A stretch of 64,000 nucleotides of DNA from an uncultured delta proteobacterium. GTDB lineage: Bacteria; Myxococcota; Myxococcia; Myxococcales; Anaeromyxobacteraceae. Below are positions 1-64,000 of the stretch, piece after piece. The notes under the pieces are model-generated. The model was not told the DNA's origin. It did not search any database and saw nothing but the letters and a program-made list of their open reading frames with translations. Every line of letters starts with the position of its first letter. Position 1 is the first letter of the stretch. Both the position numbers and the translations under genes were made by a program. Where the stretch lies: the NCBI GenBank assembly GCA_963814585.1, contig CAWFDF010000003.1, positions 484,920 to 548,919 of the forward strand, given 5' to 3'.

Positions 1-959
1 GCCGAGCTCTCGCCGCCCAGCCCCAGGTGATCGTAGTGGGCGCCCACCACCACGCACTCGCCGGCCACGGACGGATCGGAGCCGGGCCGGAAGCCGACCA
101 CGTTGGCGGTGCGGGCCTTCTCCACCTCGATGGCCACCTGCAGCGAGACCTTCACGCCGAGCGGCCTGGACCGCGGCTTCAGGTCGGAGGCGATCTCCCT
201 GGCCAGGGCGGCGGCGTCCACGCCCGCCGCCGCCAGCGCCGCCAGCGTCACCCGCCCCACCATCAGCCCGGCGCGGGAGGCCACCGCGCCCTTCCACGCC
301 GCCAGCTCGTCCGGGCCGGGGTGGTTCCAGTCGTCGCGCACGCCGAGGATGGCCACCGCGCCGTGATCGCGAGCGTTGGTCGCCTTGAAGCGCCACTCGC
401 CGAAGCGGTAGTGCTTCGGGTCGCGGAACGGGCTCTTCTCGTCGGCCTCGCGAGGGAAGTCCTGCGCCACCAGCACGATCTTCCCCTTCACGTCGAGCCC
501 GGCGTAGTCGTCGTAGCCGAGCTCGGGCGCGGTGATGCCGTAGCCGGCGAAGACCAGCTCGCCCTCGACCCGCCCGTCGTCGGAGAAGCTGAAGGGGAGC
601 CACCCGGTCCCCAGCGCCACCGGCGCCCCGCCCAGCGTGAGCTCGTTGCCAGGCCTCAGGCTGGCGCGGAACGGCGCGTCGAAGGGCTGCAGGAAGCCCT
701 CGGTCCCGGCCGGCGCCAGGCCGATCTCCTGGAACCGCTCCGCCAGCCAGCCGGCGGCGGCGGCGTTGCCGGCCGTCCCCATGCCCCGGCCGGTCCGGGC
801 CGGGTCGGCCAGCCAGGTCACCTCGGCCTTGGCCAGCGCGGCGTCGAAGCGCGGGTCGGGGACCGGCGCCCCGGCGATCGGGTGGGCGGTGGCAGCCGGG
901 AGCCGGGCGGCGCAGGCGGAGAGGAGGAGGGCGGCGGGCACGGCGTGGACGAGGCGCAT
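1..959 (-). CDS. M28 family peptidase with PA domain, lipoprotein (3' end runs off the window)
   Basis: Manual minus-strand translation from ATG 959: MRLVHAVPAALLLSAC (lipobox), GRGMGTAG, VFAGYGITAPELGYDDYAGLDVKGKIV (PA domain), NVVG...VVVGAHYDHLG (M28 zinc-ligand motif). Absent from the ORF track because it has no stop in the window. Confidence 0.88.
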   Translation of the reverse strand, partial: MRLVHAVPAALLLSACAARLPAATAHPIAGAPVPDPRFDAALAKAEVTWLADPARTGRGMGTAGNAAAAGWLAERFQEIGLAPAGTEGFLQPFDAPFRASLRPGNELTLGGAPVALGTGWLPFSFSDDGRVEGELVFAGYGITAPELGYDDYAGLDVKGKIVLVAQDFPREADEKSPFRDPKHYRFGEWRFKATNARDHGAVAILGVRDDWNHPGPDELAAWKGAVASRAGLMVGRVTLAALAAAGVDAAALAREIASDLKPRSRPLGVKVSLQVAIEVEKARTANVVGFRPGSDPSVAGECVVVGAHYDHLGLGGESS

Positions 960-1029
960 CCGGCGCTTATACCCGAGCGACCGCCGGGCCTTGCGGCCAA
1001 AGGAGCGAGCGGGTAACAATGTCGTCCCC

Positions 1030-1107
1030 ATGCGCCTGACGTTCCTCGAGTCCCAGATCCACCGGGCGTCCGTCACGCCCGCCGACCTCCACCGGCCAGG
1101 CAGGTGA
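1030..1107 (+). pseudogene. panD: 25-codon ORF resembling the N-terminus (beta chain) of aspartate 1-decarboxylase PanD
   Basis: MRLTFLESQIHRASVTPADLHRPGR* aligns without gaps to the PanD N-terminal pattern M-x-x-T-x-L/F-K-S-K-I-H-R-A-T-V-T-x-A-D-L-x-Y-E-G-S. No downstream PanD sequence follows. Confidence 0.6.
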
Positions 1108-1135
1108 CGGCATGACGGTGTTGCTTTGGCGCTGA
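1102..1135 (+). promoter_or_regulatory. SD (AGGTGA), 7-codon ORF MTVLLWR* and prfB-like +1 shift site CTT-TGG-C at the start of trpE
   Basis: AGGTGA 1102-1107, ATG 1112, CTT 1124-1126, TGG 1127-1129, TGA 1133-1135. The +1 frame (TTT GGC GCT GAT CTG...) is the TrpE frame. Confidence 0.55.
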
Positions 1136-2687
1136 TCTGCGCCCCCAGCCAGACCTCCCGACGTTCCTGAAGCTCTGCCGCCCCGGCCGTGCCGTCCCGG
1201 TGCGCGTCGAGGTGGATGCCGACACCGAGACCCCGGTCTCGGCCTTCCTGAAGCTGTCCCGTGGCCACCGCCACGCCTTCCTGCTCGAGTCGGTCGAGGG
1301 CGGCGAGCGCAGCGCCCGCTTCACCTTCCTGGGCGCCGGCCCGCGCCGCGTGCTGCGCTGGAAGCTGGGCGATCCGGCCGACCCCCTCGACGCCATCCGC
1401 GCCGCGCTGGTCGGCCACACCGCCGTGCGCGTGCCCGGCACCCCGCCCTTCTCGGGCGGCCTGGTCGGCCACGTCGCCTGGGACGCGGTGCGGCTCTTCG
1501 AGCCGAGGGTGCCGGTCTCCAGGCCCGACGAGCTGGGCTTCCCCGACGTGCTGCTGGGCGACTACGACGAGGTGGTCGCCTTCGACAACGTGCGCCACTC
1601 CCTCCACGTGGTCTGCGAGGTGCGCTGCGACTTCGGCGACGACCCCAGGGCGCTCTACGCCGCCGCGGTGAAGCGGATCGCCGCCACCATCAAGGCGCTG
1701 GCCCGGCCGCTCGCCGACCGGAGGGCCCGGCGCGGCGCCACGCCGGCCACGCTCCGTCCCCGCACCGGGAAGCCGGCCTTCCTGGCGGCCATCGAGCGGG
1801 CCAAGGAGTTCGTCCGCGCCGGCGACTGCCAGCAGATCGTCCTCTCCCAGCGCTTCGACGCCGAGGTCTCGGTGCCGCCCTTCGAGATCTACCGGGCCCT
1901 CCGGCGCGTCAACCCCTCGCCCTACCTCTTCTTCCTGCAGGACGGCGACCGGGCGCTGGTCGGCTCCTCGCCCGAGACGCTCATCAAGCTGCAGGACGGC
2001 GAGATCACGCTGCGCCCCATCGCCGGGACCCGGCGGCGTGGCCGCGACGCCGCCGAGGACGCGGCCCTCGAGGCCGAGCTGCGCGCGGACCCCAAGGAGA
2101 ACGCCGAGCACGTCATGCTGGTCGACCTCGGCCGCAACGACGTGGGCCGCGTGGCCGCCATCGGCTCGGTGCGGCTGACGGCGCTCCGGACCGTGGAGCG
2201 CTACTCCCACGTCATGCACCTGGTCTCGGAGGTGAAGGGGCGGCTGGCCCCGGGTCGCACCGCGGTCGACGTGCTGCGGGCGGGCTTCCCGGCCGGCACC
2301 GTCTCCGGCTCGCCCAAGGTGCGGGCCATGGAGATCATCGACGAGCTGGAGCCGGCCCGGCGCGGACCCTACGCCGGCGCCGTCGGCTACTTCGACCGCG
2401 GCGGGAACATGGAGCTCTGCATCGCCATCCGCACGCTCATGGCCAACGGCCGGCGCGTCTCGGTCCAGGCCGGAGCCGGGCTGGTCTACGACTCGGTGCC
2501 GGAGACCGAGTACCAGGAGACGGTCAACAAGGCCCGGGCCATCTTCACGGCCGTGGCGCAGGCCGAGGCCCGGGTGCTCGACGCGGTGGCCCGGGCACCG
2601 GCGGCCCGCCCGGCCCGGACCCGGCCGCGCCGCCCCGGGCCGGCGAGACGGCCGGCCCGACGCGCCGGAAAGGGAGGGCGTCCATGA
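1112..2687 (+). CDS. trpE: Anthranilate synthase component I (ATG 1112 joins the main frame only through a +1 shift at ~1125; first in-frame GTG at 1200)
   Basis: ETPVSAFLKL, LLESVEGG, NPSPY, SSPE, IAGTR, EHVMLVDLGRND, GTVSGSPK motifs. The TrpE frame is open from 1116 and reads DLRPQPDLPTFLKLCRPGRAVPV before GTG 1200. Confidence 0.95.
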
Positions 2688-3277
2688 CCACGCTGCGCGT
2701 CCTCCTCGTCGACAACTACGACTCCTTCACCTTCAACCTGGTCCAGTACCTCGGCGAGCTGGGTGCCGACGTCACGGTCCACCGGAACGACCAGATTGAC
2801 GTGGCCGGGATCCGCGCCGCGCGCCCCGACGGCCTGCTCCTCTCCCCCGGCCCCTGCACGCCCGACCAGGCTGGCGTGACCCTGGCCGCCATCGAGGCCC
2901 TGGCCGGCGACCTCCCCATCCTCGGCGTCTGCCTGGGCCACCAGGCCATCGGCCAGGCCTTCGGCGGCGTGGTCCGCCGCAACGAGCGGATCGTCCACGG
3001 CAAGGCCAGCCCGGTGCACCACCTCGGGAGCGGGCTCTACGCCGGTTTGCCCAACCCGTTCCAGGCCGGCCGCTACCACTCGCTGGTGGTGGACCGGGCG
3101 ACGCTGCCCGAGACGCTCGAGGTCACCAGCTGGACGGCGGAGGGGGAGATCATGGGGCTGCGCCACCGGACCCTCGACGTCGAGGGCGTGCAGTTCCACC
3201 CCGAGTCGATCCTGACCGAGGCCGGCAAGCCGCTGCTCTCCAGCTGGCTGGCCCGGCTGGCGGGGAGGACGCCGTGA
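2684..3277 (+). CDS. trpG: Anthranilate synthase component II (glutamine amidotransferase)
   Basis: DNYDSFTFNL, SPGPC, GVCLGHQ, RYHSL, QFHPES motifs; ATGA overlap with trpE. Confidence 0.95.
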   Translation: MTTLRVLLVDNYDSFTFNLVQYLGELGADVTVHRNDQIDVAGIRAARPDGLLLSPGPCTPDQAGVTLAAIEALAGDLPILGVCLGHQAIGQAFGGVVRRNERIVHGKASPVHHLGSGLYAGLPNPFQAGRYHSLVVDRATLPETLEVTSWTAEGEIMGLRHRTLDVEGVQFHPESILTEAGKPLLSSWLARLAGRTP

Positions 3278-4284
3278 TCCAGCAGGCCCTGGCGAGGCTG
3301 CTCGAGGCCCACCCGCTCACCCGGGCCGAGGTGGCGGCGGTGATGAACGAGATCGCCGACGGCGCGGCCACGCCGGCGCAGGTCGGCGCCTTCCTGGCCG
3401 CGCTCCGCATCAAGGGGGAGACGGTCGACGAGATCACCGGCGCCGCCGAGGTGATGCGGGCACGGTCCGAGAAGGTCCACGTCGCCGCCCAGGTCTTCGT
3501 CGACACCTGCGGCACCGGCGGGGACGCCCGCAACACCTTCAACATCTCCACCACCGCGGCCTTCGTGGTGGCCGGGGCCGGCGTGGTGGTGGCCAAGCAC
3601 GGCAACCGGGCCGTCTCCTCGCGCTCCGGATCGGCCGACGTGCTGGGGGCGCTGGGGGTCGACGTGGACGCGCCCACGCCGGTGGTGGAGCGGGCCATCG
3701 CCGAGGTGGGGATCGGCTTCCTCTTCGCGCAGCGGCTCCACCCGGCCTTCAAGGCGGTGGCCGGCATCCGGCGCGAGCTGGGGGTCCGCACCGTCTTCAA
3801 CCTGCTCGGCCCGCTGGCCAACCCGGCCGGCGCCCGCCACCAGGTGATGGGGGTCTACGAGCCGCGCTGGGTGCCGGTCCTGGGCGGCGTCCTCTCCGCC
3901 CTGGGCGCGGTGCACGCCTTCGTGGTGCACGGCGAGGGGCTCGACGAGATCGCCGTCACCGGCATGACCCACGTCGCCGAGGTGAGGGGCGGCGCCGTGG
4001 AGCGCTACTGCGTGCTGCCCGAGGACCTCGGCCTGCCGCGCCGGCAGGAGTCGGAGCTGGCCGGTGGCGACGCGGTCCGGAACGCCGCCATCCTGCGCGA
4101 CGTCCTCTCCGGGCAGCAGGGCGCGCCGCGCGACGCGGTGCTGGCCAACGCCGCCGCGGCGCTGGTCTGCGCCGGCGCGGCCGCCGACCTCCGCGGCGGC
4201 GTGGGGGTGGCGGCCCGCTCCATCGACTCCGGGGCCGCGACCGAGAAGCTGCGCCGCCTCATCGAGGCGACCCGGCCGGCATGA
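3274..4284 (+). CDS. trpD: Anthranilate phosphoribosyltransferase
   Basis: DTCGTGGD, NISTT, KHGNRAVSSRSGSADVL, RTVFNLLGPLANP motifs. Confidence 0.97.
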   Translation: MIQQALARLLEAHPLTRAEVAAVMNEIADGAATPAQVGAFLAALRIKGETVDEITGAAEVMRARSEKVHVAAQVFVDTCGTGGDARNTFNISTTAAFVVAGAGVVVAKHGNRAVSSRSGSADVLGALGVDVDAPTPVVERAIAEVGIGFLFAQRLHPAFKAVAGIRRELGVRTVFNLLGPLANPAGARHQVMGVYEPRWVPVLGGVLSALGAVHAFVVHGEGLDEIAVTGMTHVAEVRGGAVERYCVLPEDLGLPRRQESELAGGDAVRNAAILRDVLSGQQGAPRDAVLANAAAALVCAGAAADLRGGVGVAARSIDSGAATEKLRRLIEATRPA

Positions 4285-5063
4285 ACACCTACCTGGACGC
4301 CATCCTGGCCCGGAAGCGCGCCGAGGTGGCGGCGCTGGCCGCGGCCCGGCCCGAGGCCGAGCTGCTGGCCCGGCTGGCCGACGCCCCGGCGGCGCGCGAC
4401 TTCGCCGGCGCCCTCTCGCCGCGCGGCGGACCGATCCGCGTCATCGCCGAGGTGAAGCGGGCCAGCCCGTCGGCCGGCGTCATCGCGACCGGGCTCGACG
4501 CCGTGGCGCAGGCGCGCTGCTACCAGTCGGCCGGCGCCGCCGCCATCTCGGTCCTGACCGATGGTCCCGGCTTCGGCGGCTCGCTCGACGACCTGGTGGC
4601 GGTGCGCGCCCGGGTGGAGCTGCCGGTGCTCCGCAAGGACTTCACGGTGGGAGGCTGGCAGCTCGTCGAGGCGCGCGCGGCCGGCGCCGACGCCGTGCTG
4701 CTCATCGCCGCGGCGCTGCCCGGCGACCAGCTGCAGCGGCTCCACGACCGCTGCGGCGAGCTGGGGCTCCACGCGCTGGTGGAGGTCCACGACGAGTCCG
4801 AGGTGGAGCGGGCGCTGGCCGCGGGGGCCAGCCTGGTCGGCGTCAACAACCGGGACCTCCACACCTTCGCCGTGGACCTCGCCACCTCGGAGCGGATCAT
4901 CCCCGCCCTGCCCGGGCACGTGAAGGGCGTGGCCGAGAGCGGCGTGCGCCGCGGGGCCGACGCCAGGCGCCTGCGCGCCGCCGGGGCCGCCAACCTGCTG
5001 GTGGGCGAGGCGCTGGTCCGGGCCGCCGATCCCGGCGCCCTGCTCCGGGAGCTCTGCGCGTGA
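4281..5063 (+). CDS. trpC: Indole-3-glycerol phosphate synthase
   Basis: IAEVKRASPS, SVLTD, LRKDF, GVNNRDL, VAESG motifs. Confidence 0.96.
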   Translation: MNTYLDAILARKRAEVAALAAARPEAELLARLADAPAARDFAGALSPRGGPIRVIAEVKRASPSAGVIATGLDAVAQARCYQSAGAAAISVLTDGPGFGGSLDDLVAVRARVELPVLRKDFTVGGWQLVEARAAGADAVLLIAAALPGDQLQRLHDRCGELGLHALVEVHDESEVERALAAGASLVGVNNRDLHTFAVDLATSERIIPALPGHVKGVAESGVRRGADARRLRAAGAANLLVGEALVRAADPGALLRELCA

Positions 5064-5673
5064 CCGTGCGGGTCAAGATCTGCGGCCTGACCCGGCTCGA
5101 GGACGCGCTCTGCGCGGTGCGGCTGGGCGCCGACGCGCTCGGCTTCAACTTCTGGCCCGGCTCGAGGCGCTTCGTCTCGCCGGCCGAGGCGCGGGCCATC
5201 ATCCGGCGGCTGCCGCCGCTGGTGACCACCGTGGGGGTGTTCGTCGATCCCTCCCATGACGAGGCGGTGGCCGCGGCCGCCATCGCCGGCGTGCAGGTGA
5301 TCCAGCTCCACGGCGCCGAGTCGCCCGCCTTCTGCCGCGCCTTCCAGCTCCCGGTGCTGAAGGCCCTCCCGGTGGGCGGTCCCGAGGCGCTGGCGGCGGC
5401 GGCGCCCTACGCCGGCCTGCCCGGCCTCCTGCTCGACGCCCCCTCCCCCGGTCACGGCGGGAGCGGCCAGCCCTGCCACTGGCCCACCGCCCGGACCCTC
5501 GCGGCGGGGACGCCCGTCGTCCTGGCCGGAGGCCTCCACCCCGGAAACGTGGCCGAGGCCATCGACGCCGTCCGCCCGTACGGCGTCGACGTCGCCAGCG
5601 GCGTCGAGCGATCCCCGGGCGTGAAGGACCACCAGCTGCTGGCGCGCTTCATCGCCGCCGCCAAGGAGCCGCC

Positions 5674-5677
<4 letters not shown>
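5060..5677 (+). CDS. trpF: Phosphoribosylanthranilate isomerase
   Basis: GTG 5060 overlaps the trpC stop; [30 protein letters not shown] motifs (3' part of track ORF 4064..5677). Confidence 0.95.
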
Positions 5678-7055
<1,378 letters not shown>

Positions 7056-7059
<4 letters not shown>

Positions 7060-7853
7060 ACCGGATCCAGGCCACCTTCGCCCGCTGCCGGGCCGAGCGC
7101 CGCGCCGCGCTGGTCACCTACGTGATGGGGGGTGACCCCGACCTGGCCGGGTCGAAGGCCCTGGCGCTCGCCTGCCTCGACGGCGGGGCCGACCTGGTGG
7201 AGGTCGGCGTCCCCTTCTCCGACCCCATCGCCGACGGCCCGACCATCCAGCTGGCGGCCGAGCGATCGCTGCGCCACCGCACCACCCCGCGCGACTGCCT
7301 GGAGGTGGTCCGGGCGGTGCGGGCCCGCGGCGAGGTGCCGGTGGCGCTGATGGGCTACCTCAACCCGCTCCTCTCGGCCGGCTTCGAGCCCTTCGCCGCC
7401 GAGGCGGCCGCGGCCGGAGCCGACGCCTTCATCATCCCGGACCTGCTGCCCGAGGAGGCCGGCGAGCTGGGCGCCATCGCCGCGCGCCACGGCCTGGCGC
7501 TGGTGTTCCTGCTGGCTCCGACCTCGACGCCGGCACGGGTCGAGGCGGCGACGAGGGCGGCGACGGGCTTCCTCTACTTCGTCTCGGTGACCGGGGTCAC
7601 CGGCGCCAGGGCCGAGCTGCCGGCCGACCTCGGCGCGCGCGTCGCCACGGTCCGCGCCGCCAGCCCGGTGCCGGTGGTGATCGGCTTCGGGGTCTCGACG
7701 CCGGACCAGGCCCGCGCGCTCGGCTCGCTGGCCGACGGCGTGGTGGTGGGGAGCGCCATCGTCTCGCGCGGCGCCGCACCCGGAAGCCGGAGCGCGAAGG
7801 CGAGGCGGGTGAAGGCCTTCGTGGCCTCGCTGGCCCGGGCGCTGCGGAGGTAG
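7056..7853 (+). CDS. trpA: Tryptophan synthase alpha chain
   Basis: GTG 7056 overlaps the trpB stop; [36 protein letters not shown] motifs (3' part of track ORF 5895..7853). Confidence 0.96.
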
Positions 7854-8012
7854 GCGCGCCGGGGAGGCCAGGTCCTCCAGTCTTCGCCGGCGTCTCCGAC
7901 CCGGGGAGCGTGCCCTGGACCCTGCGGCTTACGCCCCGCCCGGGTAGGGCGCCGGACCCGGGCCCGGAGCAAGACTGGATGGTTCGCTCCACACGCCACG
8001 AAAGGACTCCAC

Positions 8013-8587
8013 ATGAACACGCCTGAACGCCTCGCCCTCGCCCTGGCGGCCTCGCTCGCGCTCGCCTCGCAGGGCCGGGCCGACGACAAGGCGGCCGGCG
8101 GCGCCGACCCCATGGCGGGCTGGGTGCCACCGGTCGTCAAGAACGAGAAGAAGGACCGCCAGGAGATCGAGGCGCTCCTGAAGTCGATGGACGCCGCCTC
8201 CACGAAGGGCGACATCGAGGCGGCCGCGGCGCTCATCGACTTCCCGGTCCTCATGGTGACGGACAACGCCAAGGGCGAGGGCGGTGGGGAGGCCTGGGTC
8301 CGGGAGCAGTGGCTGCAGGTGATGAGGCCCTTCTACGCGAAGCCCATGCCGCCGGGGTCCCAGACCCAGGGGAAGCGGACCATCGTGCTCGTCACCGACT
8401 CGCTCGCCCTGGTGGGCGCCGGGTGGACGATGAAGATGGGCCCAAGAAGGTCAGCGGGACCAGCGGCCTGCTCCTGGTCCGCAAGGGCGGCGAGTGGAAG
8501 GCGAAGGCGATGGTCGAGGGAGGCTGGGGCGACATGCCGATGCCCGGGACGGCCCAGGCCGGGACCTCCCCGGGGGCGGCGAAGTAG
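8013..8587 (+). CDS. Secreted NTF2/SnoaL-like protein, apparent 1-nt frameshift at ~8440
   Basis: AAAGGA RBS and signal peptide. Helix KGDIEAAAALIDFP then beta strands; continues as GPKKVSGTSGLLLVRKGGEWKAKAMVEGGWG in ORF 8309..8587. Confidence 0.6.
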
Positions 8588-8705
8588 AGGCCCCCAGTCT
8601 CACGGTGAACACCAGGCGCTCCGCCCCTGGCGGTGGGCTGGTCCTCGGACCCGCCGGCGCCGCGGCGGAAGTGGCTCGACCGGGCCGTCGAGGCCACGGC
8701 ACCGG

Positions 8706-9407
8706 TCAGGCCAGGTCGAAGACCAGCAGCTCGGCCTCGCCGGATGGCGCGGCGATGGCCACCTCCAGCTCCTCCGAGAGGGCGATGCCGTCGCCGGCCT
8801 TCACCGCGATCCCGTTGACGCTGGCCTGGCCGCGCGCCACCTGCACCCAGGCGTGCCGGCCGGGCGCCAGCGCGTGGCGCACCGCCTGGCCGCCCTCCAG
8901 GATGGTGACGAGGACCCGGGCGTCCTGGTGGATGGCGAGGGAGCCGCCGGCGCCGTCGGGCGTGGCGACGGGGCGCAGGCGCCCGTGCAGCTCGCCGAGC
9001 GGGATGGGGCGCTGGTCGTAGGCCGGCCGGTGGCCGGCGCGATCCGGCAGGATCCAGATCTGGAGGAAGTGGACCGGCTCGACGTCCGAGCCGTTGTCCT
9101 CGCTGTGAGTGACGCCGGTGCCGGCGCTCATGCGCTGCACGTCGCCGTGACGGAGCTCCCCGGCGGCGCCGGTCGAGTCGCGGTGGGCCAGGGTCCCATC
9201 CAGCACCCAGGTGATGATCTCCATGTCGCGGTGCGGATGGGTGCCGAACCCCTCGCCGGGCGCGACCCGGTCCTCGTTGATGACGCGCAGGGCGCGGAAG
9301 CCCATGTGCGCCTGGTCGTGGTAGCCGGCGAATGAGAAGGTGTGGAAGGTGTCGAGCCAGCCGTGGTCGAAGTGACCCCGGTCGGCGGCGCGGCGAAGGG
9401 TGATCAC
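8706..9407 (-). CDS. Pirin family protein (YhhW-like)
   Basis: HGWLDTFHTFSF, GFGTHPHRDMEI, MSAGTGVTHSE, FLQIWI motifs. Confidence 0.95.
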   Translation of the reverse strand: MITLRRAADRGHFDHGWLDTFHTFSFAGYHDQAHMGFRALRVINEDRVAPGEGFGTHPHRDMEIITWVLDGTLAHRDSTGAAGELRHGDVQRMSAGTGVTHSEDNGSDVEPVHFLQIWILPDRAGHRPAYDQRPIPLGELHGRLRPVATPDGAGGSLAIHQDARVLVTILEGGQAVRHALAPGRHAWVQVARGQASVNGIAVKAGDGIALSEELEVAIAAPSGEAELLVFDLA

Positions 9408-9500
9408 ATGGCCTCCGAAGGACGTCTGGCCCAGGACCTAGCGGGCGCGCCCGGCCCGCGAAACGCCATCCATGTGGCCCCCCGACTGGCCAGGGACTTG

Positions 9501-9782
9501 CTACAGGAACTCGCAGAGGTAGGCGGCCGGGGCCGACGCCTTCACGTCGAACCCGCTCTGCCCGTGGACCTCGAAGGTGGTGCCGGCGGGGAAGGGCCGG
9601 AAGGCGGTCTCGCCGGGCAGCAGCGCCAGCAGCTCCCCGGAGAGCACCGTCATCCGCTCGGGCGCGCCGGTGCCGAAGTGGAACTCGCCGGCCGCCACCA
9701 CGCCCACGGTGGCCTTCCGTCCGTTCCGCTCGAAGGCGATGCTCTGGACCTTCCCCTCGAAGTAGCTGTTGTGCTTCAGCAC
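9501..9782 (-). CDS. ppnP: Pyrimidine/purine nucleoside phosphorylase
   Basis: 93 aa; HNSYFEGKVQSI, TVGV, FGTGAPERM, AYLC, typical of YaiE/PpnP. Confidence 0.93.
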   Translation of the reverse strand: MLKHNSYFEGKVQSIAFERNGRKATVGVVAAGEFHFGTGAPERMTVLSGELLALLPGETAFRPFPAGTTFEVHGQSGFDVKASAPAAYLCEFL

Positions 9783-9795
9783 GTGGGCGCTCCTT

Positions 9796-10614
9796 TCACC
9801 TGGTCTCGGCCGCCGTGAAGCCCAGGGCCCGCTCGAGCTGGCGCGCCTTGGCCTGGATGATCCGGGTGTTTCGCGGCCCCATCCGCAGCAGGTGCTTCTC
9901 GACCGGACCGAGCCGCTCCAGCTCGGGGGCCGCGTAGAGGTAGAGGGCGCCGGGGCCGGTTCCCCCGGCCTCGACCACGACCTCGCCGTCGCGAACCGGG
10001 GCGGCCGCCAGCCGCCGGAGCGCCGCGGCGGTGACCTTGTCGAGGGAGCCTTCGGGGTAGCCGAGGGCCCGGTAGGCCGCCTCGAGCACGCCGTGCAGCT
10101 CCCGGTAGGCCCGCACCGCCGAGGCCACGTCGACCGAGCCGATCACGTCGGCGAACGGGTCGAAGCGTGCATAGGAGGCCGACGCGATCACCTGCCGATC
10201 GCCTCGCCGCGAGGCCTGGAACGGGGCGCCGGGCGCCAGGAACGGCAGCCGCCTCCGCGGCGAGACGCCCTCGGCCAGGTTGTCGATCACCACCACGCAG
10301 CGCTCGATGACATCGCCCTGGGCCAGCCACGACCTGAAGACGGCGCTGACCGAGACCGCCTCGAGCAGGTCGCGCTGCCGATCGGCGGCCACCGGAGCGA
10401 CCGCCACCGCCGGGGCGGGAGTGGCCGGAGCGACCGGGGCCGGAATGGCCACCGGCGTCGGCGCCGGGGGCTCCGAGCCGCGGTGGAACCACCACCAGGC
10501 GGCTGCGCCGCCCACCACGGCCAGGGCGACCGCCACCATCAGCCAGTCGCTCCCACCGAGGCGCGGGCGCCTCGGTGGGACGCCGCCTCCCTTCTCCAGC
10601 TCGTGATCGTCCAT
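9796..10614 (-). CDS. DUF3014 domain membrane-anchored protein
   Basis: ATG 10614 with GGGAGGAGG RBS; N-terminal TM, Pro-rich linker, SYARFD...AYRALGYP...KHLLRMGP motifs. Confidence 0.8.
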   Translation of the reverse strand: MDDHELEKGGGVPPRRPRLGGSDWLMVAVALAVVGGAAAWWWFHRGSEPPAPTPVAIPAPVAPATPAPAVAVAPVAADRQRDLLEAVSVSAVFRSWLAQGDVIERCVVVIDNLAEGVSPRRRLPFLAPGAPFQASRRGDRQVIASASYARFDPFADVIGSVDVASAVRAYRELHGVLEAAYRALGYPEGSLDKVTAAALRRLAAAPVRDGEVVVEAGGTGPGALYLYAAPELERLGPVEKHLLRMGPRNTRIIQAKARQLERALGFTAAETR

Positions 10615-10807
10615 TCGCGCCCTCCCTCCCCGGCCTGCCAGGAGCTGATTCTCCTCCGCGCCGCGCCCGGTGTCAGCAAGCGTCGCGCCCCACCTCGCCA
10701 TGCTGGTGAACTCCCGACCCCCACCGATCTCTCCTGCGCCCGAAGGGGCCAGGACGGGAGGGGCCCGCGGTTGGTCCGGCGCCATGCCGGCCCTATACTG
10801 TCCGCAC

Positions 10808-11398
10808 GTGGAGAGCCGCTTCCCAGAGATCCAGGCGCGTCACACCCGCGCCGCGTTGGAGGCGCTCGGCGAGCTCTTCCCCGCCGCCGCACCGCAAGTA
10901 CGCGAGCGGCTCTCGCCGCTGGTGCGGCAGGCGCTCGACGCCGCCTTCCGCCTCGACTACCTGCCGGTGTTGGTCGATCTCGAGGTGACGGCGGCGATCC
11001 GCGACGAGGTGGGCCCGGAGGGCGTCCGGCGGGTGGCCCGTGAGGGGCTGCGGCGCACCCTCAACGGCGCCATCCTGGGCGGGCTGGTCCGCTCGGCGAT
11101 GGTGCTCTTCGGCCGGACGCCGGACGGCCTGGTCAAGTGGGCGGGGCGCGGCTACGGCATGATCTGCCGGGACTGCGGCGACCTGCGGGTCGAGTCGTCC
11201 GGGCCGCAGGACGCGGAGCTGCGCCTGGAGCGGCTCCCGCCGGAGCTGAACATGCCCTCCTACCTGGACGCCATGGCCGGGGCGATGGAGGCGTTCTTCG
11301 ACCTCTGCGAGGTCGCCGGCGAGGTCCGCTACGAACCCTGGCCCGGTGGGGCGCGCTTCATCATGAGCTGGACCCCGCGTCGCGCCGGACTAGACTGA
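10808..11398 (+). CDS. Conserved myxobacterial hypothetical protein (DUF2378/V4R-like fold possible)
   Basis: Coding-like codon usage; TATACT box 8 nt before GTG 10808; family assignment by general resemblance only. Confidence 0.55.
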   Translation: MESRFPEIQARHTRAALEALGELFPAAAPQVRERLSPLVRQALDAAFRLDYLPVLVDLEVTAAIRDEVGPEGVRRVAREGLRRTLNGAILGGLVRSAMVLFGRTPDGLVKWAGRGYGMICRDCGDLRVESSGPQDAELRLERLPPELNMPSYLDAMAGAMEAFFDLCEVAGEVRYEPWPGGARFIMSWTPRRAGLD

Positions 11399-11423
11399 CT
11401 CCAGGGGAGGGGGGGAAGGGACC

Positions 11424-12203
11424 ATGCGGTTGATCAACCGGCTGGTGCGCGAGGCGCGTCGCTCGGTCGCCGAGCTGGCGGACTCCACGCTCCTCAACCG
11501 CGTCTCGCGCCGCACCGACCTCGACGGCCACGCCCGCCCGGTCCTCCTGCTCCACGGCTTCTTCTCCACGCGGCGCACCCTGGACGTGCTCGAGGCGAGG
11601 CTGCGGCGCGACGGCTACGGCGTCTTCTCCCTCAACCTCGGCGGCCTGAGGCGCGTCTACAACACGCGCGGCATCGACGATCTCGCCGACTACGTGCGGG
11701 CCAAGGTGGAGCGGATCTACGCCCGCCACCCCAACCTGGGGCCGCTCACCATCATCGGGCACTCCAAGGGTGGCCTGGTGGCCACCTACTACGTGAAGAA
11801 GCTGGGCGGCTGGCGCCGCGCTCGCGCCGTGGTGATGCTGGGCACGCCCTTCCACGGCACCCCCGTGGCCTGGCTGGGCCTGCCGGCGGCGCTCCTGGCG
11901 CCGTCGCTGCTGCAGCTGTTGCCGGGCTCCAGCTTCCTGCGCCGCCTGCACGAGGGGCGATGGCCGCCGCAGGTGCGGCTCACCTCGATCTGGTCGCGCA
12001 GCGACAAGCTGGCCGTCTGGCCCTCGGCGGTGCTCGACACCCGCGACCAGCCGCGGTGGCGCAACATCGAGGTCAACTGCCTCCACTTCGAGTTCCTGAC
12101 GCGCCAGCGCGCCTACTCGGCGCTGCGGCGCGAGCTGCGCTCGCTCGACGGCCCGGCCCAGCGGCCACCGCTCGACGTCGTGGCCGGCGGTCGGACCGGC
12201 TAG
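11424..12203 (+). CDS. Alpha/beta hydrolase (esterase/lipase family)
   Basis: PVLLLHGF oxyanion motif, GHSKGG nucleophile elbow, LGTPFHGT. Confidence 0.88.
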   Translation: MRLINRLVREARRSVAELADSTLLNRVSRRTDLDGHARPVLLLHGFFSTRRTLDVLEARLRRDGYGVFSLNLGGLRRVYNTRGIDDLADYVRAKVERIYARHPNLGPLTIIGHSKGGLVATYYVKKLGGWRRARAVVMLGTPFHGTPVAWLGLPAALLAPSLLQLLPGSSFLRRLHEGRWPPQVRLTSIWSRSDKLAVWPSAVLDTRDQPRWRNIEVNCLHFEFLTRQRAYSALRRELRSLDGPAQRPPLDVVAGGRTG

Positions 12204-12212
12204 AGTCCTCCG

Positions 12213-12662
12213 GTGCGGGACAAGCGCCACGACTGGCTCTACGAGCGCCAGAAGAAGCCCGTCAAGCAGTACCTGCTCGAGCGCTTCGCCGACGAGCTGG
12301 CCGGCGAGGTGGCCGCCTGGCCGCCGTCCGACCTGGAGTGGGAGTCCGAGGCCCTGCGGCGACGCTGGCAGGCCGGGGCCGAGCGGCGCCCCGGCGAGCT
12401 GGTGATCCGCTACGCGCTGGCCGTGGCCCGCCTCGACCTGAGGCGCGAGTGGGAGGAGATCGACCGACGCCTGCAGGGCGAGGCCGACGCCTGGTGGCGG
12501 ACCCCCGAGGAGCGGAGCGCCGGCCAGCTGCTGGTGAGGCTCCTCACCGAGCGCTGCCTCTGGCTGAAGGAGCGGGCCAGCGGCGCGCGGCTCACCCGCG
12601 ACGACCTGTGCGCCGCGCTCGACCTGGTCGAGCGGAGGCTCTACCAGGTGACGCCGGGGTGA
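12213..12662 (+). CDS. Hypothetical protein
   Basis: 149 aa helical, coding-like ORF; TAGAGT-N6-GTG start context. Confidence 0.65.
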   Translation: MRDKRHDWLYERQKKPVKQYLLERFADELAGEVAAWPPSDLEWESEALRRRWQAGAERRPGELVIRYALAVARLDLRREWEEIDRRLQGEADAWWRTPEERSAGQLLVRLLTERCLWLKERASGARLTRDDLCAALDLVERRLYQVTPG

Positions 12663-12844
12663 CGAGGCCCGAGCCGCCGAGCGCCGGGCGCCGCAGGCCC
12701 GGACGCGAGCTTCGCAGCCCCTGCACGCCCGCCTGAGCGGAATCGCCGCTGGCGAGAAGGCGCGCCGAAGGCGCGACGAGCGCTCCGGCCGGCGGCGTCC
12801 CGGCGCGTGGCGGCGCCCCGGCGAGGTGACTGGCCTCGCGGCTT

Positions 12845-12876
12845 GCGTCGGCGCCACCAGGAGCCGGCGCCGACGC
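12845..12876. terminator. GC-rich hairpin between convergent genes
   Basis: GCGTCGGCGCC-N10-GGCGCCGACGC perfect 11-bp stem just after the permease stop; no clear U-tract. Confidence 0.3.
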
Positions 12877-12878
12877 GA

Positions 12879-13667
12879 TCAACTCGACGCCGAGGTGTAC
12901 CGGCGGATGGCGCGCGTCCAGACCAGCCGCGCCGCCACGGCGAAGAGGAGCGAGCCGCCCAGCGCCTGGCCGGCCACCGGCGCGCCCAGCTTGCCGAGCA
13001 GCGCCAGGGCCGGGTAGCTGGTGAGCAGCGCCAGCGGGACCACGAAGGTGAAGAGGAACCGCAGGAAGCCGCGGAAGACGTCGACCGGCCAGCGCGCGGC
13101 GTCGTAGATGGAGGAGAAGAGGTAGGAGAGGTTGTCGATCTTGACCAGGTAGAAGGCGGCCGAGATCACCAGGATCCAGAGCGAGTAGAGCACCAGCGTG
13201 GCGCAGGCCAGCAGCGCCAGCGCCGCCGCCACCGCGCCCGGCGCCGGCCAGCGCCCCATCCGGTGGAAGGCCGTGGCGAAGATGGCCAGCCCGGCGAGCA
13301 CGTCGACGATCCGCCACGGCAGGAAGCGCGCCGTGCTGACCAGGAACTGGGCGTCGGCGGGCTTGAGCAGCACGAAGTCGAGCGTCCCCTTGCGGATGTG
13401 CTCGACCACGCTGGCCAGCGAGGGGTTCACGGCCCCCTCCAGCACCCCCTTCATCAGCGTGAACCAGCCCATCACCACCAGCGCCTCCTCGAAGCTCCAG
13501 CCGGCCACGCCCGGCCGGTCGCCGAAGACCACCAGCAGCGGCACCAGGGACGAGCCGGTCCAGAGCAGCGCCAGCGCCCCCTGCAGCGCGAACTCCAGCC
13601 GGTACTGGAGCGCCAGCATGGTGGAGGCGCGGAGCTGCACGGCCAGCAGGCGGAGGTAGCGCGCCAC
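12879..13667 (-). CDS. ABC-2 type permease (DUF990 family)
   Basis: GTG 13667, VARYLRLL...; IRKGTLDFVLLKPAD signature; about six TM segments. Confidence 0.88.
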   Translation of the reverse strand: MARYLRLLAVQLRASTMLALQYRLEFALQGALALLWTGSSLVPLLVVFGDRPGVAGWSFEEALVVMGWFTLMKGVLEGAVNPSLASVVEHIRKGTLDFVLLKPADAQFLVSTARFLPWRIVDVLAGLAIFATAFHRMGRWPAPGAVAAALALLACATLVLYSLWILVISAAFYLVKIDNLSYLFSSIYDAARWPVDVFRGFLRFLFTFVVPLALLTSYPALALLGKLGAPVAGQALGGSLLFAVAARLVWTRAIRRYTSASS

Positions 13668-13669
13668 GG

Positions 13670-14479
13670 TCAGCCTCCGAAGGCGGCGAAGCGGCGCAGG
13701 CCGGAGCGCCACGCGGCGCGCGCCACCAGCAGGAGCCCGGCGATCCAGCCCCACTGGATGGCCAGCTCGGCCAGCGCCTCCTGGCGCGTCAGCATCCCGG
13801 TCACCAGCTCCACCGGGTAGCCGAGCATGGAGCGGAAGGGGAGCCAGCGAGCCATCAGCGAGACCCACGGCGGGAAGAGCTCGAGCGGCACCAGGTAGCC
13901 GGAGAGCAGCATGTAGAGCGCCATCCAGATCTCGAAGAGGCTGGTGGCCGAGTCGGCCCGGAAGGCCAGCGTGCCGACCACCGCCATGGCCAGGAAGGTG
14001 ATGAGCCAGGCCCCCAGCACCGCCACCGGGAAGAGGAGCAGCCGCAGCGGATCGTGGGTGACCTTCTCCCCGGCGGTGAGCCAGAGCCCCACCAGCGCCA
14101 CCGGCAGCGAGAGGGCCAGGCGCAGCGGCATGGCCGAGATGTTCTCGGCGGCGTAGGCCACCAGCGGATGGAGGGGCCGCAGGAGCCGGTAGGCCAGCGT
14201 CCCCTGGCGGATCTCGAAGGTCAGCTCCCAGACCACCCAGGCGCCGGTGAGCAGCCGCACCACCAGCGCCGCCAGGTAGTAGGCGACGAAGTCCTGCTGC
14301 CCGAAGCGCCCCACCGGCGCCTCGCGCGCCACCGCGCTCCAGAGCGCCAGCATCACCAGCGGCATGTTGGTGGCCAGCAGCCAGACCAGCAGCTCGGCCC
14401 GGTAGGCCACCGCCTCGGCCAGGCCGATGCGGAGCAGCGTCGGGAAGGCGCGCAGCGTCCGGCCCGCCCGCAGCATCAT
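13670..14479 (-). CDS. ABC-2 type permease (DUF990 family)
   Basis: GGGAGG RBS; AYRAE, EIRQGTLAYRLLRP, LSGYLVPLELFP motifs. Confidence 0.88.
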   Translation of the reverse strand: MMLRAGRTLRAFPTLLRIGLAEAVAYRAELLVWLLATNMPLVMLALWSAVAREAPVGRFGQQDFVAYYLAALVVRLLTGAWVVWELTFEIRQGTLAYRLLRPLHPLVAYAAENISAMPLRLALSLPVALVGLWLTAGEKVTHDPLRLLLFPVAVLGAWLITFLAMAVVGTLAFRADSATSLFEIWMALYMLLSGYLVPLELFPPWVSLMARWLPFRSMLGYPVELVTGMLTRQEALAELAIQWGWIAGLLLVARAAWRSGLRRFAAFGG

Positions 14480-14544
14480 CGCCTCCCGCCGGCCAGGCCG
14501 GCGATCGTCCCGCGCGTGCCGAGCCGGAGTCCCACGCGCCGACT

Positions 14545-16500
14545 CTATCCCCGCTCCAGCCAGGCCCGGTAGGCGTCGAAGCGGGTGGGGCGGCCCAGGA
14601 AGGCCTCGACCAGCGCGGCGGCGGGCCTGGAGCCCCCGGGCTCCAGCACCGTGGCCCGGTAGCGCCGCGCCGTGGCCCCGTCCAGCAGCCCGGCCTCGCG
14701 GAACGGCGTGAGCAGGTCCTTGGCGATGACCAGCGACCACATGTACGTGTAGTAGATGGCCGAGTAGCCCTCGAGGTGGCCGAAGGCGAGGTGGAAGGCG
14801 GTCCCGGCCACGGGCCGGAAGGGCGTGTAGCGGGCCATGAGCTGGTCGCAGAGGGCGCCGGCGTCGAGCCCGCGCGGATCCCGCCGGTGCAGCTCGAGGC
14901 TGACCGCCGCGTAGAACATCTGCTGCGCGCACCATCAGCCCCTTGCCGTACTCGTCGGCGGCGCGCATGCGCGCCACCAGCGCGTCGGGGATGGGCTCGC
15001 CGGTCTCGACGTGGCGGGCGAAGCGGCCCAGCACGCCGGCGTCCCAGGTCCACTCCTCCAGCAGCTGGCTGGGCGCCTCGACGAAGTCCCACTCGGTGGC
15101 GACGCCGGAGTGGGCCGCGTAGCGGGTGCGGCCGCCGAGCAGGTGGTGGAGCAGGTGGCCGAACTCGTGGAAGAGGGTCTCCACCTCGCCGTGCTCCAGC
15201 AGCGCCGGCGCGCCCGGCCTCGGCTCGGGGAAGTTGCAGACCAGCACCCCCTCCGGCCGCCGCACGCCCGCGCGGCCGGTGGCCAGCGTGAACTGGGCGA
15301 CGTGCTTGTACTTGCCCTCGCGTGGGTGCATGTCGAGGTGGATGCGGCCCAGCACCTCGTCGGCGTCGAGCACGTCGTAGCTCTCCACCGACGGGTGCCA
15401 CGCCGGCGTCCCCTCGACGCGCCGCCAGGACAGGCCGAAGAGCGCCCCGGTCACGTCGAGCACGCCGTCGACCACCCGCCGGTACTCGAACTACGGCCGC
15501 ACCGACTGGGCCTCGAAGCCGTGCTGCTCGGCCTTGATGCGCTCCTGCAGGAAGGCCGAGTCCCACGGCTCGACCCGCTCGGCGGCCGGCGCCTCCCGCC
15601 GCTTGCGCTCGAGCAGCTGGGCGTACTCCTGCTCCATGCGCGCGCCGGAGAGCGCCGCGATCTCCTCGATGAACCCGGCCGCCGCCGTGTCGCTGCCGAT
15701 CATCTTGTCGGCGGTGGCGAAGGCGGCCCAGCTCTCCTAGCCGAGCAGGCGGGCCAGCTCGGCGCGCCTCGCCAGCAGGGCCGCCAGCACCTCGACGTTG
15801 GCCGGGAGGGCGCGCTGGCGGGAGAGCTTCCAGAGGGCGGCCCGGGCCTCCTCGCTCCGGGCGTAGGTCATGACCGGGAGGTAGTCGGTGGGGTCGGTGG
15901 TCACCTCGACCAGGCCGTCGGCGCCGGGCGGGTGGGCGAGGCGCCAGTCCGCCGGCAGCCCGTCGAGCGCCTCCGGCGCGAGCCGGAGGCGCGCCGGTCG
16001 TCCTTGATGTTCCGGCCGAAGGCCTGCCCGATCCGGACCAGCTCCTCCTGGAGGGCCTGGATGGTGGCGCGGGTGGCCTCGTCGCGGTCCACGCCGGCCC
16101 GGCGGAAGTCGCGCAGGCTCTTCTCGAGGAGGTGGCGGCTCTCCTCGTCGGCGCCCGCCCCGTCGAGCGAGGCCAGCACCTCGTAGAGCGCCCGGTCCAG
16201 CGAGAGCTCGGTCACCAGGGCGGCCACCTCCTGCTCGGCCTGCTCGGCCGCCTGCCGCACCGCCTCGTCGGGGTGGACCGAGCGGGCCAGGGAGGCACGC
16301 GCACCGGCCTCGGCCAGCGGGGAGAAGGCGGCGTCGAAGGCGGCCAGCGTCGGCTCGAGCGGCCGGGGTCCGGGGCCCGGGGCGCGGAGAGCGGCGACGG
16401 CGGCGCGGGACCGCTCGACGTCGGCCCGGCAGCAGGCCAGCAGGGCCTCGGCGCCGAGGGTGAGGGCGCGGGCGGCGTCGGGGGGCGGGAGCGAGGGCAT
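14545..16500 (-). CDS. M3 family zinc metallopeptidase (thimet oligopeptidase-like), broken by about 4 indels/stop (~15990, ~15740, ~15490, ~14925)
   Basis: Consecutive fragments in different frames: LDMHPREGKYKH, TLFHEFGHLLH (HExxH), DFVEAPSQLLEEW, FGHLEGYSAIYYTYMWS, FLGR. Confidence 0.85.
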
Positions 16501-16733
16501 CCCGGTGTTCTGACCGTGGTTCCCCCGAGGGTCAAGCCTGGCGCGCCCGCGCCGGCGCCGGCGGGCCTGGCCAGGAGCAGCCCGGCCCACGGCGCCGGGT
16601 CCCGTGGGCCGGGTGGCCGGGCTCGCGCCCGAGGGTCCTCACGGCCCGGGGCGTGGTGGCCACATGCACCGACGGCCCTTCACCGACGCCGTGACACCGG
16701 CGAGCCCGGTCGCCGTCCGGGCCGGCCGATGGA

Positions 16734-18832
16734 TCAGGGGTGACAGCCCAGGCAGGAGCTGACGAAGGTAGGCGTCACGTCGACGACTCCGTTCACATGG
16801 CGCGACGGGTCGGTGATGACCGTGGCCCACAGGTCGACCCCGGGGTGGCAGGTGCTGCAGGCGTTCCGGAGCGGCCTGGTGGAGAAGCCGCCGTGGTAGC
16901 CGCTGTGCCAGTTGCCCCAGAGCGGGGGCATGCCATGACACGACGTGCAGGTCATGGGCCCGTCGGTCCAGCGTGGCGCCGCCCCGCTGCCGGCGTACTC
17001 CACCCAGCCTGGCAGCTCCTCGACGGGGTCGAAGTAGGCATAGGTCCCGGAGTAGCCGCCGTGGCAGTAGGTGGTGGCGCACGTGGCGGTGCCGCGGTCC
17101 CAGGTCGGAGTGGCCCCGCTCGTCGCGGAGATGCCGCCGAAGGTGACCGTGGCGTGGGCCCCGTCGACGTGCCCCGCCGAGAGCCAGCTGGTCGGCTTCA
17201 CGTGGCAGGCCGTGCAGTCGATGGGCCTCGCCCGGGCGCTCCCGTTGACGTGGATGGCGTGGGCGCCGACCCGCACCGGATCGGCCTGGTTGCCCCAGGT
17301 GGCCCGCGGCGGCGCCCCGGTCTGGTCGGCCGTGCCGCCGTGGCAGCCGGTGCAGGTGGCGAGGTCGCTGGCCGGGCCGCCGGCCTGGTGGCACGAGGCG
17401 CAGGCGGTGGAGGCGCTCCCTCCACGCCGTCGAGGTTGACGCCGTGGCAGCCCTGGCAGGAGGCGAGGCCGAGGTTGGCCGAGGAGGCGTGGAAGGCCGG
17501 GCTGGTCGGATCCATCCAGGACGCGGCGTGACCGCCGCTGGCCTCCACGACGCCGTCGAGGTGCTTGCCGCCGGCGCCGGGCGCGATGAGGGCGCCGGCC
17601 GAGGTCATCGTGAGCGGGTGGCAGGAGGCACAGGCCGCCAGGTCGGCCGCCGCCGGGTGGGGCGCCGGGGGCGGGACGCCGTGGCAGGACCCGCAGGCCG
17701 CCTGGGCGGCCCCGCCGGTCCACGTCGGGCTGGTGGTGGTGCCGCCGGCAGCCAGGGTCGCGCCGTGGCAGTAGACGTTGCTGCACCGGGCATCGGTCCG
17801 GCTCCAGGCCGGGCTGGCGCCGCCGGCCGCGGCCGCGCCGCTGAAGGTCACCTCCGCCGTGGGCGTCCCGGTGCTCGCCTCGACGTGGGCGGCCGAGAGC
17901 GCGTCGGTGGGGACGACGTGGCAGGTGCCGCAGGAGATGGCCGGCGAGATGGCGCTGGCCCCGAGGTGCGTGGCGTGGGCGCCGACCCTCACCGGGTCGG
18001 CCGGGCCGCCGCCGCGGGTCGGGTCGCCCGCCTGGCCCCAGAGGGCGGCGGGAGGCGCGCCGGTCTGGCTGTCCGTGCCCCCGTGGCACATGACGCAGCT
18101 GGTCTTCCAGCTGGTGACGCCGGCGGGCAGGGAGGCGTCGTGGCACCGGCCGCAGGCGACGCCGGTGGCGCCGCCAGCCAGGTCCTGGCCGTGGCACTGC
18201 TGGCAGCTGGCGAGGCCGCGGTTGGCCGAGAAGGCGTGGAAGCCGGCGCTGGCCTGGTCCACCCAGCCGGGCGGGTGGCCGACCAGGCTGACCGTTCCCT
18301 GCAGGTGGCTGCCGCCGGCATGGCAGGCTTCACACTCGGCGCGAGTGGTCGTGGACGTGAAGGTGCCGGGGTGCGTCGGCGGGAAGGCCGTTGGCGCGTG
18401 GCAGGCGGTGCAGGCGAGAGGTCCCGGCGCGGCCCAGGAGACGGCCTGGACCGGGCTGCCGAGGGGGCTGTGGCAGCCCACCGCGCAGGTGGTCGGCGTG
18501 GTGGCCGTGCCCCGCGTCAGCGTCCCGCCCTCGGTCGTCGTCCCGCCCGGGAAGGTGGTCACCACGTCGAAGCCGAACTGGCCCCCGCAGGGGTGGCAGG
18601 TGATGCAGGTGAACTGGTTGATGTGCTTCTCGTGCGTGGTCGCGCCGCCGCAGGTCGGGCCCGCCGCCATGGCGGCCTGGGGGCCGACGCTGCGCGGAGC
18701 GACGCTGGCGATGCCGGCCGGCCTGGCCGGCTCGCTGGGGGGAGCGCCGCAGGCTGCGAGGAGGAGCGCGCCCAGGGCGGCGCCGAGGCGCGCGGCGGCG
18801 AGGCGGGCAACTGAGCTGGTGTGCGAACCCAT
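16734..18832 (-). CDS. Multiheme c-type cytochrome lipoprotein (CxxCH/CxxxxCH family), apparent frameshift at ~17420
   Basis: ATG 18832 with GGAGA RBS, lipobox LLAAC. Hand count across the two frames: 16 CxxCH, 2 CxxxxCH, 1 CxxxCH. Confidence 0.88.
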
Positions 18833-18885
18833 GACCGGTGTCTCCCGTGTGCGAGGCTGCTGGCTCGGTGCGCAGTTCATGGCCG

Positions 18886-20667
18886 CTACCACCTCTCGGA
18901 GGAGTGGCAGCTGTTGGCGCAGCTGCGCGCGGTGGGATTCCACCCCACCGCGGTGGTGGTCAGGACGTTCTTCAGGCCGTCCACGTGGGTGGCCCGCGCC
19001 ACCGTGCCGGTGGTGGTCCCGGTCCGGGCGTAGCCGGCGCCGTGACAGTACGAGCAGGCGATCTTCTCGCTCTGGTGCTTGGAGTGCCGGCCGGTGCCCG
19101 GCGGGTTGCCGTGGCAGCTGGCGCAGGTGGCGGTGGTGGTCCCGGTCCAGGCCTTGGTCCTGGCCGTCCCCGTCACGCCGCCGGTGAAGGTCCCGTGGCA
19201 GTACGTGGAGGCGCAGGTCGCCGAGGTGGCGCTGGCCCGCGTGTAGGTCGCGGCCGCCCCGCCGGTCCTGGCGAGCGGCCCGAAGGCCACCTCGGCCAGG
19301 CCGTTGCCGTCGACGTGCGCCGCGTCGGTGATGACGCTGCCGGACCGGGCCGGGTGGCAGGCGTCGCAGCCCATGGGGCTCATCATGGCGGTGGCCGCGT
19401 GGAGGGCGTGACGGCCCACGCTGGTGTTGGTGGCGACGCTGCGTCCCTGGATGTCCACCGGCGGCGACGCCACGCCGCTGCTCCTCGTGCCGTGGCAGAA
19501 GGTGCAGTTGGAGTCCCAGCCCGTGATGCCGCTGGCAGCGTGGCAGGTGGCGCAGGAGATGCCCGAGGAGCCGCCCGCCAGGTCGGCGCCGTGGCAGCTC
19601 CTGCACCCGGTCAGGCCCGTCAGGTTCACGCCGTAGCCGTGCTGCGCCTTGTCGGCCCAGCCGGCCGGGTGGCCGCTCGTGACCTCGACCGTGCCGTTCA
19701 GGTGGATCGCCATGTTGACGGTGCTGGCCGTGTAGCCGGTGTGGCAGGTGCCGCAGGCGGTGCTGGTGGAGTGCGGCGCCGAAGGCGGCGAGAGGTGACA
19801 GCTGCTGCAGTCGAGCGGCTGGGTCTGGGTCCAGCCCGGCAGGATGCCGGTGCCGCGCGAGGTCGCCGCCAGCTTGGCGCCGTGGCAGTAGGTGTTGGAG
19901 CAGGTGGCGTCCGTCCCGTTCCAGGCCGGCGCCGTGCCGCCGCCCTGGGTGGCGAGGCCGCCGAAGGTCACCGTGGCGGTGGGACCGTCGATGTGGCCGG
20001 CGGAGAGCGCGCTGGCCGGGACCAGGTGGCAGGCGTCGCAGGCGACGGGGGCCGCGAGGCCGTGCGACGCGGCGAGGTGGGAGGTGTGCTTGCCGACCCG
20101 GACCGCGTCGGCGGTGTTGCCCCAGGTGGCCCTGGGCGGCGCCCCGGTCTGGCTGTCGGTTCCGCCATGGCACATCACGCAGCTGGTCTTCCAGGACGCC
20201 CCGTGGCACTGGGCGCAGGCGGTCGTGGCCGAGCCACCCACGCCATCGAGGTTCGCGCCGTGACAGCCCTGGCAGGCGGCGATGCCGGCGTTGGCGGAGA
20301 GGGCGTGGAAGCTCGGGCTGGCCGGGTCGGACCAGCCCAGGACGTGGCCGCTGGTCGCCTTGGACCCGCAGGGGTGGCAGGACTCGCAGCTCTGGCCGCC
20401 GGCCACGTACCCGGCGTGGCCGCCCGCGGGAACGCAGGCCTGGCCGGTGACCGCCGTGGCGGCGAGCGGGCCGGACCGGACCGGGGGCGCGGCCGCGGCC
20501 TGGATGGTGGGCGAGGCCGTCTCCTCCCCGGGCCTGGCGCAGGCCGAGGTGAGGACCAGGGCGGCGATGCCAGAGATGACGAGCGCGAGTCCGTGGCCTC
20601 GCCCTGGCGAGCAGGACGACGTCCCGGATTCCCTACCAACCTGAACACCTTGGAGCATCTCGTTCAC
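18886..20667 (-). CDS. Multiheme c-type cytochrome lipoprotein (CxxCH/CxxxxCH family)
   Basis: Lipobox-like LTSAC. Hand count: 13 CxxCH, 2 CxxxxCH, 1 CxxxCH. Confidence 0.92.
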   Translation of the reverse strand: MNEMLQGVQVGRESGTSSCSPGRGHGLALVISGIAALVLTSACARPGEETASPTIQAAAAPPVRSGPLAATAVTGQACVPAGGHAGYVAGGQSCESCHPCGSKATSGHVLGWSDPASPSFHALSANAGIAACQGCHGANLDGVGGSATTACAQCHGASWKTSCVMCHGGTDSQTGAPPRATWGNTADAVRVGKHTSHLAASHGLAAPVACDACHLVPASALSAGHIDGPTATVTFGGLATQGGGTAPAWNGTDATCSNTYCHGAKLAATSRGTGILPGWTQTQPLDCSSCHLSPPSAPHSTSTACGTCHTGYTASTVNMAIHLNGTVEVTSGHPAGWADKAQHGYGVNLTGLTGCRSCHGADLAGGSSGISCATCHAASGITGWDSNCTFCHGTRSSGVASPPVDIQGRSVATNTSVGRHALHAATAMMSPMGCDACHPARSGSVITDAAHVDGNGLAEVAFGPLARTGGAAATYTRASATSATCASTYCHGTFTGGVTGTARTKAWTGTTTATCASCHGNPPGTGRHSKHQSEKIACSYCHGAGYARTGTTTGTVARATHVDGLKNVLTTTAVGWNPTARSCANSCHSSERW

Positions 20668-20754
20668 GATGGCGCCTTCCCGAGGCAGCTTCGGCGGGCT
20701 CGCCGAGGCCTCTCCGTCCTGCAGAGCTCCGATGACCTGGAAAAGTGGGGATGC

Positions 20755-20796
20755 ATCCTATCGGGCTCTGGCCGTCCTGCCCTTGACTGGAGTCAA
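20755..20796 (-). promoter_or_regulatory. FNR/CRP-family box TTGAC-N4-GTCAA with a -10 element TAGGAT (class II geometry)
   Basis: Perfect palindrome 20783-20796. TAGGAT on the minus strand at 20760-20755 puts +1 near 20748 and the box centre at -41.5. Confidence 0.7.
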
Positions 20797-21017
20797 CGCT
20801 GAGTCGGTGCGGCAATAAGCCGCGCTCCGGCAGGTGCGCCGGCGCCAGGGTCCCGCGAGGAGGCGCCGGGAGGAGCCCACCGGCCGCGCACGCGCAGGGG
20901 TTCCGTCGCCGAGGCCCGGCCCTCCGGGCCGACCGATCCTGGGGCCACGCGCGGGTTCCAGCCTGGCGATTCGAGCGCCGGTTCGCTCCACCAGCGATCC
21001 TCGGTAGCATGCGGCCC

Positions 21018-21833
21018 ATGACGAAGGCCCGGCTCCTGGTCTGGCTGGCGATGATCGCGCCCGCCCTGGGCTGTGCCAGCTCGTGCTCCCGCAAGCGGCC
21101 GGCCGGCGTTCCCGCGCCGACCGGCCTCTCTCACGAGTCGCTCGAGGATGGCGGGATCACCTACCGCTACGCCGTCCACGTGCCGCGAGGCTACGACCCG
21201 GCCCGGGCCTGGCCGGTGGTGGTCTTCCTGCACGGCCGCGGGGAGAGCGGCACGGACGGGACCCGGCACGTCACCCAGGGGGTCGGGGCCGCCGTGCTCC
21301 GGGTCGTGGAGGCGTGGCCGGTGATCGCGATCTTCCCGCAGCGGCCGACGCTCCACTCGGAGTGGGAGCAGCACGAGCCGGCGGTGATGGCGATGCTGGC
21401 GCGGGCCGCCTCGCGCCACCACGTCGACCTGGACCGGCTCTACCTCGCCGGGCTCTCGCGGGGGGGCCACGGCGTGTGGGTCCTCGGGGCGCACCACCCG
21501 GAGACCTGGGCCGCGCTGGTCCCCGTCTGTGGCTACGTCTCGGCGGGCCGCGAGGTCGCGCCGGGCCTGCCCCCACCCTTCAACGGCACGCCCGCCGAGC
21601 TGGCCCCGGCACTCTCGAGGGTGCCGATCTGGGCCTTCCACGGCGCGGCCGACGAGGTGGTGTCGCCGCAGGAGACGCGCGACATGGTGGCCGCGATCGA
21701 GGCCGCGGGGGGCGCGCCTCGCATGACGATCCTGCCCGGCGTCGGCCACGACGCCGGGGACCCCGCCTTCCGCGACGGCGGCCTCCGGGACTGGCTGCTG
21801 GCGCAGCGCCGGCCCGCCGGCCGGCGGCGCTGA
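21018..21833 (+). CDS. Secreted alpha/beta hydrolase (predicted peptidase/carboxylesterase)
   Basis: VFLHGRGE, GLSRGG nucleophile, WAFHGAADEVV, GVGH; N-terminal signal or lipobox. Confidence 0.85.
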   Translation: MTKARLLVWLAMIAPALGCASSCSRKRPAGVPAPTGLSHESLEDGGITYRYAVHVPRGYDPARAWPVVVFLHGRGESGTDGTRHVTQGVGAAVLRVVEAWPVIAIFPQRPTLHSEWEQHEPAVMAMLARAASRHHVDLDRLYLAGLSRGGHGVWVLGAHHPETWAALVPVCGYVSAGREVAPGLPPPFNGTPAELAPALSRVPIWAFHGAADEVVSPQETRDMVAAIEAAGGAPRMTILPGVGHDAGDPAFRDGGLRDWLLAQRRPAGRRR

Positions 21834-21841
21834 CGCGGCGG

Positions 21842-23320
21842 TCACATCCCCAGCAGCCGGAGCAGCCGCGCCTGCATGGCCTTCTTGCGCGGCCCGTCGG
21901 CGCAGGCCTCGATGGCCCTCGCCCAGGCCTCGCGGGCGCTCTTCTTGAAGCCGAGCTGCTCCCAGGTCTGCGCCAGGTGCTGGTGGGCCGCGTCGACGTC
22001 GGGCCGCAGCTCGGTGGAGCGCGAGTAGGCCGCGGCGGCCTCGAAGAGCAGCCCCTGCCGGGCCAGCGCCTGGCCCAGGTAGTAGTGGGCCTCGGCCGAG
22101 AACTGGTCGCGGGCGCAGGCCTGGCGCAGGTGGGCGGTGGCCTCCTCCAGCTTCCCGGCGCGCAGCGCCAGCGCGCCGGCCCGCCAGGCCGTGGCCGCCT
22201 CGGCCCGCCGGGCCGCGTCGGCCGGGTCGCCGGCCGGCCCGAGCAGCAGCACCTTGGCGACCCGGGTGGCCTCCTCGCGGCGGATGGGCTTCTCCAGGAA
22301 GGCGTCGGCGCCGAAGGCTTGCTGCGCGTCGGCGGCCGCGGTGCCGCGGTGGACGCCGCTCAGGAGCGCCACCTGCGTCGTCCGCAGCACCGGATCGCCC
22401 TTGATGGCCCGGCAGACGTCGAACCCCTGCATCATCGGCAGCATGGCCTCCATCACCACCAGGTCCGGGCGCGCGTCCCGGGTGATGTCGAGGGCGGAGC
22501 GGCCGTTGGCCACCTGCAGCACCGTGCAGCCGAGCGTGCCGAGCAGCTCCGCCAGCTCCTCGCGCGCCTCGACGTGGTCGTCCGCCACCAGCACCAGCTT
22601 GCCGGCGCCGGCCCCCTCCAGCCGCACCGTCGGCGTGGCGCGCTGGCCGCGCGGCGCGGCCAGGGCAGGCTGGAGCTCGGGCGGGCGGGTGAGCCGCGCC
22701 GGCGTCGGCGCCGCGAAGGGCGTCTCCATCGACTGGGAGAGCGGTATCAGCTCGATGTGCTCGCCGGCCTCGGGGAGGTCGGAGATCTCGGGGAGGTCGG
22801 AGGCCTCGGCCTTGCCGGCGCGGTGGACCACCCCGACCCAGGCCGCGGCCGGATCCGGGAGCGCCGGCGCCTGCGGCCCGCGCCACGCCGGGGCGAAGCG
22901 CTGCTTCTCCTTCAGCAGGCCGTCGAGGGCGCGCTCGACGGCGGCCGGGACGGCGGCGTAGCGGAGCACCTTCCTCCCGGTGACGAAGCGCAGCTCGTCG
23001 GCCAGCGCCGTGTCGTCGGGATCGGCCATGGCCAGCACCAGCTCGGCGCGGCCGACCGAGACCGGCAGCACCTTCTGCTGGCGGCAGAAGCCGTGGGCCA
23101 CCACGCCGAGGTTGGCGACCGGGATCACGCTGCGCGAGAGGTCGACGCCCGGGCAGTCGTGGAGCTCGACCAGCGCCTTGACCAGCGCCCCTTCGGTGGC
23201 CAGCCCGAGCCGCAGCGCGGCCGAGGCCACGTCGCCGTCGTGGGAGGCCGCCAGCGCCTGCGCCGCTCCCTGGGCGGTGAGCGTCCCGGTGCGGACCAGG
23301 TAGCCGGCGAGGTCGGGCAT
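21842..23320 (-). CDS. MshEN/T2SSE_N-like domain + receiver domain + TPR protein
   Basis: N-terminal VLPV...LVLAMADP...ELRFVTG (GSPII_N type); VLVADD...PDLVVMEAMLP...GADAFLEKP receiver; AEAHYYLGQ TPR helices. Confidence 0.82.
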   Translation of the reverse strand: MPDLAGYLVRTGTLTAQGAAQALAASHDGDVASAALRLGLATEGALVKALVELHDCPGVDLSRSVIPVANLGVVAHGFCRQQKVLPVSVGRAELVLAMADPDDTALADELRFVTGRKVLRYAAVPAAVERALDGLLKEKQRFAPAWRGPQAPALPDPAAAWVGVVHRAGKAEASDLPEISDLPEAGEHIELIPLSQSMETPFAAPTPARLTRPPELQPALAAPRGQRATPTVRLEGAGAGKLVLVADDHVEAREELAELLGTLGCTVLQVANGRSALDITRDARPDLVVMEAMLPMMQGFDVCRAIKGDPVLRTTQVALLSGVHRGTAAADAQQAFGADAFLEKPIRREEATRVAKVLLLGPAGDPADAARRAEAATAWRAGALALRAGKLEEATAHLRQACARDQFSAEAHYYLGQALARQGLLFEAAAAYSRSTELRPDVDAAHQHLAQTWEQLGFKKSAREAWARAIEACADGPRKKAMQARLLRLLGM

Positions 23321-23376
23321 GGGCCGATGCTAGCCCGCCCCGGGAGCGGGTGGAAATCGCGCCCCGGCGGGCCTCC

Positions 23377-24201
23377 TCAGCCGGCCGCCGGCGGCGCGCC
23401 GTCCCGCCCCAGGCGGCGCCGCAGCTCCTCGACGTCGCGCACCAGCCGCTCCAGCGCCAGCTCGTTCTTCAGGTTGACCCGGTAGTCGGCCTCGGCGGCC
23501 GCCCGGTCGGCGGCCACCTCGCGGTTCTGCGCCATCATCAGCAGGGGGCCCTGCAGGGCCACCAGCACCGCCAGCACCAGGTTGAAGAAGACGAAGGGGT
23601 ACGGATCGAAGGCGCGGTCCGTGGCGACGTTGAACACGGACCAGGCCGCGGTGGCGACCACCAGGAAGGCGACGAAGCCCCAGCTCCCGTTCCAGCGGGC
23701 CACCCGCACCGCCACCCTGTCGGAGAGGCCCTGGGCGGCGTCGAGCTCCTGCACCACGTTGCGGCTGGCCCGCTCCGACAGCAGCTCGGCCGAGTGCCGC
23801 AGCAGCGCCGACAGCGACTCCACCAGCGCCCGCGCCCCCTGCGGCGAGCCCAGCACCACCTCGAGGAAGTCCTGCCGGGACAGGGTGAAGAGGCGGGAAT
23901 CGGTGATCGCCACCACCGAGGCGGTGCGGGGGCCGCCGTCCACCACCGCCAGCTCGCCGAAGTGCTCCCCCGGGCCCAGCCGGCCCAGCACCACCCGCGG
24001 CGCGCCGCCCTCGGCGGGCAGGAAGGCCTCCACCGTCCCGGTGGCCATCACGAAGAGCTGGTCGCCCGGGTCGCCCCGGCTGAACACCATGCCGCCGGCC
24101 GGCACGCGGAGGTCGCCGAGCCGCTCCCGCACCCGCGCCCGGTCCGCCTGGGGGAGGGCCTGGAGGAGCGGGATCCGGTCGAGGAGGGTGGCGATGGGCA
24201 T
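23377..24201 (-). CDS. Cyclic-nucleotide-binding domain + DUF1003 membrane protein
   Basis: GEHFGELAVVDGGPRTASV (cNMP cassette); GSWGF...FDPYPFVFFNL...LQGPLLMMAQNR (DUF1003). Confidence 0.88.
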   Translation of the reverse strand: MPIATLLDRIPLLQALPQADRARVRERLGDLRVPAGGMVFSRGDPGDQLFVMATGTVEAFLPAEGGAPRVVLGRLGPGEHFGELAVVDGGPRTASVVAITDSRLFTLSRQDFLEVVLGSPQGARALVESLSALLRHSAELLSERASRNVVQELDAAQGLSDRVAVRVARWNGSWGFVAFLVVATAAWSVFNVATDRAFDPYPFVFFNLVLAVLVALQGPLLMMAQNREVAADRAAAEADYRVNLKNELALERLVRDVEELRRRLGRDGAPPAAG

Positions 24202-24239
24202 GCGGGCTTCCGCCGGCGGCCTCGAGGCCGCGCCGGCCG

Positions 24240-25238
24240 TCAGATCTCGGCCTTGGTCTCCCGCATCATCAGCCGGGTGACGGCCTCGCGGGGATCCACG
24301 CCCTCGTAGATGATGCCGTAGACGGTGTCGGTGATGGGCATCTCCACGCCCAGCCGCGCGGCCAGGTCGCGGGTGGAGCGGGCGTTGCGCACGCCCTCCG
24401 CCACCTGCCCCAGCTCGCGCTGGATGTCCTCGAGCTTCTTGCCGGCGGCCAGGCCCCGCCCCACGGTCCGGTTGCGCGACAGGTCGGAGGAGCAGGTCAG
24501 CACCAGGTCGCCCAGCCCGGCCAGGCCGGAGAGGGTGAGGGGGTTGGCCCCCTTCTTCACCGCCAGCCGGCCAATCTCGGCCAGCCCGCGGGTGATCAGG
24601 GCGGCCATGGCGTTGGCGCCGAAGCCGCAGCCGTCGGAGATGCCGGCGGCGATGGCCACCACGTTCTTGACGCAGCCGCCGATCTCGCAGCCGACCACGT
24701 CACCGGAGGTGTAGGGGCGGAAGGTCTTGCAGTGGAAGGCGTCCTGCACCTGCCGGGCGATCCGCTCCCAGCGCGCCGCCACCGTCACCGCGGTGGGCAG
24801 CCCCCTGGCCACCTCCTTGGCGAACGACGGGCCGGAGAGGATGGCGATGTACGGGTGCAGCGGGACCGGGAGCACGTCCTCCAGCACCTCGCTCATGGTC
24901 ATGAGCGTCCCCTCCTCGATCCCCTTGGCGACGCAGACGATGGGCGTCCCGGCGTGGATGTGGCGCTTCATCTCGATGGCCACCTGGCGGACCACGTGCG
25001 ACGGCACCGCCAGCACCAGCAGCTCGGCCCCCTCCAGCGCCTTCTGGATGTCGGGCGAGGCGTGGACGTTGGCCGAGAGGGGGATCCCGGGAAGGTAGCG
25101 CTCGTTCCGGTGGTGGGCGGTGACGTCCCCCAGCACCGCGGTGTCCTTGTCCCAGGCGGTGACGCTGTAGCCCTTGCCTCCCAGCAGCGAGGCGAGGGCG
25201 GTCCCCCAGGAACCGGCTCCGAGCACGGTGGTGCGCAT
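24240..25238 (-). CDS. gpsA: NAD(P)H-dependent glycerol-3-phosphate dehydrogenase
   Basis: [35 protein letters not shown] motifs. Confidence 0.97.
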
Positions 25239-25418
25239 GGTGTTCCTCCCGATGTGAAGTCGAATCCTAGCCCAGGAAGGCCGCCGGCACCCGCTCGTCG
25301 CGCCCCGGCCCGGCGCCGGTCACCTCCCCGGCGAATCCGGCCCCGCTCCGGCCGCCCACCGGCGACGGGCTGGCCCCTTCGAGGGCGGCGACCACCTCGG
25401 GGTGCGGCAAGGCGGCGC

Positions 25419-25452
25419 TTGCCAAGCCCGAACACGGTCTTAGGTTGCCGCC
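25419..25452 (+). promoter_or_regulatory. Putative sigma70-type promoter of clpB, leaderless configuration
   Basis: TTGCCA-N16-TAGGTT-N6-ATG; no SD before the ATG. Confidence 0.5.
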
Positions 25453-28050
<2,598 letters not shown>

Positions 28051-28179
28051 GGCCCCGACCCAGGCAGGCTGCCTGCCGGCGAGAGCCGATCCTCTCGCTG
28101 CGGCGAACGGCCTCGTCACGTCTTCTTGCCTGGGCCCAGGCGCCGGCCGTGATAGCGTTCCACCGCTCGAGGTGGACGC

Positions 28180-29010
28180 ATGCGCTGGCTCCGGAACCTC
28201 TTCTCCCGCCCCGCCCCCACGGCCTCCGCCACGCCGGAGGCGCCGCCCTCCGCGGTCAGGGCCGCCGCCGCGCCGGGCTGGGACTCCTGGCGCGCCCAGG
28301 CGCCGGAGGGGCCGGTGGCGGTGGCGCTCGATCTCTCGCTGGAGGGGTCGGTCCCGGATCGGGCCCGCCCGCACCTGCTGCGGGTCGCCTACCCGCTGGG
28401 CGCCCCCGGCCCCGACGGCCAGCCGACCGCCGCCGAGGGCGAGGCGCTGGCCCGCGTCGAGGACGCGCTCTCGTCGGCGTTCGGCGCCATCGGCGCCGCC
28501 TACGCGGGGAGGATCACCCTGGCCGGGACCCGCGCGCACCTCTTCTACCTGGCCGAGGGCGCCCCGGCCGCCGACGCGCTGGCCGCCGCCGCGCCCGGGC
28601 TGACCGGCTACCAGGTGAGCGCGCAGGGCGAGGCCGACCCGGGCTGGCAGGCCTGGAGCACCGAGCTGGCTCCGCCGCCGCGGGCGCGGCGCTGGATGGA
28701 CGACCGGCGCGAGGTGGAGGCGCTGGCCCGGCAGGGCGAGCGGACCGGGGAGGCCAGGCCGATCGACCACCAGGCCTCCTTCCCCACCGCCGAGGCCCGC
28801 GAGGCCTTCTCCGCCGAGGCGGCCGCGCTCGGCTTCACCCTGGCGGCCCGGCGCGACGACGCCCCGCCCCCGGCCCCCTTCGCCGTCGACCTGCGCCGCG
28901 ACGATCTCCTCACCCTCCGTCACATCCACTCCGTCAGCTGGTCGCTGCTCGAGCTGGCGGCGCGCCACGGCGGCGGCTACGACGGGTGGGAGCCGGGCGA
29001 GCTGGGCTGA
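28180..29010 (+). CDS. DUF695 + RraB-like domain protein
   Basis: GAGG RBS; C-terminal RPIDH...F...ELAARHGGGYDGWE resembles the RraB family. Confidence 0.7.
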   Translation: MRWLRNLFSRPAPTASATPEAPPSAVRAAAAPGWDSWRAQAPEGPVAVALDLSLEGSVPDRARPHLLRVAYPLGAPGPDGQPTAAEGEALARVEDALSSAFGAIGAAYAGRITLAGTRAHLFYLAEGAPAADALAAAAPGLTGYQVSAQGEADPGWQAWSTELAPPPRARRWMDDRREVEALARQGERTGEARPIDHQASFPTAEAREAFSAEAAALGFTLAARRDDAPPPAPFAVDLRRDDLLTLRHIHSVSWSLLELAARHGGGYDGWEPGELG

Positions 29011-29015
29011 GGCCT

Positions 29016-29786
29016 TCAGTCCACCCCGGCCTCGGCGTCGTCGCGGGGCCCGAAGTGGACCTCCTCCAGGCAGAGCCCCTGCGGCGGCGCGGTCGGACCG
29101 GCCAGCGACCGGTCGCGGGTGAGGAGCAGCGGCGGGATCGTCCCGGCGCCGCGCTTCCCCAGCCCCACGTCGCAGAGCGTGCCGGCGATGTTGCGGACCA
29201 TGTGGCGCACGAAGGCGGTGGCCTCCAGCACCAGGTCGATCCGCCCGCCCGTCTCCCCGATCACGTCGCAGCGGCGGACGGTGCGCACCGCGTGGGCGCA
29301 GGCGCAGTCGGCGGCCTGGAAGCAGGCGAAGTCGTGGCGTCCCAGCAGGTGGACGGCGGCGGCGCGCATGGCGCCGGCGTCGAGCGGCCGGAACACCTGC
29401 CAGGCCGCGTTCCGGGAGAGCGGCGCGCGGGTGGGGCCGTTCTCGATCCGGTAGCGGTAACGCTTCCCCGAGGCGCTGCGCCGGGCGTCGAAGCCGTCCG
29501 GCTCGAGCGAGGCGGCGCGCACCGCCACGTCGGGCGGCAGGAGCGCGTTCATCCCCTGCACGTAGGCCTTCACCGGCAGGGGTTCGCGCTCGAAGAACGA
29601 GACCACCTGCCCGAGGGCGTGGACGCCAGCGTCGGTGCGCCCCGCCGCGGTGACCCGGCGCGGGGCCCGGTGCAGCTCCTCCAGGGCCCGCTCCACCTCG
29701 GCCTGGATCGACGGTCCGTTGGGCTGCACCTGCCAGCCCACGTAGCGGGCTCCGTCGTATTCCAGCACGAGCTTCACGACCGGCAC
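29016..29786 (-). CDS. truA: tRNA pseudouridine(38-40) synthase
   Basis: EYDG...GWQVQ, AGRTDAGVHALGQV, FVRHMVR, TAPPQGL motifs. Confidence 0.97.
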   Translation of the reverse strand: MPVVKLVLEYDGARYVGWQVQPNGPSIQAEVERALEELHRAPRRVTAAGRTDAGVHALGQVVSFFEREPLPVKAYVQGMNALLPPDVAVRAASLEPDGFDARRSASGKRYRYRIENGPTRAPLSRNAAWQVFRPLDAGAMRAAAVHLLGRHDFACFQAADCACAHAVRTVRRCDVIGETGGRIDLVLEATAFVRHMVRNIAGTLCDVGLGKRGAGTIPPLLLTRDRSLAGPTAPPQGLCLEEVHFGPRDDAEAGVD

Positions 29787-29938
29787 GCGCGAAATCTACC
29801 ACGGGCCGCGGTGCGCGACCCACGCGGGCCGCGCGGCTCCAGGGCGAGGAGGCGGCCAGGGAGCCGGGAACGGGACCCCACCCTCGGCCGGAGGAGCCCG
29901 ACGCCGCCCGGGCAGCTGAGCCCGGGCCGCGGCCCGGG

Positions 29939-31819
29939 TCAACGCTGGACCGCTGGCTCCTCCAGTCCCGGCGCCAGGCGGCGGGCCATCTCCCTCAGGT
30001 CGCCGCGGCGGGCCAGCACCCTTCGCAGCGACTCCAGCACCGCGGGAGGAGCCTGGGCGCTGAGGTCCACTCGCTCGTCGGGATCGGCCTCGAGGTTGAA
30101 GAGGCGGGCGCCCGCGGTCTCGGTCACGACCCACTTGAACGGCTCCTGGTAGATGGCGAACCCCTCCGGCTCCTTGCCGATGGGGCTGTCGTTGGAGGCG
30201 ATGACCAGCCGGGCCGGGAGCGGCTGCAGCAGGCTGTGGCCGCCGAGCCCGGGGCGGACCGGGCTCTCGGGAAGCGGCCACTCGCCCCACGCGTCGAGGA
30301 GCGTCGGGAAGACGTCCAGGTTGGAGATGCGCTGGATGGAGTTCTGCTGGAGCGCCGGGGCCCGATCGAGCAGGGCCTCGGGCAGGTGGACGAAGAAGGG
30401 GATGCCCAGCACGTCCTCCAGGAAGGACTGGCGCCGCATCGGGCGATCGTCGCGAAAGACCTCCCCGTGGTCGGAGGTGACGATCACCAGCGTGCGCTCG
30501 AGGCGGCCGGTGGCCTCGAGCTCCGCCAGGAGGCGCACCATCTCCTCGTCGAGGAAGCGGGTCGCCGCCTCGCACCGCGCCGGGTCGGGGCGAGAGCTGG
30601 GCCCGCCATCGCGCCACCGGCCAGTGCCCAGCGTCGGCGTCCAGCACGGCCAGTGGGTGGCGTTGAGCTGCAGCAGCATGAAGTAGGGAGGCGACGCCGG
30701 TGCCTGCCTGACGTAGGCCAGGGCCGCGTCGATGGCCAGCCGGTCATCGACCCCGAGCTCGTTCACCCGCTCGACGGGCTGCAGGTAGTCGGGTGCCGTG
30801 ACGACCAGGTCGGGCCTGTCGGCGCCCAGGAAGTACTGGTCGAAGAAGGAGATGTGGAAGCCCTGGGCCGAGATGAGGGCGGTCCGGAGGCCGTTGGCCC
30901 GGGCCTGGTGCCACAGCAGCGGCGCGCGCGCGTAGGCGTCGCGGCTCGAGCCGGGCTCCAGTCCGGTGAGGAGGGAGGGGAGCGAGACGGTGGTGAAGCC
31001 GGCGGAGGCGGAGGCGCGCTGGAACAGGGCAGCGCGCCCCTGGTGTCGGGCCAGGAAGGCCTGGCTGCGTGGCCACTGGGCGCCGACACCGAGCGCCTCG
31101 CGACGCCCCACGCTCTCGTTGAGGATCACGAGGACGTCGAACCGGCTGGCGGGGCCCCGCTCCGCCAGGACGATGCGCTGCGGCGCGGGCAGCGTCCGGG
31201 GATGGGCTCCCTGAAGGAGGTGGGCGCGCGTGCCCATCACGATGGCGCGAAGCCCCAGGAGATCGGCGGAGAGTGGCTTGCCGTACAGGGTCACGCCTCC
31301 GCTCAGGGCCAGGACCAGGGCCAGCCCACCGGCGACCCGGAGGCGCCGTCCCGGGGCCATGAAGCCGCCGGCCAGCCAGAGCAGCGCCGCGGTGAGCAGG
31401 GTCGGCACCAGCACCAGGAGCGCGCGCTGGCCGCCGCTGGTGGCGTCCCGGGCGAGCACCAGCGCCCAGGATGGGTTCTCGAGGGCGAACTCCCATTCCA
31501 GTGACATGAGGTCGGTGCGGAAGAACAGGTAGTACCCCTGGGCTCCCGCCACGGCGAGCGTCACGGCCGCCGAGAACAGCATGGCCAGGCCGAACGCGAG
31601 CGGCCTGGCCGCCGCGCGGAGCCGGCCGAGCACCACCAGGACGGCGGCCCACAGGGCGAGCGACGCCAGGAGGGTCAGGCCATAGCGCGGCCTGAGGACG
31701 GCGTGGCGCACCACCAGGTCGGGGAGCGGGACGACCACCGACCACAGCGCCACGAGGAGGAGGAAGGCGGATCGAGACGTCGGCTGCGAGCGCCACCACG
31801 ATCCCCTGGACGCGACCAC
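29939..31819 (-). CDS. Membrane-anchored sulfatase-fold transferase (LTA synthase/EptA-like)
   Basis: About five N-terminal TM helices; VILNES, FTTVSLPSLLTG (Thr nucleophile position), THWP, TSDHGE, LFNLEADPDE. Start uncertain. Confidence 0.8.
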   Translation of the reverse strand: MVASRGSWWRSQPTSRSAFLLLVALWSVVVPLPDLVVRHAVLRPRYGLTLLASLALWAAVLVVLGRLRAAARPLAFGLAMLFSAAVTLAVAGAQGYYLFFRTDLMSLEWEFALENPSWALVLARDATSGGQRALLVLVPTLLTAALLWLAGGFMAPGRRLRVAGGLALVLALSGGVTLYGKPLSADLLGLRAIVMGTRAHLLQGAHPRTLPAPQRIVLAERGPASRFDVLVILNESVGRREALGVGAQWPRSQAFLARHQGRAALFQRASASAGFTTVSLPSLLTGLEPGSSRDAYARAPLLWHQARANGLRTALISAQGFHISFFDQYFLGADRPDLVVTAPDYLQPVERVNELGVDDRLAIDAALAYVRQAPASPPYFMLLQLNATHWPCWTPTLGTGRWRDGGPSSRPDPARCEAATRFLDEEMVRLLAELEATGRLERTLVIVTSDHGEVFRDDRPMRRQSFLEDVLGIPFFVHLPEALLDRAPALQQNSIQRISNLDVFPTLLDAWGEWPLPESPVRPGLGGHSLLQPLPARLVIASNDSPIGKEPEGFAIYQEPFKWVVTETAGARLFNLEADPDERVDLSAQAPPAVLESLRRVLARRGDLREMARRLAPGLEEPAVQR

Positions 31820-32195
31820 CGCCGAGGAGGCCGCCGGCCTCGATGGGGCCCCGACGTCGGGGGCGTGGGTGATCTCCGTTCCGGGCGTCCGTCAGGGTTC
31901 CTCCCTGCGTCCACGTGCCCACGCTCGTGGCGGAAGGAGTGGCGGTGAGGTGTGCCGCCACGCAGTCTATGCCCGATCGCCTGGAGGTCGACAACCCAGG
32001 CGAGCCGGCACGCCCCGGCGAGGCACGTGCGTCCATGCGCACAGCGTCACCACGCCACACGTGCTGGTCTTCATGGTTCGCAGCCGCAGGCACCCCCTCC
32101 TCGGTCCGGCGGATGCGGGGCGCCGTCGATGGCCCTGCGCCCGTTGACCGCATGGCCTTGGTGACTGGAGGTCACACAGGGGGATCCCCGCGTCC

Positions 32196-33389
32196 ATGGT
32201 AGCGACAAACCTCGGCGGCGTGCCTAACATCGTAACAGCACGGGGGTGTGAGATGTTCACCGTTCGTGAAGTCGCTCCGTCGGGTTCCGCGACGGCGACC
32301 GGGCTGACCATGATCGGCCTCGACGCCATCGCGACGGCCGCGGGTCTCGGTGGTGCGCTGCTGCTGGTCCCGGGGCGAGACGCACCGGGGAGCGTGTCCC
32401 AGCTGTTCATGGCCGCGGCGCCGACGCTGCTGGCCGTTCGCCTCGCCGCAGCCGTCGCCGCCCGCCTGAGCCGCTGGTCGCTCGACGGGCGCGGGCTCCT
32501 CGACCTCACCCGGCTCGTCGTGACCACGCTGGTCGCGACGGCTCCCTTCGCGATGCTCGTCCCCGACCTGCCCCTGCCCGTCTACGCGCTCGAGTGCCTC
32601 CTCACCGGCTCCTTCATGGCCGCGTGGCGGTTCGCGCTTCCCGTCCGGGGCGGGCTCGACCGCTCCAGGTCCCCGGAGTCCGTGGCGCGCTTCCTGGGTT
32701 GCGAGCGGCCGCGCCGCGTCTTCAACGTCCTGGTGGCCCTGGTGGGCCTCGTCCTCACGGTCCCGCTCTGTGCGCTCATCACCGTCGCCATCAAGCTCAC
32801 CTCCCGCGGACCGGTGCTCTACCGGCAGGAGCGGATCGGCCTCGACCTGCGAGCCCACGGGCCCGGGCAGGGGAAACGTCGACGCCAGCACGATCTCGGC
32901 GGCCGACCGTTCATGATGTACAAGTTCCGCACCATGCGCCTGGACGCCGAGGCCGGCACCGGAGCCGTCTGGTCGCCCAAGGACGATCCGCGCGTGCTGC
33001 CGCTGGGCCGGTGCCTGCGTCGCTGCCGGCTCGACGAGCTCCCGCAGCTGCTCAACGTCCTCAAGGGGGACATGAACGTGGTCGGGCCGCGGCCCGAGCG
33101 CGCCTGCATCTTCGCCGAGCTGCGCGGCAAGATCCCGGGCTACCAGCTTCGCCAGCAGGCGCGACCCGGCATCACCGGCTACGCCCAGGTGAACCTGGAG
33201 TACGACTCGACCGTCGAGGACGTGATCGAGAAGCTGAAGTTCGACACGGCCTACGTCCGGCACCAGAGCGTCGCCATGGACCTCCAGATCATGGCGAAGA
33301 CGCTCCCGGTCATGCTCTTCCCCGAGAAGGTGCTGGCGACCCGGGCGAGGCCGGTGGGCCCGCTCGCCTCCGAGAAGGTCGTCCCCTAG
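32196..33389 (+). CDS. Polyprenyl-phosphate sugar phosphotransferase (WcaJ/WbaP-type priming transferase)
   Basis: YRQERIG, YKFRTM, RLDELPQLLNVLKGDMNVVGPRPE, PGITGYAQV motifs. Start uncertain. Confidence 0.92.
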   Translation: MVATNLGGVPNIVTARGCEMFTVREVAPSGSATATGLTMIGLDAIATAAGLGGALLLVPGRDAPGSVSQLFMAAAPTLLAVRLAAAVAARLSRWSLDGRGLLDLTRLVVTTLVATAPFAMLVPDLPLPVYALECLLTGSFMAAWRFALPVRGGLDRSRSPESVARFLGCERPRRVFNVLVALVGLVLTVPLCALITVAIKLTSRGPVLYRQERIGLDLRAHGPGQGKRRRQHDLGGRPFMMYKFRTMRLDAEAGTGAVWSPKDDPRVLPLGRCLRRCRLDELPQLLNVLKGDMNVVGPRPERACIFAELRGKIPGYQLRQQARPGITGYAQVNLEYDSTVEDVIEKLKFDTAYVRHQSVAMDLQIMAKTLPVMLFPEKVLATRARPVGPLASEKVVP

Positions 33390-33649
33390 CCGGGCCTGGG
33401 GCCCTGCAGGGCACGCTTGCCATCCAGGTAGGCCACGATCCGGGCGATGGTCTCGAAGTTCTCGGGGATCAGCTCCTCCTCGGCCACCTGGACGGAGAAG
33501 TGCTCTTCCACGAAGCCGACCACCTCGAGCATGCCGGTGGAGTCGACGTAGCCGCCCTGGATGAGCGAGGTGTCGGCGGTGAGCGCGTCCGCGTCGCTCA
33601 CGTAGAAGTTCTCCACGATGAACTCCTTGAGGCGTCGTTCGGTGTTCAT
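33386..33649 (-). CDS. Stand-alone acyl/aminoacyl carrier protein
   Basis: 87 aa, acidic; GYVDSTGMLE phosphopantetheine Ser motif; PENFETI. Confidence 0.9.
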   Translation of the reverse strand: MNTERRLKEFIVENFYVSDADALTADTSLIQGGYVDSTGMLEVVGFVEEHFSVQVAEEELIPENFETIARIVAYLDGKRALQGPRPG

Positions 33650-35694
33650 GTCGGGCGGCCCTCCCCGTGATGCTCGCTGCCTTCCCGCCCGGGGAGCGGC
33701 GCTTGCAGGCGGTCGACGAAGGTCCGGAAGCGCAGCCCGGCGGCGCGCTCCGGTTCAGGACGCACCAGCCGCTCATGGAGGAGCCCGGTGGAGAGCACCC
33801 CCACCAGCGCCATGTCGTCCGCGTTGGAGAGCGGCTCGACGCCGTCCGAGGCCTGGCACTTTCGCCAGAGCCGCTGGACTCCCTCCACCGCGAAGACCCC
33901 CGCCCTCCGCACCGCCTCCGGGCTCACCATGTCGGCGACCCAGGCCGGCGCCTCCGGCCCCGTGAAGCTGTGCGCGCCGGGCGCCCGGTAGGGCTGCTTG
34001 GGCCGCCGCACCACTTCGTCGGGAACGAGCCCACGCGCCACTCGCTTGAGCACGTGCTTCTCGTCGAGGCCCCACAGCTTGTAGGAGGGTGGGAGCGAGC
34101 TGGCCAGCTCCACCACGTCCGGGTCGAGGAAGGGGAAGCGGCCCTCGACGGAGTTGGCCATCAGCATCCGGTCCCCCTGGGAGGCCAGCAGGTATCCGGA
34201 GAGGAGCGTCCTGGACTCCAGGTACTGGTCCTGGGCCAGCGTGGACCAGTCCGGGAAGCGCGGCGGCAGGCTGGCCAGGAGGCGGCCCACCACGTCCACC
34301 GCCCCGGCCCGGTGCCGCAGCTCGTCGGCGAAGAGCCGCTGGAGCGCAGCGGCCGGGCCCCAGCGCGTCTGGTGGGCGAACCCCGGCGTTGCCCACTGCT
34401 CCCGGGAGCGCCCGAAGAACTCCTCGGCCATGCGCCGCTGCGCCACCGGCGAGCGGGCCAGGTACGGGTAGAGCCGCTGCAGCAGGCGGGGCCGGAGCGT
34501 GGAGCCGGGCCGCCGTCCCCAGAAGCGGCGCACCTTCCCCTCGCGGAAGAGGTCATAGCCCGCGAACAGCTCGTCCGCCCCCTCGCCGGTCAGGACCACC
34601 TTGACCCCGGCGTCGCGCACCAGCCGGGAGAGCAGGAACAGCGGCGCCGGCGCGGTCCGCAGCACCGGGCGCCCGGCGTGGGCGATCACGTCGGGAAACA
34701 CCGCGGCGATGTCCCGCCGTCGCACCAGGACCTCCCGGTGATCGCTGCCGATGCGGCTCACCACCGCGCGCTGGAATGGCGTCTCGTCGTACTCGGCGTC
34801 CTCGAAGCGGATCGAGAAGGTCAGGAGGCGGTCTCCCTGGAACCGCCTTCCCAGTGAGGCCACCAGCGAGCTGTCCAGGCCTCCCGAGAGGTAGCACCCC
34901 ACCGGCACGTCGGCGCGCAGCATCCGCAGTCGGACGGCCTGCTCCAGGGCCGCGCCCACCCGGTCGGCGGCCTCGGCCAGCGAGCCCTGGAAGCCTTCGC
35001 CCGGCGCGGCCGGATAGCGCGGTGTCCAGTAGGGCCGGTCGTGCCAGGCACCGTCCTCCCAGGTCCTCACGTGGCCCGGCTCCAGCTCGCTCACGCCCCG
35101 GAAGACCGACTGCGGAGGGACCACGGTCCAGAAGGTGAAGGTCTCGGCGAGCCCCACCGGGTCGAGCTCGCGCGGGAGGTCGGGCGCCCCGGCGAAGAGG
35201 GCCCGCACCTCGCTGGCGAACCAGAGCCGGCCACCGTGCTCGGCCAGGTACAGCGGACGTACGCCCAGGCGATCACGGGCCAGCACCAGGCGGCTCCGGC
35301 GAGCGTCCCACAGCGCCACCGCAAACTGGCCGTTGAAGCGCTCGAAGGCCCCGTCGCCCCACGCCTCGAAGGCGTGGACGATGACCTCGGTGTCGCTCCG
35401 CGTCCGGAAGCGGTGTCCCAGGGCGGTGAGCTCCTCGCGCAGCTCGAGGTAGTTGAAGATCTCGCCGTTGAAGACCACCCAGAGCGTGCCGTCCTCGTTG
35501 GCGAGCGGCTGCTGCCCGGTGGCGAGGTCGATGACGCTGAGCCGTGCGTGGGCCAGGCCGGCGCAGGCGTCGCGGTAGAGGCCGAACTCGTCGGGCCCCC
35601 GGTGGCGAAGCGCACCGGCCATCGCCGTCAGGTCCTCGATGGAAGGCGGCGGGGCGCCACGGCCGAGCACCACGCAACCGGCGATGCCGCACAT
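33646..35694 (-). CDS. asnB: Asparagine synthase (glutamine-hydrolysing) family amidotransferase
   Basis: MCGIAG start at 35694, HRGPD, NGEIFN, SDTEV, LSGGLDSS, TGEGADE, EGRFPFLD motifs. Confidence 0.93.
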   Translation of the reverse strand: MCGIAGCVVLGRGAPPPSIEDLTAMAGALRHRGPDEFGLYRDACAGLAHARLSVIDLATGQQPLANEDGTLWVVFNGEIFNYLELREELTALGHRFRTRSDTEVIVHAFEAWGDGAFERFNGQFAVALWDARRSRLVLARDRLGVRPLYLAEHGGRLWFASEVRALFAGAPDLPRELDPVGLAETFTFWTVVPPQSVFRGVSELEPGHVRTWEDGAWHDRPYWTPRYPAAPGEGFQGSLAEAADRVGAALEQAVRLRMLRADVPVGCYLSGGLDSSLVASLGRRFQGDRLLTFSIRFEDAEYDETPFQRAVVSRIGSDHREVLVRRRDIAAVFPDVIAHAGRPVLRTAPAPLFLLSRLVRDAGVKVVLTGEGADELFAGYDLFREGKVRRFWGRRPGSTLRPRLLQRLYPYLARSPVAQRRMAEEFFGRSREQWATPGFAHQTRWGPAAALQRLFADELRHRAGAVDVVGRLLASLPPRFPDWSTLAQDQYLESRTLLSGYLLASQGDRMLMANSVEGRFPFLDPDVVELASSLPPSYKLWGLDEKHVLKRVARGLVPDEVVRRPKQPYRAPGAHSFTGPEAPAWVADMVSPEAVRRAGVFAVEGVQRLWRKCQASDGVEPLSNADDMALVGVLSTGLLHERLVRPEPERAAGLRFRTFVDRLQAPLPGREGSEHHGEGRPT

Positions 35695-35696
35695 CC

Positions 35697-36680
35697 TCAG
35701 CTCACCGGGCCTTCCCTCACCATCATGGGCGCCTGATGGAGGTAGCGGGCGACCCGGCGCTTGGCCTCGATGTCCCGGTAGACGCGCTCGACCTGTGGTG
35801 CGTTCAGCCCGAGCACCCTGGCCGCGTCGGCGGCGGGGACCGCGTGCTGGTGGGCCCAGAGGCACAGGTCCATCTCCTGGTAGGGCAGGGCGAAGTAGAA
35901 CTCCTCCTGGGTCTGGGGCAGCGAGAAGGTGTCGGTGGTCGGGGGCCGGCGGCGGATCTCCTCGGGGAGGCCCAGGTGCTCGGCCAGCGCGAACACCTGG
36001 GTCTTGTAGAGGTGGGCGACGGGCTTGAAGTCGGCAGCGCCGTCCCCCTGCTTGACGAAGAACCCCTGGTCGTACTCGAGCAGGTTGGGCGTCCCGGCCA
36101 CGGCGTACTGCAGCCGGTCGGCGTGGTAGTACTCCATCATCATGCGAGTGCGCTGCTTGAAGTTGGTGGCGGCCACCATCTGCAGGTAGGCGGTCGGCGT
36201 CATGCGCACGCTGCGCTGGCGCCCCTCGGGATCGGCCACCGTGAGCCTGGTGATGCTGAGGCGATCCCCGTCGAGGAGCGAGGGGATGGTCAGCTTGCAG
36301 CGCCACCCCTCCCCGTACTCCGGGACGGTCTGGCGGATGGCCTCGAGCTGGCGCTGGTAGCAGCCCAGTCCGGCCAGCGCCGGGGCGATGTCCTCGACCT
36401 GGCACCTGATGCCGAGGTGCTCGGCCACCTGGCGCCCCAGGCGGAAGGCGTCGTCCGAGGTGTCGCGCTCGGGCATGAGGAGCCCGACCACCCGGTCCCT
36501 TCCGAGGGCGCGCGTGCACAGCGCGGCCACCACCGAGCTGTCGATCCCCCCGGACATGCCAACCACCGCTCCCCGGCGGCGCATGCCGGCGAGGACCTGC
36601 TCCCGGATGGCTTCCTCGATGCGGGCGCTCACCTCGACCGCGTCGATGCGGAGGACGTCGCGATGGAACGGCGGGGTCAC
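35697..36680 (-). CDS. nadE: NAD+ synthase-like N-type ATP pyrophosphatase (EPS-cluster paralog)
   Basis: GMSGGIDSSV, TNFKQRTR, GFFVKQGDG, LYKTQV, PTTD motifs; GTG 36680. Confidence 0.85.
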   Translation of the reverse strand: MTPPFHRDVLRIDAVEVSARIEEAIREQVLAGMRRRGAVVGMSGGIDSSVVAALCTRALGRDRVVGLLMPERDTSDDAFRLGRQVAEHLGIRCQVEDIAPALAGLGCYQRQLEAIRQTVPEYGEGWRCKLTIPSLLDGDRLSITRLTVADPEGRQRSVRMTPTAYLQMVAATNFKQRTRMMMEYYHADRLQYAVAGTPNLLEYDQGFFVKQGDGAADFKPVAHLYKTQVFALAEHLGLPEEIRRRPPTTDTFSLPQTQEEFYFALPYQEMDLCLWAHQHAVPAADAARVLGLNAPQVERVYRDIEAKRRVARYLHQAPMMVREGPVS

Positions 36681-36816
36681 GGGACGCCAGCATGGCATCG
36701 AAGCCGGCGTCGGTGAAGACCGCGCCCCCACGGACACGGCGGCCGCAGGGCCCCAGGCCCGGGTCGGCCGCCGGCCCGGCGCGGTGCTACGATTCGTGCA
36801 GGGAGGAGCCCGGAGC

Positions 36817-38391
36817 GTGCCATCACCAGCCCTGCACCACCAGGTCCTGGCGCACGCCGAGCGGCAGCCCGGGGCCTTGGCCATCATGACCCCGACGCTG
36901 CGCCTCACCTATGGCGAGCTGGGGACGCGCCTGCGGACCCTGGCCGGCCACCTGGCCGCCCAGGGCGTGGCGCCCGGCGATCGAGTGGTGGTCGCCCTGC
37001 CCAACGCGCCGGCCGCGGTGGTGGCCAGCCTGGCCGTCCAGGCGCTGGGAGCCACCGCGGTGGAGGTGAACCGGGAGTGGGCCCCGGAGTCGATGGCGGA
37101 CATCGCCTCACGCACCCGGGCCCGCCATGCCTTTCTCTGGGGGCGCGACGCCCGCGCCTGGGCCCGGACCAGGGCCCTGCACCCCTTCGCGCACCTGTGG
37201 GTGGTGCACGGCTCCCTGCCCGAGGCGCTGCGCGCCGAGCTGGCTCCCGCGGCGACGCACCTGCTCCAGGAGGACGGCCAGGCGGATCCCGCGCTGGGGG
37301 ACGCGCCGCCCGCGCCGCTTGGCGCCGGCACCCCGCCGGCCCCGGCGCTCATCCTCTACACCTCCGGCAGCACCGGCCGCCCGCGGGGCGTGGTCCAGAG
37401 CCACGCCAACGTCGGCGCCAACACCCGCTCCATCGTCGAGTACCTCGGCCTCGGTCCGGAGGACCGGGCGCTGCTGGTCCTTCCCCTCTCCTACTGCTAC
37501 GGGCGGAGCGTCCTGCAGACCCACCTGAGCGTCGGGGGATCGGTCTTCCTCGAGGGGCGCATGGCCTTCCCGCGGGTGGTGATGCAGGCGCTCGCGACCG
37601 AGGGCTGCACCGGCTTCGCCGGCGTACCGCTCACCTTCGAGCTGCTTCGCCGGCAGGTCGACGTGGCCGCGATGAGCTTCCCCAGGCTCCGCTACCTGAC
37701 GCAGGCGGGCGGGGCCATGGCGCCCGAGACCACCGCCTGGGTCCGCCAGGCCTTCCACCCGGCGCTCCTCTACGTGATGTACGGCCAGACCGAGGCCACC
37801 GCCCGGCTCAGCTACCTGCCGCCGGACCGGGCAGGGGACAAGCAAGGCTCCATCGGCATCCCCATCCCCGGCGTCGAGCTGGCGGTCGTCGACGACTCGG
37901 GCGACGCGCTCCCGGCCGGCGAGATCGGCCAGCTGGTCGCCCGCGGCGAGAACGTCACGGCCGGGTACTTCGAGGAGCCGGAGGAGACCGCCGCCATCCT
38001 CCACGACGGCTGGCTGTGGACGGGAGATCTCGCCGAGCGCGACGGTGACGGCTTCTTCTTCCACCGGGGCCGCTCCAGGGAGATCCTGAAGATCGGGGGC
38101 CACCGGGTTGGCCCGGTCGAGATCGAGCACGTGGTGGCCGAGCACCCCGACGTCAGCGAGGCCGCGGTGGTCGGGGCCGCGGATCCGCTCCTGGGCGAGG
38201 TCCCGGTCGCCTTCGTGGTGCTGCGCCCGGGAAGCTCGGCCACGGAGGGGGAGATCCAGCGGTTCTGCCGGCAGCGCATGGCGGCCCACCGCGTCCCGGC
38301 GCGGATCACCTTCGTCGCGCGCCTGCCGCGCAACGAGGCCGGGAAGCTCCTCCGCGCCCAGCTCGCCGCTCCTCGCCCCGCCTGGCCATGA
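36817..38391 (+). CDS. AMP-forming acyl-CoA/acyl-ACP ligase
   Basis: GGAGGAG RBS; YTSGSTGRPRG, MYGQTE, TGD, GK motifs of the adenylate-forming superfamily. Confidence 0.92.
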   Translation: MPSPALHHQVLAHAERQPGALAIMTPTLRLTYGELGTRLRTLAGHLAAQGVAPGDRVVVALPNAPAAVVASLAVQALGATAVEVNREWAPESMADIASRTRARHAFLWGRDARAWARTRALHPFAHLWVVHGSLPEALRAELAPAATHLLQEDGQADPALGDAPPAPLGAGTPPAPALILYTSGSTGRPRGVVQSHANVGANTRSIVEYLGLGPEDRALLVLPLSYCYGRSVLQTHLSVGGSVFLEGRMAFPRVVMQALATEGCTGFAGVPLTFELLRRQVDVAAMSFPRLRYLTQAGGAMAPETTAWVRQAFHPALLYVMYGQTEATARLSYLPPDRAGDKQGSIGIPIPGVELAVVDDSGDALPAGEIGQLVARGENVTAGYFEEPEETAAILHDGWLWTGDLAERDGDGFFFHRGRSREILKIGGHRVGPVEIEHVVAEHPDVSEAAVVGAADPLLGEVPVAFVVLRPGSSATEGEIQRFCRQRMAAHRVPARITFVARLPRNEAGKLLRAQLAAPRPAWP

Positions 38392-38442
38392 CGCCCCGGT
38401 GCCGTCGGTCACGCCCGGCCACGTCCGCGCCGCGCCAGGGCG

Positions 38443-39918
38443 TCACCGCCGGGACCAAGCCACCCGCACCAGCTGGAGGAGCTCCAGCGCCAGCGGGCGG
38501 AAGATGACGAGCGCCGCACCCAGGTAGACCAGCCCACCCAGCACCACCTCGGCCGCCAGCCGCACCACCGGCGGCCACGCCTGGAGCGCGGGACGGACCG
38601 AGACCACCACCGCAACCATGACCAGGCAGGCGAGGACGGGCCGGGCCAGCGGCTCCAGGAAGCGGCTGATGGAGACCCCGTCGAGGCGCTTCACGGCCCA
38701 CATGAAGGCCAGGGTCTGCAGGACGAACACGCCCGCGACGGAGCCGCACGTCCAGAGGATCCCGATCCGCCCCACGGTGGCGATGGCCAGCACGAGGGCC
38801 GCCAGCCCGCCCCACTGGAGCCAGAGCACGATGTCGGGGCGCTCGCAGGCGTAGAGGTAGGACTGGAGCACGCCGGCGATGGGCCGTGCCGCCGAGAGGA
38901 TCGCCAGGACCACCATCATCGAGCCCACGCCAGCCCACTTCTGGTCGAAGAACGCCCCCGCGACGGTCGGGGCGACGGCGCCCAGCCCGAACGCCATGGG
39001 CAGCATGACGACGGAGAGCATGGTGAGCGCGCGGACCAGCGCGGCGGCCCGCCTCCCCGGCTCGACGTGCGGCATCGAGGCGAACACGATGTCCCCGATC
39101 TGCTCGCCGACGGCGACCGCCGGCATCTCCGCCAGGTTGTAGGCGTAGTTGTAGGAGCCCATCAGGGCCGGGCCGAAGAGGCGGCTCACCATCAGGTTGT
39201 CCCACCGGCGCATGCCGAACGCCGCGACGTTGGTCAGCGCCACGTTCACGCCGTAGGCGAGGATGCGACGAAGGGTCGCCAGTCGCAGGCGGTGTGGCGT
39301 GAGCCACTCCCGCCAGTCGACCACCGCCATGATGGCGATCGCGCGCAGCCCCGCGCGGGCCACGTAGCCCCAGGCGATCGCCACGGCTCCGAACCCCTGG
39401 GCCGCGAGCAGCAGCGAGACGCCCGTGTAGGTGAGCTCACCGGAGGCCCGCGCCATCGACAACCAGCGGAACCGAAGGCCGCGGATGAGGACCCGCTCCG
39501 GCACGTACGCGATCCGGTCGAACGCCATGCCGACGAGCAGGAGCGGCAGGAAGCGCGCCAGGCCCGGGGCGTCGAACCAGGTCCCGAGCGAGCCGCCCAG
39601 CGCCACGACGGAGGCCATCGCCAGCAGCCCCATGCCCAGGAACCAGCACGTCGCGTGGAAGGCCTCGTCGCGCGTCAGCTCCCGCCTCCCCACCAGGAAG
39701 ATCCCGATGCCGAAGGTGCTCACGCTCCCGGCCGTCAGGATCACGATGGCGGCGGCCGAGACCTCGCCGTAGTCGGCCGGGGTCACGAACCGCGCCAGGG
39801 CGAGGGTCCCGAAGAGGCCCACCACGCGCGTGACCAGGCTGGTGGGGAGCGTCCAGGCGACACCGCGGATGGCGCGCCTCGAGAGGCTCGACGCATCGTC
39901 CGGGGCCGGCCTGCTCAC
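38443..39918 (-). CDS. Wzx-type oligosaccharide flippase
   Basis: LARFVTPADYG, DNLMVSRLFG...GSYNYAY; many TM helices (3' part of ORF 38443..41478). Confidence 0.9.
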   Translation of the reverse strand: MSRPAPDDASSLSRRAIRGVAWTLPTSLVTRVVGLFGTLALARFVTPADYGEVSAAAIVILTAGSVSTFGIGIFLVGRRELTRDEAFHATCWFLGMGLLAMASVVALGGSLGTWFDAPGLARFLPLLLVGMAFDRIAYVPERVLIRGLRFRWLSMARASGELTYTGVSLLLAAQGFGAVAIAWGYVARAGLRAIAIMAVVDWREWLTPHRLRLATLRRILAYGVNVALTNVAAFGMRRWDNLMVSRLFGPALMGSYNYAYNLAEMPAVAVGEQIGDIVFASMPHVEPGRRAAALVRALTMLSVVMLPMAFGLGAVAPTVAGAFFDQKWAGVGSMMVVLAILSAARPIAGVLQSYLYACERPDIVLWLQWGGLAALVLAIATVGRIGILWTCGSVAGVFVLQTLAFMWAVKRLDGVSISRFLEPLARPVLACLVMVAVVVSVRPALQAWPPVVRLAAEVVLGGLVYLGAALVIFRPLALELLQLVRVAWSRR

Positions 39919-41960
39919 ACGCGGCGCTCCGCGCCAGCGACCTGGCGGCGGATCCCCTCGACGACGCCGACGCGAGGCTGCCACCCGAGCAGCTCGCGGG
40001 CGCGGGGCGACTCGAACTCCAGGCGTGCCAGCGCCGACTTGAGCCGATAGGCGGAGACCGGCGACTTCCGCTTCAGCAGGGCCAGCAGGGGCTCCGAGAG
40101 CGACCCGGCTGCGAAGAGCAGCCAGCGCGGGACACGCACCACCTTGGCCCCGGAGGCGGCCGCCGCCAGGACCTCGTTCTGGCTCGGCGTGCAGGGGTCG
40201 ACCAGCTGGATGATCTCGCCCCCTGCCAGCGGGCCGTCGAGCGCCTCGACCACGGCATCGACCACGTCGTCGAGGTAGACGAGGGGCAGGCGAAGCGTCC
40301 CGTCGCCCAGGACCAGCCAGCGCGCTCCCACCCGTCGGGCCACGGCGGGCGTGAGCAGTGGCATCCGGCCCCCGAAGATCTGGCCGGGGCGCAGGATGAC
40401 CGCCGGGAGGCCGTGCTCCCGGGCGGCCTCGCTGACGATCCGCTCCGCTGCGAGCTTGGCGCGGGTGTAGTGGCCGCGGTCCTCCGGGCGAGGCTCGAGG
40501 CGCGAGCCCTCCGAGAGGACGCCGCCATCCTGGCCGGCCCAGTCCGCCACCGAGAGCGACGAGATGTGGACCAGCTTCTCGACACCGTGCCGCCGACAAG
40601 CCTCGACGACCTTCCGGGTGCCCTCGACCGTCCCGCGCTCGTGATCCTCCCACCCGCCCTTCATGGCCGCGCCCACGTGCACGACCGTGCGCGCCCCGCG
40701 CACGGCACGCTCGACCGCCTCCTCGTCGCCGAGGTCGCCCACCACGACGTCCACGCCCGGCCAGGGCTCCGACGGGATCCGCCGGACCAGGACCCGCACC
40801 TTGCGCCCGGGAGCGAGCCGGCGCAGCACCGCCCCGCCGAGCCCTCCGGAGGCGCCGGTGACCAGCACCTCGGCCCCCTCCGCGCAGGGCAGCCGGGCCA
40901 GCCGGGCGCCGTGCTCGGCGTCGGCCCCCCGGGCCACCTCCTCCACCCAGCGCACCACCTCGGTCGCCTCGGCGATCGTGACGGGCAACGGGCCCCGACC
41001 TTCGAGCGCCTGGTAGAAGGCCCCGACCAGGCCGTGCAGCCCCTGGAAGGGCTTGACGACCCCGGTGGCGAACTTGACCACGCCCACCGGGACGTCGATG
41101 AGCGGCTGGATCGAGTCGGTCAGCGCGTTGACGACCCGCTCGATGGGCTTGGGGAGCGGCAACGCGCTGCGCAGGGCGCGGAACATGAGGAACAGGTCGA
41201 TGCGCAAGACGCCCCTGGTGCCCTGCACGATGATCTGGCTCTGCATGGGCCTGACGTTCCAGGACAGCTGCAGCTGCCCCAGGCCCCCGCGGCAGCGGAC
41301 CTGGGCGCGCCACTCGTCCTGGGCGAGGTTCGGGTCGCCTCCCTTCGACGCCCAGGCGGCGGTGACTCCCTCGATGGGCCCCAGGAACGCCTGCAGCAGG
41401 TACAGCGAGTGCACGCCGATGTCGCGGAACGGGTAGCCGGCCGAGCGGTAGTGCGGCGGCACCGGTCCCGCCCGCCACGGGGGGTAGGACGAGCTGCGCA
41501 GGATGTCGACGGCGACGACCTCGCCGAGCCTCCCGCCGCGCACCAGCTCGAGCGCCCGGACCACCTGCGGATCGAAGAGGAGCGAGTGGTTCACCGAGGC
41601 CACCAGCCCCCGGCGCTCCGCCAGGGCCTGGATCCGCCGGCAGTCCTCCACGCTGGTGGCCAGCGGCTTCTCGACCAGGACATGGCAGCCCAGCTCGAGC
41701 GCGGAGAGCGCGACCGAGGCGTGGCTCTCGGGCGGCGTCAGGACGTGGATCACGTCCGCCCCCGCGGCGCGCAGCGCCTCGACCGACGCCAGGGCGCGCG
41801 TGCCGGAGCGCTCGGCCAGGGCACGTGCCCGAGCCTCGTCCAGGTCCGTCACGCCGACGAGCTCGACCCGCGGCACGCCACGCAGCGCGGCGACGTGGTG
41901 CTGCGCGATCGAGCCGGCCCCCACCAGCCCCACCCTGTACCTCGGCAGCATGTTCACCAC
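39915..41960 (-). CDS. Fusion of a Gfo/Idh/MocA oxidoreductase and an NAD-dependent epimerase/dehydratase
   Basis: GAGSIA...VLVEKP (GFO) followed in frame by VTGASGGLG...YTRAK (extended SDR). Confidence 0.88.
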   Translation of the reverse strand: MVNMLPRYRVGLVGAGSIAQHHVAALRGVPRVELVGVTDLDEARARALAERSGTRALASVEALRAAGADVIHVLTPPESHASVALSALELGCHVLVEKPLATSVEDCRRIQALAERRGLVASVNHSLLFDPQVVRALELVRGGRLGEVVAVDILRSSSYPPWRAGPVPPHYRSAGYPFRDIGVHSLYLLQAFLGPIEGVTAAWASKGGDPNLAQDEWRAQVRCRGGLGQLQLSWNVRPMQSQIIVQGTRGVLRIDLFLMFRALRSALPLPKPIERVVNALTDSIQPLIDVPVGVVKFATGVVKPFQGLHGLVGAFYQALEGRGPLPVTIAEATEVVRWVEEVARGADAEHGARLARLPCAEGAEVLVTGASGGLGGAVLRRLAPGRKVRVLVRRIPSEPWPGVDVVVGDLGDEEAVERAVRGARTVVHVGAAMKGGWEDHERGTVEGTRKVVEACRRHGVEKLVHISSLSVADWAGQDGGVLSEGSRLEPRPEDRGHYTRAKLAAERIVSEAAREHGLPAVILRPGQIFGGRMPLLTPAVARRVGARWLVLGDGTLRLPLVYLDDVVDAVVEALDGPLAGGEIIQLVDPCTPSQNEVLAAAASGAKVVRVPRWLLFAAGSLSEPLLALLKRKSPVSAYRLKSALARLEFESPRARELLGWQPRVGVVEGIRRQVAGAERRV

Positions 41961-43318
41961 CCCAGTTTCAAGCCTGTATAGCCGACCAGCCCGACCAGCA
42001 ACAGCGCGACGATCAGCGTGACGGCCGCCAGGTCGCGGACGCCGAACCTGACCAGGAAGGAGGGGTCATGGCGCTGGATGGCGTGGTGGAGGGCCCCGGT
42101 CATGCCCACCTGGATCCAGAGCGCGTTCTTGTAGGCAAAGGACAGGAAGAAGGAGCCGACCAGGAGCCCGGCCGTCGAGGAGAGCAGCGCCAGGGCCCAG
42201 GTTCGCGCCACGGGCGCGACCTCGGAGCGCAGCGCCTGCGTGGTGATCTTGGCCGCCAGGTAGAGGATCGAGGCGAAGATCAGCAGGCCCGGGGCGCCCA
42301 GCTCGGCGGCCGCCAGGATCAGGCTGTTGTGCGCGGTGAGGTCGTGGTGCTCCAGGAACCGCCCGGCGCCGACACCAAACCCCGGAGAGGCCTGAAGCAG
42401 GTGCAGGCCGGTCCACCAGGCCTCGACGCGGGCCGCCGTCGAGCTCTCGCCGCCGCTCCGGCCCCCGAAGAGGACGATGGGGAGCGCCACGGCGACGCCC
42501 GCCACCAGCCCTCGCCCGATCCCGTAGCGCTTCGCGAAGTGGACCGCCAGCACCGTGAGGAAGACCAGCTGCCCTCCGCGCGACCGCGTGAAGTAGGCGC
42601 ACGCGCCCATCAGCCCGATGGCCAGCCAGACCAGCAGCAGGCGCGCCAGCGTGGAGCGGCGGTCGAAGAAGGCGAAGGCGAACGGCAGCGCCATGCCGAG
42701 GACCAGGGCCAGCTCGTTGGGGTCCTCCAGGGTGCCGCGGTAGCGGACGCGGCCCCGGATCGAGGAGGTCCCGAGCAGGCCGACCCGCTCACACCGGTAG
42801 TCCTCGCCGGGCTCGGCGCCCTCGCTCTCGCAGGAGAGACGATCCTCGGGATCACAGGGCCGACCGTCGAAGTCCAGGGACGCGTGGCGGGGCTCAAGGT
42901 TCACCCGGTGGCACCCGTAGGGAGCCATGGCCTGGTGCACGCCGATCGCGGCCAACCCCAGGCCGATGGCGAGCAGCGCCCCGGCCAGGATCTGCAGCGC
43001 CTTGAAGCTCTGGACCGCCTGGGCCACCAGCAGGTAGACCGCGAGCGGGATGAGGAGGCCGGGAGTCCGCTCCAGGAGCTCCCCTGGCGCACGCACCACC
43101 AGGGTCAACACCGACCAGGCCACGAAGAGGACCGCCAGCTTGAGGTGCGGCGCCGATCGGAGCCTGGAGATGCCGAGCCGCAGGTCGAGGAGGATCCCCA
43201 GCGCCGTCATCCCGGTCGCGACGTACAGCAGGTGGAAGGACCGGAGGACGAGGAGGTACTCCTGCGGCCGCAGGGAGTCGACGAGGACGAGCAGCAGCAG
43301 GCCAGGAAGCGCGAACAT
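41954..43318 (-). CDS. O-antigen ligase/Wzy polymerase family protein
   Basis: Polytopic membrane protein; DPNELA, TRSRGG, GVGAG...TAHNS...AELG (Wzy_C) motifs; Cys-rich periplasmic loop. Confidence 0.85.
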   Translation of the reverse strand: MFALPGLLLLVLVDSLRPQEYLLVLRSFHLLYVATGMTALGILLDLRLGISRLRSAPHLKLAVLFVAWSVLTLVVRAPGELLERTPGLLIPLAVYLLVAQAVQSFKALQILAGALLAIGLGLAAIGVHQAMAPYGCHRVNLEPRHASLDFDGRPCDPEDRLSCESEGAEPGEDYRCERVGLLGTSSIRGRVRYRGTLEDPNELALVLGMALPFAFAFFDRRSTLARLLLVWLAIGLMGACAYFTRSRGGQLVFLTVLAVHFAKRYGIGRGLVAGVAVALPIVLFGGRSGGESSTAARVEAWWTGLHLLQASPGFGVGAGRFLEHHDLTAHNSLILAAAELGAPGLLIFASILYLAAKITTQALRSEVAPVARTWALALLSSTAGLLVGSFFLSFAYKNALWIQVGMTGALHHAIQRHDPSFLVRFGVRDLAAVTLIVALLLVGLVGYTGLKLGW

Positions 43319-43319
43319 G

Positions 43320-44429
43320 TCAGCGGGCCGCGACCGGCGGTGGCGCAATCAGGTGGTCACGGTAGGCGGCGGGATCGCCCGCGGCGCCCTGCATGGCCGC
43401 CATGGCGATGTTGAACAGCTCGCGGGCGGTGACGTAGTGGAGCGCCCAGCGCTGCCCATCGTTGTAGCGGGCGGCCAGGTCGGCGTGGAAGGCCCGCCCC
43501 TCCGGCCCGAGCAGCGACGTGGCGTTCCGCTCGAGCGCCCCGTGGGCGTGGACCTTGACGAAGACCCACTCCGGCCGGCCCTGCACGTGGACGTCCTGCT
43601 TGACCCAGGTGTCGAGGCGCGCCGGCGTCGGCGGGTCGCCGGCCTGCAACGCCGAGGATTCGATTCGCAGCTCCAGGCTGCCGGGTCGCCGCGCCAGGGC
43701 GAGAGGACCCTCGACCATGAGGAGCCTGTCGTCGAAGACCTGGCCGACCCGGGCGCGGGTGCCCTGGTGGTGGGCGCGCCGGCGGGCGAGCTCGCCGGTC
43801 GGCCAGTAGATCCGGTTGACGATGCCCGGCTGGGACTCGTCGGGCGCCGATGGGAAGGTGAAGTCGGCGTAGCAGCCGGCCTCGAACAGGACCGTCAACT
43901 CCTCGTCCACGCCGCACCAGCGGCCGTCCCGGCGCGAGTTGGCCAGGCTCCAGTTTCCGTGGATGAACGCCCAGCGCGGCCGGCCGGCCGCGTCCCTGGA
44001 GATCAGTCCGTGCCCCATCAGGGCGGCCAGCGCCCGGTCCAGGCTCTGCCGGAGCGTGGCGGCGGTGTCCCCGTCGTGGTGCAGGTGGACCTCCACCTCG
44101 CCCATCCCGGCCCCGACCAGTGCCGCCAGCGGCTCGACGAGCCCGGGCGCGTACTGCTCGCCCGGGAAGAACCAGCTGTGCCTCGGCGGTCGCCCGTCGG
44201 CGTCCCTGAACCCGCCCAGCGCGGGCGCGTACCGCTCGGACCAGGTCAGGACGCGCTCCCGGCCCCGGGACGACCCCGCGCCGCCCACCATCGGCTCGAA
44301 GTGGTCGCACACCGCGAAGATCAGGTGCCGCTGCCCCTCCGTCCGTGGCGCCAGCGCGCGCCCGACGGCGTCGGCGACGTAGGACCCGATCCAGGTGTGG
44401 AGGTTCTTCGACAGGAGGCGGGCGAACAC
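43320..44429 (-). CDS. Conserved hypothetical protein of polysaccharide loci (possible metal-dependent deacetylase-like fold)
   Basis: 369 aa; DHFEP, EVHLHH, FIHGNW, YADFTFPS, KVHAHG motifs. Function not recognised. Confidence 0.65.
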   Translation of the reverse strand: MFARLLSKNLHTWIGSYVADAVGRALAPRTEGQRHLIFAVCDHFEPMVGGAGSSRGRERVLTWSERYAPALGGFRDADGRPPRHSWFFPGEQYAPGLVEPLAALVGAGMGEVEVHLHHDGDTAATLRQSLDRALAALMGHGLISRDAAGRPRWAFIHGNWSLANSRRDGRWCGVDEELTVLFEAGCYADFTFPSAPDESQPGIVNRIYWPTGELARRRAHHQGTRARVGQVFDDRLLMVEGPLALARRPGSLELRIESSALQAGDPPTPARLDTWVKQDVHVQGRPEWVFVKVHAHGALERNATSLLGPEGRAFHADLAARYNDGQRWALHYVTARELFNIAMAAMQGAAGDPAAYRDHLIAPPPVAAR

Positions 44430-44448
44430 GAGAAGACCCTAGCAGACG

Positions 44449-45051
44449 TCAGGTGCCGGTCAGCAGGACGCCGAGGCCGCGGCCACCTGGGCACTGGCCG
44501 AGCCAGCGGCGGACCTGGCCGTGGGTGGTGCGGCCGCTTCGCGCGACCAGCAGCGCGCCATCGAGGAGCGCCATCGCGGTGGCCAGCTCGCCGAGGCGGT
44601 CGAACCCGGTGAGGTCGACGACGAGATGCTCGAAGGTCCCGGGCACCAGGGACACGCCGCCTCGCAGCGGCGCCAGCGCCGAGCCGGGATGGAAGGCGCG
44701 GGGGCCGAGGAGGGCCAGTCCATCGCGGAGCCAGCTGGTGGCCAGGGGCGAGCCGTCGGAGGAGGCGGCGTGGAGGTCCCCGGCGCCGGGCCAGTCCCCG
44801 GCCGCGTCGACCAGTCCGATGGATCGCCCGCTCACCCGCGCCAGCGCGTCGCCGATCAGGACGGCGATGGCCGGGACGGCCACCTCGTCGTCCGCTGGCA
44901 CCAGACCGACCGACGGCACGCCGCGCTCGCGCAGCAGGCGAGCCACCCTGGCGGCTTCCATCCTCCCTGGCGCCGCGTCCCTCCCCTCCTCGAGGAGGAG
45001 CCCGGCCGCGCGGAGCGCCTCCAGGGCGCGAGCCGAGGAGGTCGGAGCCAC
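44449..45051 (-). CDS. Degenerate BY-kinase/ParA-like protein
   Basis: Same strand order as the adjacent kinase (HLVVDL, DGALLVARSGRT, LGVLL) but no Walker A GK. Confidence 0.55.
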   Translation of the reverse strand: MAPTSSARALEALRAAGLLLEEGRDAAPGRMEAARVARLLRERGVPSVGLVPADDEVAVPAIAVLIGDALARVSGRSIGLVDAAGDWPGAGDLHAASSDGSPLATSWLRDGLALLGPRAFHPGSALAPLRGGVSLVPGTFEHLVVDLTGFDRLGELATAMALLDGALLVARSGRTTHGQVRRWLGQCPGGRGLGVLLTGT

Positions 45052-45054
45052 CTC

Positions 45055-47288
45055 CTAGGTCCCCAGCAGCACGAAGCCCAGCAGGCCCTTCTCGCCGATC
45101 TGCTCGACGCCGCGCCGCACCGGGCGCACCCGCGAGCGGCCAGCCCGCAGCGCCACCACGTAGCCCTCGACCCCCTCCACGATGACGTTGACGTCCGAGC
45201 CGTCCAGGATGGCCGGGCTGTCGACCACCACGTAGTCGTACCCCGCGGCGCGGAGCTCGGCCAGGCACCGCTCCAGCACCGGGCCGTCGAGCAAGGGGCG
45301 CGCCACGATGTCCGGAGCCACCGCTGCCGTGTGCAGCCAGGGGCTGAGGTTCTCGACCACCAACCAGGGCGGCTTGACCGCGTGGAGGCGCCTCTCGAAC
45401 TGCCGGCTGACGCAGGCCGGGGGCTGGAAGCCGAGCAACCGGGCCAGGGAGGGATGGCGGAGGTTGGCCTCCAGGAGGAGGACGCGCGACCGGCCGGACT
45501 CGCCAAGCGCCAGGGCGAGGTTGGCGGCGCAGAGGGACTTCCCCTCTCCCGCCTCCGGGCTCGTGACCAGGATGGTGCGGACGTCACCCCGCTCCTTGAG
45601 CCGGTGGCGCAGGACCCGGAAGGCGGCCGACGCGGCCGAGTCCGGGGTCACCTTCATGACGAGCCGGGGGTCGACGGGTCCGGTCGGGACGAGGCGGAGG
45701 ACCCGTCCACCCGAGGCGGACTCCTGCGCCTCGACCGGGGCGGCCTCCGGCGGCTTCGGCGGTGTCCGGCCCACCCGGTCCGGCCCTTCGTCGAGCACCG
45801 CGCCCATCCCCGGGATCTCGGCGAGGATGGGCGCGAGACCGAGCCGCTCGACGTCGGCGCGGTCGAGGATTCGGTCGTCGATCAGGGCGGCCAGCAGCGC
45901 CGCCCCGACGCCGGCGAGGCCGGCCACCAGGAGCGCCAGCCCCAGGAGCCGGCTCCGGGCGGGGCCGACCGGGGCGGCCGGGAGGTAGGCCGGATCGATG
46001 ACCACGATCTGGGCGGCCTGGCCAGCCGCCGTCATGTTGGCCGTCATGGTGGCCAGGAACTGCCGTGCCTCGAGCTCGCGGTAGCGCTCACGGGCCTCGG
46101 CCACCTCGCGGCTCAGTCGAGCCCACTCCGCCTCCTGGGCCACGACCTGCTGGACGGTCCCGCTGGTGGGGGGGGAGCCGCCACGTAGCCACGGCCACGG
46201 GACTGTCTCCACCGGTACGAGGCCATCTCCCGCTGGACCTCGGCGAGCCGCTCCCGCAAGACATTGGGCTCGGCCGCGTCGACCGCCGCGGCGGCGCGCC
46301 GGTACGCCTCCCTGGTCGCCTTGACCTTGGCCTCGGCCACCAGGACGTCGGGATGCCGCTCGGTGAAGGCGGCGCGCCGCTCCACCAGCTCGCTCTGCGC
46401 CACCCTCAGGTTCGCCTCGGCCTCGTCCCGGGCCGCGACCAGGGCCGGGTCCTGGGGCGCCCGTGGAACCGATGCGGGCGAGGCGAGCTGCCGCCGGAGC
46501 CGCCCCTCCTCGCGCGCCAGGGCCGCCAGGCCCGGGTCCTCCAGCTCCGGGACCCGCAGCTCGCCTTCCAGTGGCCTCCACGCCTGAGAGCGCGCCGCTC
46601 CGGTTCGCGCGGCCTCGTCGTGGGCGAACTCGGGGTGCGCACCCAGGAAGCGGAGCTGCGCGGCCTCCCGCTCGATCACCTTGGCCTCGCTCCGCTTCCG
46701 TTCGGTCTCGAGGAAGGACCTGGCGGTCTCGGCCTGCTCCGAGCGCAGGCGCTGGTTCTCGGCGGCCATCACCTCCGTCAGCCGCGAGGTCACCCGCTGC
46801 GCCTCGGCGGCCGACGCCCCGGTGAAGGAGATGACGAACACGTCGCCGTCGGCCACCCTGAACCCGGTCGCCAGCCGCATCTCCTCGACCGCCTCGGCCA
46901 TCCTGCCCGCCTGGACCAGCTCGGGGTAGAGCCCCAGCTCCTCCACGAGCCTGGTCAGCAGCCCGCGCGCCAGCAGCACGTCCTTGAGCCGCTGGCCGAC
47001 TCTCCGTCCGCTGCCCCCCTCGCCGGTCGTCCACTGCATCCCTTCCTGGTAGTAGACGACCGCCTCCGACCGGTACGCCTTGGGCCAGACCGCGTAGCCC
47101 GCCACCGCCAGGGCCAGCACGACCACCGAGGTCAGCGCGGCGACCCGCCAGCGTCGGACGGAACGCCAGGCCAGTCGGTAGACCGGCGCCAGCTCCTCGG
47201 TCCCGATCAGCGGCGGGCTGGTGCGCGCGTCCATGCGGCGAATCATGCGCGCTCGTCCCGGGGCAGGCAATTCCTCGCGATCGCTCAC
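45055..47288 (-). CDS. Wzc-like polysaccharide co-polymerase/tyrosine kinase, apparent frameshift at ~46150-46220
   Basis: N-part (ORF 46113..47288): TM, coiled coil, FTERHPDV. C-part: VIDPA, TM, AFRVLR, TSPEAGEGKS (Walker A), VVVDSP (Walker B). Confidence 0.82.
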
Positions 47289-48367
47289 GGGCGCCCTTCC
47301 TTCGGTCCCCGGGCCATGTCGCGGCGGCGCCTGGAGCCGGCCTCGTCACCCGCGAACCGCGGGAAGTCACCGACCAGGTCCAGGCCATGCTCGGCCAGGT
47401 CCCCGGCCTCGTAGAGGCGGTCGTCGAAGGCGCCCACCAGCGGCGACACCAGCAGCAGCGCGACCAGGAAGGCCACGACGGCCTGGAGCGAGAGCGCGAG
47501 GGTGGTGAGCGGCGGGCCGAGCAGGACCAGCCGCTCGTCGACGAGCTGGAGCCTCAGGCCGAGCTGCTCCTCCTCGGCGGCGGCGCTGAAGTCGACCGCC
47601 TCCAGGCGCCGCTCCAGCTGGAGGACCTGGTCGATGGCGCTCCTCGCCGCGGCCTCCTGCTCGGCGATGCGCCTCTCGATCCCGGCCGGGTCGGGGCCCC
47701 GGGCCCGCATCGCCTCCCTCGACAGCCGCTCCAGCGCCTCCTGGACCGCCTTGGCGCGTGCGCGGGCCCCCGAGAGTTCGCGGGCCACCAGGTCGCGTGC
47801 CTCGGCCAGGCGGACGCTGCGCTGCGCGGCCTGGCCCTCCAGGACGACCTGGCCGATCTCGTGCAGCATGGCGCCCGTCTGCCCGGGGTCGGCGCCCGTC
47901 AGCGCGATCGTCACCTGCGCCGTTCGAGGCTCTTCCCGTCGCCCCCGCTCGAAGAGGAAGTAGTTGCGGCCGACCTCGACGGAGATCTCCTCCCGAAAGG
48001 CGTCGACGGCGGCGACCGGATCCCGCGCCAGCCACTCCGCCATCCAGCCGTGGTTGGTCATGACCTGCTTGAGCTGGTGCCGGGAGAGCGCCACGTTCGA
48101 GATGTAGGTGCGGACGTCTCGCGGCGGCCTCGGCGCCACCCTCGGGTCCGGCAGGTCTCCCTCCGTGAGGCGGAAGGAGAGGGTCGCCTCGTACCTGGGC
48201 GGCAGGAGCACCTGGAGGGCGACGACGGCGCCGGTCGCCAGCAACGCCCAGGCCAGCACGCGGAAGGGCCGGCGCCGGGCGCGGACCAGGGCCCTGCGGG
48301 CCGCCCTCACCAGGCGCCACTCCTCGGAGATCCAGCGGTCCCGGGGAGCGCCTGCCGGGCCGCTCAT
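47285..48367 (-). CDS. Wzz-like polysaccharide co-polymerase
   Basis: TM - periplasmic coiled coil - TM layout; ends FDDRLYEAGDL, like the adjacent Wzc segment. Confidence 0.7.
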   Translation of the reverse strand: MSGPAGAPRDRWISEEWRLVRAARRALVRARRRPFRVLAWALLATGAVVALQVLLPPRYEATLSFRLTEGDLPDPRVAPRPPRDVRTYISNVALSRHQLKQVMTNHGWMAEWLARDPVAAVDAFREEISVEVGRNYFLFERGRREEPRTAQVTIALTGADPGQTGAMLHEIGQVVLEGQAAQRSVRLAEARDLVARELSGARARAKAVQEALERLSREAMRARGPDPAGIERRIAEQEAAARSAIDQVLQLERRLEAVDFSAAAEEEQLGLRLQLVDERLVLLGPPLTTLALSLQAVVAFLVALLLVSPLVGAFDDRLYEAGDLAEHGLDLVGDFPRFAGDEAGSRRRRDMARGPKEGRP

Positions 48368-49602
48368 GCCAGCGCCTCCCGCAGCGCCCGCTCCAGCAGT
48401 CGAGCGCTCTCGCCCCAGCCGTGGCGGGCCCCGGCGCGCGCCACGGTGACCGGGTCGTAGACGGCGTCGGCGGCCCGGGCCAGCGCCTCGGCTAGGAGAT
48501 CGGGACGCCGGGGTGGGACCAGCTCGCCCAGCTCAGGGCCGGTGACCACGTCGGGCGTCCCACCGACCGCCGTCGCCACGACTCGACGGCCGCAGGCCAG
48601 CGCCTCGAGGACCACGTTGGGCGTCCCCTCGGCCCAGCTGGGCAGGACCAGCGCGTCGCACGCCGCCAGCCATCCCGCCACCTCTTCCAGGGGCCGGGGC
48701 CCGGCCACCAGGATCCGATCGCCGGGCCAGGCTGCCGCGGCCTGCTGGCACGCCCCGCGCGCGCTCCCGTCGCCGACGAGCACCAGCCGGAGATCCCCTC
48801 GGCGGCGCGCCAGCGCGGCGAAGGCCTGCAGCAGGTCGAGGACGCCCTTGGCTTCCTCGAGCCTTCCCACATAGAGGAGCCAGCGCTGCGGGTCTCCGGG
48901 GTGGCCCAGCTCGGCCCTGGCAGCGGCGCGATCGCGGGGCTGGAACAGGCGCTCGTCGACGCCGTTGGGCAGGACGTCGATGCGCGGCCGCGGCACGCCG
49001 AAGGCGGCCACCGCATCGGCCAGTGGCCGCGAGACCGCCACCACCCGCCTGGCTCGCGGCAGCGCCCAGCGCAGGTTGAGCGCGACCGCCGGCAGCTTCG
49101 CGAGCACGTTCATGTCCGAGCCGTGCACCTTGATGACCGCAGGCACGCCCAGCAGCCAGGCCAGCGCCACGCCAGCCACTCCGTCCGGGAACGCCCAGGA
49201 GGCGAGGAGCACGTCATGCCGGCCCCGCCGCCGCAGCACCTCGCGGGCCAGCGAGGCGGCGTAGAGCGCGCCGCCCAGCACCCGGCCGAAGCGCGGCAGG
49301 TAGAGGTACCGTGGGTGCGAGACCTCGAGGCCGTCGATGCGCTCCCGCCCAGGCACCCTGCCCGGGCCGCCCGCCGCCGACCATCGGGCCCACAGGCCCG
49401 CCCCCGGGAACCAGGGGATCGTCGCCAGCACCTCCACGTCGCACCGCTTCCCCAGCGCGCCGAACTGCTGGCGGTTGAAGGCCGACGCGAACGGGTGCGC
49501 CGCGCTGGGGAACTCCCGCGTGACGATGAGCACCCGCAGCCGGCGGGACTCCGCCCCGGGCGACTCCCCCGGCGCCTCCACCGTCCCCTTCAGGAACCCC
49601 AT
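48364..49602 (-). CDS. Glycosyltransferase family 4 (TuaC-like)
   Basis: ATG 49602; VHGSD, PNGVD, VGRLEEAKG, PSWAEGTPNVVLEA motifs. Confidence 0.92.
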   Translation of the reverse strand: MGFLKGTVEAPGESPGAESRRLRVLIVTREFPSAAHPFASAFNRQQFGALGKRCDVEVLATIPWFPGAGLWARWSAAGGPGRVPGRERIDGLEVSHPRYLYLPRFGRVLGGALYAASLAREVLRRRGRHDVLLASWAFPDGVAGVALAWLLGVPAVIKVHGSDMNVLAKLPAVALNLRWALPRARRVVAVSRPLADAVAAFGVPRPRIDVLPNGVDERLFQPRDRAAARAELGHPGDPQRWLLYVGRLEEAKGVLDLLQAFAALARRRGDLRLVLVGDGSARGACQQAAAAWPGDRILVAGPRPLEEVAGWLAACDALVLPSWAEGTPNVVLEALACGRRVVATAVGGTPDVVTGPELGELVPPRRPDLLAEALARAADAVYDPVTVARAGARHGWGESARLLERALREALA

Positions 49603-49793
49603 GGCGCGAGCATCGTAGCAGGAAGCACGCGTGGCGGACCGCGACGCCTTGTCGCTCACGTCCAGGGACTCCACCGATCCGGCAGCGCGGAGGCACCCGC
49701 CGCCACTCCGTGGCAACGGGAGTGGGCCGGTACCGCTCTCTCGGTCGCCCACGCAGCCGCTCGCCAACGCCGGGAGGGCGTCGCTCCGCGGCC

Positions 49794-50843
49794 TCAGCCC
49801 CCCGCCACCGCAGACGACCTCTCCAGGTACGCCAGCCGCGGCACCACCATCTGGCCCAGCAGCATGGCGTCGGACATCCCCCGGTCCACCGAGAAGCGGC
49901 GCAGGTCGAACCGGTCCATCCCCTGGTTCATGGGGTTGGTGCCGGCGACGTTGGTGAAGCCGGCCTGGTAGCCGGCAGCCTCGATGGCGGCGCGAACGGC
50001 CGGCAGGTGCGCGACCCGCCGCCCCACCGGATAGGCGATGGCCCGGACCTTCCGGCCCACTTCGCGCTCCAGGTCCGCACGGGATCCGGCCAGCTCCTCC
50101 GCCAGCTCCGCCGGGGCCAGCGTCTCCAGCACGCGGTGGGTGCGGGAGTGCGACTCGACGTCCATGCCGGCGTCCCGGAGCGAGCGGACCTGGTCCCAGG
50201 TCATGATCAGCTCGTCGGCAAGCCGCCGCTCGATCCCGGCATCCCAGTCCACACCGGCCGCCACCGCGACCTGCGCCAGGAACCGCTCCAGCTCCAGACC
50301 GGAGGTGTTCTTGACGACGCGGGTCAGCGCCTCGGCGGCGCCCGGTGCGTCCAGGTCCAGCGCCAGCCGCACCGGGTAGGTCAGCTCGAGCCGGCGCGAC
50401 CGGGCGCGCGACACCAGCCAGGCGATCCGCTCCCACCAGTAGAGCCGGCGCTCCTCGACGTAGGCGGTGGCCACGAAGAAGACGGCCCGCAGCCCGACCT
50501 GGCGCAGCAAGGGGACGGCCACCTCCAGGCAGGATCGGTAGCCGTCATCGAAGGTGACGAGCGCCGGGTTGGGCGGGAGCGGCGCGCCGTCCAGCGCCCG
50601 GCACAGCTCCTCCACGCCGATCACGTTGAAGCGGCGGGCCACGGCCTCCAGGCGGCGGCGGAACTCGGCCGGGGTGGCGTCCGCGACCGCCGGGTCGAAG
50701 GGGTAGCCGGGCGGCGGCTCCAGCACGTGGTGGTGCGTGAAGACCGAGATCCGGGGCGACCCCATCCGGGACGAGAGCCACAGCGTGGCGTCGAGCGCAC
50801 CCGTATGCAGCAGGAAGCGAGCAGCGCCTTCGCGGATCCCCAT
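49794..50843 (-). CDS. Polysaccharide deacetylase
   Basis: ATG 50843; VTFDDGY, ESHSRTH, IAYPVG motifs. Confidence 0.9.
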   Translation of the reverse strand: MGIREGAARFLLHTGALDATLWLSSRMGSPRISVFTHHHVLEPPPGYPFDPAVADATPAEFRRRLEAVARRFNVIGVEELCRALDGAPLPPNPALVTFDDGYRSCLEVAVPLLRQVGLRAVFFVATAYVEERRLYWWERIAWLVSRARSRRLELTYPVRLALDLDAPGAAEALTRVVKNTSGLELERFLAQVAVAAGVDWDAGIERRLADELIMTWDQVRSLRDAGMDVESHSRTHRVLETLAPAELAEELAGSRADLEREVGRKVRAIAYPVGRRVAHLPAVRAAIEAAGYQAGFTNVAGTNPMNQGMDRFDLRRFSVDRGMSDAMLLGQMVVPRLAYLERSSAVAGG

Positions 50844-51120
50844 TGACTCAGGATACCAGCAAGCCCCTTCCCGCGAAGATCCTGGCCGGGAGTGACTGGA
50901 GGCCGGACGGGCCCCTGGGGAGGCCGGCCGCGCTCCCCCCGCGGGCGGGGGTTGCGGCCGGCGACGGTGCCGTCCTAGACACGGGTCGCATCCGGCCAGG
51001 TGCGAGGAGGAGGCGGGCCTGCGGCACGAGCGAGGCTCCTTCACGGCCCCCGCCCACGCGTGCGCCGTCCTCCAGGGGAGCCGCCTCCGGGAGCCAGCGA
51101 CCTGCCGGAGGAGAGAGCAC

Positions 51121-52902
51121 ATGGCTTCATTCGACTTCGGCACCCGCGTCCGCGCCGTGCTCCTGGCAGGAGCGCTCTCGGCCTGCGTCGACACGGTGAG
51201 CGCCCCCTCGCCGGGAAGCCAGGCCGTCTCGGTGAGCGTGGACCCGGCCGCCGCCTCCCTGGCGGTCGCCGCCAGCATGCAGTTCACCGCCAGGGTGACG
51301 GGCGGCACGAGCGGTGCCGTGACCTGGTCCGTGGAGCCGGCCGGCTGCGGCACGGTGACACCTGGCGGGCTCTACACCGCCCCCGCCACGGCGGGGGCCT
51401 GCCGCGTGCGCGCCACCAGCAGCGAGGACACGAGGCAGAGCGCCGCCGCCATCGTCACCGTGACCGATGGCACGGGCCCACCCCTGATCCCCATCGACCC
51501 GACCTTCCAGGCCCGGCTCGTGCCGCAGGCCGGCGTCACCGGCGTCCAGCGGGTCAACTTCGCGCTCCCCATCCCCGCCGGCCTGCTGCACGAGCCGACG
51601 CGGATCCGGCTCGCCCCGCCGGGTGGCTCCGAGCTGGCGAGCGCTCGCCGGGCGCTCGCGACCTGGCCAGATGGCTCGCTCCGGTCGGTCCAGCTCCAGG
51701 TCGAGGTGGACGTGACCGCCACCACGGCGCTGGACGTGGAGGTCGATGCGCCCACCGCGTCTGGCGCCCTCACCCTCGTGGACGTCGCCGGGACCCTGGC
51801 CGCCGCCGACGGCACCGCTGGCCCGCGCGTCTGGGTGCTCCTCCCGTCCGGGTGGCTGGCCTCCAGCCAGGTGGCCGGCCCGATCGTGCCGGCCGCCGTC
51901 ATCGCCGGCACGCCGCTGGACGCCTGGTCGTCCCTGTGCGACTACGCCGTCTTCGACGCCGACGCCTTCCTGGCCGTCGCCGACACTGCGGGCTCCTGGC
52001 TCTACGATCGACCGACCGCGCTGTACCTCGGGTACGCCATCACCGGCGACCTCGGGCCTCTCCAGTCCGCCTACCGCGAGGCGGCCATCTACCGGGCGGG
52101 CCTCACCGGGACCGACGAGAACACGCGCATCTCGGTCCCGGGAGCGGCCAGCGACCTGAAGTACCACTACGCGCAGGGCATGGCGATCCACTACCTGCTG
52201 ACCGGGGACGACCGCTTCCGGGAGGGCGCCGAGAACGTCGCCGTCCGGGCCCACGCCCTGTGGAGCGACCCGGGGTATGCCGGCGGGGCCGACTTCTGGA
52301 CGGAGCGCCACGCAGGGTTCGCCCTCCTGGCCTACGAGTGGGCCGCCGCCGTCAGCGACGACCGAGCCGCCACCTTCGCCGCCTGGTCCGATCAGGCGGT
52401 CGCCGCCTACCTGCCCTTGCAGGACGTCGCCACCTCCGCCTGGGAGGTGGACGCGCGGTGCTTCGCCCACAGCGCGGAGGCCCACGGCGAGGCCTTCGGG
52501 TATGTCGGCTGCAGCCCGTGGATGAGCGCCATCCTCGCCGATGGCCTCGAGGCCCACGCGCGCCGCGTCGGCGGTGCCGGCGCGGCGGCCGCGCGCTCCG
52601 GCCTGGTCCGGCTCGGCCGCATGCTGGCCCGGCATGGCCGCGACCTGGACGGCCGTCCCTACTACTGGATGGGCGCCGGCGTGGACGCCGCCGAGATCGA
52701 CCCGTACGAGGAGCACTGGGGGGAGTCGGCTTACGTCGTCGCCCTGGCCTGGCACTGGAGCGGCCGAACCGACGCCGAGCTCCGCACCGCCGCCCTGTCG
52801 CTCGTCGACGGCCTGGGCCGGCTCGGCGAGGCTGGCCAGCTGCGTAGCTTCAACTGGCAGTGCCGGTCGGCGGTGATGACGCCCTTCTACTTGCGGGAGT
52901 AG
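51121..52902 (+). CDS. Secreted lipoprotein: Ig-like domain + PcRGLX/YetA-like beta domain + alpha/alpha barrel (putative polysaccharide lyase/hydrolase)
   Basis: Lipobox LSAC; VTWSV...GLYTAP Ig-like repeat; NFALPIP...TWPDGSLRSV; aromatic-rich helical C-domain (HYLLTGDDRF, WTERH). Confidence 0.65.
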   Translation: MASFDFGTRVRAVLLAGALSACVDTVSAPSPGSQAVSVSVDPAAASLAVAASMQFTARVTGGTSGAVTWSVEPAGCGTVTPGGLYTAPATAGACRVRATSSEDTRQSAAAIVTVTDGTGPPLIPIDPTFQARLVPQAGVTGVQRVNFALPIPAGLLHEPTRIRLAPPGGSELASARRALATWPDGSLRSVQLQVEVDVTATTALDVEVDAPTASGALTLVDVAGTLAAADGTAGPRVWVLLPSGWLASSQVAGPIVPAAVIAGTPLDAWSSLCDYAVFDADAFLAVADTAGSWLYDRPTALYLGYAITGDLGPLQSAYREAAIYRAGLTGTDENTRISVPGAASDLKYHYAQGMAIHYLLTGDDRFREGAENVAVRAHALWSDPGYAGGADFWTERHAGFALLAYEWAAAVSDDRAATFAAWSDQAVAAYLPLQDVATSAWEVDARCFAHSAEAHGEAFGYVGCSPWMSAILADGLEAHARRVGGAGAAAARSGLVRLGRMLARHGRDLDGRPYYWMGAGVDAAEIDPYEEHWGESAYVVALAWHWSGRTDAELRTAALSLVDGLGRLGEAGQLRSFNWQCRSAVMTPFYLRE

Positions 52903-53024
52903 TCCCCGTCGCCAGGCCGTCCCTGCCGGGCCTGTGGGTGCCACACCTCGCGACGCCTACAGCGGCCTACCCGGGGGCGGATTCGGAGCGGTCCGCCCGG
53001 AACGGCCTAGCTCGTCTGGTCAGC

Positions 53025-53124
53025 TTGGGGCCCGCGGTGCGGAAGGGTAAAATGACTTCATCCTCGATCCCAAGAAGTGATCATCCCCGCTCCCGATTCG
53101 CCCCCGATGTGATCGGGACGGGGA
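53025..53124 (+). promoter_or_regulatory. Putative promoter and 5'UTR hairpin of the heparinase-like gene
   Basis: TTGGGG-N17-TAAAAT (53025-53053); stem TCCCCG-c-TCCCGAT...ATCGGGA-CGGGGA (53084-53124). Confidence 0.4.
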
Positions 53125-53179
53125 CCACGCGCCCTGGACCACGACGGTTCGACGGGCGCCTTTCCTGGAGGTAGACGTC

Positions 53180-55470
53180 TTGCCAGTTCGCCGTACCGCC
53201 GGTCGCCTCGCCGTCACCGCCCTCGTGGCGACGCTCTCCGCCTGCACCGCGCAGACCACCTCCTCGGTCGACCCCTCGGTCGACCCCCCGGTCGGTCCCC
53301 GCTCGACCGCTCGGCCCCCACCATCCAGTCCTTCACCGCCAGTCCACTGACCATCCAGGCCGGACAGGGCACCACCCTGCTGCTGAGCGTCACCGGCGCG
53401 ACCAGCGTCTCGATCGACGCGGGCGTGGGCGCCGTGTCGGGCACGTCGGTCGTGGTCTCCCCGGCCAGCACCACCGCCTACACGCTGGTGGCCAGCAACG
53501 CCAACGGCAGCACCACCGCCTCCATCACGGTGACGGTCACTCCAGCCGGCGTCACCGACTGCGTGCTGTCCCGCAGCACCTCGGCGTCGGCGTCCATCTC
53601 CACCACCCACCCGCGCGTGCTGCTGAGCGACGCGGCCTACAAGAGCTGCCTGCAGCAGCTCCTCGCCGTGCCGACGCCGGCCGCGGCACGCTTCAAGGGC
53701 TTCGTCGACGCGCAGCTGGCCGGGGCGAACGCCTACGGCTGGGAGTCCTGGTTCGCGGCCCTGATGTACCAGCTCACCGGGAACACGGCCTACGCCGACC
53801 TCGCGGTGAGCAGCACCGACGCGTTCGTGGCCAGCGAGGAGGCTCTCATCGCCGCCAGCCAGCGCGCCACGGTGGCGGCCGACAGCTACCTGGACGTCGG
53901 AGGCATCATCGGCAACGTCGCCCTCGTCTACGACTGGTGCTACGAGCGGCTCACCCCGGCCCAGCGCTCGCGCTGGGTCGCCTACGCCAACCAGGCCGTC
54001 TGGAACGTCTGGCACCCGGCCCAGGCCCAGTGGGGCAACACCGTCTACCCCTGGAGCGGCTGGTCGATCGACAACCCCGCCAACAACTACTACTACTCCT
54101 TCCTGCGGGCGACGATGCTGCTGGGCCTGGCCAGCTCCGGCGAGAACGCCCAGGCCCAGACCTGGATCGACCAGTTCCGCACCGTCAAGCTGGAGAACCA
54201 GCTCCTCCCCGCCTTCAACGCCGACCTGGTCGGCGGCGGCTCCCGCGAGGGCACCGGCTACGGCACCGCCATGAAGGGCCTCTTCGAGCTCTACGACTGG
54301 TGGGAGCGCTCCACCACCGAGCGCATCGCCACCCTCACACCGCACACGCTCGCCTCCCTGGCCTTCGAGATGCACGCCATCGTGCCCACCCTGGACCGCC
54401 TGGCCCCCACCGGCGACCAGTCGCGCGATTCCACCGTGGCCCTCTTCGACTACCACCGCCAGTACCTCCAGGTCCTCATGGCGCTGTTCCCCGAGGACCG
54501 GCTGGCCGGGGCCGCCAAGTCGCTGCTGGCCGCCTCCTCCGTCCCGCGCATGCAGTATGGCTACACGGCCTACAGCGACTTCCTCTACGAGAACCCCAAC
54601 CTGCCCGCCACGCCCCTCACCGACCTGGCCACCACCTACTGGGGCAGCGGCACCGGCCAGCTCTCCATGCGCGCCGCCTGGACCACCTCCGCCTCCTACG
54701 CCAACTTCATCTGCGGCCCGTACACGGAGAGCCACGCCCACCACGACCAGGGCAGCTTCGTCCTCCACAAGGGCAGCTGGCTCGCCTACGACGCCAACAT
54801 CGACTCCGCCTCCGGCATCGAGCAGGGCGAGAGCCTCCACAGCCTGGTCCGCATCGAGCAGGGCGGCGCGACGGTCACCCAGGTCCAGGGCGCCCCCCGC
54901 TGCAACATGCTGGCGACCGGCGACGACGCCCTCATGACCTACGCGCTCGCGGACGTCACCCCCATCTACAACGGCAAGGCCGCGGTGGCGAAGGTGGAGC
55001 GTGAGTTCCTCTTCCTCAAGCCCAGCACCTTCGTGGTCTTCGACCGCGTCGACACCGCGGCGGGGGCCAGCCGCGTCTGGACGCTCAACGTCCCCGTCGC
55101 GCCGACCCTCGCCGGTGACCGGCTCTCCCTCACCCGGGGCGCCAACCGCATGGACGTGTTCCGCCTGGCGCCCACCGGCCTCTCCTCCGTGCTCTCGGGG
55201 CACCGGGTGGACGTCGCCGACGCCGCCGGCACCAGCTCCCTGTTCCTGCACGTCATCGGCCTCGACGGCGCGGTCGCCTCCGCCACCCGCTCCGACGCCG
55301 CCGGCCAGACCGGCGTCGACATCACCTTCGCCGACGGCCGCAGCGCCACCGTCCGCTTCTCCTCCTCCGGCCACGGCGGCTCCGTCAACCTGCTCGCCCC
55401 CGGCGGCGCCTCCCTCTTCAACGGCCCCCTGCCCACCACCGTCGCCACCCTGCCCCTCTTCGCCAGGTAG
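53180..55470 (+). CDS. Secreted lipoprotein, heparinase II/III-like polysaccharide lyase with an Ig-like domain; apparent frameshift at ~53300
   Basis: GGAGG RBS, TTG 53180, lipobox LSAC. Main frame: PTIQSFTA Ig-like, HPRVLL, YDW, NNY, EGTGYG, HAHHDQGSF. Confidence 0.78.
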
Positions 55471-55489
55471 GGCCGCCGCGCGCCGCCCG

Positions 55490-56251
55490 TCACTTCTCGA
55501 CGTAGATGACGACGCCGCTCGCCAGGTGACGCAGGCCGGGGACCGCGCGCAGCGCCACATGGTCGATCCGCTTCACGACATCGGCCGCGAAGATCCCGGA
55601 GAAGTGCCTCATCCTCGAGAGGACGTGGAAGGGATGGCACACCAGGCGCGTGAACTCCCGTCTCACCGCCTGGACCTCGGCCCAGGTGATCGGGCGCTCC
55701 CCGCTCGTGTAGTGACCTTCCTTGGGTCGGAGGCGCTCGATGAGCGCGGAGTTGCCCATGTGCTCGAAGAAGAGGCCTCGACCTCCCGGCTTCAGGAGCC
55801 GCTTGACCTCCCGCATGCCCGCGCCCAGGCCGATGTGGTGGAGGATCCCGAAGCCGTGGACGACGTCGAAGGTCTCGTCCGGGAAGCTGGTCGGATCGCA
55901 CCGCATGCACCGGGCGGAGACCCGGTCCCCGACACCGTTGGCCTCGGCCCGCGCCTGCGTCAGCCGCACCCCGACCGGTGAGATGTCGATGGCGGTCACC
56001 TCGGCACCCATCAGCGCGAGGTACGTCGACTCCTCTCCCATCCCGCAGCCGAGGTCGAGGACCCTGCATCCCCGCACCTCTCCGAGCAGCCGGGCACCGT
56101 ACTGTCGCCAGTCCCAGTCGTGGCGCGGGGCTGCGTACTTCTGGAAGTACCGCTGATTCAGTCCCAGCCGTCCAGCGTGCCTGGCGTACTCGGCATCCGC
56201 AAAGGCCGCCTCCTCGTCCAGGGATCCGGCGATCGTGTCCGTGGCGTCCAA
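55490..56251 (-). CDS. Class I SAM-dependent methyltransferase
   Basis: VLDLGCGMG, AIDIS, FDVV...ILHH, LLKPGG motifs. Confidence 0.92.
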   Translation of the reverse strand: MDATDTIAGSLDEEAAFADAEYARHAGRLGLNQRYFQKYAAPRHDWDWRQYGARLLGEVRGCRVLDLGCGMGEESTYLALMGAEVTAIDISPVGVRLTQARAEANGVGDRVSARCMRCDPTSFPDETFDVVHGFGILHHIGLGAGMREVKRLLKPGGRGLFFEHMGNSALIERLRPKEGHYTSGERPITWAEVQAVRREFTRLVCHPFHVLSRMRHFSGIFAADVVKRIDHVALRAVPGLRHLASGVVIYVEK

Positions 56252-56528
56252 GTCCCAACTCCCTCACCAGCGTGCCGCGCGAACTCACGGCCGCCGATGC
56301 GCTCCGGGGCGGGTGGCCCTGGCTTCCCGACCGGATCCAGACCCGGGCCCCGGTCCCGGGATCCTCGGCGGAGCCAGCAGATCTCGACGGCCGCATCGTC
56401 CCACCATCCGGACCGGTGATCCCTACCCCGATGGGAGCAGGGGGCCACTCCAGGCGCTCGCCCGGGTCATCGGCGGATGCGGCCGACACGGCTGGGGTCG
56501 CTCTCGAGGCGGCGCCCACCCGCGGGGC

Positions 56529-57707
56529 CTATCGGGGGGCGCCCGAGCCCCCACCGGCCAGCATCGCCTCGACCCGCTCCTGGACGCGGCGGAGGGTGGC
56601 GTCCCAGGTCATGGTCGAGGCCAGGGCCGTCTGCGCCTCCACCTCGGCCCGCGTGAGCCCGCTCTCCACGGCGGCATCGAGGTGGGCCAGCAGCTCCTCC
56701 CGGGTCCGGCCGATGCGCACGTGGGCGCGGAACTTCTCGATCTCCGGCGTCGACACCGACACGATCGGCTTGCCCATGGCCAGGTACTCCCGCAGCTTGA
56801 GCGGGTTGGCGTGCAGGACCTGCGGCGTCAATCGGTACGGGATGAGCGCCGCGGAGAACACCTTCCCGTAGGCCGGCAGGGACTCGTAGGGCCTGCGGCC
56901 GAGGTAGACCAGGTTGGGCCGCCGCGGGATCTCCGCCTCCGGGACCGCCAGCCGGCCGATCATCAGGAAGGTCCAGCCCGGCCGCCGCTCGGCGAGCCAG
57001 TCCACCAGCCCGAGGTCGATCCAGCTCTCGATGAGCCCGAAGAAGCCGATCACGGGCCGCGGCAGGCACGACGCGTCCGCGGGCACCTCGAGCGCGGGAT
57101 CCTGCGCCCGGACGAAGTGGTCGAGATCGACGCCGTGCGGCGACAGGTGGGTCTGCGGGTTGAGCCTCGACTTCCCGGCGAGCAGGGTCTCGGAGGCCAC
57201 GAACACCAGGTCGGCGCGCCTGGTCAGCTCGTCGTCCATGGCGCGCACCGCGGCGGCGTCCACGTCCGGAAGCGAGGCGTAGTCGTCGATGCAGTAGTAG
57301 ACCGAGAGCCGATCGCCGAGGCGGCCAGCCACGGCGGCGAGGTGCGGCACCACGAACCAGGTCACGGGCTCCCGGATCCCCTGGCGGCGGAGGAGCCGCC
57401 GCAGCGTCCAGAGGAGGAGCGCCCGGTTGAGGCGTCGCACCAGGCCGAATCGATGAAGCGGGACCTGCAGGAGGGTCAGGACCGAGATCCCTTCGGGCTG
57501 GAGTCGCGGCCCGGCGAGGGCCAGCCGGAGCTTGCGCACGAGCTTGCCCAGGTCGCGCCCGGTGGCCTTGGGGGCCCGGAGCCCCGGGCACTCGACGTAG
57601 ATGACCCGGTACCGCGCCGCCAGCCAGCGTGCCACGTGGTGGCTGGAGGTCCGGTTCTCGGCCGCCCAGTCGTTGCCGAAGTAGAGGATGGTCGGCGGCT
57701 CAGCCAC
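56529..57707 (-). CDS. GT-B glycosyltransferase (TuaH-like)
   Basis: YYCIDD, HGVD, GFFGLI, NPLKLREYLAMGKPIVS motifs. Confidence 0.9.
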   Translation of the reverse strand: MAEPPTILYFGNDWAAENRTSSHHVARWLAARYRVIYVECPGLRAPKATGRDLGKLVRKLRLALAGPRLQPEGISVLTLLQVPLHRFGLVRRLNRALLLWTLRRLLRRQGIREPVTWFVVPHLAAVAGRLGDRLSVYYCIDDYASLPDVDAAAVRAMDDELTRRADLVFVASETLLAGKSRLNPQTHLSPHGVDLDHFVRAQDPALEVPADASCLPRPVIGFFGLIESWIDLGLVDWLAERRPGWTFLMIGRLAVPEAEIPRRPNLVYLGRRPYESLPAYGKVFSAALIPYRLTPQVLHANPLKLREYLAMGKPIVSVSTPEIEKFRAHVRIGRTREELLAHLDAAVESGLTRAEVEAQTALASTMTWDATLRRVQERVEAMLAGGGSGAPR

Positions 57708-58392
57708 CGATCCACTCCGAGGGCGTGGTGAAGCCCAGGCCCAGGGCGCCGGCCCGCTCCACGAGGGCGTCCAGCACCGGGACGATTCGTCCGTGGCTGT
57801 CGTGGAGCAGGACGATGTCGCCGCCCCGGAGCGGCTCGGACTCCAGCCAGCGCCGGAAGGGGTCCAGCCCGGCCAGGGCGTAGTCCTTCGGGTCGCGGTT
57901 CCACAGCACCACGCTCTGCCCCAGTGACCACAGCCCCAGGAGCTTGCCAGGAGTCAGCTTGCCATGGGCGGGCGGAACAGCCTCACGGCCCGGCCCACCA
58001 GCGGCCGCAGGACGCTCGATCGTGCGCCGGACCTCCTCGAGCAGCACCGCCGCAGAGGTCTCGTGCGGCCGCCCGTGCGACCAGGAATGGTGGCCGACCT
58101 CGTGACCCTCGTCGACCATGCGGCGGACCAGCCCGGGGTGCGCCTCGACCCTGGAACCGACCACGAAGAAGGTGGCGCGCAGGTCGAGCGCGCCCAGCCG
58201 GTCCAGCACCGCCGGTGTGTGGACGGGATCGGGGCCGTCGTCGAAGGTGAGCGCGATGGTGCGGCCGGGACTCGGACCGGAGGTCATGAAGAGCCGGCGC
58301 GGGAGGGAGGCCGACATGACCCGCCGGATGCCCTGTCGAAGAGGTGAGCCTCGGTATGGGGTTTCGATGACCATCCGCTCCTGGCTCACCAT
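57700..58392 (-). CDS. NodB-type polysaccharide deacetylase (local indels at ~57960-58015)
   Basis: LTFDDGP, GHHSWSH, VLLHD motifs; the RPP motif region is scrambled by compensating indels. Confidence 0.85.
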   Translation of the reverse strand: MVSQERMVIETPYRGSPLRQGIRRVMSASLPRRLFMTSGPSPGRTIALTFDDGPDPVHTPAVLDRLGALDLRATFFVVGSRVEAHPGLVRRMVDEGHEVGHHSWSHGRPHETSAAVLLEEVRRTIERPAAAGGPGREAVPPAHGKLTPGKLLGLWSLGQSVVLWNRDPKDYALAGLDPFRRWLESEPLRGGDIVLLHDSHGRIVPVLDALVERAGALGLGFTTPSEWIGG

Positions 58393-58443
58393 GAGGCCTC
58401 GCCGTGGTCGGTCGCCGGCCCTTCATTCTTAGTGCATTTGCTA

Positions 58444-59735
58444 TGTTGCCCGGTAGGGGGGCGGCACCCGTGGAACCAACACGCCAGCGGAGCCTCCGGA
58501 CCACCATCGGTGGTCTCGTCCTGCTCGTCACGGCCACCGCCCTGTCGGGCCGAGCCGGTGCCGAGACCATCATCCGGTTCGACGGATCGGCCAACGTCGT
58601 CTCCAGGGCTGCCGCTCCGGCCTACGCCCTCGAGCATGGCGTCGAGGCCCGGCCGGCCCTGACGCTCCAGGTCGGGACTCCCCGGCTGGTCTGGCGTGCC
58701 GGCTACCTTCTCGCCTACGACCTGGATGCCTACGGGGAGAGCACCTCCTCGCACTTCGCCAGTCTCAGCCTGGCCGCGGAGCCCAGCCCGCGCACCCTGG
58801 TCAGGCGGGCGCCAGCTTCACCCAGGGTGGCGTCGCCTTCCGCATCAGCCAGCCTCCTGCGGATGCCGGGCGACCGGCCCTCCTGGATCCGGGCGGCGGC
58901 GTGCTGCTCACGGGCACGTTCCGTCAGACCCTCGGCTGGGAGGCGTCACCGAGCCTCCGGCTGGGGCAGGAGCTCCGCGCCTCCCAGGCCGCTCGCCCGG
59001 ACGCCTTCGACGACAGGAACAGGACCGTCGCAGGGCTGCTCCGTCTCGACTGGCTGCGCCAGTCGTCGTCCCTGGGCCTCGGAGGCGGCGCCAGCCTTGC
59101 CTCGCTCAAGCCCCTGGATTTCCCGAGCTGGCAGCCGCACCTGGACTCCTGGACCTGCTCCCTCCTGGGCGCCTGGAGCCTGGACGTCGACGAGCGCTGG
59201 AGCGGCCAGCTGACGGCCGGCCTCCAGCTGGTGAGGGTCGTCGGCCAGGCGCCGGATGCGCTCTCCCCGCCGGAGGCCTCGTCATCCGCTACGCGGCGGG
59301 CCCCGGCGAGGCGTCGCTCACCGCCCAGCACGCCATCCTCCCCATGCTCGAGACCGGCACCCTGTCCGAGAGCGACGAGGTCGTGCTGCGCGCCACGATG
59401 TCGCTCGACCCCGACCGGCGGCGCGTGCTGGCCGGCTCCGCCGGCTTCGTCAGCCTCCGGCCGCCCATCGTCGGCCCCGCCGTGGCGGCCGCGAGCACCG
59501 CGCTGCGCGGGGACGTCGGCCTGGTGTGGGGCCTGTCGACCTGGCTCCAGGCCACGGTCCGCTACAGCATCTCCCACCAGTACTGGAGCGGGACCTCCTC
59601 GACCGTTCACGTCTTGCTGGCCGGCCTCACCTTCCACTTCAGCAACGCCGACCGGTTGCCCCCCGTTCCTGCTCCCGGCCAGCGCGTCGACGGAGCGATT
59701 CGGTGCGGTTCCGCACCGAGCCGGGCCGGCCATGA
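58444..59735 (+). CDS. Putative outer-membrane beta-barrel protein, split over several frames
   Basis: Signal peptide, then alternating amphipathic strands (WRAGYLLAY, LRLDWLR, GAWSLDV, GDVGLVW, QATVRYSISHQ, LLAGLTFHF) across ORFs 58404, 58901 and 58696. Boundaries approximate. Confidence 0.55.
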
Positions 59736-59742
59736 GGATCGC

Positions 59743-60861
59743 GTGAGGCCGTCCCTGCACATCGCTCACGTCCTGTCGTCGCTCGAGCTCGGGGGCCAGG
59801 AGCGGGTGGCGCTGACCTGGCCGCTGGCCAGGTCGGAGCCGGGCACCGCGTGACGGCCATCTCGCTGGCGTCGCCGCCGGACGGCCGCCTGGCCCCCGAG
59901 TTCCGGGCCGCCGGGGCGACGGTGGTGGAGGTGGAACGCCGGCAGGCCGGGAGCCGACCCGGCGCTGGTGCTCGACCTGTCCCGCCGGCTTCGCGCGAGC
60001 CAGGTGGACCTCGTCCACACCCATAACCGGATGGCCTTGATGTACGGCGCCCCCGCGGGCCGCCTGGCGCGCGTGGCGGTCGTGCACACCAAGCACGGCA
60101 GGAACCCCGGCAGCGCCATGCAGCTCGTCGCGGCCAGGATGGCCGCCAGGTGCGTGGATGCCTTCGTCGCCGTCTCTCCAGAGACCGCGGTGTTCGCCCG
60201 CGCTCGCCAGGAGGTCGACGAGCGGCGGCTCTCGGTGATCCCCGACGGGATCCAGCTGGACCGCTTCCGCCCGGACGCCGCCGCCCGGCAGCAGGTTCGC
60301 ACCGAGCTCGGCATCGCCCCGAGGCCTGGGTGGTCGGCACGGTGGGCCGGCTCGCGGTGGAGAAGAACCAGGCGCTGCTCCTGAGCGCCGTCGCCCCGCT
60401 GCTGGGTGACCGGACCCGCCTGCTGGTGGCCGGCGACGGGCCCTTGCTGCCGGCGCTCTCGGCCCGGGCGGCCGCGCTCGGCGTGGCGCCGTTCGTCCAC
60501 CTGCTCGGCGCCCGGCGAGACGTGCCGGACCTCCTCAACGCGCTCGACGCCTTCGCGCTCTCCTCCGACAGCGAGGGGCTGCCGCTGGTGATCCCGGAGG
60601 CGATGGCCACTGGCCTTCCGGTCGTCTCGACGCAGGTGGGCGGCGTCCCGGACGTCCTCGAGGAGGGGCTGACGGGGTTCATGGTGCCAGCCGGGGACGA
60701 GGCCGGGCTGCGGAGCCGGATCGCGGCGCTCCGGGCCGACCTGGCGCTCGGACGGGCCTGTGGCGCCCGGGCGCGCGCCGTCGCCCTGGCCGCTTCTCCG
60801 CCGGGCGGATGCTTCGCGACTACCTCGAGCTCTACCGCCGGGTCCTCTCGGGGCGACCTGA
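59743..60861 (+). CDS. Glycosyltransferase family 4, several frameshifts
   Basis: HVLSSLELGGQERV, VHTHN, VHTKHG, GTVGRLAVEKNQ, SDSEGLPLVIPEAMATGLPVV, YLELYRR in successive frames. Confidence 0.85.
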
Positions 60862-60893
60862 CCGATGGTCCGGGCCCGGTCCGGCCGACGGCG

Positions 60894-62292
60894 TCAGCGC
60901 CCCGCCGGGGCGGGCATCTCGTTGATGACGAAGCGCGCCTTCCCCGCGGCCGTCCGCGAGATGGCGTCGACGTAGGCGATCTCGATCGAGGCGTCCTGGC
61001 CGAGGTGCTGGCGGAAGATGCGATCGAGCTTCTGCTCCTCGACCTCCGGCCGGTAGTCGGCCGTGCGCACGATCCGGATGGTGACCTGGCCCGCCTGACG
61101 CTGGACGATCTGGAACTGCTCGACGCCGCCGACCATCCTGAAGGCATGGGCTGCCGATGACGCCCGAGACGGGGTTGCCGGCGGTCGTGTACAGGAGGTC
61201 GTTCATGCGCCGTTCGATGCCTGCGTGGACTTCAGCCCAGGCTCCGGCCGCAGCGGCAGCCCGCGGGTGCGACGGCGCCGGCATCGCCGTTCCGGTACCG
61301 GAGGAGCGGGAGCGCGTGGTTGTCGAGGTCGGCCGCATCAGGGAACGGGCCCTCGCCGCTGAGGCCTGGACTGGCCTCCCCCGGGAGCTCGACCTTCGAT
61401 CACGAGTGCTCGTCCAGGTGCCGGTAGGTGAAGCTCTCCGGCCTCCGGACAGCGTGTAGCGAGGGACTGCACCTCGCCGCTGGCCGTAGTACGGCAGCAC
61501 CGCGGCGCCGAAGACCTGCGATGGTCTGGCGCCAGCCGTCGAGGAGCGAGCTCGGGCGGGTCGGGAAGACCGCGTCCAGCCGGAGCGGCATGCCGCCACG
61601 CTCGACGTGGCAGGCCAGGAGGTAGATTCGCCGAGCCGTACCCACCAGGGAGCGTGCGCCGGAGGCGCGGAGACGGGCGTCGAGGTAGTGGCCGGCGTTG
61701 TGCGGGAACGAGCTCGAAGGCGGGCAAGAAGGTCTGCCGGCGGGGTCCAGCTCTTCAGGGGCGGTCGAGCGGCCGGCGCGCCGTCACGCCGAGCCAGCGT
61801 GCCCGCCGAAGATCTGGACGAATGGGTCGCCCAGGCGCAGGCGCCCAAGCCGAGGGGCCGCGCCGTAGAGCAGGCGCGCTGCCGACCGAGCCGGCCCGGT
61901 CCGCACGGACCTTGATCGGGTCCTCCGTGGTCCCACCGGTCACGCCCGTCTCCACCGGCGCATCGCCGGGATGCGCGAGCCCGGCGAGGTTGCACGGAGC
62001 TCTTGTCCTGGTGAGCACGGGGAGCCTGGGAAGGTCCGCCAGCCCCGATGTCGGCCGGCCGAACGCCGTGCTCGTCCATGAGCAGCCGGTACCGGGGGCT
62101 GGCCGGTAGGCATGCTCGACGAGTCGCACCACCTGGCGTCCCGCAGCTCGTCCAGGCGCCGCCGCTCCCACCGCTCGCTCTCGGCGAGGAAGCGGAGGGC
62201 CTGGGTCAAGCCGAGGCCGGCGCCGCGGAATAGCGCTTCCCAGTGGAGGCGATACAGGCTGGCTCGAATCGAGGGCGCCGTGGCGGCTTCAT
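60894..62292 (-). CDS. Phenylacetate-CoA ligase/CapK-like adenylating enzyme, heavily frameshifted
   Basis: Fragments FLAESERW, LPVLT, TGGTT (P-loop-like), RMNDLLYT, GVEQFQIVQ, ISRTAAGKARFV. Boundaries approximate. Confidence 0.7.
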
Positions 62293-62344
62293 ACCACGCA
62301 GCCCGTCGACCTGGACCGAGCGGGGCGCGCCGGGCCAGGCGGTG

Positions 62345-63443
62345 TCACGCGTCTTCGTCCACGTCGAAGAGATGCCATCGCTCCGCGCTCGCCATGGCGG
62401 CCCCGGCGGGACCACCTGGGCCTCCGGCTGCACCACCACGGTCCGCCCCTCGCCCCGGACCACGAAGCCACGGCGGATGAGCAGGTCCCGCACCAGCGGC
62501 GCGCCCAGGAAGCGCACCGACGCGCTGGCCGCGCCTCGCCTCCGGAGGGCGGGCAGGAGGAGGTCCACCAGGGCACCGGAATCGGCGTGGTCGCCGAGGT
62601 CGCGCAGGTGCGCCGCCCCCGAGGCCGGCTCCACCTCCACGACCGCGTAGGCCCTCAGGTCGCCGCCGCCCCGGCGGGTCAGCGTGGCGAGCGAGGCGCC
62701 CCGGGGAGCGCCAGGCCAGGAACGCCGCGCTCCGGACCCCGACCACCGGGTACTCCTGCCGGGCGGCCGCCCGAGGGCCGTGGACCCGGCCGTCCGGCCA
62801 ATCGCACCAGCCCAGCCGGAAGGCACGTGCAGCGCCCAGCGCGCGCGGCAGGTCGAGGGCCATGCGTCCAGGGTCGGCCAGGGCCCCGGCGGCGCGGGCC
62901 ACCCTCGGCCGCGCCACCATCCGCGCCAGCGCCGGAGGGAAGCCGGGCCGCTCGCCGAGCCTGGCGGCGTAGGCCTCGTGGCGCAGCACCCGGACGTGCC
63001 GCGAGACCGTGCCGAGCGTGCCGAACCCGGCGCGCAGCATGACGCCCACGGCCTTCTGCGTTGGGGAACCCGTAGCCGACCTGGAACCGGTCCCGCACGT
63101 GCTCGCGCGCCAGGCGCGCGAGCCGCAACGCCGGCAGCAGGTGCCGGTGAGCGGCGTCCACCGCGAAGTCCCCGAGGACGGCGGCGCTCGCCTCCCGGCC
63201 ATCCACCCAGAACCGCCGGATGGCGACGCCCATGGCGCCGACGATGCGCTCCTCGCCGGTGGCCGCGTCGCAGGCCGCAGGACGAGGACGTGAGGGGCCG
63301 GGTCGGGCGCCTCGCTGGTCAGCCGCCTGAACTTCTCCTCGGCCGAAATCCCCAGCGTGAGGTTGTCCCGCCAGATGCGCTGCAGCGCCTCCCGCACGCC
63401 CTCCGGCCGCTCCACGGCGACGGCGTAGGTGGCTCGCCCCATC
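62345..63443 (-). CDS. GNAT family acyltransferase, frameshifted
   Basis: Fragments IWRDNL, GDFAVDAAHR, YGFPN, RSAAFLAWR, WHLFDVDEDA, typical of EPS-locus GNAT proteins. Confidence 0.65.
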
Positions 63444-63538
63444 GTCACGCCGGCACTATCCGCACGACCGGGAGCGGCCACGGCTCCCCGGGCCGGGCGG
63501 CGGCCGTGGCCCTCCGGGGCCCGTGCTAGATTCCCCGG

Positions 63539-64000
63539 GTGTCCAATGGCACGCGCGTCCACGCATCGCGGAGGGTGTTCCTGGCGGGAGCTGGCCGCGG
63601 TCGGCGCGGGGGGTGCGGCCCTGATGCTCGGCACGGCGGAAGGTTCCGGCGCGCCGTCGCCAGGTACACGCAGCTCAAGTCGTTCACGGCCGCGCCGGAG
63701 CTGCCATCGAGGACCCGGTGCGCGACCGCGCCAGGATCCACGTCGCCCAGGGCGGCACGCCCGCGGAGAACGTGGACGCGGTTCTCTCCTCGCTGGGCGG
63801 CCCTGGCGCGGTGGTCGGACGGGACGACGTGGTGATCGTCAAGGTGAGCGCGCAGTGGTGGAACCAGGGGATGACCAACGTCGCGGCGGTGAAGCGCGTG
63901 CTGGAGCGGATCCTTTCGACGCCCCGGGTTCGCCGGCGAGGTCATCGTCTTCGAGAACACCCACTTCCGGCTGCGCGACGGCTCCGGGCTGTCGCGGGCC
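63539..64000 (+). CDS. DUF362-like protein with twin-arginine signal, partial and frameshifted
   Basis: SRRVFL Tat motif; later frames give LGG...VVGRDDVVIVKVSAQWWNQGMTN and GEVIVFEN. Confidence 0.55.

Follow-up and report, generated by a model that had tools for sequence, protein, structure and literature searches.

A conserved CTT-TGG cassette at the start of trpE in Anaeromyxobacteraceae: a candidate +1 frameshift responsive to Trp-tRNA supply

The textbook catalogue of trp regulation comprises the repressor, the attenuator, TRAP and the T-box; in trpL leaders, Trp codons report the supply of Trp-tRNA. To our knowledge, few chromosomal genes of bacteria carry a regulatory frameshift that is conserved. 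In prfB, peptidyl-tRNA-Leu slips from CUU to UUU upon slow decoding of the A-site codon. Curran and Yarus, as well as Sipley and Goldman, are said to have observed in E. coli that a UGG codon in the RF2 site supports shifting and that this shifting responds to tRNA-Trp. The RF2 site consensus consists of an SD, a spacing of 3 bases and CTTT (PMC12421855), and a 2016 review describes CUU-U as the most efficient RF2 shift site (PMC5009743). The same review describes Ty1 CUU-AGG-C as dependent on slow decoding in the A site and on GGC as the +1 codon, and states that no natural hungry-codon shift with a functional starvation product had been found (PMC5009743). Two further sources report +1 shifting in vitro at CUU-UGU, with a Cys codon in place of UGA and an upstream hairpin present, under Cys limitation (PMC6321510), and a model with more shifting at low cognate tRNA (PMC2377451).

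The locus considered here lies in a window (the whole analysed stretch of DNA, 64,000 nucleotides) from an uncultured member of the Anaeromyxobacteraceae, and all its features are on the plus strand. The initiation SD AGGTGA (1102..1107), with an anti-SD duplex of about -11.9 kcal/mol, precedes a zero-frame leader ORF (1112..1135) which starts with ATG 1112, contains seven sense codons including CTT TGG (the only Trp codon) and stops at TGA 1133-1135; re-reading of the window bore out this arrangement, described in the earlier note. Within the leader, an internal SD-like element GGTG (1117..1120), complementary to this genome's 16S tail, is placed 3 bases 5' of the predicted +1 shift site CTT-T (1124..1127, with CTT at 1124-1126), where peptidyl-tRNA-Leu would move from CUU to UUU. 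The putative sensing codon TGG (1127-1129), which would occupy the A site, overlaps the +1 codon GGC (together 1127..1130). TrpE, anthranilate synthase component I, is encoded in the +1 frame (1128..2687), including 24 codons located 5' of the annotated GTG 1200. As also claimed earlier, this frame is +1 to the leader and a TGA (1113-1115) closes it. ATG, GTG and TTG are absent from it up to GTG 1200. Identification of TrpE relies on PF04715 and PF00425 matches followed by trpG within the trp operon. The trpG, trpD, trpC, trpF, trpB and trpA genes follow (2684..7853), each start overlapping the preceding stop (ATGA or GTGA); trpG, D, C and B were assigned by Pfam, F and A were named from translations and gene order. 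Long Arg/Pro/Ala-rich C-terminal tails are present in TrpB (6970-7059) and TrpE (2590-2687), and their length varies across relatives.

The distribution of the cassette was evaluated by protein similarity as well as by pattern. Searching 251 genomes of the order for TrpE gave matches in 88 of the 91 genomes that belong to the family, the window's own not counted. The family sample consists of 85 of 89 genomes; G080, G231 and G241 (the latter two with matches lacking the 5' end) and G233 (place not listed) were left out, and G080 later matched the pattern scan. The non-family sample is 20 of 113 matching genomes, hand-picked mainly from the top ranks. CTTTGG was found in the leader frame at the trpE start in 85/85 family genomes and in 5 of these 20 from other families. 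The family count is not circular, since the set was chosen by TrpE protein similarity and not by the pattern. A pattern scan of 401 genomes of the phylum found matches in 65/66 genomes of the family, 12/172 of a second family and 1/20 of a third, while the reversed-pattern control gave 3. Pattern matches in G292 and on contig C23 of G120 were not trpE and were dropped. In a scan of 185,579 species genomes with a stricter pattern, all 83 matches were trpE with CTT in the leader frame; as TrpE of another family, or with a different spacing or SD variant, would escape this pattern, the result does not establish wider absence. The 80 titled records among them belong to Anaeromyxobacteraceae, Myxococcaceae, Archangiaceae or loosely named delta/Proteobacteria bins. 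Named carriers include Anaeromyxobacter oryzae Red232 (complete chromosome), A. terrae SG22, A. soli SG29, A. oryzisoli SG63 and strain PSR-1. Altogether we considered 95 carriers: 90 from the similarity-chosen set and 5 found by pattern.

The CTT-TGG cassette before trpE is real, being neither an assembly error nor a chance occurrence. The earlier note had named one spurious T in the TTT run as the main alternative; this is excluded by the 85/85 family genomes, which include single-contig ones, and by the complete Red232 chromosome. The continuous frame (CTTGGC) expected in relatives if the T were spurious was found in none of them: CTT-TGG stays in the leader frame in 85/85 family genomes and in 83/83 pattern matches, and the succession of a start codon, a few codons, CTT TGG and a stop is present across the family (85/85). 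The suspicion of indel errors in this assembly held for other genes, which do contain frame breaks, but not for the trpE site, which has none. Contigs of two public runs, X8 (DNA) and X17 (RNA library, evidence consisting of one contig of a related organism), span the site without gaps. Run X1, which matches the window best, was not counted as it may be the window's source and ends 2 bases past the site.

CTT, TGG and the +1 codon GGC are each invariant in 95/95 carriers. The codon three before the CTT site ends in G in all 95 (ACG in 81, never ACC), the codon two before is GTG in 93, GAG in one and GGG in one, giving the SD-like element as GGTG in 93, GGAG in one and GGGG in one; G at -7, -6 and -4 is invariant in 90/90 carriers. 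By rough counts over long ORFs of this genome, CTT makes up about 2.5% of Leu codons, while ACC and ACG account for about 66% and 31% of Thr codons. Selection therefore acts on the bases themselves, since CTT and ACG are invariant or dominant here though CTT is rare and ACG represents only 31% of Thr codons. The heptamer CTTTGGC has 70 occurrences in the 8.7 million strand positions of this genome. The spacer is variable, with 16 different codons across carriers (TTT in 53/95), and the leader stop follows 1-12 codons on (TGA in 82, TAG in 10 and TAA in 3 carriers). When the pattern was relaxed to six T-starting codons and any next base, 78/78 matches read TGG-C. This tally and those of the 401-genome scan include genome G172, on which no claim rests.

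The evolutionary history of the cassette was approached with a tree of 32 hand-chosen proteins (14 from the family, 10 other carriers and 8 in-frame genes), rooted at the midpoint and built without an AU test. The cassette label needs three changes on this tree and fits one gain plus two losses. On it, carrier G173 has in-frame G189 as its sister (100/100), and carrier G417 clusters with in-frame G120 (92/86). Carrier TrpE proteins are down to 56% identical. Judging from this tree, the carriers would represent about one evolutionary origin and not 95 independent cases.

panD is the usual upstream neighbour of the leader. Relatives have a complete panD with a stop codon that overlaps the start of the leader, and panD motifs are located 5' of the leader in 79/85 family genomes. 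In the window, the remnant of panD (1030..1107, 25 codons; weak PF02261 match, E 0.003) ends 4 bases 5' of the leader start, and alignment to intact panD of two congeners shows a deletion of 310 bases. Congeners G001, G005 and G009 lack panD here altogether, each of them keeping a leader-frame ATG. panD has been lost repeatedly from the trp operon, and the leader-frame start was kept every time. The leader start reads ATGA or GTGA in 83/85 family genomes, and a leader-frame ATG or GTG is found 3-19 codons before CTT in 95/95 carriers, preceded by an SD with a median of -7.9 kcal/mol. In G001 and G153 the usual ATG has turned into ACG, and another leader-frame ATG is present a few codons 5'. 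Leader length varies by whole codons across carriers; distant carriers have leaders of 18-19 codons with unrelated sequence behind a TTGACA-like box (by eye), and in three metagenome contigs with a shorter spacing the gene is likewise trpE and the leader has 18 codons. Two distant carriers (L239 and L240; G242 and G183) have a second TGG as the spacer, giving a W-L-W leader. In L240 the trpE-trpG junction also differs from the usual ATGA overlap. By eye, positions 991-1020 of the window contain promoter-like TTGCGG and TAACAAT elements some 9 bases ahead of the ATG of panD, and two congeners share them; their placement suggests a nearly leaderless transcript. A sigma-70 scan of 900-1400 called no promoter.

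The 24 codons 5' of the annotated GTG show the pattern of variation expected of sequence that codes in the TrpE frame. Over the 21 codons before the GTG-1200 position, entropy by codon position in the 85 family genomes is 0.54/0.44/1.12, a third-position signature of this frame. The residues P, F, P and G are invariant and the TrpE frame of the stretch is free of stops in 85/85, while the other frames contain stops in 33 and 8 genomes. The structure PDB 5cwa aligns from the third residue past the shift and 7bvd from the eleventh. The earlier observation that TrpE-like sequence is already encoded before GTG 1200 is thus well founded. The annotated start itself is GTG in 59/85 genomes, and GTC, GTA, GTT or another codon in the other 26. 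Public annotations pick inconsistent downstream starts, giving 526, 493, 491 or 489 residues, and none of ten inspected cluster members starts with the leader; if the frameshift is real, trpE starts would be mis-annotated across the family.

The likeness to prfB was said to hold position for position. This is correct for the spacing and for CTT-T, while the SD-like element differs: it is GGTG here and GGGG in all family prfB sites (49 of 61 genomes matched). The prfB of this genome (G000, contig C8, 471230, minus strand) reads GGGGG-TCG-CTT-TGA-C, 22 codons past the start. The trpE of G175 has the GGGGG-NNN-CTT form of this prfB, with TGG. Pairing of GGUG amounts to -5.7 versus -9.8 kcal/mol for prfB, and its best pairing is two bases off the prfB register. 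GGTG may be a weak stimulator that keeps basal shifting low, or it may act otherwise. By sequence, the layout is that of prfB: a zero-frame ORF leads into the site and the main protein lies in the +1 frame without a conserved start of its own. The trpE site is therefore best read as one that works like prfB but is no member of the RF2 family, its A-site codon being UGG and not UGA.

We consider it likely that trpE carries a +1 programmed frameshift, like those of prfB and Ty1, whose rate is set by Trp-tRNA supply and which gates the coupled trpEGDCFBA operon. Taken separately, frameshifting at trpE is highly probable, its dependence on Trp is, overall, likely, and the slip would take place at CUU-U. 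Translation would begin from the ATG of the leader, through coupling to the stop of panD in most family members. With plentiful Trp-tRNA, UGG would be read and translation would stop one to a few codons on, yielding no TrpE. With scarce Trp-tRNA, the ribosome would wait, its P site holding CUU and its A site UGG, peptidyl-tRNA-Leu would re-pair from CUU to UUU with the aid of the SD-like element, and GGC would be read next. The predicted product is TrpE with five leader residues at its N-terminus. As each downstream trp gene overlaps the previous stop, the switch would probably set the output of the whole operon, through translational coupling and Rho polarity. This genome has one tRNA-Trp, tRNA-Leu(GAG) and tRNA-Gly(GCC), and its Rho RNA-binding domain matches are two strong and one weak (contigs C4, C11 and C12 of G000).

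Other means of trp control were searched for in the same genome. TrpR, TRAP and T-box were not found in this 92% complete genome, while the controls were positive in E. coli or B. subtilis; at this completeness the absence of the regulators is not established. No Rfam leader was found at trpE and no intrinsic terminator in 900-1400. The traits of a trpL attenuator are also missing: there is one Trp codon and no tandem, there are no alternative hairpins or terminator, and the leader overlaps trpE. It is fairly probable that an amino-acid-sensing frameshift is the main Trp switch of the family, replacing repressor, attenuator and riboswitch.

Further cassettes of this kind were looked for genome-wide. 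A loose short-leader scan gave at least 222 candidates, mostly spurious; a stricter scan missed trpE, and its relaxed version gave 8 candidates: trpE, prfB and six that are not recognisably amino-acid genes. No credible cassette, codon-swapped or otherwise, was found within 120-240 bases at the 5' ends of 18 loci in this genome: hisG, trpB2-like, cysK-like and other PALP genes, amino-acid kinases and a second PF04715 gene. The relaxed scan showed no codon-swapped cassette either. Several of these loci have peculiarities of their own. The stand-alone trpB2-like gene (G000, C3, 229527-230543) has an ordinary in-frame ATG and no cassette. Two cysK-like genes (C14, 567895-568720 and 573009-573892) contain several frame breaks, and one of them lies in AT-rich surroundings unlike the rest of the genome; the pair is likely to reflect assembly errors or foreign DNA. 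In the gene of an argB-like amino-acid kinase (C10, near 168563), the ATG and the domain stand in different frames, probably owing to an indel. Two near-identical hisG copies (C9, 8857 and C7, 46393), one of them at a contig end, are probably an assembly overlap.

A real +1 frameshift could also operate at a fixed ratio, keeping TrpE constitutively low, with the Trp codon a by-product of CUU-U plus GGC and Trp supply mattering little. GGC is invariant here and important in Ty1, and U followed by GG yields UGG automatically; moreover, TrpE retains LLES and NPSPY, which we take to be parts of the feedback site, so feedback control at the enzyme level may suffice. However, out of 13 sense codons starting with U it is that of Trp which is used, in the first gene of a trp operon, in 95/95 carriers and 78/78 pattern matches, and two distant carriers have the second TGG as spacer. 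Whatever the origin of the codon, a ribosome at the site would have to compete with Trp-tRNA. We regard a fixed ratio as improbable.

Less probable still, and in our judgement quite unlikely, is that no frameshift takes place, the leader being a uORF and TrpE having a start in its own frame, through re-initiation immediately past the leader stop or from a downstream GTG under the control of RNA structure (translational attenuation). Close to the leader stop, at most about four codons away, the TrpE frame offers ATG, GTG or TTG in 28/95 carriers and CTG in a further 42, in-frame orthologues G189, G120 and G101 start about there, and databases annotate such starts; but 25/95 carriers have no such codon near the stop, and 12/95 have no ATG, GTG or TTG in this frame before the D-x-x-T-P motif, that is, before the conserved core. 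The 131 downstream in-frame starts are without SDs (median -2.6 kcal/mol). A weak hairpin can enclose the site, its mean of -5.7 kcal/mol barely exceeding that of shuffled tails (-5.4); each of its pairs is kept in 31-54 of 54 distinct sequences and a single change may be compensatory, it is missing in several distant carriers, and RNAalifold found no consensus RNA structure over the 95 carriers. A uORF would leave the invariant rare CTT unexplained, and stalling at UGG would reduce re-initiation, which is the wrong sign. Two other starts were noted. G001 has an ATG in the open TrpE frame 16 codons 5'; by eye, it lies upstream of the -10 region of the promoter. A third-frame TTG start, located 5 bases past GGTG, opens an ORF of 4-100 codons that is unconserved and not TrpE, and was rejected.

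There is only a very slight chance that the frames are joined by transcriptional slippage or by other recoding, such as a -2 shift or RNA editing. The TTT spacer of 53/95 carriers does extend the site into a T-rich tract, yet the only invariant run is three T and many carriers have a T-poor spacer; the X17 contig crosses the site without an indel, a minor point coming from one contig of a related organism; and re-pairing for a -2 shift is unconserved, the preceding bases being variable. A sequencing or assembly error or a pseudogene, which frame breaks in other genes and the deleted panD might suggest, is practically negligible in view of the 85/85 family genomes, the single-contig ones and Red232 among them, and of the otherwise intact trpE and operon.

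The earlier statement that no trp operon is described as regulated by frameshifting agrees with the literature searched, in which we found no trpE frameshift or such trp control; coverage was thin for subscription papers. The main text and two of the three supplements of the GeneTack survey (PMC3711429) contain no mention of trp, anthranilate or Anaeromyxobacter. Term searches of PMC13245932, PMC8915115, PMC10798248 and bioRxiv 10.1101/2025.10.02.679949 returned nothing relevant. As far as this literature goes, control by frameshifting would add to the trp catalogue: if true, the pathway is switched on at Trp shortage by a one-base forward slip at a Trp codon, throughout a family of soil and sediment bacteria. 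The site makes the question of a natural hungry-codon shift testable with a 20-base cassette and offers a compact, codon-swappable amino-acid sensor.

Among known systems, hungry-codon frameshifting in starved E. coli shares with the proposed switch a shift at the codon short of aminoacyl-tRNA, but such shifts are known either as errors or from sites that were engineered. Antizyme shares a +1 shift that responds to a metabolite (polyamine) and joins sensor and effector (PMC5009743). In trpL attenuation and in Chlamydia YtgR, the latter according to PMC7755916, Trp codons in a short upstream ORF likewise report Trp-tRNA supply to the trp operon; in the trpE cassette, in contrast, the output would consist in a switch of reading frame that leads into the enzyme itself, and one Trp codon would suffice. 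The yeast Ty1 and ABP140 sites (CUU-AGG-C) have in common with trpE CUU in the P site, a sense codon in the A site and GGC in the +1 frame. This sequence form is present at trpE, where UGG would be the slow codon at low Trp-tRNA. Ty1 differs in being eukaryotic and lacking an SD, its AGG is slow through a rare tRNA and not a regulated amino acid, and the tRNA re-pairs to UUA. prfB, with its SD-NNN-CUU-UGA-C site, shares a short zero-frame ORF, an SD-like element 3 bases 5' (at trpE GGUG, in another register), CUU-U and C after the A-site codon, as well as a functional protein made from the +1 frame only, whose product feeds back (presumably also for trpE) on decoding of the A-site codon. The trpE leader differs in having only about 5 codons to the shift and in serving a biosynthetic enzyme that heads an operon. 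While prfB has UGA and senses RF2, the trpE site has the sense codon UGG and would sense Trp-tRNA.
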